Below, piece by piece: positions 1-64,000 of a DNA stretch of 64,000 nucleotides (position 1 is its first letter; each line of letters begins with the position of its first letter). The position numbers and the translations under genes are program-made. Origin of the DNA: Nitrospirota bacterium (GTDB lineage: Bacteria > Nitrospirota > Thermodesulfovibrionia > Thermodesulfovibrionales > UBA9159); assembly GCA_963699545.1 (NCBI GenBank), contig CAVOUE010000006.1, positions 224,001-288,000 of the forward strand, given 5' to 3'. The notes under the pieces are model-generated. The model ran no database searches, had not been told where the DNA came from, and saw nothing but the letters and a program-made list of their open reading frames with translations.

Positions 1-424
1 GGGGAACAATCTGTTCGAGCGGTTTTCAGTACCCTGTCTGATCTATGCCCCCCGGGTTTTACCACCATCGGTGGTGTCGAAGATAGTTGCCCAGACAGAT
101 CTCGCGCCGACCATTCTGGACATCCTGAAATCCTCGGACTCCCATACATCCTTCGGACAGTCCGCTTTTAATGATCTCCCCGGCGTTGGCTTGTTGTCCT
201 ATGGAGACGCCGACGTCTTTGTGCGGGAGGGTTGGATGCTCGTGTCCTCGGTCCACGGCCTTACCGACCGGTATCACTTCGGGGCGTCCGCGAAGGACCC
301 GTCCCCTGAGGACGAAGGAAGGGTGGCGAGACTCGTACGTGAAGAGGACTACTATGTCCAGTTCTTCCATGATCTCATTCTCCGTAACAGGCTTTATCCA
401 CTCAACGGAAGGGAAAAGCGCTGA
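1..424 (+). CDS. C-terminal part of an LTA-synthase/sulfatase-family protein (5' end outside window)
   Basis: Open frame from the window edge; ...ERFSVPCLIYAP...AQTDLAPTILDIL...SFGQS resembles the sulfatase/LtaS C-terminus. Confidence 0.7.
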   Translation, partial: GNNLFERFSVPCLIYAPRVLPPSVVSKIVAQTDLAPTILDILKSSDSHTSFGQSAFNDLPGVGLLSYGDADVFVREGWMLVSSVHGLTDRYHFGASAKDPSPEDEGRVARLVREEDYYVQFFHDLILRNRLYPLNGREKR

Positions 425-1029
425 AACCCTTACTCCTGATCATAAGCTTCATCCTGTTGTCCCCGGGACTTGCCGGAGCCGAAACGGTAAGAACTCTTTC
501 AGAGAGGAACGAGTTTGGAGGGACAACAAGGGAGATCACGTACGCGCCGGACGAGGAAGGATCCGGAATGTTCGTCAAAATGGTCTCGTATTTCGACGGC
601 AAGGGGCGACAGGTCAAGCTGGAAAGCTACTATACCGCTTCGTATGCCCTCAAGAACGGCTTCGACAAGATGACAGTGCAGTATGGCAGCAACGAAAAAA
701 AGTCAACGTTCGAGTACGAGCACACTTCTGACTCTGCAGAAAAAAATGGCGCGAGAAAGACCGTGGTCCATCTGGATGACAATGAAAAAATGATCCGGTC
801 AGAAAAGTTCTCTACCGAGAAATATATTCATGAAAAAGGGATTGAAAGAGTGACGATCTATTATGATGGGGATGAGAAAGAGACGAAAGTGGAATACTCG
901 TATACCGGGAAAGCTGCCGATGAGAAAGGGTTTGACAGGACGATCATCCACTTTGACGACAAAGGGAACGAGACGAGGACAGAATACTATAAGGATAAGA
1001 GATTGATTCAAACCTTAACGCCGCAATGA
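421..1029 (+). CDS. Exported hypothetical protein with about five 30-aa tandem repeats
   Basis: Frame is open from CTG 421 and gives a signal-like LKPLLLIISFILLSPGLAGA; repeats of the type GFDRTIIHFDDKGNETRTEYY; start codon uncertain. Confidence 0.65.
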   Translation: MKPLLLIISFILLSPGLAGAETVRTLSERNEFGGTTREITYAPDEEGSGMFVKMVSYFDGKGRQVKLESYYTASYALKNGFDKMTVQYGSNEKKSTFEYEHTSDSAEKNGARKTVVHLDDNEKMIRSEKFSTEKYIHEKGIERVTIYYDGDEKETKVEYSYTGKAADEKGFDRTIIHFDDKGNETRTEYYKDKRLIQTLTPQ

Positions 1030-1056
1030 AGATGACAGGGATGGAAGAGACTGCTG

Positions 1057-2124
1057 TCAGACAGCATGATAAAAGGCGTCCCTCTCCACCGGAACCTTCC
1101 CGGCCTTCTCTATGAGGGTGACGAGCTCTTTCTTCGTCAACCCCTCGCTGCTCATGGCTCCCGCGGAATGGGTGATCTTCTCCTCAACAATCGTCCCGTC
1201 CAGATCGTCCGCTCCAAAGAGGAGTGATACCTGGGCGATCTTCTCCCCGAGCATGATCCAGTATGCCTTTATGTGGGGAAGGTTATCCAGCAAGAGCCTG
1301 CTTACAGCGATGGTCTTGAGATCATCGATGCCCGAGGTGTAAAAACCGCCGATGTCGGTGTTCCTCGGGTGGTATGCAAGAGGGATGAATGCCTGGAACC
1401 CTCGTGTGGTGTCCTGCAACTGCCGGAGCTTCAGGAGATGGTCGACCCTGTCTTCAAAGGATTCCAGGTGGCCGTAAAGCATGGTCGCATTGGTCGGTAT
1501 TCCGCAGAGGTGGGCCGTTCTATGGATCTCAAGCCACCGTTCCCCCGATATCTTTTCAGGGCAGAGTTTCGTCCTCACCCTTTCCGCAAAGATCTCGGCT
1601 CCCCCTCCGGGCATCGCCTGAAGGCCGCTCCTTTTCAGCCTGTCGAGCACTTCTCTCACCGTCAGCCCGCTGATCCTTGAGAAATGGTCTATTTCCACTG
1701 CAGTGAACGCCTTTATGGCAATGGAGGGGAACGCCTTCTTGATTTTAGAGAGCATCGTGCAATAGTGCGCAAAGGACCATTCAGGATGGAGTCCGCCGAC
1801 GATGTGGACCTCTCTAAAAGCGGTTCGGGATCCGGAGTCCGGAGTGCGGAGTTTTTCGATGATCTCATCAATAGTGAATTCAAAGGCACCAGCCTCTCCC
1901 TTTGACCGGCTGAAGGCACAGAACCTGCACCGGTTCACGCAGATATTCGTGGGGTTGACGTGCCGGTTTACAATGAAAAAGGCTTTCTTCCCGTTCTTCT
2001 TCTCCGCAACACGGGCCGCAAGTCGGCCCAGGGTAAAGATATCGTCGCTGTAAAACATTGCCAGGGCGTCTTCGCCGGTGATCCGCTTCCCTGAAAGGAC
2101 CTTGTCAGTGACCGCTTTGAGCAT
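1057..2124 (-). CDS. mqnE: Aminofutalosine synthase MqnE (CofH/MqnE radical SAM family)
   Basis: TNICVNRCRFCAF (CxxxCxxC), HIVGGLHP, MPGGGAEIF, HIKAYWIMLG, DDLDGTIVEEKITH. Confidence 0.85.
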   Translation of the reverse strand: MLKAVTDKVLSGKRITGEDALAMFYSDDIFTLGRLAARVAEKKNGKKAFFIVNRHVNPTNICVNRCRFCAFSRSKGEAGAFEFTIDEIIEKLRTPDSGSRTAFREVHIVGGLHPEWSFAHYCTMLSKIKKAFPSIAIKAFTAVEIDHFSRISGLTVREVLDRLKRSGLQAMPGGGAEIFAERVRTKLCPEKISGERWLEIHRTAHLCGIPTNATMLYGHLESFEDRVDHLLKLRQLQDTTRGFQAFIPLAYHPRNTDIGGFYTSGIDDLKTIAVSRLLLDNLPHIKAYWIMLGEKIAQVSLLFGADDLDGTIVEEKITHSAGAMSSEGLTKKELVTLIEKAGKVPVERDAFYHAV

Positions 2125-2265
2125 TGATAATTATAGAACAAATTATCCTTCCATTTCTCCCGATGAAGCTGGTTGACAATCTCCGTGATCTTCTCTGCAC
2201 TCATCCGCCGAGGGAAACGGTCTGCGTTGCCCCTGTCCTTCCGAACTGCGCCAAAATGTTAAAAT

Positions 2266-5034
2266 ATGAGGATGTCGATCAGGGAACTTATCATTGAAGG
2301 GGCGCGGCAGAACAACCTCAAGAACATCACGCTGACGCTCCCCCATAACAAGGTCATTGCTGTCACCGGGGTGTCGGGTTCGGGGAAGTCATCCCTTGCC
2401 TTCGATACCATCTTTGCTGAAGGCCAGTGGAGGTTCATCGAATCCATGTCCACCTATGCGAGACTGTTCCTCGAAAAACTTGACAGGCCCGACGTGGATG
2501 CCATCCACAACATACGGCCTGCGGTAGCCCTCGAACAGAAAAACCCGGTGCGCGGTTCCCGTTCCACAGTGGGGACGCTCACCGAGATGTACGACTATTT
2601 CAGGCTCTTATTTTCAAAGGTCTCAACGCCCTACTGCCCGCAGTGCGGCAAGGAGATCAGGAAATGGGACACCTCGCAGATTGTCCGACTTCTGACGGAA
2701 GAGCATGGGGAGAAAAGGCCCTTATCTTTTCAGACCGGACGAACCTCTCGAGCGAACTGAAGAAAAGGGGATATCACCGGGTTCTGGCTCAAGGATGAGA
2801 TAGTGGACATGGATGAGGGAAGGAGTTCAGTGCGGGTCCACCGCTCGATGTCGTTCTGGACAGGCTCGTGATAAGGGATGAGCCGAGGCTCTCGGATTCC
2901 ATTGAGATGGCCTGGAGAGAGGGAGAGGGAGAATTGAGGGTCGTCCTGCAGGATCAGCGACAGTCGGATAGCTAAGGCAGATCCTTACCAATTTTCTGTT
3001 TGCGAACGCATGTGACGAGTGCGGGACAGAGCTGCCCTGAGCCTTCGGCCCTGCTTTTTTCTTTTAACCACCCTGTCGGCGCTTGTCCAGAAGTGCAAGG
3101 GGTTCGGAAATACCTTGCTCTACGACGAAGACCTCATCGTCCCGGACACGGATCTCTCCCTCTCAGAAGGGGCCGTTGACCCCTGGGAAAAGCCTGCTGC
3201 AAAATGGTGGAAACAGCAGTTCCTGGCAGGCGCAAAAAAGGCAGGCATCGATGTAAAAAAACCTTTTCTGGAACTTTCCCGGAGGAGAAAAGGAGAAGGT
3301 ATTCAAGGGGATCCGAATTTTTACGGCATCGACGACTTTTTTGAGGACATGGAGGGGCGAAGGATACAAACTGCACGTCAGGGTGTTCCTGAGCAGATAC
3401 AGGAGGGGCGTCACCTGTCCTGTATGTCAGGGGAAGAGGCTCCAGCAGGAAGCACTGTCCTACAAGGTCTCCGGACTGGACATCGCTGAACTCAGCCGGA
3501 TGTCCCGGTCGAGAGTTCACGTTCTTTCGGGATATTGACTTGTCTCCTTTCAAGAGGGATCTGCAAAGAAGCTCATCCGGCAGATAATCATGAAGCTCCG
3601 GTTTCTCGAAAAAGTCGGACTCGAATACCTGACTCTCGACCGGCAGGGCAAGACCCTTTCCGGTGGTGAATACCAGAGGATAAACCTCTCGAACCAGCTC
3701 GCCTCATTATTGACCGGGACGCTCTATGTGCTGGATGAGCCCACGGTCGGACTTCATGCGAGGGACACGGAGAGGATCGCAAGGATAATGACGTCAGCTG
3801 GCGGAACTCGGGAATACCGTTATCGTTGTTGAACATGACAGGGGGATCATCGAGGCTGCTGAGTGGATCGTCGAACTTGGCCCGGGCGGAGGACAGAAGG
3901 GTGGCGAAGTTGTTTTTGCAGGGACCAGGTGAGGGATTTTCTGAAGGCTGATTGTCTCACCTCGCGGTACATGAGAGGGATGAAGAAAGTCGGACAGCTG
4001 CCAGGACGAAGAAGAGAGAGATTTCCGGCGGATGCTTATGCTCTTAGGCGCAGGAGGGAATAACCTCAAGGAAGTCGACTTCAGGATCCCGTTGAGAGAC
4101 TTAATCGCTGTCACCGGCGTGTCAGGCTCAGGCAAGAGCAGTCTCGTTGTCGAGACGCTTTACAGGGCCCTGGCCAAGAAGTTCAGGATCAGAAAGATGA
4201 CCGCCCTTGCCGTACGGGAAACTCGAGGGTGATGAGTTACCTCAAGGGCGTTAAATTATTGACCAGATCCCCGATAGGCAGGAGTCCCCGCTCCAACCCT
4301 GTCACTTACCTGAAGATCTTCGACCATATTAGGAAACTCTTTTCCGAGCAGAGAGAGGCAAAGACCTACGGTTATGGCCCGGGATTCTTCTCCTTTAATG
4401 TCCGGGCGGAAGATGCGAGACGTGCAAGGGCGAAGGCTACGAATTAATGGAGATGTATTTCTTCGAAGACCTTTATATACAAATGCGAGAAATGCGACGG
4501 GAAGAGATACAGGCCAGAGGCCCTGAGGGTCAAATACAGAGACAAGAATATAAGCGATGTCCTGAAGCTGACCGTCGATGAGGCTATAGAGATATTTTCC
4601 GACGTCCCTTCCATAGTGAGCAGGTTCTCCCTCAGATGAAGATGACGTGGGACTGGGGTATCTCAGGCTGGGGCAGTCCGCCACCACCCTTTCAGGAGGT
4701 GAAGCCCAGAGACTGAAGATATGCTCCGAGTTGTCCATCGGAAGCAAAGGCGACTTCCTCTACATCCTTGACGAGCCCACCGTCGGCCTCCATTTCAATG
4801 ACGTAAAATTGCTCATCGATGTACTGCGAAGGCTTGTGAGCGGAGGGAACACCGTCGTGGTGATCGAGCATAACCTTGATGTCATAGCCGCCTCAGACTG
4901 GATCGTTGACCTCGGGGCCCGAGGGCGGCGACCAGGGCGGCAGAATCATATTTGAGGGGACGCCGGAAGACATCGTAAAGGTCAGCGAATCGTATACAGG
5001 GAAGTATCTGAAAGGTGTTCTGAGCGGTCAATAA
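2266..5034 (+). CDS. uvrA: Excinuclease ABC subunit A, split by many indels (probably sequencing error)
   Basis: GARQNNLKN, two [11 protein letters not shown] Walker A motifs, LSGGE signatures and LDEPTVGLH twice across successive ORF fragments; ends [14 protein letters not shown] at 5034. Confidence 0.9.
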
Positions 5035-5243
5035 CAGTCTTCGGCAGTGAGGACAGACGTTGAAGTCACGGGGCCGATAGGAGCGCTCTTTTCCTAAGTT
5101 TTACCCCGAAATTACCCAAGCCTAAGATTACAAGCCTCCACCACAGCTTGACAGCTTCATTTTTTGTGATAAAAGGAAATTAGCGGACAATCGGGATTGC
5201 AGTGCATATTCTGATGGCTTTGCCATCAAAAATTGAAGGAGGG

Positions 5244-6475
5244 ATGAACATGCAAGCAAAAGCTGCTGGAAAAGTTCTCGTGATAGTTATCGCCCTGATT
5301 TCCCTGGGCTCAATGTTCGCATGTGCGGGCAAGGAGTTTGCGCCCAAGGATCCTTACCCGTATTGGTATTATCCCAAGGAATTACCGGAAGCGGACCGTG
5401 CCATAGAAGCGGCGCGTCAGAAGGGCAAGGACAAGGAATGTCCGGAAGAATTTGCGGAGGCTAGGGCCAAGGTCGACAGGGCTTATCAGGAATACATGGC
5501 GTGCAAGACCCCAGGGCCGATCCCGATAAACATTGTTTGCCCCCCTCCAACGTGCGAGTTAAAAACAGACAAGGGAAAGATTGACCTCGGGGAATCCGCA
5601 ACCCTTTCGTTGACGACATCAGGGTATGTCACCTCTGCCGTGTTGGACGGAACCGCGGTGGCACCAACCGGGGGAACGAAGAGAGTAACCCCCACTTCAA
5701 CAACAACGTACACTGCAACGATCGTCGGTCCCTCGGCTCAACACCGTGCAGCGTCTCTGTACAGGTTATTCCTCCACCGCCTCCGACATGCGAGCTGAAA
5801 GCGGATAAAGGGAAGATTGATCTAGGGGAATCCGTAACCCTCTCATTGACAACATCCGGCAAGGTCACCTCTGCGGTGCTGGACGGAACAGAGGTGCCAC
5901 CAACGGGCGGAACGAAAAAGATAGAGCCCGCCTCAGCGGCAAAGTTCACCGCACAGGTTGTCGGTCCCGGGGGCTCAAACACGTGCAGTGTCCCTGTTTC
6001 GATCCGTTTAATTCTCTATGTTCATTTTCCTTTTGATAGGCCTAAAGCAGGCGAAGATGCCAAATGGTTTAGGAACCCCGACGCCGACAATCCCGAAGAT
6101 TTGAAGGACCCGGCGAACAAGGGAAAAGCGAAGACCCAGTTCATGAACGCACAGCTGAAAGACAACCCGGCCGAGTTGAAGAAAGCCGTTGATTTTGTGA
6201 AGAAGAACACGAGTTCCTATATCACGGTCACCGGACATACCGACTCGAAGGGAACCGAACAGTACAATCGGTCGCTTTCAGAGAGAAGGGCGAATGCGGT
6301 CAAGGAATACCTGATTGAACAGCAGGCGATTGACCGGAAGCAGATCACCGCAAAAGGCCTTGGCGAGAAGAATCCTATTGCCAAAGAGAAGACACCGGAT
6401 GGCCAGGATGATCCGGGAGGCAGAGCCAAGAATAGGAGAGTTGAAATCATTTCTGAAGCCATCTCTCCCAGATAA
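5244..6475 (+). CDS. OmpA-family lipoprotein with two Ig-like repeats (one frameshift near 5735)
   Basis: GGAGG RBS before ATG 5244; lipobox-like FAC; C-terminal GHTDSKGTEQYNRSLSERRANAV...GRAKNRRVEI. Confidence 0.85.
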
Positions 6476-6482
6476 AGCGCAG

Positions 6483-6525
6483 CGTAGAGTGGCCCGCAGG
6501 CTGAGCGCCTGCGGGCCACTCTACG
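6483..6525. terminator. Perfect 19-bp inverted repeat between convergent genes (possible bidirectional terminator)
   Basis: CGTAGAGTGGCCCGCAGGC-tgagc-GCCTGCGGGCCACTCTACG; no U-tract. Confidence 0.55.
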
Positions 6526-6617
6526 TCAAGGCGTGCGGATTTTGGGTACTATCGTTCAGCGTAGATCGCAACCATATGGCTTTCGAAAAGCGGACCGTGC
6601 AGCGGCCGAAATCCCTT

Positions 6618-7028
6618 TCAAAACTCCTTAAACACCTTTGCAAGAGAATCCCCTGCCACGTGCATCCTGAACTCATTGAAATATCCGAAGGGGGTGAGCA
6701 TGACCTGATACCCGGTCCTCCTGAGTCTTTCAACGACCTCATCCAGGAGCCTCCGCGCAAATTCAGGAGAGGACTTGCTGGAGGAGAGGTGGTTGAAGGA
6801 ATGGAGCACCACATCCTTTGTTTCGAACTTTCCCGCGATCCACTTCGTGTTCTTGACGAACTTCTGGAGGACGCTCTCCCTCTTCGCCTCGTCCTCAGCC
6901 TCCGAATGGAAGAAGATCACCACCGCGTTTTTCACGGACTCCTCTTTCTCCACGTCAGGGACATCCTCCAGGCTCTTTGAAGCGGTTTTGTACGACCACT
7001 CATGCACATAGAACATCAGGAGTTTCAT
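6618..7028 (-). CDS. Free-standing archaeal-type threonyl-tRNA synthetase editing domain protein
   Basis: MKLLMFY..., [35 protein letters not shown] match the tRNA-Thr_ED family; AGGAG RBS before ATG 7028. Confidence 0.8.
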
Positions 7029-7158
7029 AGCAGATTCTCTCCTAAAACACACCTTTCCGTCAAGTGTGATTCATCCGCTTATAGACGGTCCCGACTATCC
7101 GCAGATTTTGCTGAGGCTTCTCTTCGCACTTCGGAAGCCGTTCTTGTATAATAGCACC

Positions 7159-8136
7159 ATGCTCTCGTACATCGGAAAACGGCTCCTCATGATGATCCCT
7201 CTTATCTTCGGCATCACCCTGATCACCTTTGCTGTGGTGCACCTCGCCCCCGGAGGCCCTGTTGAGGTCGAGACCGAGATGCAGATCAAGGCCTCTGCCC
7301 AGGCAAGGGAAAATCTGAAGAAACTCTATGGACTGGACAAGCCCTTGCACGTCCAGTACGCGGACTGGCTCAAGAGGTTTGCAAAACTGGACTTCGGCAA
7401 ATCCTTTGTGGACGGAAGGGAGGTCATAAAGAAGATCGGCGAGCGCATCCCGGTGACGCTCACCATAAACATCCTGTCTCTCCTGCTGATACTGGTCACG
7501 GCCATCCCTATCGGGATACTTTCGGCCACGAAGAGGTATTCTCTCTTCGACAAGCTCTCTACGATCTTTGTTTTCATGGGTTTCTCCACTCCGACGTTCT
7601 GGCTTGCGCTCCTCCTCATGATCCTCTTCGGGGTGAACCTGGGGATTCTTCCCATTTCAGGCATCCAGAGCATTGATGTATCGGAGATGGGCCCTCTGGA
7701 CAGGCTGGTTGACTGGGCAAGGCACCTCATCCTTCCCGTGGGTATTTCGGCCTTCGGCGGCATCGCCGGCCTGAGCAGGTACAGCAGGTCCAGTATGCTG
7801 GAGGTGATACGGCAGGACTATATCAGGACAGCCAGGGCAAAGGGACTTGATGAATCGGATGTAATACTGAAGCACGCCTTCAGGAATGCGCTGATGCCGG
7901 TGGTGACGATACTCGGCCTTTCTGTTCCGGGGCTCATAGGCGGAGGCGTCATATTCGAGACCATCTTCGCCATACCGGGGATGGGGCAGTTGTTCTATTC
8001 CTCGGCAATGTCCAGGGACTATCCCACGATCATGGGCATCCTCGTCATAGGAGCGATCCTCACCCTCATCGGCAATCTCCTGGCGGACATTTCGTACGCC
8101 TTTGTGGACCCGAGGATACGAAGGGCCGGCAGATGA
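7159..8136 (+). CDS. Peptide/nickel ABC transporter permease (OppB/DppB family)
   Basis: [10 protein letters not shown]..., [37 protein letters not shown]. Confidence 0.92.
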
Positions 8137-9047
8137 ACATATCTTCCATTGTCTTCAGGAGGTTTTCACGGAACAGGCTGTCCCTGACGGCCCTGTTCGC
8201 GGTGTTCGCCATTATCGTCATGGCCCTGCTTGCAGGTATCGTCTCTCCACGGAACCCCATGGCCATCGACGTGCATAACGTTCTCTCTCCGCCGTCACCG
8301 TCCCATCCTTTCGGCACAGATGAACTTGGGAGGGACGTGCTTTCAAGGATGATCTGGGGCAGCAGGGTCTCTCTGAAGGTAGGGTTCATCGCTGTCGGCC
8401 TCGCCATCCTGATGGGAACGCTCGTCGGGGCTGTCGCCGGTTTTTACGGCGGAAAGGTCGATGCCCTCCTCATGCGATTCGTGGATATCATGCTCGCGTT
8501 CCCCACGTTCTTTCTCATCCTTGCAGTGATCGCCATACTGGAGCCAAGCATCTATACCATCATGGCAGTCATAGGATTTACCGGGTGGATGGATGTGGCA
8601 AGACTGGTGCGGGCAGAGTTCCTGACGTTAAGGGAGCGGGATTTTGTCGTGGCTGCGAAGGCCATGGGTGCGGGAAATCTGAGGATGATGTTCAAGCATA
8701 TCCTGCCCAATGCCATGGCTCCGGTCTTTGTTGCTGCCACCTTCGGGGTTGCGGGCGCCATACTCACCGAATCAGGACTCTCCTTCCTCGGCCTCGGGGT
8801 TCAGCCGCCCAACCCCAGCTGGGGCAATATCCTTACAGCGGGCAAAGACAATATCGAGGTTGCATGGTGGCTCTCCCTTTTCCCCGGCCTCGCCATCCTT
8901 GTCACGGTCCTCAGCTACAACCTCGTGGGTGAAGGTCTCAGGGATGCCCTGGATCCGAGATTGTGGGAGCATGAACGTTCCGGCGTCCCCGACAGGGAGA
9001 AAACCCCGGGAGGCGGTACCGGTGCTGAACAGAGGACGGGAAGGTGA
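8133..9047 (+). CDS. Peptide/nickel ABC transporter permease (OppC/DppC family)
   Basis: [45 protein letters not shown] overlap with the upstream gene. Confidence 0.92.
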
Positions 9048-9050
9048 ACT

Positions 9051-11855
9051 TTGACGATGATGCGGGACAAGGAACTGAGGGATGCTGCATCGTTCACTCC
9101 CGACCCGGAAAGAGCCTATAACAATCTCCGGTCCTTCCTCGATAGTAACCCCGAGCGCACGGAAGAGCTCGAAGCAAACATCAGGCCGGTCTCTCTCCTT
9201 TTCAGCACCAGCCAGTTTCTGTCGAACTTCGCCTCGTCCAATCCCGACGTTCTCTTTGAAAGCCTGAAGAGGCTCCATGACCCTGTCCTGAAAGAGGCGC
9301 TGGCGGCATCGCTGGATGAGATGATGCGCAGCGTGTCAAAGCCCCCGCCGGAAACTCTCCAGAGCATCGTGCGCACTTTCAAAAAGAGAGTCCTCCTCCT
9401 GATCACCCTGAGGGATATCCTCAATATCACGGACATTGCAGATGCCATGTCCGAGCTGAGCCTCCTGGCCGACGTCATTGTGGAAAAATCGGTACGTATC
9501 CTGGGGGGTCAGCTGCGAGAGACAAATGGTGAGCCGAAGGAAGATGCGTTCTCGGTGATATCAGTAGGCAAGCTCGGCGGGAACGAACTGAACTTCAGCT
9601 CCGATATAGACCTCCTCTACGTCTACGGAACAGAACAGGGCGAGACCGGCGGCATTCTTACCCCCGGCGGCATTCTCAAGAACAGGATCAGCAACCATGA
9701 ATACTACTGCAAGCTGGGAGAACAGCTGAGCAGATTCCTTTCGATGAGCACTGAAGACGGCTTTGCGTACAGGGTCGACCTGAGACTCAGGCCGGAAGGA
9801 CAGAGGGGAAGCCTCGCACAGTCCCTCTCCGCCTATGAAATATACTACGAATCATGGGGCATGGCCTGGGAACGGGCGGTACTCCTGAGGGCGAGGCCCA
9901 TTGCAGGGGACAGGGAACTGGGCAAGGCCTTCACCGGGATGATAAGGCCCTTCATCTACAGGAAATATCTCGATTTCAGCGCCATCGAGGAGATACGGCG
10001 AATGAAGACGAAGATCGATGCCGCTTTCAAGAAAGACGATATCAAGCGGGGCTATGGCGGCATCCGTGAAATAGAATTCTTTGTGCAGGCCCTTCAGCTC
10101 ATCTACGGTGGGAAAGAACCACTGCTCCGGGAAAGGGGAATCCTGATGGGTCTTCACCGGCTTCTCCAGAAAAACCTCATCGGACATGAAGACTATTCCC
10201 TCCTGAACGACAACTACCTGTTCCTGAGAAAGCTTGAGCACAGACTGCAGCAGCTGAACGACCTCCAGACCCACTCGATCCCTGTTGACAGGAACGAACT
10301 CACCGCCCTCGGCAGGAAAATGGGGCATCCCGACGCCACGTCGTTCCTCAAGGAACTTGAAGGCAGGAGAAAGACGGTAAGGAACATCTACGATTCCCTT
10401 TTCATGGGAGGGGAGAAGAAGACGCCCGTGGAGACCTCGCTCTTTCTCAGTGAGGACCTGTCTCCGAGTGAACTCAGGGAAGTCCTGGCAGCATATCCCC
10501 TCAGGGATCCGGAAAAAGCGGTGAGGAACATCATCCACATACGGGATGCGATCTTCGGGTTCCAGACCCTTCGCGGCAGAAGGCTCCTGAGCGAGATCCT
10601 CCCCGCCTTTCTCCATGAGGCCCTGAGAACGAAGAATCCCGATACCGCCGTTCATAACCTCCAGTCTTTCGCGGCCCTCCTTGCATCCGAGGAATCATAT
10701 CTCGAATTGTTCAGAAAGAATGAACGCCTGATCCCCATCCTCACGGGGATCCTGTCCCGGAGCGAATACCTGCTGAAGAATGTCATGAAGAGGCCGGAGT
10801 ACCTTGAACTCATCGGGCACGAACTGTTCTTCAAAAAAACCCTGGCATCCCTCAAACGGGAACTCAGGGAGAGCATTGCATCGGGAACGCAGCTTTCTGA
10901 CGCTATCAGGATGCTGCGCCAGTCAGAGGAGATACGACTCGGGACCCTGTTCCTGGAGAAGAAGATCGACGCCGTAGGGCTCGTGAAAGGCTTGAGCAAG
11001 GCTGCAGAGGCGGTGGTCTCGGTCTGCACTGATGAACTGGTAAAGGACGGGTTCGCTGCCATCGGTATGGGGAAAGCAGGAGGCAGGGAGATCACCTTTG
11101 ATTCAGACCTTGACCTGATCTTCGCGTGCAGCAGGGATATAACCGACACCCATGTGAAGGCGGCGCAGCGCCTTATCCGCCTGCTGACATCATATACAAA
11201 GGACGGCATCGCGTACAGGGTGGATGTGAGGCTGCGTCCTGAGGGCACAAAGGGACCTCTCGTCACGACCCTGGATGCGCTGGCCGGCTATTATGCCGGA
11301 GGCGCCCGCTTCTGGGAGTTTCAGGCCCTCCTGAAGGCACGGCCTTTAGGAGGCGACACGCTGACGGGCTGCTGCTTCATGGAGATGAGAGAAAAGACCC
11401 TCACAGAAAAAGGGAAGGAAGTATCTGCAGCTGACATCAGGGCGATGAGGGAAAGGATCCTGAGGGAGCTCTCGAAGGAACGGGAGGGGTATGACATAAA
11501 ACTCGGTCCCGGAGGGATAGAAGAACTGGAATTCACGGTCCAATTCCTCCAGCTGATACATTGCGACCGGCGCAGGAAGCTTACGGTCCAGGGAACCCTT
11601 GATGCCGTGGAACGCCTACGTGCAGCGGACGTGATAGCGGAGGGAGAAGCGGACCTCCTGCGTGATGCGTATCTTTTTTACAGAACCCTGGAGAGCTTCC
11701 TGAGATTGCAGGGAGAACCGGTTCTCAGGAAGACGGGGGTGACCGCGGCCGACCCGGCAGAGTTCATGGGCTTCAGCAGCGTCGGTGAACTTTCGGAACA
11801 GATAGAGCAGAGACGAAGATCGGTGAGCGAGCTCTTCGGGAAATATCTGCACTGA
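9051..11855 (+). CDS. glnE: Bifunctional glutamine synthetase adenylyltransferase/adenylyl-removing enzyme
   Basis: Two NT domains: GKLGGNELNFSSDIDL...YRVDLRLRPEG and GKAGGREITFDSDLDL...YRVDVRLRPEG; DIKRGYGGIREIEF. Confidence 0.92.
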   Translation: MTMMRDKELRDAASFTPDPERAYNNLRSFLDSNPERTEELEANIRPVSLLFSTSQFLSNFASSNPDVLFESLKRLHDPVLKEALAASLDEMMRSVSKPPPETLQSIVRTFKKRVLLLITLRDILNITDIADAMSELSLLADVIVEKSVRILGGQLRETNGEPKEDAFSVISVGKLGGNELNFSSDIDLLYVYGTEQGETGGILTPGGILKNRISNHEYYCKLGEQLSRFLSMSTEDGFAYRVDLRLRPEGQRGSLAQSLSAYEIYYESWGMAWERAVLLRARPIAGDRELGKAFTGMIRPFIYRKYLDFSAIEEIRRMKTKIDAAFKKDDIKRGYGGIREIEFFVQALQLIYGGKEPLLRERGILMGLHRLLQKNLIGHEDYSLLNDNYLFLRKLEHRLQQLNDLQTHSIPVDRNELTALGRKMGHPDATSFLKELEGRRKTVRNIYDSLFMGGEKKTPVETSLFLSEDLSPSELREVLAAYPLRDPEKAVRNIIHIRDAIFGFQTLRGRRLLSEILPAFLHEALRTKNPDTAVHNLQSFAALLASEESYLELFRKNERLIPILTGILSRSEYLLKNVMKRPEYLELIGHELFFKKTLASLKRELRESIASGTQLSDAIRMLRQSEEIRLGTLFLEKKIDAVGLVKGLSKAAEAVVSVCTDELVKDGFAAIGMGKAGGREITFDSDLDLIFACSRDITDTHVKAAQRLIRLLTSYTKDGIAYRVDVRLRPEGTKGPLVTTLDALAGYYAGGARFWEFQALLKARPLGGDTLTGCCFMEMREKTLTEKGKEVSAADIRAMRERILRELSKEREGYDIKLGPGGIEELEFTVQFLQLIHCDRRRKLTVQGTLDAVERLRAADVIAEGEADLLRDAYLFYRTLESFLRLQGEPVLRKTGVTAADPAEFMGFSSVGELSEQIEQRRRSVSELFGKYLH

Positions 11856-11919
11856 GGTCGTTATCGGTGAAGATATGATATAATTGAGAAAACTTCGATG
11901 TGCACGATAAGGATAAAAC

Positions 11920-12762
11920 ATGCTGAAACTCCGTGATGGAATTGTAGAGTTGTACAAGAAAGTTGCCACATCCATCCCTCCTGATGTGGAAGAAGCCATA
12001 AAAAAGGCTCTTCCCTCTGAAAGAAAACCCGGGGCGAAGGAGTCCCTGTCAAAGATCGCGCTCACCATTCAGAAATCAAGACAGACCCCGAGGCCTGCGT
12101 GCATCGACACCGGTATCCCCATCTTCAGAGTAAAGGTTCCACGGGGCTTAAGCCACACCGAGCTGACAAACACCATAAGGGAGGCCACTGCCGTCGCAAC
12201 ACGGAAGATACCCCTCGCCCTCAGCGCCGTGGACATACTCACCGGCGAGAATTCCGGCGACAACACCGGTTTCGGCTTCCCCGTCATCTATTTTTCGGAG
12301 GCGCCCGATGATACCCTCACTGTGGACCTCATGCTCAGGGCCGGTGAATGTGAGAACTATGGCCGGACCTACAGCCTGCCTGCGGAGGGACTCAGTGCCG
12401 GGCGGGACCTCGACGGGGTGAGGAAATGCGTGCTTAACTGCGTGAAGGAGGCAGGGGGGAAAGGGTGCCCGCCTTATACCGTAGGGGTAGGGATCGGTGG
12501 AACCCGGGACCAGGTCGCTGTCCTTGCGGCCCACCAGCTGTTCAGAAAGCTCTCGGATGAGAGCGAATTTCCTCTGATCAAAGAGCTCGAGCAGAGACTC
12601 CTCAGGGAGCTCAATGAACTGGGTATAGGTCCCATGGGAAACGGCGGGAACACCACGGCCATAGGAGTGAAGATAGGCTTCAACCACAGGCATCCCGAAG
12701 CGTACCTCGCGGAGGTGGTCCTGTCCTGCTGGGCAAACAGAAGGGGCCGCCTCATCTGGTGA
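11920..12762 (+). CDS. Fumarate hydratase/tartrate dehydratase class I alpha-subunit homolog (divergent)
   Basis: ACIDTGIP, GKGCPPYTVGVGIGG, NELGIGPMGNGGNTT, SCWANRR. Confidence 0.8.
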   Translation: MLKLRDGIVELYKKVATSIPPDVEEAIKKALPSERKPGAKESLSKIALTIQKSRQTPRPACIDTGIPIFRVKVPRGLSHTELTNTIREATAVATRKIPLALSAVDILTGENSGDNTGFGFPVIYFSEAPDDTLTVDLMLRAGECENYGRTYSLPAEGLSAGRDLDGVRKCVLNCVKEAGGKGCPPYTVGVGIGGTRDQVAVLAAHQLFRKLSDESEFPLIKELEQRLLRELNELGIGPMGNGGNTTAIGVKIGFNHRHPEAYLAEVVLSCWANRRGRLIW

Positions 12763-12779
12763 GTTGAAGGGTCGTTTGT

Positions 12780-12900
12780 CCTCCTCTTAAATGAAGAGGA
12801 GGTGCAGGAGGGGCTAACTTTTCGCTGGAATTCCATAACTCCCCCTTACCCCCTCTTAGCTTAAGAGGGGGTGCCCCAAATAGTCGGGGCGGGGGCGTTA
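12780..12900. repeat. Pair of REP-like palindromes (CCyCTCTT-N5-AAGAGGrGG type)
   Basis: CCTCCTCTT-aaatg-AAGAGGAGG (12780-12802) and CCCCCTCTT-agctt-AAGAGGGGG (12849-12871), the latter inside TAACTCCCCC...GGGGGCGTTA. Confidence 0.6.
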
Positions 12901-12950
12901 CTCCTTCCCGGCTGTTTGACTCGTCCCCTGTCAAGTGATACCCTTTAACT

Positions 12951-13367
12951 GTGAAGACCTTCGAGGTGATCGACATCTCAGGAGACGCCGGCATAAGGGC
13001 ATATGGAGGGACACTCCAGGACCTCTTCGTCAATGCCGCCATGGGGATGTACAGCCTCATCACCGACCCTTCAGCCATCAGGGAAGAAAGGCATATGGCG
13101 CTGGATATCGAGAGCCACTCCCTTGAGGGACTCCTCGTGTCGTGGCTCAACGAGCTGATATTCCATTTCGATACCTATGGATTTTTAGGGAAGACCATAC
13201 GCATAGCAACCCTCCGTAACAATACGATCTCTGCCCGCGTGTCGGGAGAAGAGTTCGACCCGGGAAGGCACGAGAGAAGGTTGCTCGTCAAGGCGGCGAC
13301 CTATCATCAGCTCAGCATAGAGAAAAAAGAAGGACAATGGGTGGCGGATATTATCTTCGATATTTAA
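12951..13367 (+). CDS. Archease
   Basis: D(I)SGDAGIRAYG, LLVSWLNELIF, VKAATYHQL, C-terminal IIFDI; immediately upstream of rtcB. Confidence 0.9.
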   Translation: MKTFEVIDISGDAGIRAYGGTLQDLFVNAAMGMYSLITDPSAIREERHMALDIESHSLEGLLVSWLNELIFHFDTYGFLGKTIRIATLRNNTISARVSGEEFDPGRHERRLLVKAATYHQLSIEKKEGQWVADIIFDI

Positions 13368-13409
13368 GTTGACACTCTTTGTGGCCTTGCCGCAGGGTTA
13401 CCCTATTGG

Positions 13410-13473
13410 GTCATTCCCGCAAAAGCGGGAATCCAGAAAAAGGCACTGGATTCCGGGTCAAGCCCGGAATGAC
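13410..13473. repeat. REP-like palindromic doublet (GTCATTCC family), copy A
   Basis: GTCATTCCCGCAAAAGCGGGAATCCAG-aaaaaggca-CTGGATTCCGGGTCAAGCCCGGAATGAC; near-identical copy at 29372-29433. Confidence 0.9.
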
Positions 13474-13537
13474 AAATAATAGATTTGGATACGCTGCGGT
13501 CTTGCCGCAGGGTATTTCATAGGAAGGAGGTGGTCTG

Positions 13538-14982
13538 ATGGGCACTGAGAAGCTCAGGAGAATCGACAGCACAAAGATAGAGATCCCCGCTGATTACAAG
13601 CCCGGCATGCGGGTGAAAGGAGTCATCTACGTCGATGATGTCCTCGAAAAAAAACTTGAGAGCTCGTGCATCGAGCAGGTAGCGAATGTCGCGACACTTC
13701 CCGGCATTGTGAAGGCATCCATGGCAATGCCCGACATCCACACCGGATACGGTTTCTCCATTGGGGGCGTTGCTGCCTTTGACCTGGAGGAGGGGATAAT
13801 CTCCCCCGGAGGTGTGGGTTACGACATAAACTGAGGGGTCCGCCTCCTCAGGAGCAACCTCAAAAGAGAAGAGGTGGCTCCGGGGATGAAGGGCCTCGTG
13901 GGGGTCCTGTACAATGAAATACCCTCCGGTGTGGGGTCAAAGGGGAATATCCGCCTCAGCGCGGAGGAAGAAAGGAGGCTCCTTCTTAAAGGCGCACGGT
14001 GGGCCGTGGAGAACGGCTACGGAGACGCCCTGGACCTCCAGAATACGGAGTCAGGCGGCTGCATAGAGGGCGCCGACCCTGACCTCATAAGCCGGAAGGC
14101 TTACGAAAGAGGACGGGCGCAGCAGGGGACCCTCGGATCAGGCAACCATTTCCTCGAAGTCCAGTATGTGGATGAGATCTACGACGGGAAGGCTGCCGAT
14201 GCCCTGGGCATCTTCATGGATCAGGTGACGGTCATGATACATACGGGGTCCCGTGGGTTCGGACATCAGGTCTGCACGGATTTTATCGAGGTGATGGAAA
14301 GGGCAGCGGCCAAATACCGCATCGAACTGCCTGATAAGGAACTTGCGTGTGCACCCTTCGAAAGTCCGGAGGCAAAGGACTACCTTGCGGCAATGAGGGC
14401 GGCAGCCAATTACGCATGGGCTAACAGGCAGTGCATCACGCACTGGGCCCGGGAAACATTCCTTAAGTTCTTATCCACGACACCCCGGGAGCTTGGGATG
14501 AGCCTCATTTACGATGTGGCGCACAACATCGCTAAGGTCGAAGAACACGTGATGAACGGAAGAACGAGAAAACTGATCGTGCACAGGAAGGGCGCCACAC
14601 GGGCCTTTCCCCCGGGCATCCCGAACTGCCGGAAGCCTACAGGAACACAGGACAGCCAGTGCTGATACCGGGAGATATGGGCAGGGCATCCTTTGTCCTC
14701 GTCGGGACGGAAAAGGCTATGCAGGAGACCTTCGGCTCAACATGCCACGGCGCCGGTAGGGTGATGTCCAGGCACCAGGCCATACGCCAGGCAAAAGGCA
14801 GGGCCATATGGCGTGAGCTCGAGGACAGGGGCATATTCGTTCAATCAGCGGGCAGGGAGACCCTGGCGGAGGAGATGTCCGAGGCATATAAGGACATATC
14901 CAATGTGGTGGACGTTGTTCACAATGCAGGGATATCGAAAAAAGTGGCGCGGCTGAGACCGATGGGGGTCATAAAAGGATAG
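13538..14982 (+). CDS. rtcB: RtcB RNA ligase with in-frame TGA (13832-13834) at the catalytic Cys position (candidate selenoprotein); one indel near 14615
   Basis: [77 protein letters not shown]. Confidence 0.93.
13851..13881 (+). promoter_or_regulatory. Candidate bacterial SECIS-like hairpin downstream of the rtcB UGA
   Basis: GGAGC-A-ACCTC [AAAAGAGAA] GAGGT-G-GCTCC, starting 16 nt after the TGA. Confidence 0.45.
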
Positions 14983-15013
14983 CGGACGACAGGGTGCGAA
15001 AAAGATCTGGCAG

Positions 15014-15914
15014 CTACTGCTGGAAGCCGATGGTCACTTCGTAACTATAAAGAACCTCTCCGCCCTGGCCGTCACTGAGCTGGACGCTGACAGGATGCCT
15101 GCCCGCATCCTTCTCCGCGACACGCCACGTTATCAAGCCGGTGGATTCTTCTATTGTCAGCCCGGCAGGGGCTTTCCTGAGCTTGAAGGTGACGGGGTCG
15201 CCGTCAGGGTCAGAGGCCTTGACCCTGAAAGAATACACGTTATTCTCAAACCTCTCATCGCCTCCCAGAGGCTTTGGCGCAGCGTTATAGATCTGAGTGT
15301 TTATCGTGATGGCCTGGCCGTCCGCTTCCCCGTCAAAAGGAGTGATCCTGACGGCTATCCTGTCACCCCGTTTAAAGGGTCCCTCAAGGCTGTTGTCTGT
15401 CCCTGAAGCATCTCCGTTCCTGAACCACTCATACTTGAAGGTCACCGTGTCCCCGTCCCTGTCGTCCCCTGCAAGATCCACGCGGAGATTATCAATTGCC
15501 CTGGGGAACCTCGGGATGATTTCGGCCCTTGCAACGGTGGGAAGAGCGTTCTTAACGACAACCTTGCCGGATTCGACCGCTTTTCCGTTCAGCGTTGCCT
15601 TCGCCTGGACAACATCCCCTTTCCTGAGCTCCTGCGAACTGAACTGGCTGCCCACCGCGCTGACAACGGGCCTGCCGTTCACAAACCACTGGATGCCGGA
15701 AACCTTGCCTGCGGGCGGTATTGAAAATATGCTCTCCCTTGTGGCATCGGCCGGAACGATCTGCAATGGCTGAAGCTGAGAAGCCACAGGAAGCGCAGAT
15801 CCCGTCCCCTGCGGCTTCTCGGATGAACACCCTCCGGACACGATGAACAGGCACGACAGAACGAGAACTGAACAAGCAGCACGTTCTTCCCGCCCTGTCT
15901 GCCAAGGCCGTCAT
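15014..15914 (-). CDS. Putative Ig/cadherin-like domain lipoprotein at the end of pilus cassette 1 (probable indel in the signal peptide)
   Basis: SGGC lipobox-like; DDRDGDTVTFKYEW, ASDPDGDPVTFKL...PAGLTIEESTGLITW; ATG 15914 follows the pilY1 stop. Confidence 0.7.
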
Positions 15915-15915
15915 C

Positions 15916-18900
15916 TTATGGCTGATCGCCGCCAAGCCCTTTTGTCTTCCAGCCCGTATACCCGGACCTCGGGGCTTTGGCGGACATCTCCTGGATCGGC
16001 TGGATGTTCCCCGTGGAGCTCTGCACAAACCCCTTCAGTTTTCCTTCCTTTGTGACCGCAAGACCGATAGACGCGGGCAAGCCCTTTCCGAGCATCGCGG
16101 TACGTGATACCGAATGGGTCGCCTTCTGCGCCTGGGTCTGCCCCGCATAAATATCCCCCTCCTTCTTGAAGATAAACTGGGAAGATGGGGTCGAGACAGC
16201 GCTGCCGGTGGTATACCAGAGGGCATACAGGTTGCTTGATCCCTCCATGGTACAGATATCCGTCCCCGGAATGTACGAAACGAACATCACAAGTCCGCCG
16301 AGGATGGACGGTTTTGTTGTGATCCTTTCCCCCGCATGAACGAGGGTGTTACCCAGAAAGTCAACAAGTTCCAATCCCATGGTACCAAAATATATGGCCC
16401 ACCCGTCGGCAGCTCCCACAGCGGCTCTGAGCGTATCGAAACCCACCCCGCCGGGACACGTGGCGCCGCCGCCGACGCATATCCTCATGTTGGACACACT
16501 CAAAAGATTGCTATACGTTTTAGGGCACCCCGCTGCAAGTCCATTCCAGCAACCGTCTGTTCTCCCGAACGCCATAGAAAGCCCCTGTATCAGTAGTGTT
16601 CCTGTCGTTCACCCCGATATACTGGCCTGTTCCGAAGAACAACCAGAGTTTACCATCGCTATCCATGGAAGCAGAGGGAGCAGCAGTGAACTTTCTGCTC
16701 AGGTCATTGGCATTGGTCACGTTGTAGAGCGCAGAGAGGGTCCATGTACCCGGTCCGGGAAAATACCGCCCGTTACGTTCGCCATAGTGTTCAATCTCCA
16801 CATCGCGGCATTCTTGGTGCTTCCCTGTGTCCAGCTTTCCCCGATATATGCCACATCAACGGTGAAATCCGTGTTCACGTCCACCGTTATGGGGTTCGCC
16901 ATAAAAGAGCTGCCGTTACCAGTCGGTTTCTTCCAGTAGTTGTTGTCCACCAGCCATGTACTTATCACGCCGTTGTCAGCAGCGGGGGTGGAGAGCTTTG
17001 TAACAAACACGTTTGCGTCCTGGAAGCCTGTCAAATTGGAGAGTCTGTCAAAATCCGTTGGTCCGGAGCCGAATATCGCATACCAGTCATTCCCCACCCT
17101 GCCCACAGCAGGATATGACATGGTCGAGCCCGAGATTAAGGACGCCCGTGTCCGTGGTGTCGAAGGTCCAGAGAAGTCTCGGCGGTTGCTCCGGGTCGGT
17201 GATGTCCAGGGCAAAGTAGGTCGAGCGCAGATGCTCTGTGCCGCCGCTGGCGGACTCAATGGGTATGGCCTTTGCTCCCGGCCTCCCTCCGTAACGCATC
17301 CCGCCGATGAGGATGGTCCCCCAGCAGACGGTGTCACCCGCCTTTCCCACATGCGTTGCGTCGCACGTGAAGATCTTGACGTCAGTGACCTTCGGCTTCA
17401 GATCGACATAGTAGACGTGGGTATAGTTCGGGTCGGTAAGCCACTTGAGATGCGGCAACGCCTCCCTCGGAATAAAGCTCCAGAGCTCATCACCCAGCTG
17501 CGGGCCTGAATCCGCATATGCCCCGCCCGAGAACGCGCGCCAGAACTTGTGGTCATTGATGCTGAAAAAGCCGCCATTGAAGGCATGGAGCATCCCGTCA
17601 TTGGCGCCGACATATACCACATGCCTCCTGTTGGTATACGTATGGAGGAAATTGAAATACGATGGGTCGCGATACAGCACGTCATAGTTTTCCGAGGGCC
17701 TCGTCACTGCCGTTGGCGTTGAGTAGACGATATCGCCCAGTTTCCAGGTAGAGCCGTCGATCTCCCTTGTCCTGTAGCCCGCAATAATCTGTCCCCTCGT
17801 GAAATTGATGATGTTCGCAGCCTGCGTATCGTCGGTCGCCCTCAGAAACCGTCTCAATGCGGTCTTGCTCGTGTCGGTAAAGTTCAGCAGGGTCTTGCCG
17901 TCTGTGGTCGTATAGATCTTCCGTCCGCTGCTGCTGTTGCCCGGATAGGCAGCATCAGCAAAAGGAGTGATCCGCAGCTGACTCCCCCCGTTCCAGATAG
18001 AATGGACCGACTCTATCGGAAGAGTGTCAATATAGACAAAATCAGTCCTAATCCCCTTGCACTGGGTGTCATCGAACCGGTCCACCTTCGTGCCGTCGGC
18101 AGTGGTGTATTTGGTCTGAACAACATAATCATGAGGGTCACTGCCGCATGTGGCGGGGTCGGTCCCGGTCAATGTCTTGTCCCCGTTGGTATCCTCACGG
18201 AGATTCCCATAGGGGTCGAGGAAGAGGGAATGGATGTAGCCGAGCCAGAAACGGTCAATACCCGCGGTATTGTCCCTCTGCTTGGGATAGAAATATGCCT
18301 GATAGAGGGCTCCCTCGCCCTCGCCCGTGGTGGCAAGAACCGATGCCGATGTTCCTGAGGACGCCCTTTCGAGGATGTCGGCAAAGGCCCGTTCGAGCTG
18401 GCTTTCGACCTCGTTCGGGTTTGAGGCATAGAAGTAGGTGTTCGGCAGGCCCCGTATGGGGTCCTTCCATTCATCATCGAGGTCCGGGACAGGGGGGACG
18501 CCGCCGGTCTTGTCCGTGAAACCTCCGTACTTGGCGGCGTAATAAAGCGGGTTCTGGAGGAAGCCGGCATTGGAGCCTGTTGCCGTAAAGCTCCTTACGA
18601 TCGCGGAGTCCGACATCACCTGAGCTGAAGCAGCGGGACAGGTGTCACCCGGAATGACCGCACTACAAATGGCATTGGCCGCTGCGGCTGTTACGCCTGC
18701 GCAGTTAACCCAGGTAGCAGCGTTACAGACCCTCACATTGGCATCTGCAACATTGTATCTGTACCTCTGGGTCGTATCGGTCCCCGTGCAGTTATTTGAG
18801 GCATCAAAAGAAGCATTGCAGTACCTGTCGCAGTCGGTCTGGCCTGCATTGCCTCCGCATCCCAGCTCGAGGTATTCTCCCGGATGATCCACTCCGTTGA

Positions 18901-21079
18901 TAATATATCCTGCCACGTCCGAGTGTCCGGCATTCGCAGTAACACCGACCGTCTTGACCGTTATTGTGCCCCCCGCATCGGTCTTCACATAGATCCTGTA
19001 CTTAATATCCAGGTCATAGTCAAAGCCCGCGGCTGAGTCGTCGTACATTATCTCATAGGCGTACTGGTACCCGTTCGTGGTCGTCTCCGTGACGCATGCG
19101 GCGTCGCACAGGGGGGACACGGCAGCCCCCGGGGCCTTCAGGATACTGAAACCTGCAAGCTGCCCCCGGGAAAAGATGCCGTTGGCATCGGTCAGCGAAA
19201 GGTCCTTGAACGTGGGAGCCAGCTGCACCTTCATGTTGTTAACAGTGAATTCCAGCTGCGGGACAGTGGAAGGCATTGCCACAGCATAGGTGCTCACCTT
19301 CTTATAGTCCGTAACAGGATCACTGGAAGGGTTAGGAAAACCGGTGGTATGGGCCCAATGGGCAAGGCCACCCATATAGTATGACCCTTCCTTGGTCGGC
19401 TCATCAGGGCACAACCCCCTGATCGTCCTGAAATCAGGCGGAGAGCCCTTGGGGGTGCAGGCGCTGTCGGTTGTGGCGCCTATCTGCCCGATGAATGCGC
19501 CATTGGTGAGGGCGCCCAGGTTCTCGAGGGTGTTCATCTGTGAGTTCGCCACCAGCGTCTTGACACTGGGCACATCCCCGGCACTGCTTATGGTGCTGTA
19601 CCACTCAGACCCGAACAACTGGTCAGAATCATAGGACAGGGTCACATCCCCGAACATAAGCACAAAGGGTTTTGAACAGGAAGGCAGTGTCGGGCATGAT
19701 GCCGGACTCCCTCCCACGTACGGGTTGCACCACTGGCTCTCTCTTGTCAGGGAATTCAGGGGAGCGTCCGTCGGGTTGCTGTACTGTGTGGTAGGCGTCT
19801 TCTTCCCCATGAAATACCGCAGTGCCTCATAATACATCTCGCCCATGGGGTTCCCGAAATCAACGCAATTGCCTTGCGTGAACGATGCGGCAAGACCGCA
19901 GCCGTTCCCATAATTCTTGTTCGTGTAATCGTAGCCCGCTATCTCGAACAAGTCGATGTTCTTGATGATCTTTGAGACGCCTTTGATCTGGCCGTTGGTA
20001 TTGTCTATCTCTGTTGATGTGAGATCGCCCATGTTGGACCTGAGGACGCCGCCGCTCTTGTTCCCCTGGTACGTCCCTGTGATGAGACCGAAGTACATCT
20101 GGGTCGTATCGTCAGAGGTGTCATCAGTGCCCTTTCTGTCCACTCCGAACTTCTCCATCAGGCCTGAAGGTTTATAACTCGGTGTGGAAGCGCCCTGCAC
20201 GTATTTCAGGCAGTTCGACTCCAGACCTACGGTGGTATCGCAGACTTTCACGCTCACATCGTACGTAAGGTCCCATGTCGCGCTGTTATTTACAGCCTGG
20301 TCATAGAATTTGTTGCACTGTCCGACACCGCCCGCGTCCAGACTCGCCGCGTTGGGATGATAGCCTCCGCCGGGGTTTGACGCCGAAGATGGGCCATTCG
20401 CCTTATTACCCCATTCCACATACATCCTTCCCGCCGGCTGGTTGGCAGCCGTGTTCCTGTTGCAGATGGTTATGGCGGTGTTCGTTCCCAGGGTCAGCTG
20501 GGCAAGGTCATCTCCGGTATATACCTTTACCCATGCATGGGCGTCATCAGGGGTCTTTGACCTGCTGAGGACTGTGTTGCCTGAGGTGTCGGTCGTCCTC
20601 TTCCCGCCGTAGAGGACCTTCCGGATCACATCCATGCGCGACATCGTCGCCCAGTTCAGAAAGTTCCCGCTCCACTGACCGGAACAATAGTGATGGGCAG
20701 GTGCAGGAGCTTCCACCACATACCCGTTCACCAATGTTGCGCCCGTGACCAACCCCACCGGATTGAACCTGGTGCCATCCTGTGTGTAGCACTTGTTGGG
20801 ATCGAAATATCCTTCATACCTGATGGTATCTTTATAAGCAATATCAGGGATACCGTCCCCGTCCAGATCCACGACGTCGTTGAACGCCTTAAAGAACAGG
20901 TTGTGGTCCTTGGCCATGGTGAGCATGACCAGCGGAGGAGCGCCCTGGGTGATGAAGGGAGGATAGGCTGTGTAATCCCCCATGCTGGCGGCGGGGACAG
21001 CGGGGAACGCCGTGTGAGGGTCCATCGCAGCCGCCAGAAAGAGCGCAATAAACATTGCCCGCTTTGACATCGTGATCAT
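15916..21079 (-). CDS. pilY1: Type IV pilus tip adhesin PilY1/PilC #1 (about 1700 aa, about three indels in the 3' part)
   Basis: Signal peptide; WSGNFLNWATMSRMD; WKLGDIVYSTP, YVGANDGMLHAF, ELWSFIP, YFALDITDP, WLFFGTG beta-propeller motifs across frames. Confidence 0.88.
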
Positions 21080-21122
21080 CCTATTTCCTCCATACCGAAA
21101 CATGGTTTTCCTCCCTTTTAAA

Positions 21123-21707
21123 TTAAAAGGCAACATATTTATAAACACCGCCGACCACGCTTTCCGAGCCGACATCGCTCCTGGCCATGGAATTGACCCT
21201 GAAGTATACGCAGATGCCGCCACCGCCGCCGCCGGAGCCGATGCCCTCATAGCCTGAGGCAAACTCGATGGCGGAACCCTCGCACGGTCCTCCTGACATG
21301 TAATCGACATCCACCCTCACCGTGGTGGTCCCGACCGTAAGAGTGAAATTCGGGTTAAGTATGCACGTATCCAGGGTGCTGAACGGCGTGCCGGTCCTCA
21401 GCTCCTGCTGGAAAGTGGCGAAGTCCGAGACGATGCCGGCGCAGACACTGCCGCTCGCGCAACTGCTGTGACCGGGAAAGGCAACGTAATTGATGACCGG
21501 CTGGGCTATCTCAAGCCCGCCCTCGGCCCATGAGAAATTGATCTCACGGAGCCTCTCATTGCCTGCCATCATCACCTCAGTGGTGGACGTGGAAAGCGCA
21601 AGCACGCCCAATACCGTGACCACGAGAAGGCCGAGAAGGGCTACGACAAGGACAAAACCCTCTTCATGTTTTGCCGCAGGTCCCGGGTCCAAAAAAACAT
21701 TCCTCAT
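21123..21707 (-). CDS. pilX: PilX-like minor pilin #1
   Basis: EEG/FVLVVALLGLLVVTVLGVLAL prepilin N-terminus lacking Glu5; between pilW and pilY1. Confidence 0.85.
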   Translation of the reverse strand: MRNVFLDPGPAAKHEEGFVLVVALLGLLVVTVLGVLALSTSTTEVMMAGNERLREINFSWAEGGLEIAQPVINYVAFPGHSSCASGSVCAGIVSDFATFQQELRTGTPFSTLDTCILNPNFTLTVGTTTVRVDVDYMSGGPCEGSAIEFASGYEGIGSGGGGGGICVYFRVNSMARSDVGSESVVGGVYKYVAF

Positions 21708-22783
21708 GAGGGATTCCTCAGGTCAATCTCCATCTGCCACCATCTCCGTCTGAAGTTGTCGTTGGTGGCCGGATGGTTGTTGTTGTTTTCGATGAGAGCG
21801 GGCGGATTTTGCCGGAGGGCCGCTGCCTGTAGACTCAGGTCGGGCCTTCCTGACCTAACCAGAAGGTTCAACCGTATCTTGAGCACTTTATCAAGGGAAA
21901 CATTGAGGACGCCGTTATTCGGCGGACTGTACCTGAAATCATCCACGACCCCGTCGTTATTGGTATCGACGCCATAGGCCACCTGAAAATCTTCGACATA
22001 CTGGGTGAGGACCTCCACATCAGGGGTTCCGCCGCCACCTATGGGCCGTCGTCTCACCCGCTGCAAAACCCGGCACCCGCAGGTCGCATCATTCACTACC
22101 TCAAAGGTTTGATTCTCCACAAGATAGACAGGCACTCCCTCCCCGTCGTCGCACGCCCCGTTGCCGTTCAGGTCCGAATATTTCGGAAAGGACTTCCCTA
22201 TCCCGCTCTGGAGAGTGATATTAAAGGCGCCCCCTCCGCCGGCGGTAACCACGCCAAAGGCGTACCCTGCAAAGTTGACATATTTCTTGTCTCCGTTATT
22301 CAAATCGATGGTCGTCACGTTGGGCAGCGGCACGAGCCTGAGCGACTTGTCGTCCGGTCCGATGGCGCCTCCGCCGACCTTCTCGCAGAGGGTGCCGACC
22401 TTTGTGAAACCTCCCACGATGGTAAGGGTATCCGGGGCGGTTGCAGAATCGGTTACGGTAAGGACGTTCGTATACCCGTTGACCCCCCCGACGTCGCTGA
22501 GCTTTTCCCTGGACGGCAGGCCGAATCCCATCTCCCTGATCCCGTTGGCAACTATCTCAAGGGCGATCCTCGAGGATGAGTTCATTTCCGCCACCTGGTC
22601 CTGGGCTGAGAAGGAGCGTTCCTGAGCGCTGTAGACGGCGTATATCGCGCCGATAAGGATCATGCCTATGACCACCACGATCAGGAGTTCAATAAGCGTG
22701 AACCCGCCTTCAGCCTTTAGGGGACACCTTCTTCCCCGGGCCAGTCTTCCTCCGGTTGCCATATCCTCAACAGCCCTCTTCAT
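21704..22783 (-). CDS. pilW: PilW-like minor pilin #1
   Basis: GG/FTLIELLIVVV; IREMGFG; C-terminal VEDFQVAYGVD...IDLRN. Confidence 0.85.
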   Translation of the reverse strand: MKRAVEDMATGGRLARGRRCPLKAEGGFTLIELLIVVVIGMILIGAIYAVYSAQERSFSAQDQVAEMNSSSRIALEIVANGIREMGFGLPSREKLSDVGGVNGYTNVLTVTDSATAPDTLTIVGGFTKVGTLCEKVGGGAIGPDDKSLRLVPLPNVTTIDLNNGDKKYVNFAGYAFGVVTAGGGGAFNITLQSGIGKSFPKYSDLNGNGACDDGEGVPVYLVENQTFEVVNDATCGCRVLQRVRRRPIGGGGTPDVEVLTQYVEDFQVAYGVDTNNDGVVDDFRYSPPNNGVLNVSLDKVLKIRLNLLVRSGRPDLSLQAAALRQNPPALIENNNNHPATNDNFRRRWWQMEIDLRNPS

Positions 22784-22814
22784 AATAGTACCTTTTACCC
22801 TGCCCTGTTCTTCC

Positions 22815-23420
22815 CTACCAGATCAGGCTGGTATCCCACTTTTCCCCGAACAGGGTTACCGAGTGGTTACCGCCATTCCTGTCGATCCAGCACGTTCTGA
22901 CCGCAACCGCCCTCATACCGTCATTTTGAAGAGCATCGGCAGGAAGACAATTGGCCGCGGGCTGCGGATTACAGACGGGAATGGTAGGGTTCGGGTCATT
23001 CACCACGGCACGCCTGCATCTGTCCACGACCCACCATACTCGTGTAAAGTCGACTCCTCCGGTCCGTGCGATATTTGTCTTGTCCGGCTTCGCAAGGGAG
23101 AGAGAACCGGGAGGAGCAGAAGTATCATCAATATCAGCTGCCGTTGGGTGATCATTCCCTGGGGAAACAATTATCTGCAAGGCGGTCCCATCAGCCTGCC
23201 TAACCGGCGTAGCCCTGATGATCTCAAGGACCTCCTGGCATAACGTCGTTGCCGTCTGCATCTCTTTCCCGAAGGCGTTTCCGGTGATGGCGGCATACTG
23301 CATCATCGCAACGCCGAGAAGTCCAAAGGCAAGCACAAGGGCCGCCACGAGGACCTCCACCAGGGTCACCCCCTTTTCGTTTGAAACAACAGAATAACGA
23401 TGTCTCGCAGCTCTTCTCAC
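22815..23420 (-). CDS. pilV: PilV-like minor pilin #1
   Basis: EKG/VTLVEVLVAALVLAFGLLGVAMMQ. Confidence 0.85.
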   Translation of the reverse strand: MRRAARHRYSVVSNEKGVTLVEVLVAALVLAFGLLGVAMMQYAAITGNAFGKEMQTATTLCQEVLEIIRATPVRQADGTALQIIVSPGNDHPTAADIDDTSAPPGSLSLAKPDKTNIARTGGVDFTRVWWVVDRCRRAVVNDPNPTIPVCNPQPAANCLPADALQNDGMRAVAVRTCWIDRNGGNHSVTLFGEKWDTSLIW

Positions 23421-24142
23421 CTCAGCTCCGACCAGCCTGTTTCAGCCGTGTGATCAGCGTCCCCGCGCCATTTCCAGACGGTCATGGCGCCGGTAGCGCT
23501 CCTGATGGCCACCGCGTAGCTGTATCCCCTTCCCGTGTGCTGAAAGTAGACGGATCCGGTGGTCTGGAAACTCCCGTCAGTATTGAGCTGAGCCCACGTC
23601 GTGGCCCCTACTCCCTGGGTTGTGAGATTTATCCCGGTGGGAGGGATCAGTTCGGCCACGCCACCAGGACCAATGGGAGGACCATTCGGAGGGGTTATTC
23701 CTGATCCATACCCGATGATCACGTTCGGTCCGTAATTGTCAAAATCAATTCTCCTTACGCACTCGGGGATACCATCCACAAGGACATCACCATCGGGCAA
23801 CCTGTCGGGAGGGACGGTGGTATCCTTGCAGATGCCGAAGGTATCCTGATTCAACGTGAGCAGGTTATTGTTCGAGTCCCCGTCAAACCCCATCAGGTAC
23901 CTTCTGTTCACCTTGGTAGTACGGTCAATGACCACAAGATACGGCCTGTTCTCCTTTACGGCCATCGCTCTTGCCACCCTTAGGTTCTGAACAAAATCCG
24001 TTGCAGCAGACCTCCCCTGATAGTTTGCATTGAACCGGTTTATCTCCGGTAAGCCGAGAAGCGCAATGATCAGAACAATAACCGCGACTAAAGCGAGCTC
24101 GACGAGGGTAAAACCCCTCCTGTTCGAAAGTGCACTCCACAC
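23417..24142 (-). CDS. FimT/FimU/GspH-like minor pilin #1
   Basis: RRG/FTLVELALV; LRVARAMAVKENR helix typical of FimT/GspH; start uncertain. Confidence 0.8.
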   Translation of the reverse strand: MWSALSNRRGFTLVELALVAVIVLIIALLGLPEINRFNANYQGRSAATDFVQNLRVARAMAVKENRPYLVVIDRTTKVNRRYLMGFDGDSNNNLLTLNQDTFGICKDTTVPPDRLPDGDVLVDGIPECVRRIDFDNYGPNVIIGYGSGITPPNGPPIGPGGVAELIPPTGINLTTQGVGATTWAQLNTDGSFQTTGSVYFQHTGRGYSYAVAIRSATGAMTVWKWRGDADHTAETGWSELR

Positions 24143-24154
24143 GCCATATCAGTA

Positions 24155-24170
24155 AGCATGTACCGTGCCA
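24155..24170 (-). promoter_or_regulatory. Sigma54 -24/-12 promoter-like motif upstream of pilus cassette 1
   Basis: Minus strand TGGCACGGTACATGCT (GG-N10-GC). Confidence 0.65.
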
Positions 24171-24388
24171 GTTTCTAACTTTCGAATAAATAAAGATATC
24201 GAAAACTTGGAGGGGTCAGTTTAGGTAACAGGACTCATAAGATAGGAAGAAGATTACTCAGAAATGGGCGCAAAAGTCCTGATCGAGAGACCTGCCGTTC
24301 GCCCCTCCCGTTATTGCGCACTTGCTTCGGGATCCGGAATGTTTGGGTCCTGCTCCCCAGTTCTCACGGAAATAACAGATTATTTCCC

Positions 24389-25111
24389 TTAACGCGTCAT
24401 CACCCAGTTATCGGCATTGTCACCCCATGTGCACAAGCTGAAAAGCCCTGCCCGGTTTGCGCTGACGGCATAGGAATGGTTGTTGTCCGTGAGATACACT
24501 GCGCCGTTGCGGCCCTCGACAAAGCCCTTTCCATCGAACCTGATGCAGGGGTTGCCGTTGCAGGGAGGGTTTGCTTCGGTCTGGAACGTGACAGGACTTC
24601 CCGGCACCGGACCTGAATTGCCGCACGCGCTCCTTGTCACATCGCTGGGAATGCGGAAATACACACCGCTTTCAAGCCTCCCTGTCCTTACAGGCCCGTC
24701 ATTTGCCGGATCTCCGAGCTTGGCGGGATCGAGGCCGGGACTGAACTCCCCTGCTTCTCTCGCATTGTTGCCGTTGAAATCCTCCCACCTCCAGATGCTG
24801 TAGGAATCATCTGCTGTGTCAAAAACAACAAAGGCTTTCCTCGTCCTGAAAGCGCCTCCCCCGGGATTGGCGTCCCCCTGCCTCACCGCTTCGTTCTGCG
24901 CAAACCTGATATCCTCAGCAAGGTTCTGGGCAGAGGTCTTCAGCCTCGGTGAAAACGCCTCGATCAGGAAAGGAACCGCAAGGACGACCAGGGTCGCACC
25001 CACGGCCATTACCACGAGTAATTCGATAAGGGTGAATCCGCCTCGGGCTACCGCATTCTTCTGACACTCATATGGACACATAGCCCGTTTTAATCTTGAG
25101 ATTACGGCCAT
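24389..25111 (-). CDS. FimT/FimU/GspH-like minor pilin #2
   Basis: RGG/FTLIELLVVMAV; LAEDIRFAQNEAVRQG; IRFDGKG; start at ATG 25111 or 25081 (the ORF-track start lies inside a repeat). Confidence 0.8.
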   Translation of the reverse strand: MAVISRLKRAMCPYECQKNAVARGGFTLIELLVVMAVGATLVVLAVPFLIEAFSPRLKTSAQNLAEDIRFAQNEAVRQGDANPGGGAFRTRKAFVVFDTADDSYSIWRWEDFNGNNAREAGEFSPGLDPAKLGDPANDGPVRTGRLESGVYFRIPSDVTRSACGNSGPVPGSPVTFQTEANPPCNGNPCIRFDGKGFVEGRNGAVYLTDNNHSYAVSANRAGLFSLCTWGDNADNWVMTR

Positions 25112-25117
25112 TTCTCC

Positions 25118-25514
25118 GTCATTCCCGCGCCGTGCCTGCCGGCAGGCAGGCAAGCGGGAATCCAGGTTTTCCGCAAAAAAGGGAGCCCTCCCTATAGTTG
25201 ATCATAGAGATCATTCCACTCAGGATTATTCTTCTCAATAAGTTCCAGTTTCCACTTCCGGTTCCATTTCTTTATTTGCTTCTCCCTATTTATTGCTGCC
25301 TTAGCAGTTTCATGTATCTCATACCAAATCAGGTGGTGGACATTATACTTCTTTGTAAAACCATCAACAAGATTATTCTTATGTTCGTAGACGCGTTTGA
25401 TTAAGTCTGACGTCACTCCCATGTACAAAGTGCCATTCCGCTTATTGCAAAGCATATAGGCAAAGAACCTTTTCATATCTCTTTTGTCTGGATTCCCGTT
25501 TTCACGGGAATGAC
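25118..25514. mobile_element. Putative mobile unit: GIY-YIG gene bracketed by inverted GTCATTCCCG palindromes
   Basis: Left end GTCATTCCCGCG[insert]AAGCGGGAATCCAG (25118-25165); right end CTGGATTCCCGTTTTCACGGGAATGAC (25488-25514); AT-rich interior. Confidence 0.6.
25192..25476 (-). CDS. Small GIY-YIG nuclease (UPF0213/YhbQ-like), 94 aa
   Basis: FAYMLCNKRNGTLYMGVTSDLIKRVYEHK...FTKKYNVHHLIWYE...AINREKQIKKWNRKWKLELIEKNNPEW. Confidence 0.9.
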   Translation of the reverse strand: MKRFFAYMLCNKRNGTLYMGVTSDLIKRVYEHKNNLVDGFTKKYNVHHLIWYEIHETAKAAINREKQIKKWNRKWKLELIEKNNPEWNDLYDQL

Positions 25515-25536
25515 AGAATTTGTTTGTCCGGACCAA

Positions 25537-28500
25537 TCACATCTTCTTCCACCAGAGGATCTTGATGGGATTCCCCCCTGTGGTGGAGGGAGTAAAATCA
25601 TTGCCTCCTATCTGGACAACAGTGCCGTCAAAGGTCACCACATAGGCGTGTTTGTTCTCGATATCGATCCCGCCCACCACCGCACCGGCCAGCGCTATGG
25701 GAGAGTCCTGAATGGTCCCGGTGGCGCGGCTCGCCATGATGAACCTTCCCTTGCTGCCGCTCCTTACAAGGTCAGGCCGCCCCACATCAGAGTATCCCTG
25801 CCCTGTGGCGATATAGACATTTCCTCCCCCGTCCATGAGGGGAGGGCTCCACATTTTTTCACCCACATTCAGGACTAGGGGAGCGTCCTTTCCGCTCACC
25901 GGGTCTTTCCACAGCGATTCCACACCCAAAGGGGTCACCTGCAGTGCATAGACGTGATACCGGGAGATGTCTTGATCGGCGAGGCTGTCCCTTGCGCCTG
26001 TGCCGAAGACTATGTAATTCCTGTATACGGACAGGGATGCGCCAATGGGCTCTTTAGCTCCCACCGGTCTATCATCGGAATCCTTCACGAGATACGCGGG
26101 CTTGTCACCGGTAAGGCTTTTGCCGTCCACCGACCGCAGTATCCACAGCCTCCCCTGCATATCGCCAAAGGCCAGATAGTCCTGCGTTCCTGTATCGTCA
26201 ACATCCACAAGAACAGGTATGGCAGGCGTCTCATTGACACCAACGGAGTCTCCGGTGTGGAGGATTCTTCGTTTCCCACACAAGATCACCCGTTCTGAAA
26301 TCCAGGGCATAGGCGCTCAATCCCCAGACATCGTGCGGAAGGTCGGCACTGCCGGTATTCACCCGGTTTACCCATTTCGAGGTGAGGAATATAAAGGTAT
26401 TCAGTTTTGTGCCCACCTGGACCCTCCCCACTGCCGCACCTCTGGAGTTGCCCATGTTGATGTCGAACACCGAACTCTCTGCGTTCATGTACGAAGCCGG
26501 GAAGTATCCGCCATTATGATCGGCCGCCATGGGATAATAGTTCCTCCCGATCTTCTGTACCGCCGGGTCCACCTTGTTTCCATATGTCCTTTCCCAGAGG
26601 AGCTTCGGGATGTAGGGGTTCGTAACGTCAAGGGCAAATACGACACCCTGGTTAGCGCTCTGCAGGTTCTGACCCGGCGACAGTATCACCGCCGTTCCCA
26701 CAAGGACCGTCTTCCATACATGTGGAGTGTTGGGGTCGTTATCATGATCAACAAAGAAATCTCCTATCGCCGGAGAACCGTCCACAGCCACCGCCACGGG
26801 GAACGCGGGACACACGCAGTTGTTGGCATCCGCGTTGGGGGTGCAGCCCTGGACATGGTCTCCGGGATTACAGTCCGTGAAGGTCTGCTTCCGGAGCGAT
26901 GAAAGAAGAGAGGAAGGGATATACGCCCAGATCTCTTTCCCCGTCCCCTGGGAATAGCCGCCGCTGCCGCTGTTCATGTTCTGATCCCACGAACCGGCAT
27001 GAAAGGCATGGAGCATGCCGTCATCGCCTCCCGCAAATACGATCTTGTCCCTGTCCATGACAGTTCCGGTATTGTCCCTTATCACCGACGAACGCTTCAG
27101 GACCGCAGGGGTCGAATGCTCAATGCCGCCCAGCCTCTTCCTTATATCACGTGTTCCCAGCGGATTCATCTCGGTGGCATCGGATCTCCCCCTCACTGAA
27201 TTTATCAGTGCGCGGGCCCAGTTGAGAGACCGTGTGTCAGAGGGGTCAAGATAGGGTCCGAGGATGCCCGCCTTGCTGTCCTCAAAATTCACCATGGCTC
27301 CGGTACCGGGGATATTGGTAAAGATATACCTTGCGCTGTTGCTCCTGGCGGGCGCAGCAGGATTGTTCGCCCCGGCAGCAGGCATGGTGCTGTGCTTGCC
27401 CGCATCCCAGAGCACGGCATTGCTCAGAACATCAAGGGCGTAGAGATGCCCCTTGTATCCGGGATACTCAAAAGTCCCCTTATAAAGGACATTGTCTTTC
27501 ACTATAGGAGATGCCTTGTTGTATTCATTCGGGACGATCTGGAGCTGGAGGCCCAGGAGGGTGTTGAGAACGTATCTGATCCCGCAGGTATTGGACCTGG
27601 CCCAGTCAATGGCGCAGGAGGTGGCGAGAGATCCCAGGGCAAGTGTGGAAGCAGGAGTGCAGGTTGATACGCTTGCAGTATTCGGAGTGCATAGCTGCGC
27701 AGGAGCTTTAGGATCTGTGACATCAGCAACCTCTATCAAGAATGCCTGTTTATCAGGATCGGGTGGCAGCAGACCTGCGGGAAAGGTGACAAGGATCTTT
27801 GTAATGTTCGTGGTCGTAGTCGTGAGGTTGCCGATGACAATGGATGAAAGTTTTTTCGTGGTTGGGTCGTAGAGCGCTCTTTCCGACTGCACATAGATCG
27901 TTCCGTCATGGGCGATATCCTCCACAGGATTCGAAATGTCATAGGAAAGTTTCGGACAGTTCACTCCCTGGGTACAGCCGGAATAGACCGCCTCTATGGT
28001 CACGACGGCGTGTTCCACGATTGAGATATCCCGGTCAAATGAGAGGTCGAAGGTCCTGTCGGAAGGAACAGGCAGTTCTGTGTTTGAACATTGAATATAG
28101 CGGTGGCCCGCCAGGTATGCGACATACCCCTGCGTCCGTATGCCGTTTATCCTTCCGCCGACGAAGTGATCGTATCCCGGAGGGCTTGCAGGGATGCCGG
28201 CGCTATAAGCAGAGTTGTCCCTGTCGTGGATGAACCTCGAGACAGTGGAATTGTACGTATAGGGCGACGCGGGCTGCAGGGGATGGCCCGCAGTACTCGT
28301 GTCCTTCCTCGGTCTGAAATTATGAATATGCCCGCTCTGGGGAACGAACTTCCATCCGGAGCACTGGTCGAGATAAAAGGCAGGGTCCTCGAAGACCATG
28401 TCCGCACTGTTCATGCTTCCGTTATTAGAATCTATCCGGGGCACTTTATAGGTCTTATCCGTCAGGAACCCTCCGGAAGCCTGGCTGTCGAGCCCTGTTG

Positions 28501-29491
28501 TCTTCTGCGTCTTCTCCCCTAACTCAATGGAGCCCTCAAGACTTTCGATGGACGCACACTCAAAGAACCCTGCATTCCCCTTTTCGAGGAATGACCTCAT
28601 GGCTGATAAAATCTTATCTCTGTCAGCCTGGACCTTGCTCTCCGACTCCACTATCCAGTGAGGGGCCCAGAGGAGTTGAAAATTGCTGAGAACGCCGTTG
28701 ATGATATCCTGTGAAGTGACGCTCCTGAAGATCGCAAAGACCCTGTTACCCAGACCTGATGCCTTCAGATAATCAAGGAGCACCTGCGTGGCGCCTTCGC
28801 CGAGAACCGCAACCCTGGGCGGCGTCCCGGAAAGGACCTTGTCCACAGGCGCGGAAAAATCATAGCCGGCGATATGCACTTTGGCTGAAAGGTAAGTATT
28901 CCTCATGATATTTTCTGCCGTGGCCCTGATCTCTGGAGTAAGGTCATTGGCGTCTATGACAAAGGGGCCGCCCCTGTAATCGACCTGCGCCAGGCTCCCT
29001 GTAGATGTCAGAGCCTTGCTGTGGATTATCCGGACGGCAGCGTCCGCGCCCCCTTTTGCGATGGAAAAGTCGACGGCCTCCCCGCCTGCTTTGTCGGGGT
29101 TGATGATCCAGTACGCGGGCACTCCATTGGAGAGGAGGTCTAACACCATCCCGTAAGCATGAAAGATGCCCTGGTCATTTCTGTCCGTGTCGCAGCCTGC
29201 AGGGACAGGGGATACCTCGGGGTCATTGTTCGGCTGCCAGCACGGCTCCAGCGGAATGATGTAAGACCCGGCAGGAAAGGTCTTCGAGCCTGCAAGGGCT
29301 TTATCGTGGACAGTGAATACTATCACAAAACCCAAGACAATTACCGGGATGTGTATAAGGAGAAACACCTTGTCATTCCGGGCTTGACCCGGAATCCAGT
29401 GCTTTTCTGGATTCCCGCTTTCGCGGGAATGACGATAATGTCGCCTAATTATTGAAATAGCTCCTCGTAGTTTCTGCACAAGCTCCTTCAT
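25537..29491 (-). CDS. pilY1: PilY1-like adhesin #2 (about 1320 aa, one indel near 26265)
   Basis: RBS AGGGGG before ATG 29491; RLGGIEHSTPAV, FAGGDDGMLHAF, EIWAYIPSSLL, VDGSPAIGD, FGDMQGRLW, VFGTG. Confidence 0.82.
29372..29433. repeat. REP-like palindromic doublet, copy B, inside the pilY1 #2 coding region
   Basis: Minus strand GTCATTCCCGCGAAAGCGGGAATCCAG-aaaagca-CTGGATTCCGGGTCAAGCCCGGAATGAC, read as RHSRESGNPEKHWIPGQARND. Confidence 0.9.
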
Positions 29492-29525
29492 CGTATTCCC
29501 CCTTGAGAAAAAGTCATAAGAAATG

Positions 29526-30143
29526 TCACAGCCTTCTCTGCATCGTAATGTTCCCGGTTTCGGATGTGGAACCCTTCCTCCCTGCACTCTGACCAAACTG
29601 TTTGTACGGGTTCAGAGCTTCCGCGTCGAAGAGGAGGCCTGCCTCGATAGAGGTCCGTGTCTCGTTCTGCCCGGAAGAGGTTGCAACAGCGATGATCACC
29701 TCATCGCTGTCATTGGTATAATCATTGTCAAACTCATCATTATCCTTAAGGTAGACCGTGTAGAACGCTTTCGTTTCCCCTGAATCTGCCCTGTCAGGAA
29801 ACAGTGCGGGGGATGCCCTGCCGGTAACAAAGAAGGTGAGGTCCCGATAGTCGGGACTGGTCTTATTCGAAGCAATTCCCAGCATCCCGCACCAGTCGGG
29901 TGGCTGGCATGAGCCCTTCCTGAGGCTGTCCCTCAATTGTTCGGTCCCTGTCACTGCCGTATAATAGGTCTGGTTCTTTTCCTTTGCCGTTGCGAGCATC
30001 CGGACGAACGTCGCCATCCTGTACGTGAGGGCAATGGCAAACAAAAGGAGCACTGCGGTGAGACAGAGGGCCGCCACCAGTGCGATGCCTTTCTCATTTC
30101 TCATATGGTTCACCATTTTCCCCTGATCCATCAGGGCCTCCAC
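29526..30143 (-). CDS. pilX: PilX-like minor pilin #2
   Basis: NEKG/IALVAALCLTAVLLLF; directly before pilY1 #2. Confidence 0.8.
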   Translation of the reverse strand: MEALMDQGKMVNHMRNEKGIALVAALCLTAVLLLFAIALTYRMATFVRMLATAKEKNQTYYTAVTGTEQLRDSLRKGSCQPPDWCGMLGIASNKTSPDYRDLTFFVTGRASPALFPDRADSGETKAFYTVYLKDNDEFDNDYTNDSDEVIIAVATSSGQNETRTSIEAGLLFDAEALNPYKQFGQSAGRKGSTSETGNITMQRRL

Positions 30144-31162
30144 AGACCCATATTCCTTACGTCCACTACCCGTGTAAGGAGCATCCTTTTAAAAGAATCT
30201 TTAAAGACCCTCGGCGGAAGATCGCCTGCCTGATAGCTCTCATTGTTCGTATACTCGCTGGCGGGAAAGCCCGCCCTCACGAGAAGGGAGATCCTTACGC
30301 TCCTGAGAGCGGGCAGGTCACTGGCAGTTATATGAGAGCGGAAGTTCCCGGGGTCTGTGGAAAGGACGTACTGAAACTGAAGGGCATCCACTCCGCCCCA
30401 CGCCCTGCCCGGGCCGGCTGTCTCGTCAAGGTCGAATGTTTCTCCGCTGTTGCCGCAGTTCCTGTTCCAGCCCGTTTCCTGCAATTCCCGCAACGCATTC
30501 ACGTCAAAGCGGTTCATCCTGACCGCATATACAAAGCTCTGCGCATTGATATCCTGGGCCAGCTGATTTTCACTCACCTCCAGCGTAAGCGGGTCATCGG
30601 CAAAGATCAATCTGCCGCCGGTCTTGGCGGAAACAGTGTAGATCGTACCGCTCCACTGATGAATCCCGTAGGGATATGCGGGCTTCAGAACATCAAAGGT
30701 CACCAGGGCCTTTGCATTGTTTTCGCCGTTGGGGTCGATAGAGGATGGGCTGACATTTGTCGTATTCACAGTTACGGAGGTGTCGTTTCTCTGCGCAGCG
30801 GCACGTATACGCAGATACGGCATGTGTGCGGCGTCCGTCTCGACAGGAAAGGCAGTGAGAAAAGTGACGGCATCGTAAGGGTCCCCGTCGGTGTGCGAGA
30901 GGGAGTTCACACCCTTTATGCCGCAAAAAGTGATAGAGGGGTTCGATCCGATGATGAAACCGGTCATTCTGATCTTTTCGGCCATGTAATCCATCAGGCG
31001 GTTGCCTCTTTCCGAGAGGACCTCGGTATCTTGTATGGATGACATCCTTGCGTTAAGGAAACTGAACGAAGGGTAAAGCAGCCCCATGAAGACGATGAAT
31101 ATGGTCACCGCGATCAGGAGTTCCACCAGGGTCGTTCCTCTTCTGCCGGATATGAGTACCAT
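30131..31162 (-). CDS. pilW: PilW-like minor pilin #2
   Basis: RRG/TTLVELLIAV; IRMTGF; VDALQFQY...VRISLLVR...VDVRN. Confidence 0.82.
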   Translation of the reverse strand: MVLISGRRGTTLVELLIAVTIFIVFMGLLYPSFSFLNARMSSIQDTEVLSERGNRLMDYMAEKIRMTGFIIGSNPSITFCGIKGVNSLSHTDGDPYDAVTFLTAFPVETDAAHMPYLRIRAAAQRNDTSVTVNTTNVSPSSIDPNGENNAKALVTFDVLKPAYPYGIHQWSGTIYTVSAKTGGRLIFADDPLTLEVSENQLAQDINAQSFVYAVRMNRFDVNALRELQETGWNRNCGNSGETFDLDETAGPGRAWGGVDALQFQYVLSTDPGNFRSHITASDLPALRSVRISLLVRAGFPASEYTNNESYQAGDLPPRVFKDSFKRMLLTRVVDVRNMGLWRP

Positions 31163-31163
31163 G

Positions 31164-31550
31164 TCATCGCGCCTTCTGGGCCGTCAGGGTGAACATTTTC
31201 GGCTGGTTATGATAGGTGTACCTCACGGTAACGGTGATGGTATCAAGATTTCCCATCTGCCGTACTGCCCATGACCTCGTCATGGTGACGCCATTGTCCA
31301 CGAGAGCAGAAGGATTCGAAAAGGAAGGCGCTGCATCCCCCATGAGAGAATCAAGCACGTCCGCGGCCATAGTCCGCGCCGCCACATTAAGATAATTCTC
31401 CCGATCGATGCTTGCTGCGGTTGTCAAGAGCGGCACCAGGGCGAGCAGCGAAATTGAAAAGATAAGAATGGCGAGGAGAACCTCTATGAGCGTAAAACCT
31501 CCTTCACTGCAGCGCAGCATCGGCCGTGTATTCTTTCTCGTCTCATCCAT
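31164..31550 (-). CDS. pilV: PilV-like minor pilin #2
   Basis: EGG/FTLIEVLLAILIFSISLLAL. Confidence 0.82.
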   Translation of the reverse strand: MDETRKNTRPMLRCSEGGFTLIEVLLAILIFSISLLALVPLLTTAASIDRENYLNVAARTMAADVLDSLMGDAAPSFSNPSALVDNGVTMTRSWAVRQMGNLDTITVTVRYTYHNQPKMFTLTAQKAR

Positions 31551-31601
31551 TCTTCCCCCATTGCAAGCTTTGTTGAGCTCACGAGAAAATGATTGTTGGG
31601 A

Positions 31602-31617
31602 AGCAATTACCGTGCCT
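31602..31617 (-). promoter_or_regulatory. Sigma54 -24/-12 promoter upstream of pilus cassette 2
   Basis: Minus strand AGGCACGGTAATTGCT (GG-N10-GC), about 50 nt upstream of the pilV start. Confidence 0.72.
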
Positions 31618-31950
31618 TCTTTTCCTTCTTCGTAACATAGCTATAAGTAATGGTTTTCCAGAATCAATATGAGTTGCATTATGAAATGTATTACCTAATA
31701 TGTGTACTATGTTTCACAGTGCAACGCTTAGACACTTAGTACTATCGACCTTTTGCTCTGCTCCTCCCTCGGGAATACGGTCCGCAGGGGCATTGTGCTT
31801 GCGGTCGGTGCCTTACCCCACCCTGTCCGCGCCTGTCATCGTGAGGGTTGTCGGGAAGAGAATAATAAGGAGGGGATCTGTTCTGATATTCTTGGGTCGA
31901 TGACAAAAGAGATAGCATTAAGTTATAATGAACACCAGGGGAGGGACCGC

Positions 31951-32121
31951 GTGAAAAATGCCGAAATCTGGGTATTTATTTTTATCCTCGGTCTTCTCGG
32001 TCTTAACTGGCCCCTCCTGGAAATCTTCCACACCTCCGTCGCAGCCTATCTCTTCGTCATCTGGATTCTTTTTATCATTCTGATCGCCGTCGGCGCGCGC
32101 AAGGAAAAGACCGATAGATGA
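31951..32121 (+). CDS. Small two-TM membrane peptide upstream of the SSS-kinase (CbrX-like position)
   Basis: GGAGG RBS, GTG start; 56 aa with two hydrophobic segments. Confidence 0.7.
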   Translation: MKNAEIWVFIFILGLLGLNWPLLEIFHTSVAAYLFVIWILFIILIAVGARKEKTDR

Positions 32122-32142
32122 GCCTCACGAAGAACTATAGGG

Positions 32143-35101
32143 ATGTTTGCACCATATAATCTTTTTGTCATTGTTTTAGGGTATCTCTTTCTCCTTTTTG
32201 CCGTTGCGTACTATGCGGAGAAAAAGGAAAAAAGAGGCAAGAGCATTGTCAACAACCCGTACATCTACTCTCTCTCCATGGCTGTGTATTGCACTTCATG
32301 GACCTTTTACGGGAGCGTGGGGAAGGCGGCGACATCAGGGTTATCCTTCCTCCCCATATACCTTGGGCCGACCCTCATGGCGGCCCTGTGGCTGGTCGTG
32401 CTCAGAAAGGTTGTGAGACTGGCAAAGGCCAACAGGATCACTTCATTATCCGACTTCATCGGCTCACGGTACGGCAAATCCCTCTCCCTCTCTTCCCTTG
32501 TCACTATTATCGCGGTCATCGGCATCACGCCCTACATCGGACTGCAGATCAAGGCGATCATCACCACGTTCACCATCATATCGGGTGAGACTACGGGGAG
32601 CGCGGCCGCCGGCCTCTTTATCACCTTTATCCTCGGCATCTTCGCCATCATCTTCGGCGCCAGGAGCCTCGACGCGTCCGAGCGCCACGGAGGGCTCGTC
32701 TTTGCCATCGCCTTCGAGTCCATTGTGAAGCTCGTGGCCTTCACTTTTGTGGGGATCTTTGTAACGTACAACCTTTTCAACGGCTTCGGTGACATCCTTG
32801 ACAGGATCAAGGATTCTGAACACTCTGTCCTGCTCTTCCTCGGGACAGGGACTGGAACGGAGTACCCGGAATGGATATCCCTCCTCTTCCTTTCCATGAT
32901 GGCCATAATGTTCCTGCCGAGGCAGTTTCAGATGGCGGTGGTCGAAAACTATGATGAACGCCACATCACCAAGGCGGCCTGGCTCTTTCCCCTCTATCTC
33001 TTCCTCATAAATATCTTTGTGCTCCCCATAGCCTTCGGCGGCCTCCTCCTGGGAGGCACCGCCAAGATGGCGGACTACTTTGTCCTCACCATGCCCCTGA
33101 ACCACGGGAACCGATACCTTTCTCTTTTCGCGTTTATCGGCGGTTTTTCCGCTGCGACGGGAATGGTCATTGTGGAGACGCTGGCGCTGGGCACCATGGT
33201 CATGAACAGCATCATCATGCCCGCTCTCATCAATTTCCATGACGCGCCCAGGTTCCCCGCAGTTGTTCTGAACATCAAGAGGCTTGTCATCCTCGGCATC
33301 GTTTACCTCGGGTACCTTTTCGCCATGTCTATCGCCGAGTTTTACAGCCTTGTGGATATCGGCCTGAAATCCTTCGAGGCGGTGAGCATCTTTGCCCCTG
33401 CCTTCTTCCTCGGCCTGTACTGGAAGAGAGGAACAAAGGCAGGGGCAGCAGCAGGGCTCCTCGCGGGGTTCATCGTCTGGTTCTATACCCTCATCGTCCC
33501 GGCGCTGATCAGGGCGGGCATCGTAAAAGAGATAGGATTTGTAGGGGCCCTGATGAATTCGGAGATACTGAACCCCAACAACCTCTTCGGGATCAAGGCC
33601 CTCGGCAAGTGGGGGAATTCCCTTTTCTGGGGCATGCTCTTTAATCTCGTCGCCTATGTGGGGGTCTCGGTATTCACACGACAGTCAAAGGAGGAAGAGA
33701 TCCAGTCCCTCATCTTCGTGGAGTCTTACGAGAGGGTCAAGGAACTTGCCCACGGGAGTTCTTACACGGTGAGGGACATCGAAGATATTCTCGCCCAGTA
33801 TATAGGCCGGGCAGAGGCGAAGGACATCATCCAGAGCTACCTTTCGAGAAAGAACAAGAGGGGGGACGAACTCACCTCACAGGAACTCTTTGAACTCCGT
33901 GATGAGGCGGAGAAAAACCTTTCCGGCGCTATCGGCTCCTCCATGGCCGCCATCATCTTTGAAGACAAACTCGTGCTGACAGAGAAAGAAAGAGGTGAAC
34001 TTTCCGAATCCATACGGAATATTACAGAGAGCCTGAGGTTCTCCCGCCAGGAACTTGCAGAGGCGAACAGAAATCTGGCGTATCTGAAAGAGTTCAGTGA
34101 AAACATCATAGAGAGCGCTCCTGCAGGTATTGTGACCATTGATGCTTCCCTTCTGGTGAAGTACTGGAACGGGGAAATGGAAACAGTGACAGGGATAAAA
34201 AAATCCGAGGCATCCAACAGGCCCATCGTCCGTCTGCTCCCTTGGATAACAAGGGAAACCCTCATGCAAAGCGAGCAAAGAGAGATGACGGTCCAGACCC
34301 CCTCCCTTCAGTCGTTCAAGATCAACATCAGTCCCTTCAAAGATCCTTCAGGCGGTTACGTGGTCATTTTGGAGGATATCACTGAGAAAAAGAAGATGGA
34401 GGAAAAACTCCTTCAGACCTCAAAACTTGCAAGTATCGGGAAGCTCACCGCAGGCATCTCCCATGAAATCGGCAATCCTCTTGCCTCCATATCCTCCCTC
34501 GTCCAGGAGATGAGATCCCTGGAACTGATGTCCGGGAATAATGTGGAGTTCACAATGGATGCCCTGAAGACAATCAACAGCCATCTTGAGAGGATCGCCA
34601 AGATCGTGAGAAGCCTCGGCGATTTTGCGCGGATATCATCCGCGGAGAAGACCGTTTCGAATATCTCGGACATCCTGGACCGCACCATCAACCTGGTGAA
34701 ATACGACAAGAGGTTCAAGCATATCAGGCTCGAAACGGATATTGGAGATATCCCGCCACTGAAGGTCAACCCCGACAAGATGCAGCAGGTCTTCCTTAAT
34801 CTCATTCTCAATGCCCTGGATGCGATGCCCGACGGGGGAAGTTCTCCATATCTCTATGGAACGGAGAGATTCCACGGTGGAGGTGGCCTTCAGCGATTCA
34901 GGCGCCGGCATTGATGAATCGGTGCAGGACAGGGTATTCGATCCGTTCTTTACCACCAAAACCCCGGGCAAGGGCACGGGATTAGGCCTCAGTATCTGTT
35001 ATGGTATAATCAGGGAACACAACGGGATCATTACCGTTAGAAGCAGAAAAGGAGAGGGGACAACATTTCTGATAAAACTCCCTGTAGAAAATAATGAATG
35101 A
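32143..35101 (+). CDS. Sodium:solute symporter-PAS-histidine kinase hybrid (CbrA/CrbS-like); indel near 34840
   Basis: YSLSMAVYCTSWTFYGSVG, FLPRQFQMAVVEN, PAS (IIESAPAGIVTID), H-box SHEIGNPL, N-box NLILNA, DSGAGI, GTGLGL. Confidence 0.9.
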
Positions 35102-36269
35102 ACGGCTGCTCATAGTGGAGGATGAGGAGACCCTGTGCGAGTCCCTGAAAAGGGTTCTCGTGCGGGAGGGTTACGTAGTGGATACCTTTAACAGCGCGGA
35201 GGCCGCCCTGGACATCTTCGAAGAGAGCTTCTACGACATCATCATCACCGACATCATCCTCCCGGGGATTACCGGAATAGAACTCCTGAAGAGGATAAAA
35301 GAACGCCTCCCCGAACAGATCGTGATCATCATGACAGCCTATGCCTCCCTTGAAACCGCAGTGGAGGCCCTCAGGACGGGCGCCTATGACTATGTGGTAA
35401 AGCCTGTAATGCACGAAGAAATAAAACAGATCGTCAAGAACGCCCTGAAGCAGGGCGCCCTCCAGGAGGAAAATGTCCTCCTGAGAGGCCAGATAGAGCG
35501 GGACTATGATTTCACACGGGTAATCGGAGAGAGTCCCGCAATGCAGAAGATCATGAGCGAGGTGAAAAGGGCTGCAGATGCGCGGGATAATGTTTTGCTT
35601 CTCGGGGAGTTAGGCACGGGGAAAGAACTCATCGCAAGGGCGATCCATTTTGGCGGTAACAGGGCCGGCAGTCCGTTCATCCCGGTAAACCTCAGCGCTA
35701 TTCCCGAAGACCTGCTGGAATCGAGGCTCTTCGGACACGTGAAGGGTGTTCTCCCCGATGCAGCAACTTCAAAAAAAGGACTATTTGAGGAGGCGAACGG
35801 GGGCACTATATTCCTTCGGGAAGTTGGGGTGCTGAGCCCTGCGCTACAGGCAAGGCTTGCCGAAGTTCTTGCGGAGCAGCACATACGGCCCGTGGGCGGG
35901 ACACAGGGGATGAAGGTCGATATCAGGTTCATTTCCGCAACGAACAGGGACATCGCCGGGGCGGTGAGGAGCGGCAGCTTCAGGGAGGATCTCTTTGCGA
36001 GAATAAACGGCACTTCCATACCCCTCCCTCCTCTCAGGGACCGGAGGGAAGATATAGAATCGCTTGCAGGGCATTTCATCAAGAAATACTCCGTAGCGTT
36101 CTGCAAGCCCGTGAAGGGCCTGGACAACGAAGCCTTGGCGCTCCTCCGCGGCTATCACTGGCCAGGGAACGTGAAGGAACTCCGGAACATTATTGAGCGG
36201 GCGGTTCTCGTAACGGACGATGGTGTCGTCAGAAGGAAACATCTGCCTGATCTCTCCCCTTCCCGGTAA
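35094..36269 (+). CDS. Degenerate NtrC-family response regulator (REC + AAA; no GAFTGA, no HTH)
   Basis: Receiver domain intact; GELGTGKE; GVLPDA in place of GAFTGA; FLREV in place of FLDEI; ends shortly after WPGNVKEL. Confidence 0.85.
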   Translation: MNERLLIVEDEETLCESLKRVLVREGYVVDTFNSAEAALDIFEESFYDIIITDIILPGITGIELLKRIKERLPEQIVIIMTAYASLETAVEALRTGAYDYVVKPVMHEEIKQIVKNALKQGALQEENVLLRGQIERDYDFTRVIGESPAMQKIMSEVKRAADARDNVLLLGELGTGKELIARAIHFGGNRAGSPFIPVNLSAIPEDLLESRLFGHVKGVLPDAATSKKGLFEEANGGTIFLREVGVLSPALQARLAEVLAEQHIRPVGGTQGMKVDIRFISATNRDIAGAVRSGSFREDLFARINGTSIPLPPLRDRREDIESLAGHFIKKYSVAFCKPVKGLDNEALALLRGYHWPGNVKELRNIIERAVLVTDDGVVRRKHLPDLSPSR

Positions 36270-36283
36270 ACAAAGCAAGAGAT

Positions 36284-38179
36284 ATGATTCTTGAAGATGT
36301 AATAAGTTTCCTGAAGAAAGAGCCTCCTTTCCAGTTTCTCGACGATGCCACACTGAAGTCTGTCGCAAAAAGCCTGTCCATGGAGTTCTATCCAAAAGGC
36401 ACGGTTATCCTGAAACAGGATGGTCCTCCAAGCGATTCCCTGAGAATTATCAAGAAGGGGGCGGTAAAGCTTCTCATGAGGTCAGAAGATGGAGACGATG
36501 TGCCCCTCGATTACCGGGGTGAAGGGGATTACTTCGGTTTCCTGTCCATGATCGGCGAGAGCCGGCAGAAGACGACCGCCCTTGCGGTGGATGACACCAT
36601 CTGTTACATTCTCAAAAAAGAGCGGGTCCTGAAGCTCATCGAGGCGAACCCTTCATTTTCAGAGTATTTTATGTCCTACCTTTCTCGGTTTATGGACAAG
36701 ACGTACGATGAGATGCACAGCAAGAGCCTCTTCTTCGCAGGCAGCGACCGGTACTTGTTCACCGCCAAGGCGGGCGATGTGGCCACAGAGGCTCACACAG
36801 TGGGAGAGGATGCGACGATACAGGAGGCAGCACAGCTGATGGCAAAGGATAAGATCAGCTCTTTAATAGTGCTCGATAAAAGGAACCTCCCTGCCGGCAT
36901 TGTGACGGACAAAGACCTGAGGGAGAAGGTGGTGGCAAAGGGGCGCAGCGTATCCGAGCCGGTAAAGAATATCATGACCATTTCCCTCATAAGGGTTGAT
37001 GCAGGGGACTCCTGCTTTGAAGCGGTGATGAAGATGATAAAGTACAACATCCACCATATGCTCGTCATAGAGGACGGCACCATGAAGGGAATGATGACCA
37101 ATCACGACCTGATGCTCCTCCAGGGCACGTCTCCTCTGTCCTTTGCTCATGACATAGAGAACCAGCAGACTATGGAGGGGCTTGTTCCCGTGTCAAAGAA
37201 AATAAATAATATCATCGGATTACTTCTCAGGGAGGGTGCAAGGGCGAGTAATATCACCAAGGCCATTACCGAGATCAACGACAGACTCATGAAAAAGATT
37301 CTTGAAATCGGGGAAAGGGTATGCGGACATCCGCCTGTTCCCTATTGCTGGATTGTGTTTGGAAGCGAAGGCAGGAAGGAACAGACCTTCAAGACTGACC
37401 AGGATAATGCAATCATTTATGCGGACCCGTCAACACCCGAAGAGGAAGAGGAGATCAGGAGGTACTTTTCGGCCTTCACCTCTTTTGTAAAGGACGGCCT
37501 CGCCGAGATCGGGTTCCCGCCCTGTCCTGCAGGATATATGGCGAGTAATCCACTGTGGTGCCAGCCTCTCAGGACGTGGAAAAGATATTTCTCCAACTGG
37601 ATCAATGAACCGATCCCGGATGCGGTGCTGAAGGCATTGATATTTTTTGACTTTAGACCTATCCATGGCAAATTCAGTCTCGCGGATGCATTGAAGGACT
37701 CCTTTTTATCGGGATTGCCAAACCAGGGAATCTTCCTCGGCCATATGGCGAACATCATCATAAAGAATACCCCGCCCATCGGGTTTCTCAAGTCATTTGT
37801 GGTGGAAAAAAGCGGTGAACATAAGGACGAACTTAACCTGAAAATAAAGGGGATCGCCCCGCTGGTGGACGTGGTGAGATTCTTTGCACTTGAAAGGGGA
37901 GTAAAGGAGACCTCCACCCTTGGAAGGATCCATGCATTGAAAGAGAGACATGCCATAGTGAAAGAGTACGCTGATGATATCGGGCATGCCCTTGAGTTCA
38001 TCATGCTCGTGAGGATTCAGCACCAGTATGAGCAGATAAAGGCAGGAAAGAAGCCTGATAATTTCATTAACCCTCATAATCTCAGCAACCTCGAAAAAAA
38101 GACAATACGGGAGGCCTTTCATCTCATCTCCAGGCTTCAGGGCATGATAGTGGAACGCTTTAAACCATTTATTAAGTAA
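36284..38179 (+). CDS. cNMP-binding/CBS-pair/DUF294 putative nucleotidyltransferase #1
   Basis: N-terminal cNMP domain, GIVTDKDLR (CBS), FGSEGRKEQTFKTDQDNAIIY, IFFDFRPI. Confidence 0.9.
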   Translation: MILEDVISFLKKEPPFQFLDDATLKSVAKSLSMEFYPKGTVILKQDGPPSDSLRIIKKGAVKLLMRSEDGDDVPLDYRGEGDYFGFLSMIGESRQKTTALAVDDTICYILKKERVLKLIEANPSFSEYFMSYLSRFMDKTYDEMHSKSLFFAGSDRYLFTAKAGDVATEAHTVGEDATIQEAAQLMAKDKISSLIVLDKRNLPAGIVTDKDLREKVVAKGRSVSEPVKNIMTISLIRVDAGDSCFEAVMKMIKYNIHHMLVIEDGTMKGMMTNHDLMLLQGTSPLSFAHDIENQQTMEGLVPVSKKINNIIGLLLREGARASNITKAITEINDRLMKKILEIGERVCGHPPVPYCWIVFGSEGRKEQTFKTDQDNAIIYADPSTPEEEEEIRRYFSAFTSFVKDGLAEIGFPPCPAGYMASNPLWCQPLRTWKRYFSNWINEPIPDAVLKALIFFDFRPIHGKFSLADALKDSFLSGLPNQGIFLGHMANIIIKNTPPIGFLKSFVVEKSGEHKDELNLKIKGIAPLVDVVRFFALERGVKETSTLGRIHALKERHAIVKEYADDIGHALEFIMLVRIQHQYEQIKAGKKPDNFINPHNLSNLEKKTIREAFHLISRLQGMIVERFKPFIK

Positions 38180-39526
38180 ATGAACGAACGACTTCTCATA
38201 GTGGAAGACGAAGAGACCTTGTGCGAATCCCTGAAAAGGGTGCTCGCAAGGGAAGGATATGAGGTGGATGCGGTCAAGAACGCAGAGGATGCGCTCGGCA
38301 GGACGGAGGAGGTAGTATACGACCTCATCATCACCGACATCCTTCTTCCGGGAATCGACGGCATCGAACTGCTCAGGAGGATACGGGTCAAAGCACCCGA
38401 CCAGATCGTGATCATCGTCACTGCGTACGCATCCATAGAAACCGCGGTGGGGGCCCTCAGGGCGGGCGCTTATGACTACGTAATAAAACCGATCATCCAT
38501 GAGGAAATAAGGCGCATCGTGAAAAATGCCCTGAGGGAAAGGTCTCTCGTGGCCGAAAACGTCATCCTCAGGAAACAGATAGAGGAGAAGTATGATTTTG
38601 AGAAGATGGTGGGTGAAAGCAAAGAGATCACCTCCCTGATCAGCGAAGTGAAAAAGATCGCAAATTCCAGGAGCAACGTCCTCCTCCTGGGAGAGACCGG
38701 CACGGGCAAAGAGCTGGTTGCAAGGGCTGTCCACTACAACAGCGCGCGGCTCGACAAACCCTTTGTTCCCATCAACTGCAGCGCGATCCCAGAAAACCTC
38801 CTTGAATCCGAGCTCTTCGGGTATGTGAAGGGCGCCTTTACCGGTGCCGCAGGCTCCAAGAGAGGGCTTTTTGAGGAGGCTAACGGCGGTACCGTTTTCC
38901 TTGACGAGATAGGAGAACTGAGCCAGCAACTCCAGGCAAAACTGCTCAGGGTGATCGATGACCACGAGGTGAGGCCTCTGGGCGGCGTCCAGTCCAGGAC
39001 CGTTGATGTAAGGTTCATTGCTGCGACGAATAGGGATATCGTAAAGGCGGTACAGGAAGGGATCTTCAGGGAGGACCTCTATTACAGGATAAATGTGGTG
39101 ACCATAACATTGCCTCCCCTGAGGGATCGGAAGGAGGATATACCCATCCTCGCAAGACATTTCCTGAAAAAATACTCCCAGGAGATAGGGAAGCCGGTCC
39201 AGTTCATTGACGACGCGGCGCTAAGACTTCTGATGAATTACAGTTGGCCGGGGAATGTGCGGGAACTGCACAATATTATCGAAAGAGCGGTGCTCATAAC
39301 CGACGGCAATACCGTCTTCCCCGAGCACCTGCCCGAGATGCTGAAGATCACCAACTCCTTCCTCTCAGAGGCGTTTAACAACATCCTCTCCATAGAAAAT
39401 TACACAAAGGAGTTTATCCTGAGGTACCAGTCCAGTTATCCCGAGCAGAAACTTGCGGACATGCTGGGGATCACAAGGAAATCCTTGTGGGAAAAAAGGA
39501 AAAGATGGCAAATTTCAAAGAAATAA
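38180..39526 (+). CDS. Sigma54-dependent response regulator (NtrC family), intact
   Basis: GETGTGKE, ESELFGYVKGAFTGA, FLDEIGEL, FREDLYYRINV, WPGNVREL, HTH LADMLGITRKSLWEK. Confidence 0.93.
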   Translation: MNERLLIVEDEETLCESLKRVLAREGYEVDAVKNAEDALGRTEEVVYDLIITDILLPGIDGIELLRRIRVKAPDQIVIIVTAYASIETAVGALRAGAYDYVIKPIIHEEIRRIVKNALRERSLVAENVILRKQIEEKYDFEKMVGESKEITSLISEVKKIANSRSNVLLLGETGTGKELVARAVHYNSARLDKPFVPINCSAIPENLLESELFGYVKGAFTGAAGSKRGLFEEANGGTVFLDEIGELSQQLQAKLLRVIDDHEVRPLGGVQSRTVDVRFIAATNRDIVKAVQEGIFREDLYYRINVVTITLPPLRDRKEDIPILARHFLKKYSQEIGKPVQFIDDAALRLLMNYSWPGNVRELHNIIERAVLITDGNTVFPEHLPEMLKITNSFLSEAFNNILSIENYTKEFILRYQSSYPEQKLADMLGITRKSLWEKRKRWQISKK

Positions 39527-39753
39527 ATGACCGTTACTTATATTCCCGTTTAGATCACTTATTGTTACTATTGGTGACATACATTAACTTAAAGAAAAAT
39601 ATGCACCTTTTCCATACCAGAAAAACTAATGTTACTTTTTGTGTCGTTAGTTTTCTTGCCCTAAAACTAAGGCTTCAGGCAAGCCTCCACAGGGATCCTC
39701 CTAAACCGTTTATTTTCATGATGTTCACCGGAAAGACAATATTGAAGGAATAA

Positions 39754-39769
39754 AGGCACATTCCTTGCA
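39754..39769 (+). promoter_or_regulatory. Sigma54 -24/-12 promoter for the DUF294 #2-exonuclease-DUF485-actP(-acs) genes
   Basis: AGGCACATTCCTTGCA (GG-N10-GC), about 43 nt before ATG 39812, preceded by an AT-rich spacer. Confidence 0.75.
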
Positions 39770-39811
39770 ATGTACCCTGCCGTAACCTATGGCAAAAAGT
39801 CAATAGAACAT

Positions 39812-41746
39812 ATGGTAACAAAAGAGAAAAATAGCGCAAAGCGCACGAATGTTCAGGATGTCATCGGGTTCCTGAGGGGTGTTTCGCCCTTTCAGGACCT
39901 TGATGAGCCCACCTTGAGAGAACTTGCAGAGGGTGTCTCGATGGAATTCTATCCAAAAGGCTCAACCATTCTCCAGCAGGAAGGCCCCGCCAGCGAGTAC
40001 CTACGGATCGTCAAAAAGGGCTCTGTGAGGGTCTTCATGAAGTCCGGCAAGGACGATGAGCTGGCCATCGATACCAGGGGAGAGGGAGAGAGTTTCGGAT
40101 TCATTTCCCTGGTGAGCGGGGACAAGTCGAGGGCCAATGTAGTGGCCGTGGAGGATACCACCTGTTACCTCATCGGAAAAGTGGCCGTTGTAAAGCTGCT
40201 TGAGACATACCCTGCCTTTGCGGAATACTTCCTCGTATCCTACCTCAATAAGTATATCGACAGGACATATAAGGAAATGCACAAGAGAAGCCTGCTTTAC
40301 GGCGGAGGGGACAGGCTCCTCTTCACCACACCCGTGGGCGACCTCATCACGAAAGAGGTGATCACCGCGTCCCAGGACACGTCCATAAGAGATTCGGCAG
40401 AGATGATGTCTCAGAACGGGATAAGCTCGCTGGTGATCCTGGATGCCGATGGAATACCCGCAGGCGTCGTCACCGACAGGGACCTCAGAGACAAGGTGGT
40501 GTCCAAGGCAAGGAGTGTGCAGGATCCCGTAAAGGACATCATGAGCATCTCCCTCGTAAAGACGGATGCAAAGGATTACTGCTTCGAGGCCATCCTTAAC
40601 ATGATCCGCTACAATATCCACCACCTCCTCGTGATCGACAACGGAAAACTGAAGGGCGTGATCACCAACCATGACCTGATGATGCTCCAGGGCACGTCTC
40701 CCATCTCCATAGCAAGGGAGATAGAGAACCAGCAGTCCATAGAAGGCCTCGTGCCCGCATCGAAGAAGATCAATAAAGTCGTGGAACTGCTCATAAAAGA
40801 AGGGGCAAAGGCGAGCAACATCACGAGGATCATCACCGAGATCAATGACCGCCTCCTCCGGAAGATACTGGAGATCACCGAAAAGAAGCTCGGACGGCCT
40901 CCGCTGAAGTACTGCTGGATCGTGTTTGGGAGCGAGGGGAGAAAGGAACAGACCTTCAGGACCGACCAGGATAACGCCATCATATATGAGGATCCGCGAA
41001 CCCCTGCAAAGGGAGAGGAGGCAAAGACCTACTTTTCGGCATTCACTCTGCTGGTCAGGGATAGCTTGCTGAGATGCGGCTTCCCCCCCTGCCCTGCTGA
41101 TTACATGGCGAGCAACCCAAGGTGGTGCCAGCCCCTTCAGGTGTGGAAAAAATATTTCGCGGGATGGATCAACGAACCGACATCCGACGCAGTTCTGAAG
41201 TCCTTGATATTCTTCGATTTCAGGCCTATCCATGGGGAGATCGGCCTTGCGGAAGGACTGAGGGACTCTCTCACCTCCATGCTGGAGGGACAGATGCTGT
41301 TCCTCGGCTACATGGCAAATACCATCATCAATAACATGCCTCCCCTCAGCTTTTTTAAATCGTTCGTCGTCGAAAAAGGCGGCGAACACAAGGACGAATT
41401 CGACCTTAAGGTCAAGGGTATCGCCCCCCTGGTTGACGCGGTGCGGCTGTTTGCCCTGGAAAGAGGCGTACGGGAGACCTCAACCCTCGAAAGGATTACC
41501 GCACTGAGAGAGAGACACACCATCGTAAAGGAGTATGCGGATGAACTGGAGCATGCCTTTGAGTTCATCATGCTTCTCCGGATCCACCACCAGATCGAGC
41601 AGATAGAAGCGGGAAAGAAGCCTGACAACTTCATAAACCCGAACAAACTCAGCAACCTCGAAAAGAGAATGATAAAAGAAGAGTTCCATCTCATATCGAG
41701 GATGCAGGGGCTTATTATTGAACGTTATAAACCCATGATATGGTGA
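39812..41746 (+). CDS. cNMP-binding/CBS-pair/DUF294 putative nucleotidyltransferase #2
   Basis: Same architecture as #1; GVVTDRDLRDKVV, FGSEGRKEQTFRTDQDNAIIY. Confidence 0.9.
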   Translation: MVTKEKNSAKRTNVQDVIGFLRGVSPFQDLDEPTLRELAEGVSMEFYPKGSTILQQEGPASEYLRIVKKGSVRVFMKSGKDDELAIDTRGEGESFGFISLVSGDKSRANVVAVEDTTCYLIGKVAVVKLLETYPAFAEYFLVSYLNKYIDRTYKEMHKRSLLYGGGDRLLFTTPVGDLITKEVITASQDTSIRDSAEMMSQNGISSLVILDADGIPAGVVTDRDLRDKVVSKARSVQDPVKDIMSISLVKTDAKDYCFEAILNMIRYNIHHLLVIDNGKLKGVITNHDLMMLQGTSPISIAREIENQQSIEGLVPASKKINKVVELLIKEGAKASNITRIITEINDRLLRKILEITEKKLGRPPLKYCWIVFGSEGRKEQTFRTDQDNAIIYEDPRTPAKGEEAKTYFSAFTLLVRDSLLRCGFPPCPADYMASNPRWCQPLQVWKKYFAGWINEPTSDAVLKSLIFFDFRPIHGEIGLAEGLRDSLTSMLEGQMLFLGYMANTIINNMPPLSFFKSFVVEKGGEHKDEFDLKVKGIAPLVDAVRLFALERGVRETSTLERITALRERHTIVKEYADELEHAFEFIMLLRIHHQIEQIEAGKKPDNFINPNKLSNLEKRMIKEEFHLISRMQGLIIERYKPMIW

Positions 41747-42456
41747 GGTGCGACCTGGGATTTCTGAACTTCAGGAGGGCAAAACGCGTGGAAATGGATG
41801 AGACCCTTTCCATCAGGGAGACGAGATACGTGGTCATCGACACGGAACTCACCGGCCTTGATGAGAGAAAGGACTCCATCGTTTCCATTGCTGCCATAAG
41901 AATGGTTGGGGGCAGAATAGATCTCGAAGATACCTTTTACCGGCTGGTAAATCCTGAGACCGAGCTGACAGCAGAGAGCGTGATCATCCACGGGATCACC
42001 CCTTCCGAGGTGGTAACAAAACCCGGGATCGAAAAAGCGCTTTCGGAGTTTCTCCAGTTCTGCAGAAAAGACGTTGTGGTCGGCCACTGCGTATCCATTG
42101 ACCTGAGTTTCATCAACAGGGAGATGAAGAGGATGCTCGGATATACAATGAAGAACCATGCCATTGATACCTCTGCCATATACGAATGGATACAAAAGAA
42201 GTTTTCATCCCGGAGAGCCTTTCCTCACTCATTTACTGATTCGGGGCTCTATGACATCGCGCAATTCTTTGGAATCCCTGTAAACGGAGCACACAACGCG
42301 GTAATGGACGCCTTTATTACTGCACAGGTCTTTCAACGGTTCATCCCTATGCTCATTGACGGGGGGATCAAAAACATAGGGGATTTGTTGAGTGTCGGCA
42401 ACCCATCAAAAGGAGGTGATAGGTCCGGAGCTACACGGGAGATGTACGGTCTTTAA
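41740..42456 (+). CDS. DEDDh 3'-5' exonuclease (DnaQ-like)
   Basis: VVIDTELTGL, IHGIT, VGHCVSIDLSF, HNAVMDAFITA. Confidence 0.88.
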   Translation: MVRCDLGFLNFRRAKRVEMDETLSIRETRYVVIDTELTGLDERKDSIVSIAAIRMVGGRIDLEDTFYRLVNPETELTAESVIIHGITPSEVVTKPGIEKALSEFLQFCRKDVVVGHCVSIDLSFINREMKRMLGYTMKNHAIDTSAIYEWIQKKFSSRRAFPHSFTDSGLYDIAQFFGIPVNGAHNAVMDAFITAQVFQRFIPMLIDGGIKNIGDLLSVGNPSKGGDRSGATREMYGL

Positions 42457-42509
42457 CGCATTACAGCCCGTTTTACCGGGCTGAAACCCTAATAGTAGGA
42501 GGTAAGAGA

Positions 42510-42836
42510 ATGAGCAGTGCAAGCATCAAGAAAAGTGCAGTTGAAATCCTTGAAGATGAGGATTTCAAATCGTTGCACAGTCAGAAGAATACCATCTCGG
42601 TTATTCTGACGATCCTGGAGCTGGTTCTCTATTTCGGGTTCATCGCCCTCATCGCCTTTAACAAGCCCTTCCTGGCCCAGAAACTGAACCCCGATGGCGC
42701 CACGACAATAGGCATACCGATAGCGGTGGGCACCATTCTCCTTTCATGGGTATTCACCGCTATCTACATCTTCTGGGCGAATACCAAGTATGACGTGCTG
42801 GTCAAAAAAGTCAAAGACAAACTAATAGGAGGTTAA
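42510..42836 (+). CDS. DUF485 (YjcH-like) small membrane protein
   Basis: Two TM segments, [20 protein letters not shown]; directly before actP. Confidence 0.88.
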
Positions 42837-42838
42837 CG

Positions 42839-44595
42839 ATGCCACAGGCAGCTCAGCAAGCAGCACAGACACGATAGGAACGGCTAACCCGACGGCGATC
42901 ATGTTTTTTGTCGCCTTTGTTATCAGCACCCTTGGGATAACATACTGGGCAGCCAAAAGGACAAGGACTACCAAGGACTTCTACGCCGCAGGCAGGAACA
43001 TCACCGGATTCCAGAACGGTCTTGCACTCGCCGGTGACTATATGAGCGCGGCATCCTTCCTGGGTATTGCCGGAATCGTTTCAACAAAAGGGTATGATGG
43101 TCTCATCTACTCGGTGGGATGGCTCGTGGGATGGCCCATCATCATGTTCCTTATCTCGGAACCCCTCAGGAACCTCGGGAAATATACCTTTGCAGACGTT
43201 GTCTCGTACCGTTTGAACGCGCGACCGATAAGGGCGGCGGCGGCGGCGGGCTCCCTCGCTGTTGTTATCACGTATCTTATTGCCCAGATGGTGGGCGCGG
43301 GAACCCTCATTAAGCTCATGTTCGGTCTGCCCTTTGAGGTTGCCATTGTCATCACAGGCTCCCTCATGATCTCATACGTTCTCTTCGGCGGGATGATCGC
43401 CACCACATGGGTCCAGATCATCAAGGCGTGCTTGCTCCTTGGCGGTGCGACCCTTCTCGTGATCCTGACCCTTTCGCAGTTCGGTTTCAGTTACGCCGAG
43501 CTCTTCAAACAGGCATCCACCGCGACCCCGGTCGGACAAAAGTTCCTTGAGCCGGGAATACTTGTGACCAACCCCGTGGATGCATTCTCCCTGGGTCTCG
43601 CCCTCATGTTCGGCACCGCGGGACTGCCCCACATCCTGATGAGGTTCTTCACTGTTCCCGATGCAAAGGCGGCAAGAAAATCCGTCTTCTATGCAACGGC
43701 CTTCATCGGCTACTTCTACATCCTCACCGTTACCATCGGTTTTGGCGCAGCAGTGCTCGTTGGCCAGAAGGTCATCATGGGTATTGACAAAGGCGGTAAC
43801 ATGGCAGGACCACTCCTGGCAGAGGCCCTCGGAGGAAATCTTTTCCTCGGCTTCCTGTCGGCAGTCGCCTTTGCGACGATCCTTGCCGTTGTTTCCGGAC
43901 TGACCCTCGCGGGAGCGTCTGCTTTTTCGCATGACCTTTTTGTGGGTGTCGTCAGGCGTGGCCAGGCATCGGAGAAGGACGAAGTCAAGGTCGCAAAGAT
44001 CGCTACCGTAGGTCTTGGTGCAACGGCCATACTCCTTGGAGTTCTCTTTAAGGGGCAGAACGTCGCCTTTCTCGTCGGTCTTACCTTTGCCATCGCGGCC
44101 AGCGCTAATTTCCCTGCGCTTATCATGTCGATCCTGTGGAGGAAATTTACCACGGCCGGTGCAGTATCAAGTATTTACGCCGGCCTCGTCGTTTCGGTTC
44201 TGCTCCTGATCCTCGGTCCCACGATCTGGGTCGACATCATCCACAAGAGTGAAGTGGATGCGGTCGCAAAACAGGTGAAGAGCATTGAAGACCCTTTAAA
44301 AGCCAAGGTGACTGACCTCGAAAAACTGAAAGTTCCCGGCCTTGATGCAGCAAAAATGGCAGAGATCGATGCGTCGATAGCTGCAGAAAAGAAAGCTGCT
44401 GAGCCTCAGATCAAGGAGGCAAAAGGCAAAATGCCGCAGCCCATATTCCCGCTTAGGAATCCCGGCATATACTCAATGGCTGCAGCGTTCCTTATGGGTA
44501 TCCTCGTGTCCCTGCTGGCGCCGGACAAGCAAGCAGAGGCAAAGTTTAACGGGGAAAAGGTCAGAGAGTACATAGGCGTAGGAGCGGAAGACTAG
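42839..44595 (+). CDS. actP: Cation/acetate symporter (indel near 42870)
   Basis: [69 protein letters not shown] before ATG 42839. Confidence 0.92.
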
Positions 44596-44624
44596 AAAAC
44601 GCTTATGGGATAGAAAGAGCAGCA

Positions 44625-44670
44625 TGCGGGAGTCAGGATGGGGTTTCCCCGCTTCTGACTCCCGCACTTT
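44625..44670 (+). terminator. Stem-loop between actP and acs
   Basis: TGCGGGAGTCAGGA...TTCTGACTCCCGCA followed by CTTT. Confidence 0.5.
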
Positions 44671-44767
44671 CAGTACGTGATACCAAGCGTCTCACACAGA
44701 GCAAGGACACGAGTGTCACATAGCAGGCGGGACGCAGCTATAAGCAAAAAGAAAAGGAGGAGAGCCT

Positions 44768-46843
44768 GTGAGCAAAAAAGAAAAAGAAGAGAAAGGCATT
44801 GAAACATCAGAGGCCGAAATAGCGGTCCATTGGGGGGAAGAGCAATATTTCTATCCCTCTACGAAGTTTATCGCTCAGGCAAACATGACCGACGAAACGA
44901 TCTATGATCGCTTTTCACTCGAGAATTTTCCGAACTGTTTCAAGGAGTATGCAGACCTTTTGACCTGGTACAAGTATTGGGACGAAACCCTCGATACCAG
45001 TGATGCCCCTTGCTTCAGGTGGTTCAAGGGCGGCCTTATCAATGCGAGCTATAACTGCGTTGACCGGCACTTGAAGGAATACAAAAATAAGACCGCCATC
45101 CATTTTGTTCCGGAACTCGAGAATGAAAAGGTCGAGCATGTGACCTATCAGGAACTCTATGTGAGGGTGAACGAGTTTGCGGCTGTCCTCAAAGATTTCT
45201 GCGGTTTGAAGGCGGGAGACAGGGTAACGCTGCATATGCCGATGGTGGCAGAGCTTCCGATCACTATGCTCGCCTGCGCACGCCTTGGAATCATTCACTC
45301 CCAGGTCTTCGGCGGTTTCAGTGGAAAGGCCTGCGCCGACAGAATAGTTGACTCCAAGAGCCACGTCCTGATAACGATCGATGCGTATTACAGGGGCGGA
45401 CAGCTTATTGATCACAAGGAAAAGGCCGATATTGCTCTTGAGGAAGCGTCCAAAGAGGGGCAGGAGGTTGATAAAGTCCTTGTATGGCAGCGCTATCCCG
45501 GCAAATATTCCGCAAAGACCCCGATGAAGGAGGGTCGCGATTTCTTTGTCAATGACCTCCTGAAAAAATATTATGGAGTGAGGATCGATCCGGTCCCGAT
45601 GCTTTCGGAGGCGCCGCTGTTCCTCATGTACACCAGCGGCACTACCGGAAAGCCAAAAGGCTGTCAGCACAACACCGGCGGTTACCTTGCCTATGTGGCC
45701 GGCACATCCAAGTATGTTCAGGACATCCATCCCACAGATGTTTATTGGTGTATGGCTGACATCGGATGGATCACCGGTCATTCATACATCGTTTACGGAC
45801 CTCTTGCGCTTGCCGCTTCTACGGTAATTTACGAGGGCATTCCGACATATCCTGATGCCGGCAGATGCTGGAGGATTGCACAGGATCTGGATGTGAACAT
45901 CTTCCACACTGCGCCGACCGCCATCCGCGCACTCAGAAAAGTCGGTCCTGATGAGCCTGCAAAATACCATTACCACTTCAAGCACATGACCACGGTGGGG
46001 GAGCCTATCGAGCCGGAAGTCTGGAAGTGGTATTATCACGAAGTCGGCAAGAATGAAGCGGCCATTGTTGACACATGGTGGCAGACGGAGAACGGCGGCT
46101 TCCTCTGCAGCACCCTGCCGGCTATAAAACCGATGAAGCCCGGCAGCGCTGGTCCTGGTGTGCCGGGTATCCATCCGATCGTGTATGACAATGACGGAAA
46201 TGTTGTTCCGACAGGATCAGGTAAGGCGGGAAATATCTGTATACAGAACCCGTGGCCAGGCATGTTCCACACCATCTGGGGAGACCGCGAACGTTTTGTC
46301 AAGCAGTATTTCGAACGGTACTGCAAAGACCCGAAGAGCAAGAGATGGCAGGATTGGCCCTATCTTACGGGTGATGCTGCGGTCGTGGCATCTGACGGCT
46401 ATGTCCGTATCCTCGGCCGGATCGACGATGTTATCAATGTTTCAGGTCACAGACTGGGAACCAAGGAGATTGAATCCGCCGCGCTTACCCACCCTGATGT
46501 CGCGGAAGCGGCCGTTGTACCGGTTAAACATGAGGTCAAGGGAAAGGAGCCTGATCTGTACGTTGCCTTGAAGCCCGGTAAAACGGGAGGAGACGATCTC
46601 GCAAAAGCGATATCAGCGTGCGTCGTCAAGGAGATCGGGGCGATAGCGAGGCCGAGGAAGGTCTGGATCGTGCCTGATATGCCCAAGACCCGCTCGGGAA
46701 AGATCATGCGCAGGGTGCTCGGCGCCATTTCCAACGGCACCGATGTGGGTGATGTTATGACATTGGCAAACCCTGATATTGTCGAGGCTATCACGAAGAT
46801 GGTGCAGGGGAACGAAAAAGAGAAGCTCAAGGATCAGTTCTAG
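44768..46843 (+). CDS. acs: Acetyl-CoA synthetase (acetate-CoA ligase)
   Basis: YTSGTTGKPKG, ADIGWITGHSYIVYGPL, DTWWQTENGG, PKTRSGKIMRR. Confidence 0.95.
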   Translation: MSKKEKEEKGIETSEAEIAVHWGEEQYFYPSTKFIAQANMTDETIYDRFSLENFPNCFKEYADLLTWYKYWDETLDTSDAPCFRWFKGGLINASYNCVDRHLKEYKNKTAIHFVPELENEKVEHVTYQELYVRVNEFAAVLKDFCGLKAGDRVTLHMPMVAELPITMLACARLGIIHSQVFGGFSGKACADRIVDSKSHVLITIDAYYRGGQLIDHKEKADIALEEASKEGQEVDKVLVWQRYPGKYSAKTPMKEGRDFFVNDLLKKYYGVRIDPVPMLSEAPLFLMYTSGTTGKPKGCQHNTGGYLAYVAGTSKYVQDIHPTDVYWCMADIGWITGHSYIVYGPLALAASTVIYEGIPTYPDAGRCWRIAQDLDVNIFHTAPTAIRALRKVGPDEPAKYHYHFKHMTTVGEPIEPEVWKWYYHEVGKNEAAIVDTWWQTENGGFLCSTLPAIKPMKPGSAGPGVPGIHPIVYDNDGNVVPTGSGKAGNICIQNPWPGMFHTIWGDRERFVKQYFERYCKDPKSKRWQDWPYLTGDAAVVASDGYVRILGRIDDVINVSGHRLGTKEIESAALTHPDVAEAAVVPVKHEVKGKEPDLYVALKPGKTGGDDLAKAISACVVKEIGAIARPRKVWIVPDMPKTRSGKIMRRVLGAISNGTDVGDVMTLANPDIVEAITKMVQGNEKEKLKDQF

Positions 46844-46895
46844 ATCAGGAAGCAAAGAACCCCTTGAAGTCAAAGCAAGGGGGTCGTAGCCGGGC

Positions 46896-46933
46896 CGGAG
46901 CAACCTCAAAGCATGGGGTTGCTCCGCATTTTT
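46896..46933 (+). terminator. Intrinsic terminator after acs
   Basis: CGGAGCAACC...GGTTGCTCCG followed by CATTTTT. Confidence 0.65.
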
Positions 46934-47025
46934 GCTTGAACGGTGTAAGATAAGGGAAGCTTCGGGCAGTTTTGCGACCTGCAGAGGGTCTTCTGAAGAA
47001 AGGACCTGCCCGTTAAGAGATTGCC

Positions 47026-47577
47026 ATGGACAAATTTCTTATACGTAAAGACGATTCTGCCCTTGTGATAGTCGATATACAGGAGCGGCTTGCTGTTGTG
47101 ATGAGCGAGAGAGAGAAGGTCGTCAGGAATACCCTCCATCTCATAGAAGTTGCACAACTTCTCCGTCTTCCCATTCTTGTTACCGAGCAGTATCCAAAGG
47201 GACTCGGTCCCACAGTGCAGGAGATACGAGGAGCCCTTCCCTCCTATGAACCCATAGAGAAACTCACCTTCAGCTGCTGCGGAGAGCCTGTTTTTCTGAA
47301 GACCCTTGCCTCGACGGGAAAGAAAAAGATCATCCTCTGCGGCATGGAAACTCATGTCTGCGTCCTGCAGACCTGCATTGGTTCTTTAAAGGAAGGATAC
47401 ACCGTTCATGTGGTCAGCGACGCCATCTGCTCGCGTTCAAAGGAGAACTTCGAGACAGGAATCGAATTCATGAGGGACGCCGGCGCGGTAATAACGGGCG
47501 CAGAAACCGTCTTGTTCCAGTTACTTGAGAGGGCAGGTACGGAAGAGTTCAAGATCATCTCCAGGAGGATAAGATAG
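47026..47577 (+). CDS. Isochorismatase-family hydrolase
   Basis: LVIVDIQERL, TEQYPKGLGPTV, EKLTFSCC, GMETHVCVLQT. Confidence 0.9.
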   Translation: MDKFLIRKDDSALVIVDIQERLAVVMSEREKVVRNTLHLIEVAQLLRLPILVTEQYPKGLGPTVQEIRGALPSYEPIEKLTFSCCGEPVFLKTLASTGKKKIILCGMETHVCVLQTCIGSLKEGYTVHVVSDAICSRSKENFETGIEFMRDAGAVITGAETVLFQLLERAGTEEFKIISRRIR

Positions 47578-47666
47578 ATGGGGAGATTCACCGTGACTTT
47601 TTCCTGCACGGTGAGACTTGCCGGGCTTAAGATGCGGGATGATGCACCAAAAAAGGGGAAGGCATT

Positions 47667-48272
47667 ATGATCACTACTCTTTTGGATGGCAATAAGAAGT
47701 TTGTATCAGAGCAGTTCGAGAAGGAGAAGGAATTTTACGATGCATTATTAAAGGATCAAAAGCCTACGGTGCTTTGGATAGGGTGCTCCGATTCCAGGGT
47801 TGCTGTCAACACTATTACCCATACGAAGCCGGGGGAAGTCTTTGTCCATCGTAATGTAGCCAACATTGTAGCGGCGAATGACTGGAACTTGAGCGCTGTT
47901 CTGGAGTTTTCGATCAACCATCTGAAAATCCCGGATGTGGTTATCTGCGGTCATTATGGGTGCGGCGGAATTCAAGCCCTCGATGAAGAGGACATAGAAG
48001 ACAAGTATATCCCCATCTGGCTCATTAACGCGTTCAAGGCCAAGGAACGGGTGGATGAGAAGTTGAAGGCCTTGCATATCGAAATTCTGCAGGAACAGCG
48101 GATGAAACTCATTGTGGAGGAGAATGTGCGGCTACAGCTTGAGCACCTGCAGGAATACCCTTTTGTCCGCAGGGCGATGAATGAAAAGAAACTGAACCTT
48201 CACGGCTGGGTATATGATATGGCAACCGGAGAGATACGGATTGTGAGGACAGAGCGTCCGCTCAAGGTCTGA
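47667..48272 (+). CDS. can: Beta-class carbonic anhydrase
   Basis: WIGCSDSRV, GEVFVHRNVAN, CGHYGCGG, LHGWVYD. Confidence 0.93.
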   Translation: MITTLLDGNKKFVSEQFEKEKEFYDALLKDQKPTVLWIGCSDSRVAVNTITHTKPGEVFVHRNVANIVAANDWNLSAVLEFSINHLKIPDVVICGHYGCGGIQALDEEDIEDKYIPIWLINAFKAKERVDEKLKALHIEILQEQRMKLIVEENVRLQLEHLQEYPFVRRAMNEKKLNLHGWVYDMATGEIRIVRTERPLKV

Positions 48273-48326
48273 GTCGCTCTCCGTATTTCTCTCTATTTCT
48301 ATAAAGAAGATAAAGGAGAAAAGAAC

Positions 48327-48915
48327 ATGGAGTCGATAGAAAAACTGCTGGAAAAGATGCTGCTTCATTATGAAAAAAAAGAGTATTCCAGCGCCGAGAA
48401 ACTGGCGGATGAACTGCTTGCATCTCAGCCGACCTTTCACAAAGCATGGTTTCTCAAGGGGGTGATCCTTGAGGAGACCGGGAGAACGTCCTGAAGCTGA
48501 AAAAATGTACGAAAAAGCCGGCAATTTGTTTAATATGTGGATCCGTTTGGCATTGCAGCTGCATGAGGTCGATCCTGACCGTGCGATCGAATATTACGAA
48601 CGGGTCCTCCAGTTAGATCGCACTTTTAACCTGGCATTGCTCAACAAAGGACTCCTCTACGAAAAAATGGGCAGGCTGGACGAGGCGCGTTCCTGTTTCA
48701 GGAACCTTTCGCCCGGGAAAGAACTGATCTCCAAGGTGGTGATACCGGCAGGTTTTATGGCCTTGCTGATCGGAAGCGGGCTGATGCTGGTTCATAAAGG
48801 AGACATGATCATCTCAATGTTTTCCTTTGCATCAGCGGTCGTCTGTTTTTTCTGGCTCAAGCGGGATGCGGGCATGGCGATAAAGATGCTCATGAAAAAG
48901 AACAAATACAAATGA
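48327..48915 (+). CDS. TPR-repeat protein with two C-terminal TM helices (indel near 48480)
   Basis: AWFLKGVILEE, AIEYYERVLQLD...ALLNKGLLYEKMGRLDEA; GGAG RBS before ATG 48327. Confidence 0.7.
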
Positions 48916-49213
48916 AATGGACGGCCGGAGTCTTTGGTTTTCTCATATGCCTTCGGCAAGGCGCCCCTTCGCCTCTCTAGTTCCTCCCATCAGCAAAGAT
49001 TTTCCGGCATGAGCTGGCAAGAAACGGACAATCCCTATTTCTCTTGCAATGCTGAGATACCTGCTTCTTGCCTTTGTAAGACTCCCCGCCATAGCCTCCG
49101 TTTCAATGCCCTGATCGAAACAGCCGCAAAGCAACCGCAAGCCGAATGGCCCGTATCTAATAACGAATTTGCCGGTACTACGCTCTTGCCCACAAAAAGT
49201 GGTAAAATAAAAT

Positions 49214-49750
49214 ATGAAAAGGAACAGCTCCATACAACTGATTTTGCTGGCGATCTTATCTCTGGCCGTGTTCGGCGTTTTCCCCGCTGAAGGAAAATCT
49301 CTGGTCACTGAAGAAGCAACCTCGATAGATGTCCCGGGAACGTTCACGCTAATATTGTATGGAGGAGGACATTCCAGGGATGTGGAGAGTTTAGCCCTCC
49401 TCGACCTTGAAGGTGACCTGTACACTCTTGAACCCTATGCTCCTGAATTCGACTACAGGATCATCAAGGGTCTTTCGGCTAGAGATGCCATCGGGAGGGC
49501 AGAAAGCTTCCTCAGTTCGCGCTATGCCTTCCGGAGAACCGTGTTGAGCAGGATACTCGACAGCAGCGGCAAGACCATCGGATTTGAGGTCAGACCGTTG
49601 TACGACCCTCTCACATTCGGCCTTACTGACGTCCTCGACGTCGATTATGCTCCAAGGAAAGATGGAACAGTGAGGGTCCATATACGTCTCTGGCCTTCTG
49701 TTCAGAGACAGCTTTACGGGGACGATGCTTCTAAGGGTGACGGCCACTAA
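49214..49750 (+). CDS. Exported hypothetical protein
   Basis: 178-aa ORF with an N-terminal signal peptide; no family recognised. Confidence 0.65.
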   Translation: MKRNSSIQLILLAILSLAVFGVFPAEGKSLVTEEATSIDVPGTFTLILYGGGHSRDVESLALLDLEGDLYTLEPYAPEFDYRIIKGLSARDAIGRAESFLSSRYAFRRTVLSRILDSSGKTIGFEVRPLYDPLTFGLTDVLDVDYAPRKDGTVRVHIRLWPSVQRQLYGDDASKGDGH

Positions 49751-49911
49751 GATCAACGACTGAAGCCTCTGCCCGCCTTGCGCCGGACGGCCGCAGCCGG
49801 ACTGCGGGCAATTATTTCATGGTATGCCTCATCTTAACTCCTTTGTTTCCTTAAGTGCTATCCTTGTATTCTGTCATCCCAAAGTTTTCCGGGAATGGTA
49901 AAATGGGACAT

Positions 49912-50355
49912 ATGAAGATCGTCTGCCAGAACAAAAAGGCATTTCACGACTACAGCATTGAAGAGACGCTGGAAGCGGGCATTCAGCTTCTGGGGACGGA
50001 GGTGAAGTCTCTCCGGGACGGGAAAGCGAACCTCAAGGACAGTTATGTGTTGGTCAAGAATGCGGAGGCGTTTCTCTTCAATTGTCATATCAGCCCCTAC
50101 TCTCACGGAAACATCATGAACCATGATCCCCTGCGGACGCGAAAACTCCTCCTCCACAGAAAGGAGATAGAGAGGCTGCGGGGAAAGATCCAGCAGAAAG
50201 GCTATACGCTGCTCCCTCTTAAGGTATATTTTAAGGCTTCCCACGCAAAAGTCGAAATAGGCCTGGCAAAGGGAAAGAAAGTCTATGAGAAAAGAGAGAC
50301 GATAAAGGAAAGGGAAGCGAAGCGGACCATCGAGAGGGCGATGAAGAGCCGGTGA
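49912..50355 (+). CDS. smpB: SsrA-binding protein
   Basis: NKKAFHDY...[34 protein letters not shown]. Confidence 0.96.
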
Positions 50356-50375
50356 TGCAGGATGTCCGCCTCTCG

Positions 50376-50384
50376 TGGTATAAT
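50376..50384 (+). promoter_or_regulatory. Extended -10 promoter for ssrA
   Basis: TGGTATAAT, 26 nt before the mature tmRNA 5' end. Confidence 0.6.
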
Positions 50385-50410
50385 AAGTGAAGGCCAAAGG
50401 CCTTTCAGTC

Positions 50411-50756
50411 GGGGGCGAAAGGGCTCGACGGGGGTTATGAGGCTCAGGTGGCATGTCGTGGCTCCATCACCACGCAAAAAGATGGAAACAAACACAAAAG
50501 CCAACAACGAACTGGCACTCGCTGCTTAACTAAAGCAGCACGCTCCTTCGGGATCGCCTGTGTCTTGAAGAAAGCGTCGGAATGCAGGCTGGCCTCGAAT
50601 TGCTCCCCTGGATCTGAGGCGAGATAAAGGGGGATGGGATGATGAAAAGCCTGTCTGTCGGCGCTTCATCATCTGAGATTGAAATGACAGAATACACATG
50701 TAGAAGCCTGAGAGTAGTACTTTCGGACGCGGGTTCGATTCCCGCCGCCTCCACCA
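50411..50756 (+). ncRNA. ssrA: tmRNA, tag ANNELALAA* (50500-50529)
   Basis: 5' GGGGGCGAAAGGGCTCGAC; 3' GACGCGGGTTCGATTCCCGCCGCCTCCACCA; internal tag ORF; adjacent to smpB. Confidence 0.96.
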
Positions 50757-50914
50757 TGACAGGCCTTTTTTATTCCTACTATCGAGAGTCTTGTAGGTCA
50801 GTCCTCCTCTCATCGATGCCCCTGCACTTTTCACCAAGGAAATGCAACCATCAAAGAGGAAGAACGTGCGCGGTGTATTGCAAAAGTCTGTTCAAATATG
50901 GGAAATTATATGTT

Positions 50915-51931
50915 ATGCGAAAATTAATCACTGTCCTGACGGTTCTTGTCATCCTGTCCGTTTCCGGGACAGGACACCCCGTCGAGATGAAGCCGTCCGG
51001 GCAGAGGGACGGGGTGGCCCCGGCGGGTTCTGCAGCGGACGTCACCCTCAGATTCAGCAAACACGAGGGGTTCAGCCGCATCGTTTTTGAAACGGCTGAA
51101 GAACCCTTTATCAAGAACTCCACCGTCACAGCCGAGAAGAACCAGATAAAGGTTCTCTTCCCATCAAGTCTTCATCTCACGACCCAGGGGACCCCTGACA
51201 TGGTGACCTCATTGAAGGGGAACCTCTACACGATAACGGTGAACAGTCCTTTCAGGATCAAGGTTTTGAGGCTATCTTCCCCTCCCCGCCTCTCTATAGA
51301 CATTATGGTTGCCACGAAGGACGAGGGACGCAGGCCTGCTGCTACAGAAGGGACAGTTCCTGTCATCACCGCCAACATACGCGTGGTTCTCGACCCCGGT
51401 CATGGGGGGTACGAGGTCGGAATTGTTTCTGGAGAGCTCAGGGAAAAGGACATCACCTTCTCCCTGGCCAGGTCCCTGGAAGCCGCCCTTCTCAAAAGAA
51501 ACAAGACAGTTTTTCTCACGAGGAAGGCGGACCAGTTCCTGTCAATTACAGACAGGGCCATATTCACAAACCAGAGGTCTCCGGATATCTTCATCAGCAT
51601 TCACCTTTCCACGACGGACAATTTCGTCATCTATACCGCATCGGCGGAGACGGCATCGCCGGACACCACTGGTGAACTGTACGGCCTGATGTCCCGTCAG
51701 AGACGCTATATCGAAAAAAGCAAGGCCCTGGCGGAGGGACTGGGAAACGCCATCAAAGAAGAGTTCAAGAAAGACATCGTCTTCAGAAAGATGGATATTC
51801 CCCTTCTTGCTTCGGTGGGAGCCGCTTCGGTCATGGTGGAACTGCCCGTGACCATTGCCTCGGACCAGTCGGTGAAAACAAGGATCGCAGAAGTCCTGCT
51901 GAAGGGAATCGCCTCTTATGCCGGCCAATAA
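50915..51931 (+). CDS. N-acetylmuramoyl-L-alanine amidase (Amidase_3) with AMIN-like N-terminus
   Basis: Signal peptide; VVLDPGHGG, EKDI, LTR, FISIH, SVMVE. Confidence 0.85.
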   Translation: MRKLITVLTVLVILSVSGTGHPVEMKPSGQRDGVAPAGSAADVTLRFSKHEGFSRIVFETAEEPFIKNSTVTAEKNQIKVLFPSSLHLTTQGTPDMVTSLKGNLYTITVNSPFRIKVLRLSSPPRLSIDIMVATKDEGRRPAATEGTVPVITANIRVVLDPGHGGYEVGIVSGELREKDITFSLARSLEAALLKRNKTVFLTRKADQFLSITDRAIFTNQRSPDIFISIHLSTTDNFVIYTASAETASPDTTGELYGLMSRQRRYIEKSKALAEGLGNAIKEEFKKDIVFRKMDIPLLASVGAASVMVELPVTIASDQSVKTRIAEVLLKGIASYAGQ

Positions 51932-52484
51932 GAAGAAGATACTGTGGGTCCTGGTTTTCGCCCTCCTTTTTCTGGGGGGGATCGCCGGGGGCTTCTTTTA
52001 CTTTTCACGAAATTTCGGTTTCATGCAGACTGTTAAGACCGTTCCGCAGGAAGTGGGACAGGAAGAGGACACATCCTTTATGAGAATCTATTACCCGTCT
52101 GAAGGCCGCCTCATCATGGAAGAGCGGCGAGTGAAGAGACAGGTCGCCTTAACAGCCGTCGCAGAGGAGATCGCACATGAATTTCTCAAAGGACCCTCCA
52201 ACATGGCAAAATCAGCCGTCCCACCGGGCACGAAGCTGCTCGCGGTCTATTATGGAAGCGACGGCATTCTCTATGTGGACCTTTCCGATGAATTCAGAAG
52301 GAATTTCCAGGGAGACGCATTGAATGAATTCCTGCTTCTCAAGGGACTCTATGACAGCATCATTTCGAACGTTACCGGGGTCGACGATGTAAAGGTCATT
52401 ATTGAAGGAAAAGAAATAGAGAGCATCGGCGGCCATTTTCTTGCCCTCTATCCCCTGAAGAATATGCTTGCGGAGGTCAAGTAG
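51918..52484 (+). CDS. GerMN domain protein
   Basis: N-terminal TM; EFLKGP...VPPGTKLL...YVDLSDEF...VKVIIEGK. Confidence 0.85.
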   Translation: MPANKKKILWVLVFALLFLGGIAGGFFYFSRNFGFMQTVKTVPQEVGQEEDTSFMRIYYPSEGRLIMEERRVKRQVALTAVAEEIAHEFLKGPSNMAKSAVPPGTKLLAVYYGSDGILYVDLSDEFRRNFQGDALNEFLLLKGLYDSIISNVTGVDDVKVIIEGKEIESIGGHFLALYPLKNMLAEVK

Positions 52485-52487
52485 CCT

Positions 52488-53306
52488 GTGAATGACCGGC
52501 CCATCGGAGTATTTGATTCAGGGATAGGCGGGCTCACCGTTCTCAAGGAGATGATCAGGGAATTGCCGTGGGAGAGCACTGTGTATCTTGGAGATACGGC
52601 CAGGGTCCCCTACGGGATACGGTCTGCTGAGACCGTGACACGCTATTCCTTCGAGAACACCGGGTTCCTTGTGACCGAGGGAATAAAACTCTTGGTGGTC
52701 GCCTGCAATACCGCGTCCGCAGTGAGTCTTGACGCCATAAAAGAGAAGGTCTCCATCCCGGTTATCGGGGTTATAGAGCCCGGGGCGAAAGGTGCGGTCA
52801 CAGCCACGAGAAACAAGAGGGTCGGCGTCATCGGCACGGAAGCCACCGTGCACAGTAACGCATATGCGAGAATCATAAAAGCCATTGACCATGGGGTAGA
52901 GGTTTTCAGCCTCCCCTGTCCGCTCTTTGTCCCCCTGGCTGAAGAGGGTCTGACCGACGACGATATCGCCACCCTTGTGGCCCGGAGATATCTGGGAGAT
53001 TTGAAGGACAAAGGGATCGATACTTTGGTTCTCGGCTGCACCCATTATCCTCTGCTCAAGGGCGTCATTTCTCAGGTCATGGGTCGCGGCATCGTGCTTA
53101 TCGATTCCGCCATAGAGACCGTCAGGGAGATAAAAAAGACGTTGTGTGAACACGCCATAGAAGGAAGTCACAACGGCGAGGGAGCTGCCGCGCCATTTCG
53201 GAGATTCTACGTAACGGACTCAACTGATCGGTTCGTCAGGGTCGGTGAGCGGTTCCTGGGCCGGAGGATCGAACAGATAGAAAAAATAAATGTGGGAGGC
53301 AACTGA
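52488..53306 (+). CDS. murI: Glutamate racemase
   Basis: [31 protein letters not shown]. Confidence 0.96.
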
Positions 53307-54040
53307 TGAGGCAGGACGGCAGAAAGAGCGACCAGTTGAGAGCGGTAAGGATAACGCGGAATTTTTTGAAAACCGCAGAGGGTTCGGTGCTGATAGAGAT
53401 GGGTGATACGAAAGTCCTGTGCTCTGCCACCATCGAAGAAAGGGTCCCGCCCTTCCTGAAGGATCAGAAGAAGGGATGGGTCACCGCCGAGTACGGCATG
53501 CTTCCCCGTTCAACACAGACGAGGATGATGAGAGAGTCGGTTACGGGCAAGATCGGGGGTCGGACCCACGAGATCCAGAGGCTCATAGGAAGAGCCCTCA
53601 GGTCGGTGACCAATCTGGAAGGTCTGGGAGAGCGGACCGTATGGATAGACTGTGATGTGATACAGGCTGACGGCGGAACAAGGACAGCCTCCATCACGGG
53701 CGCATTCCTCTGCATGGCGGACGCGCTCAACCACGCCATAAGGAACGGGATGATAGAGAAGATGCCCCTCACCAACCACCTTGCGGCGGTCAGTGTCGGC
53801 ATCGTGAACGGCGAACCGCTCCTTGACCTCTGCTATGCAGAGGATTCGGCGGCGGAGGTGGATATGAACGTTGTCATGACCGGCAACGGACACTTTGTGG
53901 AGGTCCAGGGCACCGCCGAAAAGGTTCCTTTTTCGAAGAAAGGCCTCGAAAGCCTCCTGGGCCTGGCGGAGGACGGGATCATGAAACTGATCTCGATCCA
54001 GAAAGAACACCTGAGTAAAGAGTCTCTTTTCAGCTTTTGA
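53306..54040 (+). CDS. rph: Ribonuclease PH
   Basis: [43 protein letters not shown]. Confidence 0.96.
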
Positions 54041-54092
54041 CCCTTTTCTAAAAAACAGCGGTATGGTACAATGAAAAACGGAGGTCTGCACA

Positions 54093-55912
54093 TTGAGTAG
54101 CGTTTACAGAAGTCTCTTTATCTGGCTGATGATCGGGTTGATCATGATCCTGTTGTTCAATCTGGTGAGCACGCCGAAAAAGATGGAAGACGAGGTCATC
54201 TTCTCCGATTTCATGACGAGGGTCGAAGCCGGAGAGGTCGACGAAGTTGTCATCAAAGAAAATCTGATCACCGGCAGGTTGAAAGACGGGAAGAAGTTCA
54301 AGACCTATTCCGCTGGCTATCCCGAACTGGTGAAGGAACTGAGGGCAAAGAGTGTAAAGATCGCTGCAAAACCTCCCGAGCAGAACCCCTGGTACGTGAA
54401 CTTCTTCTTCTCATGGGGGCCCATTATCTTCCTTGCCCTTGTTTGGGTATTCTTCATGCGGCAGATGCAGACCGGGGGGAACAAGGCCCTCTCATTCGGC
54501 AAAAGCAAGGCGCGTCTCGTCTCGGATAAGTCGGTAAAGATCACGTTTGCCGATGTGGCGGGCATCGAAGAAGCAAAGAAGGAGGTTCAGGAGATCATCG
54601 ATTTTCTCAAAGACCCTCAGAAGTTCTCGAAGCTTGGAGGGAAGATACCGAAAGGCGTCCTCCTTGTCGGTTCCCCTGGTTCAGGAAAGACTCTCCTTGC
54701 CAAGGCCATTGCAGGAGAAGCCGGAGTCCCATTCTTCAGCATATCGGGTTCTGACTTTGTTGAGATGTTTGTGGGCGTCGGCGCATCCCGGGTGAGGGAC
54801 CTCTTTGAGCAGGCGAAGAAGAGCGCTCCGTGCATCGTGTTCATTGATGAGATCGATGCGGTGGGAAGGCACAGGGGCGCCGGACTGGGCGGCGGACATG
54901 ATGAACGGGAACAGACCCTTAACCAGCTTCTGGTGGAGATGGACGGTTTCGAAGGAACGGAAGGAGTGATCATCCTTGCAGCGACGAACAGGCCTGATGT
55001 GCTTGATCCGGCACTTTTGAGACCGGGAAGATTTGACCGGCAGGTGGTGGTGCCTATCCCGGACGTGAAGGGAAGACTGGAGATACTGAAGGTGCATACG
55101 CGCAAGATACCTCTTGACAGGATGTGGATCTCGAGGTAATTGCCCGGGGAACGCCCGGTTTTTCCGGTGCCGATCTGGCAAACCTTGTGAATGAAGCAGC
55201 CCTCTGGGCGGCAAGAAAATCAAAGTCCAAGGTGGATATGCCGGACTTTGAGGCTGCAAAGGACAAGGTGCTCATGGGCGTCGAGCGGAAGAGCATGATC
55301 ATCAGTGAAGAGGAGAAAAAGAACACCGCATATCATGAGGCAGGACACGCCCTTGTTGCAAAACTGACCCCCGGGTACAGACCCGATACATAAGGTGAGC
55401 ATCATACCCAGGGGAAGGGCGCATTGGGCGTTACGCAGCAGCTTCCTCTCGATGACAGGCTACACCTATTCAAAGGATTATCTCCTCAAGACGCTCAACG
55501 TGCTTCTGGGCGGAAGGGCTGCGGAAGAGCTTGCCCTTCACCATATGACCACTGGCGCGGGAAATGACCTCGAGCGTGCAACAGATCTTGCGCAGGAGGA
55601 TGGTTGACCGAATGGGGAATGAGCGAGAAACTCGGACCGCTGACCTTCGGGAAAAAGGACGAGCAGATATTCCTCGGCAGGGAGATCGCAAAGCACAAGG
55701 ACTACAGCGAAAAGATCGCCGAAGAGATCGACGAAGAGGTGAGGAATCTCGTTACCGGAGCGTATGAAGAGTCCAAGAAACTTCTCTCTGACAATTATGA
55801 CATCCTCGATACCTTTGCGAAATCCCTTCTTGAGAAAGAGACCATGGACGGACATGACATGGACGAACTGATCAAGGGACTTAAGGGGGATAAAAGCTCT
55901 GCTGAAGAGTGA
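54093..55912 (+). CDS. ftsH: ATP-dependent zinc metalloprotease FtsH (several indels after 55120)
   Basis: [58 protein letters not shown]. Confidence 0.95.
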
Positions 55913-55992
55913 AGGCAAAGACCGAGGTGTAGCAACAGAGACCTTCCCAGTATGCCGAACCCTTCCTTCTGCCTCCGTGATCCAGCGTTGAG

Positions 55993-56888
55993 GTGAAGCT
56001 ATTTTTCAAGAACTTCTCTTTGGATTTTTCCAGGAAGACCCACGTCATGGGCATTCTCAACGTCACTCCCGATTCTTTCACGGACGGCGGTTTCTTCTTC
56101 AGGAGGGATTCTGCCATGGAACACGGCCTCAGGATGGTGGAAGACGGTGCAGACATCATCGATGTCGGAGGTGAATCCACAAGGCCGGGCTCTGAACCGG
56201 TGCAGTATGAGGAGGAGATCCGGCGGACATACCCGGTAATCGAAGCACTCGCAAAGAGAGTAAAAGTCCCCATTTCCATCGATACCTATAAGGCCGATGT
56301 GGCAAAAAGGGCACTGGATGCAGGGGCATCCATTATCAATGACATAAGCGGGTTGAGGTTCGACCCGGAAATGCCGAAGGTCGTCGCACAATACGTGTGC
56401 CTGTGGTGCTTATGCATATCAAGGGAACACCGAAGATTATGCAGGTCAATCCTGAATATGAGGCGCTGATCCCCGAGATCCTGGATTATCTGAGGGTCAG
56501 CATACGACTTGCCGTGGATGCCGGGGTGAGGGAGGACATGATTATTGTAGACCCGGGAATCGGTTTCGGCAAGACATTTGAGCACAACCTTGAGATACTG
56601 AAGGATCTCCGTGAGTTCACGCTCCTCGAAAAACCATTGCTCATCGGCCCGTCGAGAAAGGCATTCATAGGAAATATCCTCGGCAATGCCCCGTCATCAG
56701 AACGCATGGAAGGAACTGCAGCCGCAGTCGCCATCTCCATCATGAACGGTGCGAATATCGTGAGAGTTCATGATGTGAAAGAGATGGCGAAGGTGGCAAG
56801 GGTGGCGGATGCGATAAAGAGGGGCGGTATCCAGATGCTCACTGATCATTTGCGAATCCGTTCACACGTTTTGTCTTTCCGGGCTTGA
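55993..56888 (+). CDS. folP: Dihydropteroate synthase (indel near 56397)
   Basis: MGILNVTPDSFTDGG, DVGGESTRPG, DPGIGFGK, SRKAFIG, VRVHDV. Confidence 0.95.
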
Positions 56889-56943
56889 CCCGGAATGCTC
56901 GGGTCCTCTCCTGACTAGATTCCTGTGTTCTCACGGGAATGAT
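56873..56943. repeat. Degenerate copy C of the GTCATTCC doublet
   Basis: GTCTTTCCGGGCTTGACCCGGAAT ... CTAGATTCCTGTGTTCTCACGGGAATGAT. Confidence 0.7.
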
Positions 56944-57009
56944 GCCAGAGTAAATGCGTGATTTCCACCTTTAAACGGTTATAATAGGACAAAAAGAAAA
57001 GGGACGAAA

Positions 57010-57456
57010 ATGGCACGAGTGAAAGAAGGAGATACTATCGTCATTCAGTACATCGGCAGACTTGAGGACGGCACCGTCTTTGATTCCACCGAGGGCAAAA
57101 ATCCTCTGGAGTTCACCGTGGGTGAAGGGGAAGTCGTTCCGGGACTGGAGAAAGGTGTCATCGGCATGGCGCCGGGCGAATCAAAGAGTATTGTGATCCC
57201 TGCGGAAGACGGATACGGGCCGCACCTGAAAGAAAGGGTTTGTGAGCTGACAAAAAGCGAGTGCCTGAAAAGTTTCACCCTGGGATGGGACAGCAGCTCC
57301 AGATGTACCGCGCCGACGGCCTGCCAATCATGGGCACGGTAGTCGGCCATTTCCGGAACCTCGTTCACCATGGATTACAACCATCCCTTGGCGGGAAAGA
57401 CGTTGATATTTGAGACAAAGCTTCTGGAGATTGTGGACGACGAGCGCAGTCAATAG
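57010..57456 (+). CDS. FKBP-type peptidyl-prolyl isomerase (SlyD/FkpB-like), with indels
   Basis: YIGRLEDGTVFDST...PLEFTVGEGEVVPGLE; later frame DYNHPLAGKTLIFE. Confidence 0.88.
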
Positions 57457-57462
57457 ACGTCT

Positions 57463-57879
57463 TTAAGCCGGCTTGCTCGGTGTATCCGCATCCTGGATAG
57501 CGTTAAGCCAACGGAGGGCATCTTCGCGGGAGGTAAAGATATGCACTTTCTTCTCGCTCTTGGGGTTGATCTCTCTGAATGTCTCATACATGCGCCCTAA
57601 TCCGTAGTGCAACGTTTCATGTGCAATAATGGCAAACTTCGATGAAACATTCGGAGTATCCATGTCTGCGGACAGATTGGCCAATTCGCGCATCCGTTCA
57701 GATGAGACGAACTCGATGCTCTTAACGTCCACCATCTCCACAATCTCATTATACCCGGCGACATCAGGACGACTCCATACTTCCTGCTGATAGCCGAAGA
57801 CGTCAGCATCGGTCAGCGCGCCGTGAGCGCGAGCTTCCACAAGTTTCTTCTCGTGATCTATGCAATAGGTGATCGGCAT
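57463..57879 (-). CDS. Hypothetical protein (possibly SpoIIAA/STAS-like)
   Basis: 138-aa ORF with RBS; KFAII...YGLGRMY...IFTSREDALRWL pattern. Confidence 0.6.
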   Translation of the reverse strand: MPITYCIDHEKKLVEARAHGALTDADVFGYQQEVWSRPDVAGYNEIVEMVDVKSIEFVSSERMRELANLSADMDTPNVSSKFAIIAHETLHYGLGRMYETFREINPKSEKKVHIFTSREDALRWLNAIQDADTPSKPA

Positions 57880-58019
57880 CTAATCGCCTCGCCTGGGACG
57901 TAACTACATTATATCAAATGCTGCTCGATTTCAAAGGATATGGTTTCACTCCGGCGTAGCCTTTTGCATGGCTTCATTCTCTGATTGTTATTCTTTCGGC
58001 AGTGGCATACAATACTACC

Positions 58020-60137
58020 ATGGTAAATAAGGAATCCATTCTCTCCTTCTTCCGCGAAAAGACGGGGAAGCCCCTTAGTTTTAAAGACATCGTTTCCCTG
58101 ATGCGTTTGAGCCATCCCGAGGCGAGGGCATTGAAACGCCTCCTCAGACAGATGATGAGGGAAGGCGATATCGTAATGACCCGCAAGGGCCTCTACGGAC
58201 CCTCAGACGACATGAACCTTATCACGGGCCGTTTTGAGGCGCACAGGGACGGCTATGGCTTTGTGATCCTCGAAAAGCCGGGGGAAAGGGATATCTTCGT
58301 TCCGGCACGCTCGACCCAGGGTGCCATGGACAATGACAGGGTCATTGTGCGAATGGAGAACTCGCGGAGACGTGAAGGGATGATCATCAGGGTCCTCGAA
58401 AGGGCGACTACCCGATTTGTGGGGAGACTGGATATCACAAAAGCGGCGTCTTACATAAGGCCCAAGAACAAGTCCCTTCCTTTTGACCTCTACATTTCGC
58501 CAGGGGACAGGGGAAAGGCGCGTCATGGCGACAGCGTAGTTGCCGAGATACTCAGTTATCCCACGGACAAAAGACCGCCCTCCGGCAAGGTCATCAAGGT
58601 GATCGAAAAACCTGTAGACCCTGCTTCAGAGGTCGAGGCCATCATCGATGAATTCAATCTGCCCAGGAGATTTCCCAGGGACGTCAGTGAAGAGGCAAAA
58701 TTGCTTGCTCAGGGGGCAGGGCAAGAGGCGGGGATCAGGAGAAAAGATCTCAGGAGTCTTCTCACCGTCACCATTGACGGCGAGCGGGCGAAGGACTTTG
58801 ATGATGCAGTCTCGATAAAGCTCTCCGAACACGGTTACAAATTGTGGGTGCATATCGCCGATGTAGGCTTCTATGTGGGCTGGAATTCGGTGCTTGATCA
58901 GGAGGCCAGAAAGAGAGGGACGAGCGTCTATTTCCCTGACAGGGTCATCCCCATGCTTCCGAAAGAGCTTTCAGAAGATCTCTGCAGCCTCAAGGCCGGG
59001 GTCGAACGTCCTGCCTTTACCGTCGAAATGGATTTCGACAGACAGGGAGAACGGACCGGGGCGAAGTTCTATTCCAGCCTCATCAAAAGTGATGAGCGGA
59101 TGACCTACACGTCGGTGAGGAAGATACTGGTTGACAACGACCGGGATGAGCGGAAGAAATACGAATACCTTCTTCGGGATTTTGAACTGATGAGCGAGTT
59201 GTGCGGCATCCTCAGGGAGATGAGGCTCGAACGGGGGAGCCTCGACTTCGACCTTCCCGAACCTGAAATCCTGCTTGATCTGCAGGGAAGGCCTGAAGCC
59301 ATTCTCAGGGCAGAGAGGAATCTCGCCCACATGCTCATCGAAGAGTTCATGATCGCTGCCAACGAGGCCGTGGCCGGGCATCTTGAGTCCCTGGGTGTAC
59401 CAAGCCTTTACCGAATCCATGAGGAACCTGATCCGATGAAGCTGGAAGATATCATAAAGGTCGTACATCCCTCCACGAGAGTGAAGAGAAAAACCCTGAA
59501 GGCCGGTGACTTCTCCCGGTTGCTGATCGAAATAAAGGGAACCCCGGGGGAAGAGATCATCAACTACATGATACTGCGGAGTCTGAAACAGGCCAGGTAT
59601 TCCCCCGTCAACGTGGGGCATTTCGGTCTTGCTTCGGACAGCTATACACATTTCACCTCTCCGATCAGGCGGTATCCTGACCTTGTGATCCACAGGATAT
59701 TGCGGGAGGTACTCACAAAAAAGCAGCTCCCCGACAAAAGGACCAAGGAGCTGGAAAGCTTGCTCCCCGACATCGCCTTTCATTCATCCAGGATGGAGCG
59801 GCTTTCAGACGATGCCGAAAGGGAAGTGCTGGAGGCCATGAAGGTATGGTTCATGAAAGACAAGGTGGGAGAGGAGTTTGGCGGAATGCTCGTGGGGGTG
59901 AACCCTTACGGTCTCAGGGTGCGGCTGAAAGATTATTACGTAGAGGGCTTCATCCATGTGTCCTACATGACCGATGACTTCTACCACTATAACGAGAGGT
60001 CCGTATCGCTGTCGGGCAGGAACACCGGACGGATATTCAGGATAGGGGATGAGCTCACCGTGCGGGTTGACAAAGTTGACATGGAAGAACGGGAGATACT
60101 CTTCGGCATAACCTCACTGCCATCCAAAGGAAAATAG
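58020..60137 (+). CDS. rnr: Ribonuclease R
   Basis: HRDGYGFV, TIDGERAKDFDDA, VHIADV, HFTSPIRRYPDL, C-terminal S1 domain. Confidence 0.95.
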   Translation: MVNKESILSFFREKTGKPLSFKDIVSLMRLSHPEARALKRLLRQMMREGDIVMTRKGLYGPSDDMNLITGRFEAHRDGYGFVILEKPGERDIFVPARSTQGAMDNDRVIVRMENSRRREGMIIRVLERATTRFVGRLDITKAASYIRPKNKSLPFDLYISPGDRGKARHGDSVVAEILSYPTDKRPPSGKVIKVIEKPVDPASEVEAIIDEFNLPRRFPRDVSEEAKLLAQGAGQEAGIRRKDLRSLLTVTIDGERAKDFDDAVSIKLSEHGYKLWVHIADVGFYVGWNSVLDQEARKRGTSVYFPDRVIPMLPKELSEDLCSLKAGVERPAFTVEMDFDRQGERTGAKFYSSLIKSDERMTYTSVRKILVDNDRDERKKYEYLLRDFELMSELCGILREMRLERGSLDFDLPEPEILLDLQGRPEAILRAERNLAHMLIEEFMIAANEAVAGHLESLGVPSLYRIHEEPDPMKLEDIIKVVHPSTRVKRKTLKAGDFSRLLIEIKGTPGEEIINYMILRSLKQARYSPVNVGHFGLASDSYTHFTSPIRRYPDLVIHRILREVLTKKQLPDKRTKELESLLPDIAFHSSRMERLSDDAEREVLEAMKVWFMKDKVGEEFGGMLVGVNPYGLRVRLKDYYVEGFIHVSYMTDDFYHYNERSVSLSGRNTGRIFRIGDELTVRVDKVDMEEREILFGITSLPSKGK

Positions 60138-60151
60138 AAACTCCACACAGT

Positions 60152-61003
60152 ATGAGACCCTTAAAGCAGACCCTTGACAGGTTTTACAGGGAATATAACT
60201 TCCGGGAAAGAATCCTTCATGACCCCATCGAATTCCCGCACCGCTACGGGAAACACGAAGATATCGAGGTCGCAGGCTTCATCGCGTCGTGCCTCGCGTA
60301 CGGAAAGGTCGAGTTATTCAAGCCCGTGGTGGAACAGGTCCTTTCACTGATGGGGAAGAAACCGGCTTCCTTTCTTGGAGATTTTGATGTCCGGACGCAA
60401 CGGCATCGCTTCACCTTCAAATACCGCTTCAGCGAGAGCCTTGACATCCTCTGTCTGATCTATATTATCCACAGACTGCTCAGGAACCATTCCTCGATCG
60501 AAAATGCATTCATGAGACACTTTTCCCCTGGTGATCCGGATACGGGCAACGGTATCACCGGACTTGTGAAAGAGATTATGTCCATAAATACAGCGGTCAT
60601 CTATGGGACAAATATCCATCCCCACGGAATGACGCACCTCTTCCCCACGCCGCTAAAGGGGAGCGCCTGCAAGCGGATGAACCTCTACCTGCGATGGATG
60701 GTGAGGGACAGGGACATCGATTTCGGCATATGGAAGGGGATACCAAAGAACAAACTGATAATCCCTCTGGACACCCACATCGCGAGGATATCCCGATGCC
60801 TCGGCTTCACCAGGCGCGCGTCAGCGGACTGGAAGGCCGCCGTCGAGATCACGGAAGCCCTGAAGAAGCTTGACCCTGAAGACCCCCTGAAGTATGATTT
60901 TGCCCTGTGCCATCATGGGATTTCAGGAGTCTGCAAGACACGGGATAATGCCGGATGCAGGGAATGCGTGTTTTATGAAGCTGCAAGAACAAGGACAGCC
61001 TGA
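60152..61003 (+). CDS. TIGR02757/DUF2400 family protein
   Basis: DPIEFPHRY, LAYG, SACKRMNLYLRWMVR, IPLDTH, DPEDPLKYDFAL, C-terminal Cys cluster. Confidence 0.88.
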   Translation: MRPLKQTLDRFYREYNFRERILHDPIEFPHRYGKHEDIEVAGFIASCLAYGKVELFKPVVEQVLSLMGKKPASFLGDFDVRTQRHRFTFKYRFSESLDILCLIYIIHRLLRNHSSIENAFMRHFSPGDPDTGNGITGLVKEIMSINTAVIYGTNIHPHGMTHLFPTPLKGSACKRMNLYLRWMVRDRDIDFGIWKGIPKNKLIIPLDTHIARISRCLGFTRRASADWKAAVEITEALKKLDPEDPLKYDFALCHHGISGVCKTRDNAGCRECVFYEAARTRTA

Positions 61004-61225
61004 GTTTTTCTTACATTGCCGATTTATGGACAAACCGACACTCACCCAATGGTACCTTGACAAAAAAATTTATACAGGATAATATCAGTCCTATATGACA
61101 CAGATCACTTCCGGGACATCACACGAGAAGGCCGGAGTTACATGGGAAATAGTCCTTGCAACAGCTATTAGACAGCACATGTTTCTGTGATAGAATGTGA
61201 ATATGTAGCAGGAGGGAGGAGTTTT

Positions 61226-62626
61226 ATGAAGGACGACGGCTATGAATATTCCGTTGTGAGGGGATTTGCCTTTTCAGCAGTCTTCTGGCTCATTATCGGT
61301 CTTGTGGTTGGTCTGCTCATCGCATTCCAGCTTGTGGCTCCCAAACTGAATCTTGCCCCGTGGCTGACCTATGGGAGACTCAGAGTGGTCCATACCAACG
61401 GCCTCGGTTTTGGCTTTGCTCTTGCCGGCATCTTTGCCTGCACCTATTTTATTCTTCAGAGGCTGACCCGGACGTCCATTGCCTTTCCGGGGCTGGCCAA
61501 GTTCCACCTTTATTTCTTCAATGTCACCATAGCCCTTGCGGCGTTGAGCCTATTCGCAGGGATGAATACGTCAAAAGAATACGCTGAGCTGGAGTGGCCC
61601 ATCGACATCCTCGTGGTGCTGATGTGGGTGGTCTTTGCCATCAACGTCTTTGCTACCCTCATAAAGAGAAAAGAGCAGCAGATGTATATCTCCCTCTGGT
61701 ATCTGGTCGCAATGACAGTGGCGGTGGCTGTCCTCTACATCCTCAATAACCTCGAGGTCCCGGTGAGCTGGTTCAAGTCATACTCGGTCTATGCAGGGGT
61801 CAATGACGCCAACGTGGAGTGGTGGTATGGTCATAACGTGGTCGGTTCGGTCTTCACCTTCCCCATTCTTGCCATGTTCTATTATTTCCTGCCGAAATCC
61901 ACAAATCTCCCAATCTACAGCCACCGATTATCCATCGTCGCATTCTGGTCCCTGGTGTTTGCCTACCTTTGGACGGGCGCCCACCATCTCGTCTATACAC
62001 CGGTACCGGACTGGATACAGACCACTGCCATTGCCTTCAGTATGTTCATGATCGCGCCGTCATGGGGTTCTGTCGTGAACGGGTATTACACAATGCGGGG
62101 GGACTGGGGACAGATGAGGTCCAATTATCTCGTCAAGTTCTTCATCTTCGGGATCACCTTCTACGGCCTCCAGACCATCCAGGGACCGACGCAGGCTTTG
62201 CGGTCCCTCTCTGCTGTCTTGCACTACACCGACTGGGTCCCGGGCCACGTGCACATGGGAACCATGGGCTGGGTGACCATGGTCATATCAGCGTCGTTTT
62301 ATTATATGATCCCCAAGCTCTATAACACAGAAATTTACAGCATAAAGCTCGCCAACACCCATTTCTGGCTCGTCCTCATCGGACAGTTGATCTTTTCCTT
62401 CACCATGTGGATTGCAGGAGTTCAGCAAGGCACCATGTGGAGGGCAACCAACCCTGATGGTTCACTGACCTATAGTTTCCTGGAGACTCTTGTGCCTCTC
62501 TATCCCTTCTGGGCCATGCGGGCATTGGGCGGGGTGATCTATTTCGTCGGAGTGCTGATATTCGCCTATAACCTTATCAAGACAGCCGGCAGGTCACGGG
62601 CTGCAGCCACTGCGGAAGGAGGATAA
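61226..62626 (+). CDS. ccoN: cbb3-type cytochrome c oxidase subunit I
   Basis: YGRLRVVHTN, KEYAELEWP, WWYGHN, WTGAHHL, TDWVPGHVHMG. Confidence 0.95.
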   Translation: MKDDGYEYSVVRGFAFSAVFWLIIGLVVGLLIAFQLVAPKLNLAPWLTYGRLRVVHTNGLGFGFALAGIFACTYFILQRLTRTSIAFPGLAKFHLYFFNVTIALAALSLFAGMNTSKEYAELEWPIDILVVLMWVVFAINVFATLIKRKEQQMYISLWYLVAMTVAVAVLYILNNLEVPVSWFKSYSVYAGVNDANVEWWYGHNVVGSVFTFPILAMFYYFLPKSTNLPIYSHRLSIVAFWSLVFAYLWTGAHHLVYTPVPDWIQTTAIAFSMFMIAPSWGSVVNGYYTMRGDWGQMRSNYLVKFFIFGITFYGLQTIQGPTQALRSLSAVLHYTDWVPGHVHMGTMGWVTMVISASFYYMIPKLYNTEIYSIKLANTHFWLVLIGQLIFSFTMWIAGVQQGTMWRATNPDGSLTYSFLETLVPLYPFWAMRALGGVIYFVGVLIFAYNLIKTAGRSRAAATAEGG

Positions 62627-62630
62627 TAAA

Positions 62631-63518
62631 ATGAATATCTATGGAAAACCAGTGATATTTGCGATAGCTGCCTTTGCGGTGATCGCAGTGGGCACCCTGG
62701 TTACTACGTTCATACCCCTTTTCGTACCTGCCACAGCTCCCGTGATCAAAGGCGTTAAACCGTACACCCCTGCAGAACTGGAGGGAAGGGATATTTACAT
62801 CCGGGAAGGATGCAACAACTGCCATACCCAGACCGTACGGCCTCTTCAGCCCGAAGTGGCCAGGTACGGAGATTATTCCAGGGCGGGAGAGTTCACCTAT
62901 GATAGACCCTTCCTCTGGGGTTCCAGGAGGACAGGTCCTGATCTGGCAAGGGTCGGCGGCAAATATCCCGACTCATGGCACTATCAGCACATGAAAGACC
63001 CGCAGAGCATGTTCCCGAAATCCAACATGCCTGCATATGCCTGGCTTGCTGAAAAACAACTGGATACGACGTACACCGAGCGGAAAATGAAGACCTTGGG
63101 ATTCCCGTATTTACCTGAGGAGATCCGGACCCTCCAGGGGAAAACTGAATTGGACGTTCTCGTGGCATATCTTCAGAAACTGGGCAGGGATCTGAAAGAG
63201 ATTGAAAAAGGGTCAGTGGTGAAGGTCGCCGAGGCCGCGGCGCCCGAGAAGAATCCCTTTGAACGAAAAGCCGATGCGATAAAGGAAGGGAAAGAGATCT
63301 TCGAGGCAAATTGCACGGCCTGCCACGGAAAGGATGCAAAGGGAGGCATCGGCCCCAACCTTCTGAAAAAGGATATGAAATACGGCCGGACCGACAGGGA
63401 CCTCTTTGCCTCAGTATCAAAGGGGAGGCCCGGCGGCATGCCTGACTGGGAAAAGACACTCGGCACAGAGAGGATATGGAAGGTGATCGCATATCTGCGG
63501 ACCATGGAAGAAAAGTGA
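62631..63518 (+). CDS. ccoO: cbb3 oxidase subunit II fused to an extra C-terminal cytochrome c domain
   Basis: GRDIYIREGCNNCHTQ, WGSRRTGPDLAR; second heme motif CTACH...GPNL...GMP. Confidence 0.9.
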   Translation: MNIYGKPVIFAIAAFAVIAVGTLVTTFIPLFVPATAPVIKGVKPYTPAELEGRDIYIREGCNNCHTQTVRPLQPEVARYGDYSRAGEFTYDRPFLWGSRRTGPDLARVGGKYPDSWHYQHMKDPQSMFPKSNMPAYAWLAEKQLDTTYTERKMKTLGFPYLPEEIRTLQGKTELDVLVAYLQKLGRDLKEIEKGSVVKVAEAAAPEKNPFERKADAIKEGKEIFEANCTACHGKDAKGGIGPNLLKKDMKYGRTDRDLFASVSKGRPGGMPDWEKTLGTERIWKVIAYLRTMEEK

Positions 63519-63535
63519 CAGGAAAGGAGGTATCC

Positions 63536-64000
63536 ATGCAGGAAAACTACGATGACATAAAAGAACAGCATAATAAATTACCCCTCGGCATGTTCCTTTT
63601 CTTCATCGGGATGGTGGTGTGGGGTATCTATTACATAGCGAGCTATACGCCCGACTTCAGCGGATGGTCACAGAAAAAGGTGTACGATGAGCAGACCGCA
63701 AAGGAGAAGGCAGTTGCAAAACCGGTACTAATGGAAAACCCCTATGAAACGGATCCCAAGGCGATAGCAGAAGGCAAGGGGCTCTACGCATCCAATTGCG
63801 CTGCATGCCACGGAGAGAATCTCAAGGGCGGCGTTGGCACGGACCTCACAGACCATCTCAAATACGGGGAACAGGATGACAAGAAATTCGAATCTATTGC
63901 CAAAGGAAGACCCAACGGCATGCCCGGCTTTGACCGGCAACTGGGAAGGGACAGGATATGGAAAGTCCTCGCATATATTGACTCAGTGCGTGAATACGGA
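63536..64000 (+). CDS. ccoP: cbb3 oxidase subunit III-like cytochrome c (runs off the window)
   Basis: Own translation (not in the ORF track): MQENYDDIKEQHNKLPLG..., TM helix, ENPY...NCAACHG...NGMPGF; AGGAGG RBS. Confidence 0.8.
   Translation, partial: MQENYDDIKEQHNKLPLGMFLFFIGMVVWGIYYIASYTPDFSGWSQKKVYDEQTAKEKAVAKPVLMENPYETDPKAIAEGKGLYASNCAACHGENLKGGVGTDLTDHLKYGEQDDKKFESIAKGRPNGMPGFDRQLGRDRIWKVLAYIDSVREYG

Follow-up and report, generated by a model that had tools for sequence, protein, structure and literature searches.

The window, by which we mean the whole 64,000-nucleotide stretch of DNA analysed here, carries a gene for the RNA ligase RtcB and, directly upstream of it and separated from it by a spacer of 170 nt, a gene for archease (Table 1), a protein described as a factor in RTCB activation (PMC10944509). 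The spacer includes a repeated element, approximately 66 nt long and able in principle to form a hairpin (13410-13475), which recurs with 83-96% identity at positions 29370-29433 and 56870-56896 of the window (both on the minus strand) and at C10:71359-71426 and C5:236178-236243 of the assembly. Further features of the window include a fumarate hydratase gene (Fumerase, PF05681; 11920-12762, plus strand), which is located upstream of archease and is unrelated to the rtcB finding, and a tmRNA gene with the tag peptide ANNELALAA (50411-50756, plus strand).

Table 1. Features of the archease-rtcB locus (positions are those of the window).
Feature	Position	Strand	Basis
Archease gene (RtcB activation factor)	12951..13367	+	Pfam PF01951, 136.9 bits, E 7.1e-40
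Putative ribosome-binding site AAGGAGG, 7 nt 5' of ATG 13538	13524..13530	+	Read from the sequence
Whole rtcB, archease-adjacent	13538-14982	+	Sequence, ORF list, PF01139
rtcB N-terminal 98 codons, to ...GGVGYDIN	13538..13831	+	ORF list, Pfam PF01139, 1uc2 alignment
In-frame TGA, proposed selenocysteine codon, residue 99	13832..13834	+	Sequence, alignment to Cys98, recurrence
rtcB middle part, original frame, GVRLLRSNL ... KGATRAF	13835..14608	+	1uc2 alignment, Pfam
Intragenic hairpin proposed as SECIS, 13 pairs, apical loop 13862-13870	13846..13885	+	Fold, RNAalifold, covariation
C5G3 run that breaks the frame, shorter by one base than CCN CCN GGN in relatives	14609..14616	+	Comparison with 8 relatives
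rtcB C-terminal 123 codons, +1 frame, CHGAG ... VIKG, stop TAG 14980-82	14611..14982	+	Pfam PF01139

The rtcB gene was presented by ORF calling as an ORF of 98 amino acids (13538..13834) followed by a second ORF with a GTG start (13874..14665), and the two share a single frame, so that reading the TGA as selenocysteine (U) gives a continuous RtcB through this triplet. A first-pass annotation, made from the sequence, had placed this TGA at the metal-binding cysteine and had noted that the frame runs on past it as GVRLLRSNL, and both observations are borne out. In an alignment to the Pyrococcus horikoshii enzyme (PH1602, PDB 1uc2; E 1.1e-137 over residues 6-361), residue 99 coincides with Cys98, and the codon at this Mn-bridging position is TGA, no Cys codon being present. 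The four other metal ligands (D95, H203, H234 and H329 in P. horikoshii numbering; PMC10630183) are all identical, and the PF01139 profile is covered end to end by two frame segments (positions 1-309 with 426.8 bits, and 308-426 with 159.9 bits). The same annotation had described the remaining active-site motifs as intact, which holds for SGNH, IHTGS and VAHN; CHGAG, in the C-terminal part where the guanylylated His404 is expected, is present only in the +1 frame segment and is reached only across a frame break. From the alignment, we read the TGA as a putative selenocysteine codon, that is, as a variant of the metal-ligand feature and not as its loss. TGA is also the commonest stop codon of this genome, closing 1092 of 2075 long open frames, which points to site-specific recoding in rtcB and not to an altered genetic code.

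If the TGA instead terminated translation, RtcB would be made as two polypeptides (98 and about 380 amino acids) or as a truncated C-terminal protein lacking the cysteine. Gene callers do yield such fragments, the GTG ORF from 13874 being one and a database protein of 361 amino acids from Ca. Magnetobacterium casense, which starts after the TGA, another. The latter is the only near-identical database protein for that organism's RtcB, the nearest full-length entries being 481-residue forms with approximately 71% identity, and in this one checked case the earlier expectation that annotation pipelines miss the gene proved correct. Against termination, every Sec form retains, at the protein level, the stretch that runs from the TGA to the next start (GVRLLRSNL...), and no conserved restart signal was seen. 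Moreover, the product would be without an essential metal ligand, Cys98 having been reported to be a ligand of each of the two Mn ions, and Cys-to-Ala mutants of three orthologues to be ligase-dead (PMC10630183). We regard termination at this codon as highly improbable.

The second defect of the gene, which the first-pass annotation did not include, is located at the run tttcccccgggcat (C-run 14609-14613, G-run 14614-14616), where one base is missing, and as a result the last 123 codons, including CHGAG, are in the +1 frame. The same assembly was found to be broken in genes expected to be intact: one tuf locus (C12:45900-47300, minus strand) contains frame shifts, the other (C11:13666-14521, minus strand) has stops inside the match, and selB (C3:319080-319150, plus strand) is split over two frames, indicating that the assembly is prone to indel errors. 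Other 'broken' genes in the window should be read with this in mind. In comparisons with four relatives, pN/pS was 0.09-0.17 in the N-terminal segment up to the TGA, 0.13-0.18 in the middle segment and 0.06-0.09 in the segment past the frame break, whose 123 codons retain 91-94% amino-acid identity to relatives. Relaxed selection downstream of the TGA, which had been raised earlier as a sign that would speak against recoding, was thus not observed. The break stands in the sequence as assembled, and the copy in this genome could accordingly be a true pseudogene with a real one-base deletion at 14609-14616 within an otherwise genuine Sec-RtcB family. This appears unlikely: the break falls in a homopolymer pair (C5G3), indispensable genes (both tuf loci) and selB are broken in the same assembly, the codons past the break are under strong purifying selection, and a PF01139 profile search found this to be the only rtcB copy in the genome. 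Given the indel-prone assembly, the homopolymer pair and the selection after the break, the frame break is very likely an assembly error lying outside the biology of the gene.

Recurrence of the TGA was examined by using the RtcB protein as query against 61 genomes from the order to which the window belongs. A match was obtained in 59, of which 30 had exactly one TGA inside a full-length frame, and in the window's own GTDB family (f1) a TGA was present in the RtcB frame of all 17 matched genomes. The codon in the Cys column was read in 30 fetched loci, covering 17 of the 30 TGA-bearing genomes, and was TGA in 17 and TGC or TGT in 13. One genome (G036) was observed to have two RtcB copies, one with Cys (contig C45) and one with TGA (contig C80). 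Carriers of the TGA form in the order include closed genomes consisting of a single contig, such as G024. In addition, one genome per prokaryotic species was scanned with a degenerate DNA pattern for G-[YF]-D-I-N-TGA-G-V-R, for which one or two matches would be expected by chance (our own estimate, assuming uniform base composition). At least 119 stretches from several phyla were recovered, and among the 119 matches listed all 119 had the RtcB context GVG[YF]DIN-U-GVR. Among these same matches, 89 stayed open for 375 codons or more before the next stop, 27 ran off the end of the locus and 3 stopped early, so that 89 of the 92 uncut stretches ran for at least 375 codons. The three early stops (L092, L119 and L121, after 133, 86 and 324 codons, respectively) are perhaps decayed copies or assembly errors. 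A TGA at the same column in homologues, named in advance as a check on the selenocysteine reading, was consequently found both within the order and far outside it. An origin of the TGA from TGC or TGT by faulty sequencing or assembly has a negligible probability: the assembly demonstrably contains indel errors, but the errors seen are indels and not substitutions, and the same TGA, with a matching hairpin, occurs in 16 other relatives' genomes and in at least 119 further species genomes.

The hairpin in question occupies nt 14-54 downstream of the first base of the UGA, and the RNAalifold consensus from 17 Sec forms places it in columns 15-54, counted from that U. The RNA from the UGA onward folded with a minimum free energy (MFE) of -36.2 kcal/mol (z -4.0), and the hairpin of the window itself had an MFE of -23.3, compared to -10.4 (sd 3.0) for synonymous resamples, none of 1000 being as low. 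Across 38 distinct sequences with this type of hairpin (class A), 92.5% of cells were paired, compared to 41.7-55.1% when the 3' partners were slid, and 5 of the 13 pairs were compensatory, with 18 cells changed on both sides, a level reached by none of 500 shuffles. Over the hairpin columns the mean MFE was -23.0 kcal/mol in the Sec forms (n=38) versus -5.3 kcal/mol in 13 Cys forms from the window's order, and in 17 of 18 class-A genes the window holding the hairpin ranked first in stability among the approximately 23 windows compared per gene. No invariant G/U signature was found in the class-A apical loop, and an Rfam search of 13300-15100 with E values up to 10 gave no SECIS-like match, only four weak, unrelated families. 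The class-A hairpin is a putative binding site for SelB. Just one of the Cys forms (L028 in genome G030, around L028:1795-1860) has a Cys codon (TGT) together with a retained class-A hairpin (12 of 13 pairs, MFE -22.4), which suggests a recent switch between Sec and Cys.

In Sec-RtcB genes from other phyla a different and shorter hairpin (class B) was seen at about +18..+36, with apical loops that were mostly (A)GGUC(U), GGUU or AGUUU, and which we take to resemble the loop of the Escherichia coli fdhF element. Residues encoded by this segment shift together with the pairing (RSGLSR, KTSLVF, RTGLVL). Statistics for class B were weak: its hairpin ranked first in stability among the windows in only 11 of 68 genes (mean z -1.5), and the split into two pairing registers (63, 20 and 4 of 87) is circular as a test, having itself been defined by pairing.

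The machinery for selenocysteine insertion was largely recovered from the genome that contains the window (3.04 Mb in 13 contigs, 87% complete). It contains selA (607 bits), the frame-split selB (302 bits) and a tRNA-Sec (72.9 bits) with the anticodon TCA (UCA), as well as a formate dehydrogenase alpha gene (FdhA; C9:40527-42527, plus strand; 876 bits) with one in-frame TGA. Three more matches resembling molybdopterin enzymes, each with a TGA, were located at C3:235018-235791, C1:8222-9121 and C3:433620-433904, and these loci and FdhA are candidates for further selenoprotein genes. In this 87%-complete assembly selD was found neither with the family model (best score 66.9 bits, relative to a cut-off of 125) nor by tblastn with the SelD of a congener. 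It was present in all five relatives searched, both congeners included, and selA was present in 58 of the 61 genomes of the order; we take the absence of selD from this assembly as a probable assembly gap. The search for Sec machinery proposed in the first-pass annotation was therefore answered positively for selA, selB, tRNA-Sec(UCA) and a TGA-bearing FdhA, and negatively for selD. In all five relatives the SelD frame (loci including L052-L054) contains one in-frame TGA, located in a congener near the N-terminus in the motif SSCAG-U-AAK, and these genes represent the known Sec form of SelD.

A different decoding of the UGA could also be considered, in which it would be read through as Cys, Trp or Gly by a near-cognate or specialised tRNA, or as Cys by a Sec-like pathway. 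Insertion of Cys would restore the canonical enzyme, and selD was missing from this assembly, but a canonical tRNA-Sec (UCA) is present together with selA and selB, a conserved hairpin occupies the position of a SECIS element, ordinary stop codons in this genome are most often TGA, and selD, with a TGA of its own, was found in five of five relatives. Such read-through is very improbable, although somewhat less so than termination. With recurrence at the same column, a covarying hairpin, Sec machinery and low pN/pS values all in evidence, the TGA in rtcB is neither an error nor a product of decay, and the reading as a selenocysteine codon is followed below.

In a sample of 301 genomes from the phylum, 248 were matched by RtcB, and among the 150 phylum matches listed (115 further) 25 carried the TGA. 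Among the matches listed, all 25 carriers belonged to the order or class of the window and none to other classes. The Sec rows outside the window's order, among the matches listed (n=101, NCBI labels), were distributed over Thermodesulfobacteriota (25), Nitrospirota (25), Acidobacteriota (21), Myxococcota (8), Pseudomonadota (5), Binatota (2), Eiseniibacteriota (1) and Planctomycetota (1), with 13 unlabelled. A FastTree phylogeny was built from 176 sequences, comprising 118 Sec and 58 Cys forms (the latter from 13 relatives' loci and 45 database proteins), with the Sec/Cys column masked. Sec and Cys forms were interleaved within the window's clade, requiring at least nine changes of state; the direction of change, from Sec to Cys or from Cys to Sec, cannot be read from this tree, as the rows from outside Nitrospirota were selected for TGA and are all Sec, and the root was not inferred. 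Among 100 sequences of the class-A clade, no column tracked Sec versus Cys near perfectly (the top frequency difference was 0.69, and the differences were mostly I/V and R/K), and we consequently claim no accommodating substitutions. Judging from these distributions, the gene in the window very probably belongs to a large Sec-RtcB group that comprises all 17 matched genomes of its GTDB family, scattered members of the order and class, and, with the shorter class-B hairpin, many representatives of other phyla.

Compared with known systems, the encoded protein is closest to Cys-type RtcB (P. horikoshii PH1602, PDB 1uc2/4dwq, and human RTCB), with which it shares family (PF01139), length and the Asp and His ligands, in addition to the adjoining archease gene; it differs in having a UGA and a downstream hairpin where these have TGC or TGT at the Cys98 position. 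A selenocysteine at the same residue has been engineered into P. horikoshii RtcB produced in E. coli, and that protein was reported to cleave itself (PMC4150793), which indicates that the substitution is not trivially neutral and not automatically tolerated; the natural genes, in contrast, are full-length, conserved and subject to purifying selection. The same source (PMC4150793) also describes Cys98 of the P. horikoshii enzyme as an intein splice junction. Intein-containing RtcB (NCBIfam NF038162) thus has an exceptional feature at the same cysteine, in that case a protein-splicing insertion and not codon recoding. When the window's protein was compared with NF038162, its best NCBIfam match, only the extein halves matched (569.9 bits relative to a cut-off of 1150), and this assignment was rejected. 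Four relatives (G027, G050, G168 and G201) have RtcB frames of 964-971 amino acids in which the match breaks near residues 80-104, and these probably contain an intein, inserted at the cysteine that corresponds to the proposed Sec. Among selenoenzymes, [NiFeSe] hydrogenase and formate dehydrogenase H have Sec in place of Cys as a ligand of the catalytic metal and are encoded by bacterial genes of the UGA/SECIS/SelB type. Both are redox enzymes, with Ni-Fe or Mo/W, whereas RtcB is a GTP- and Mn-dependent ligase that acts by nucleotidyl transfer and has no redox step.

No natural Sec-RtcB was found in the searchable literature (main texts of openly available papers), where the only relevant publication on RtcB and selenocysteine concerned the engineered U98 protein, and where no text combining COG1690 or UPF0027 with selenoprotein was found. 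The main text of a 2026 review of prokaryotic selenoproteins, including its family table (PMC13188914), contains neither 'ligase' nor 'RtcB', and the same applies to the main texts of deep-Sep, BSepDB, the preprint 'Eight unexpected selenoprotein families' and the Olavius symbiont selenoproteome; 'splicing' was likewise absent from those of these texts in which it was searched. Exception models in NCBIfam release 20 cover intein-containing RtcB, with none for a Sec form. As far as the searchable literature shows, Sec-RtcB most likely represents a class of enzyme that lists of selenoproteins do not yet include.

We propose that the gene encodes a full-length RtcB in which selenocysteine takes the place of the Mn-bridging cysteine, its insertion being SECIS-directed, with archease as partner and with an artefactual frame break, and we consider this very likely to be correct. 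The initial identification of the gene as a Sec-RtcB is in this way supported by recurrence, machinery, selection and the covarying hairpin, and from these we infer insertion of selenium at the UGA and a role for Sec. The UGA at 13832-13834 would be decoded by SelB with Sec-tRNA(UCA), directed by the hairpin at 13846-13885 within the coding sequence, and in the folded enzyme a selenolate would replace the thiolate between the two active-site Mn ions. The product would be an RNA ligase predicted to join 3'-phosphate and 5'-OH ends, working with the archease encoded just upstream.

Oxidised selenocysteine is reduced back more easily than oxidised cysteine, and a selenol is fully ionised at neutral pH. 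The metal-bridging cysteine of RtcB is reported to be prone to oxidative inactivation, and animals are described as protecting RtcB from oxidation of this cysteine by means of PYROXD1 and thioredoxin. Combining this sensitivity with the chemistry of selenium, Sec may help the metal-binding position to recover from oxidation, or make it less liable to be oxidised irreversibly, and may possibly also retune metal affinity. A broader reading, in which Sec-RtcB is a widespread natural answer to oxidative inactivation of the cysteine, with an easily restored selenolate that may also shift the metal preference of the binuclear site, is more tentative, and we hold it to be possible but somewhat doubtful.

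The TGA-containing form of RtcB occurs in at least 119 species-level genomes besides the relatives of the window. As the gene is widespread and was annotated as a fragment in the one case checked, RtcB may be scored as absent or broken in Thermodesulfovibrionia, in many Thermodesulfobacteriota and Acidobacteriota, and in others. Close relatives offer natural pairs of Sec and Cys enzymes for direct comparison, and the finding bears on a question under active study, namely what shields RtcB against inactivation by oxidation of this same cysteine. To our knowledge, nearly all known selenoproteins are redox enzymes. If the proposal is correct, RtcB would be the first selenoenzyme of RNA repair or splicing, with Sec in a non-redox active site for nucleotidyl transfer, and Sec at the Mn-bridging position would extend selenium biology to RNA repair and to the chemistry of tRNA and mRNA splicing.
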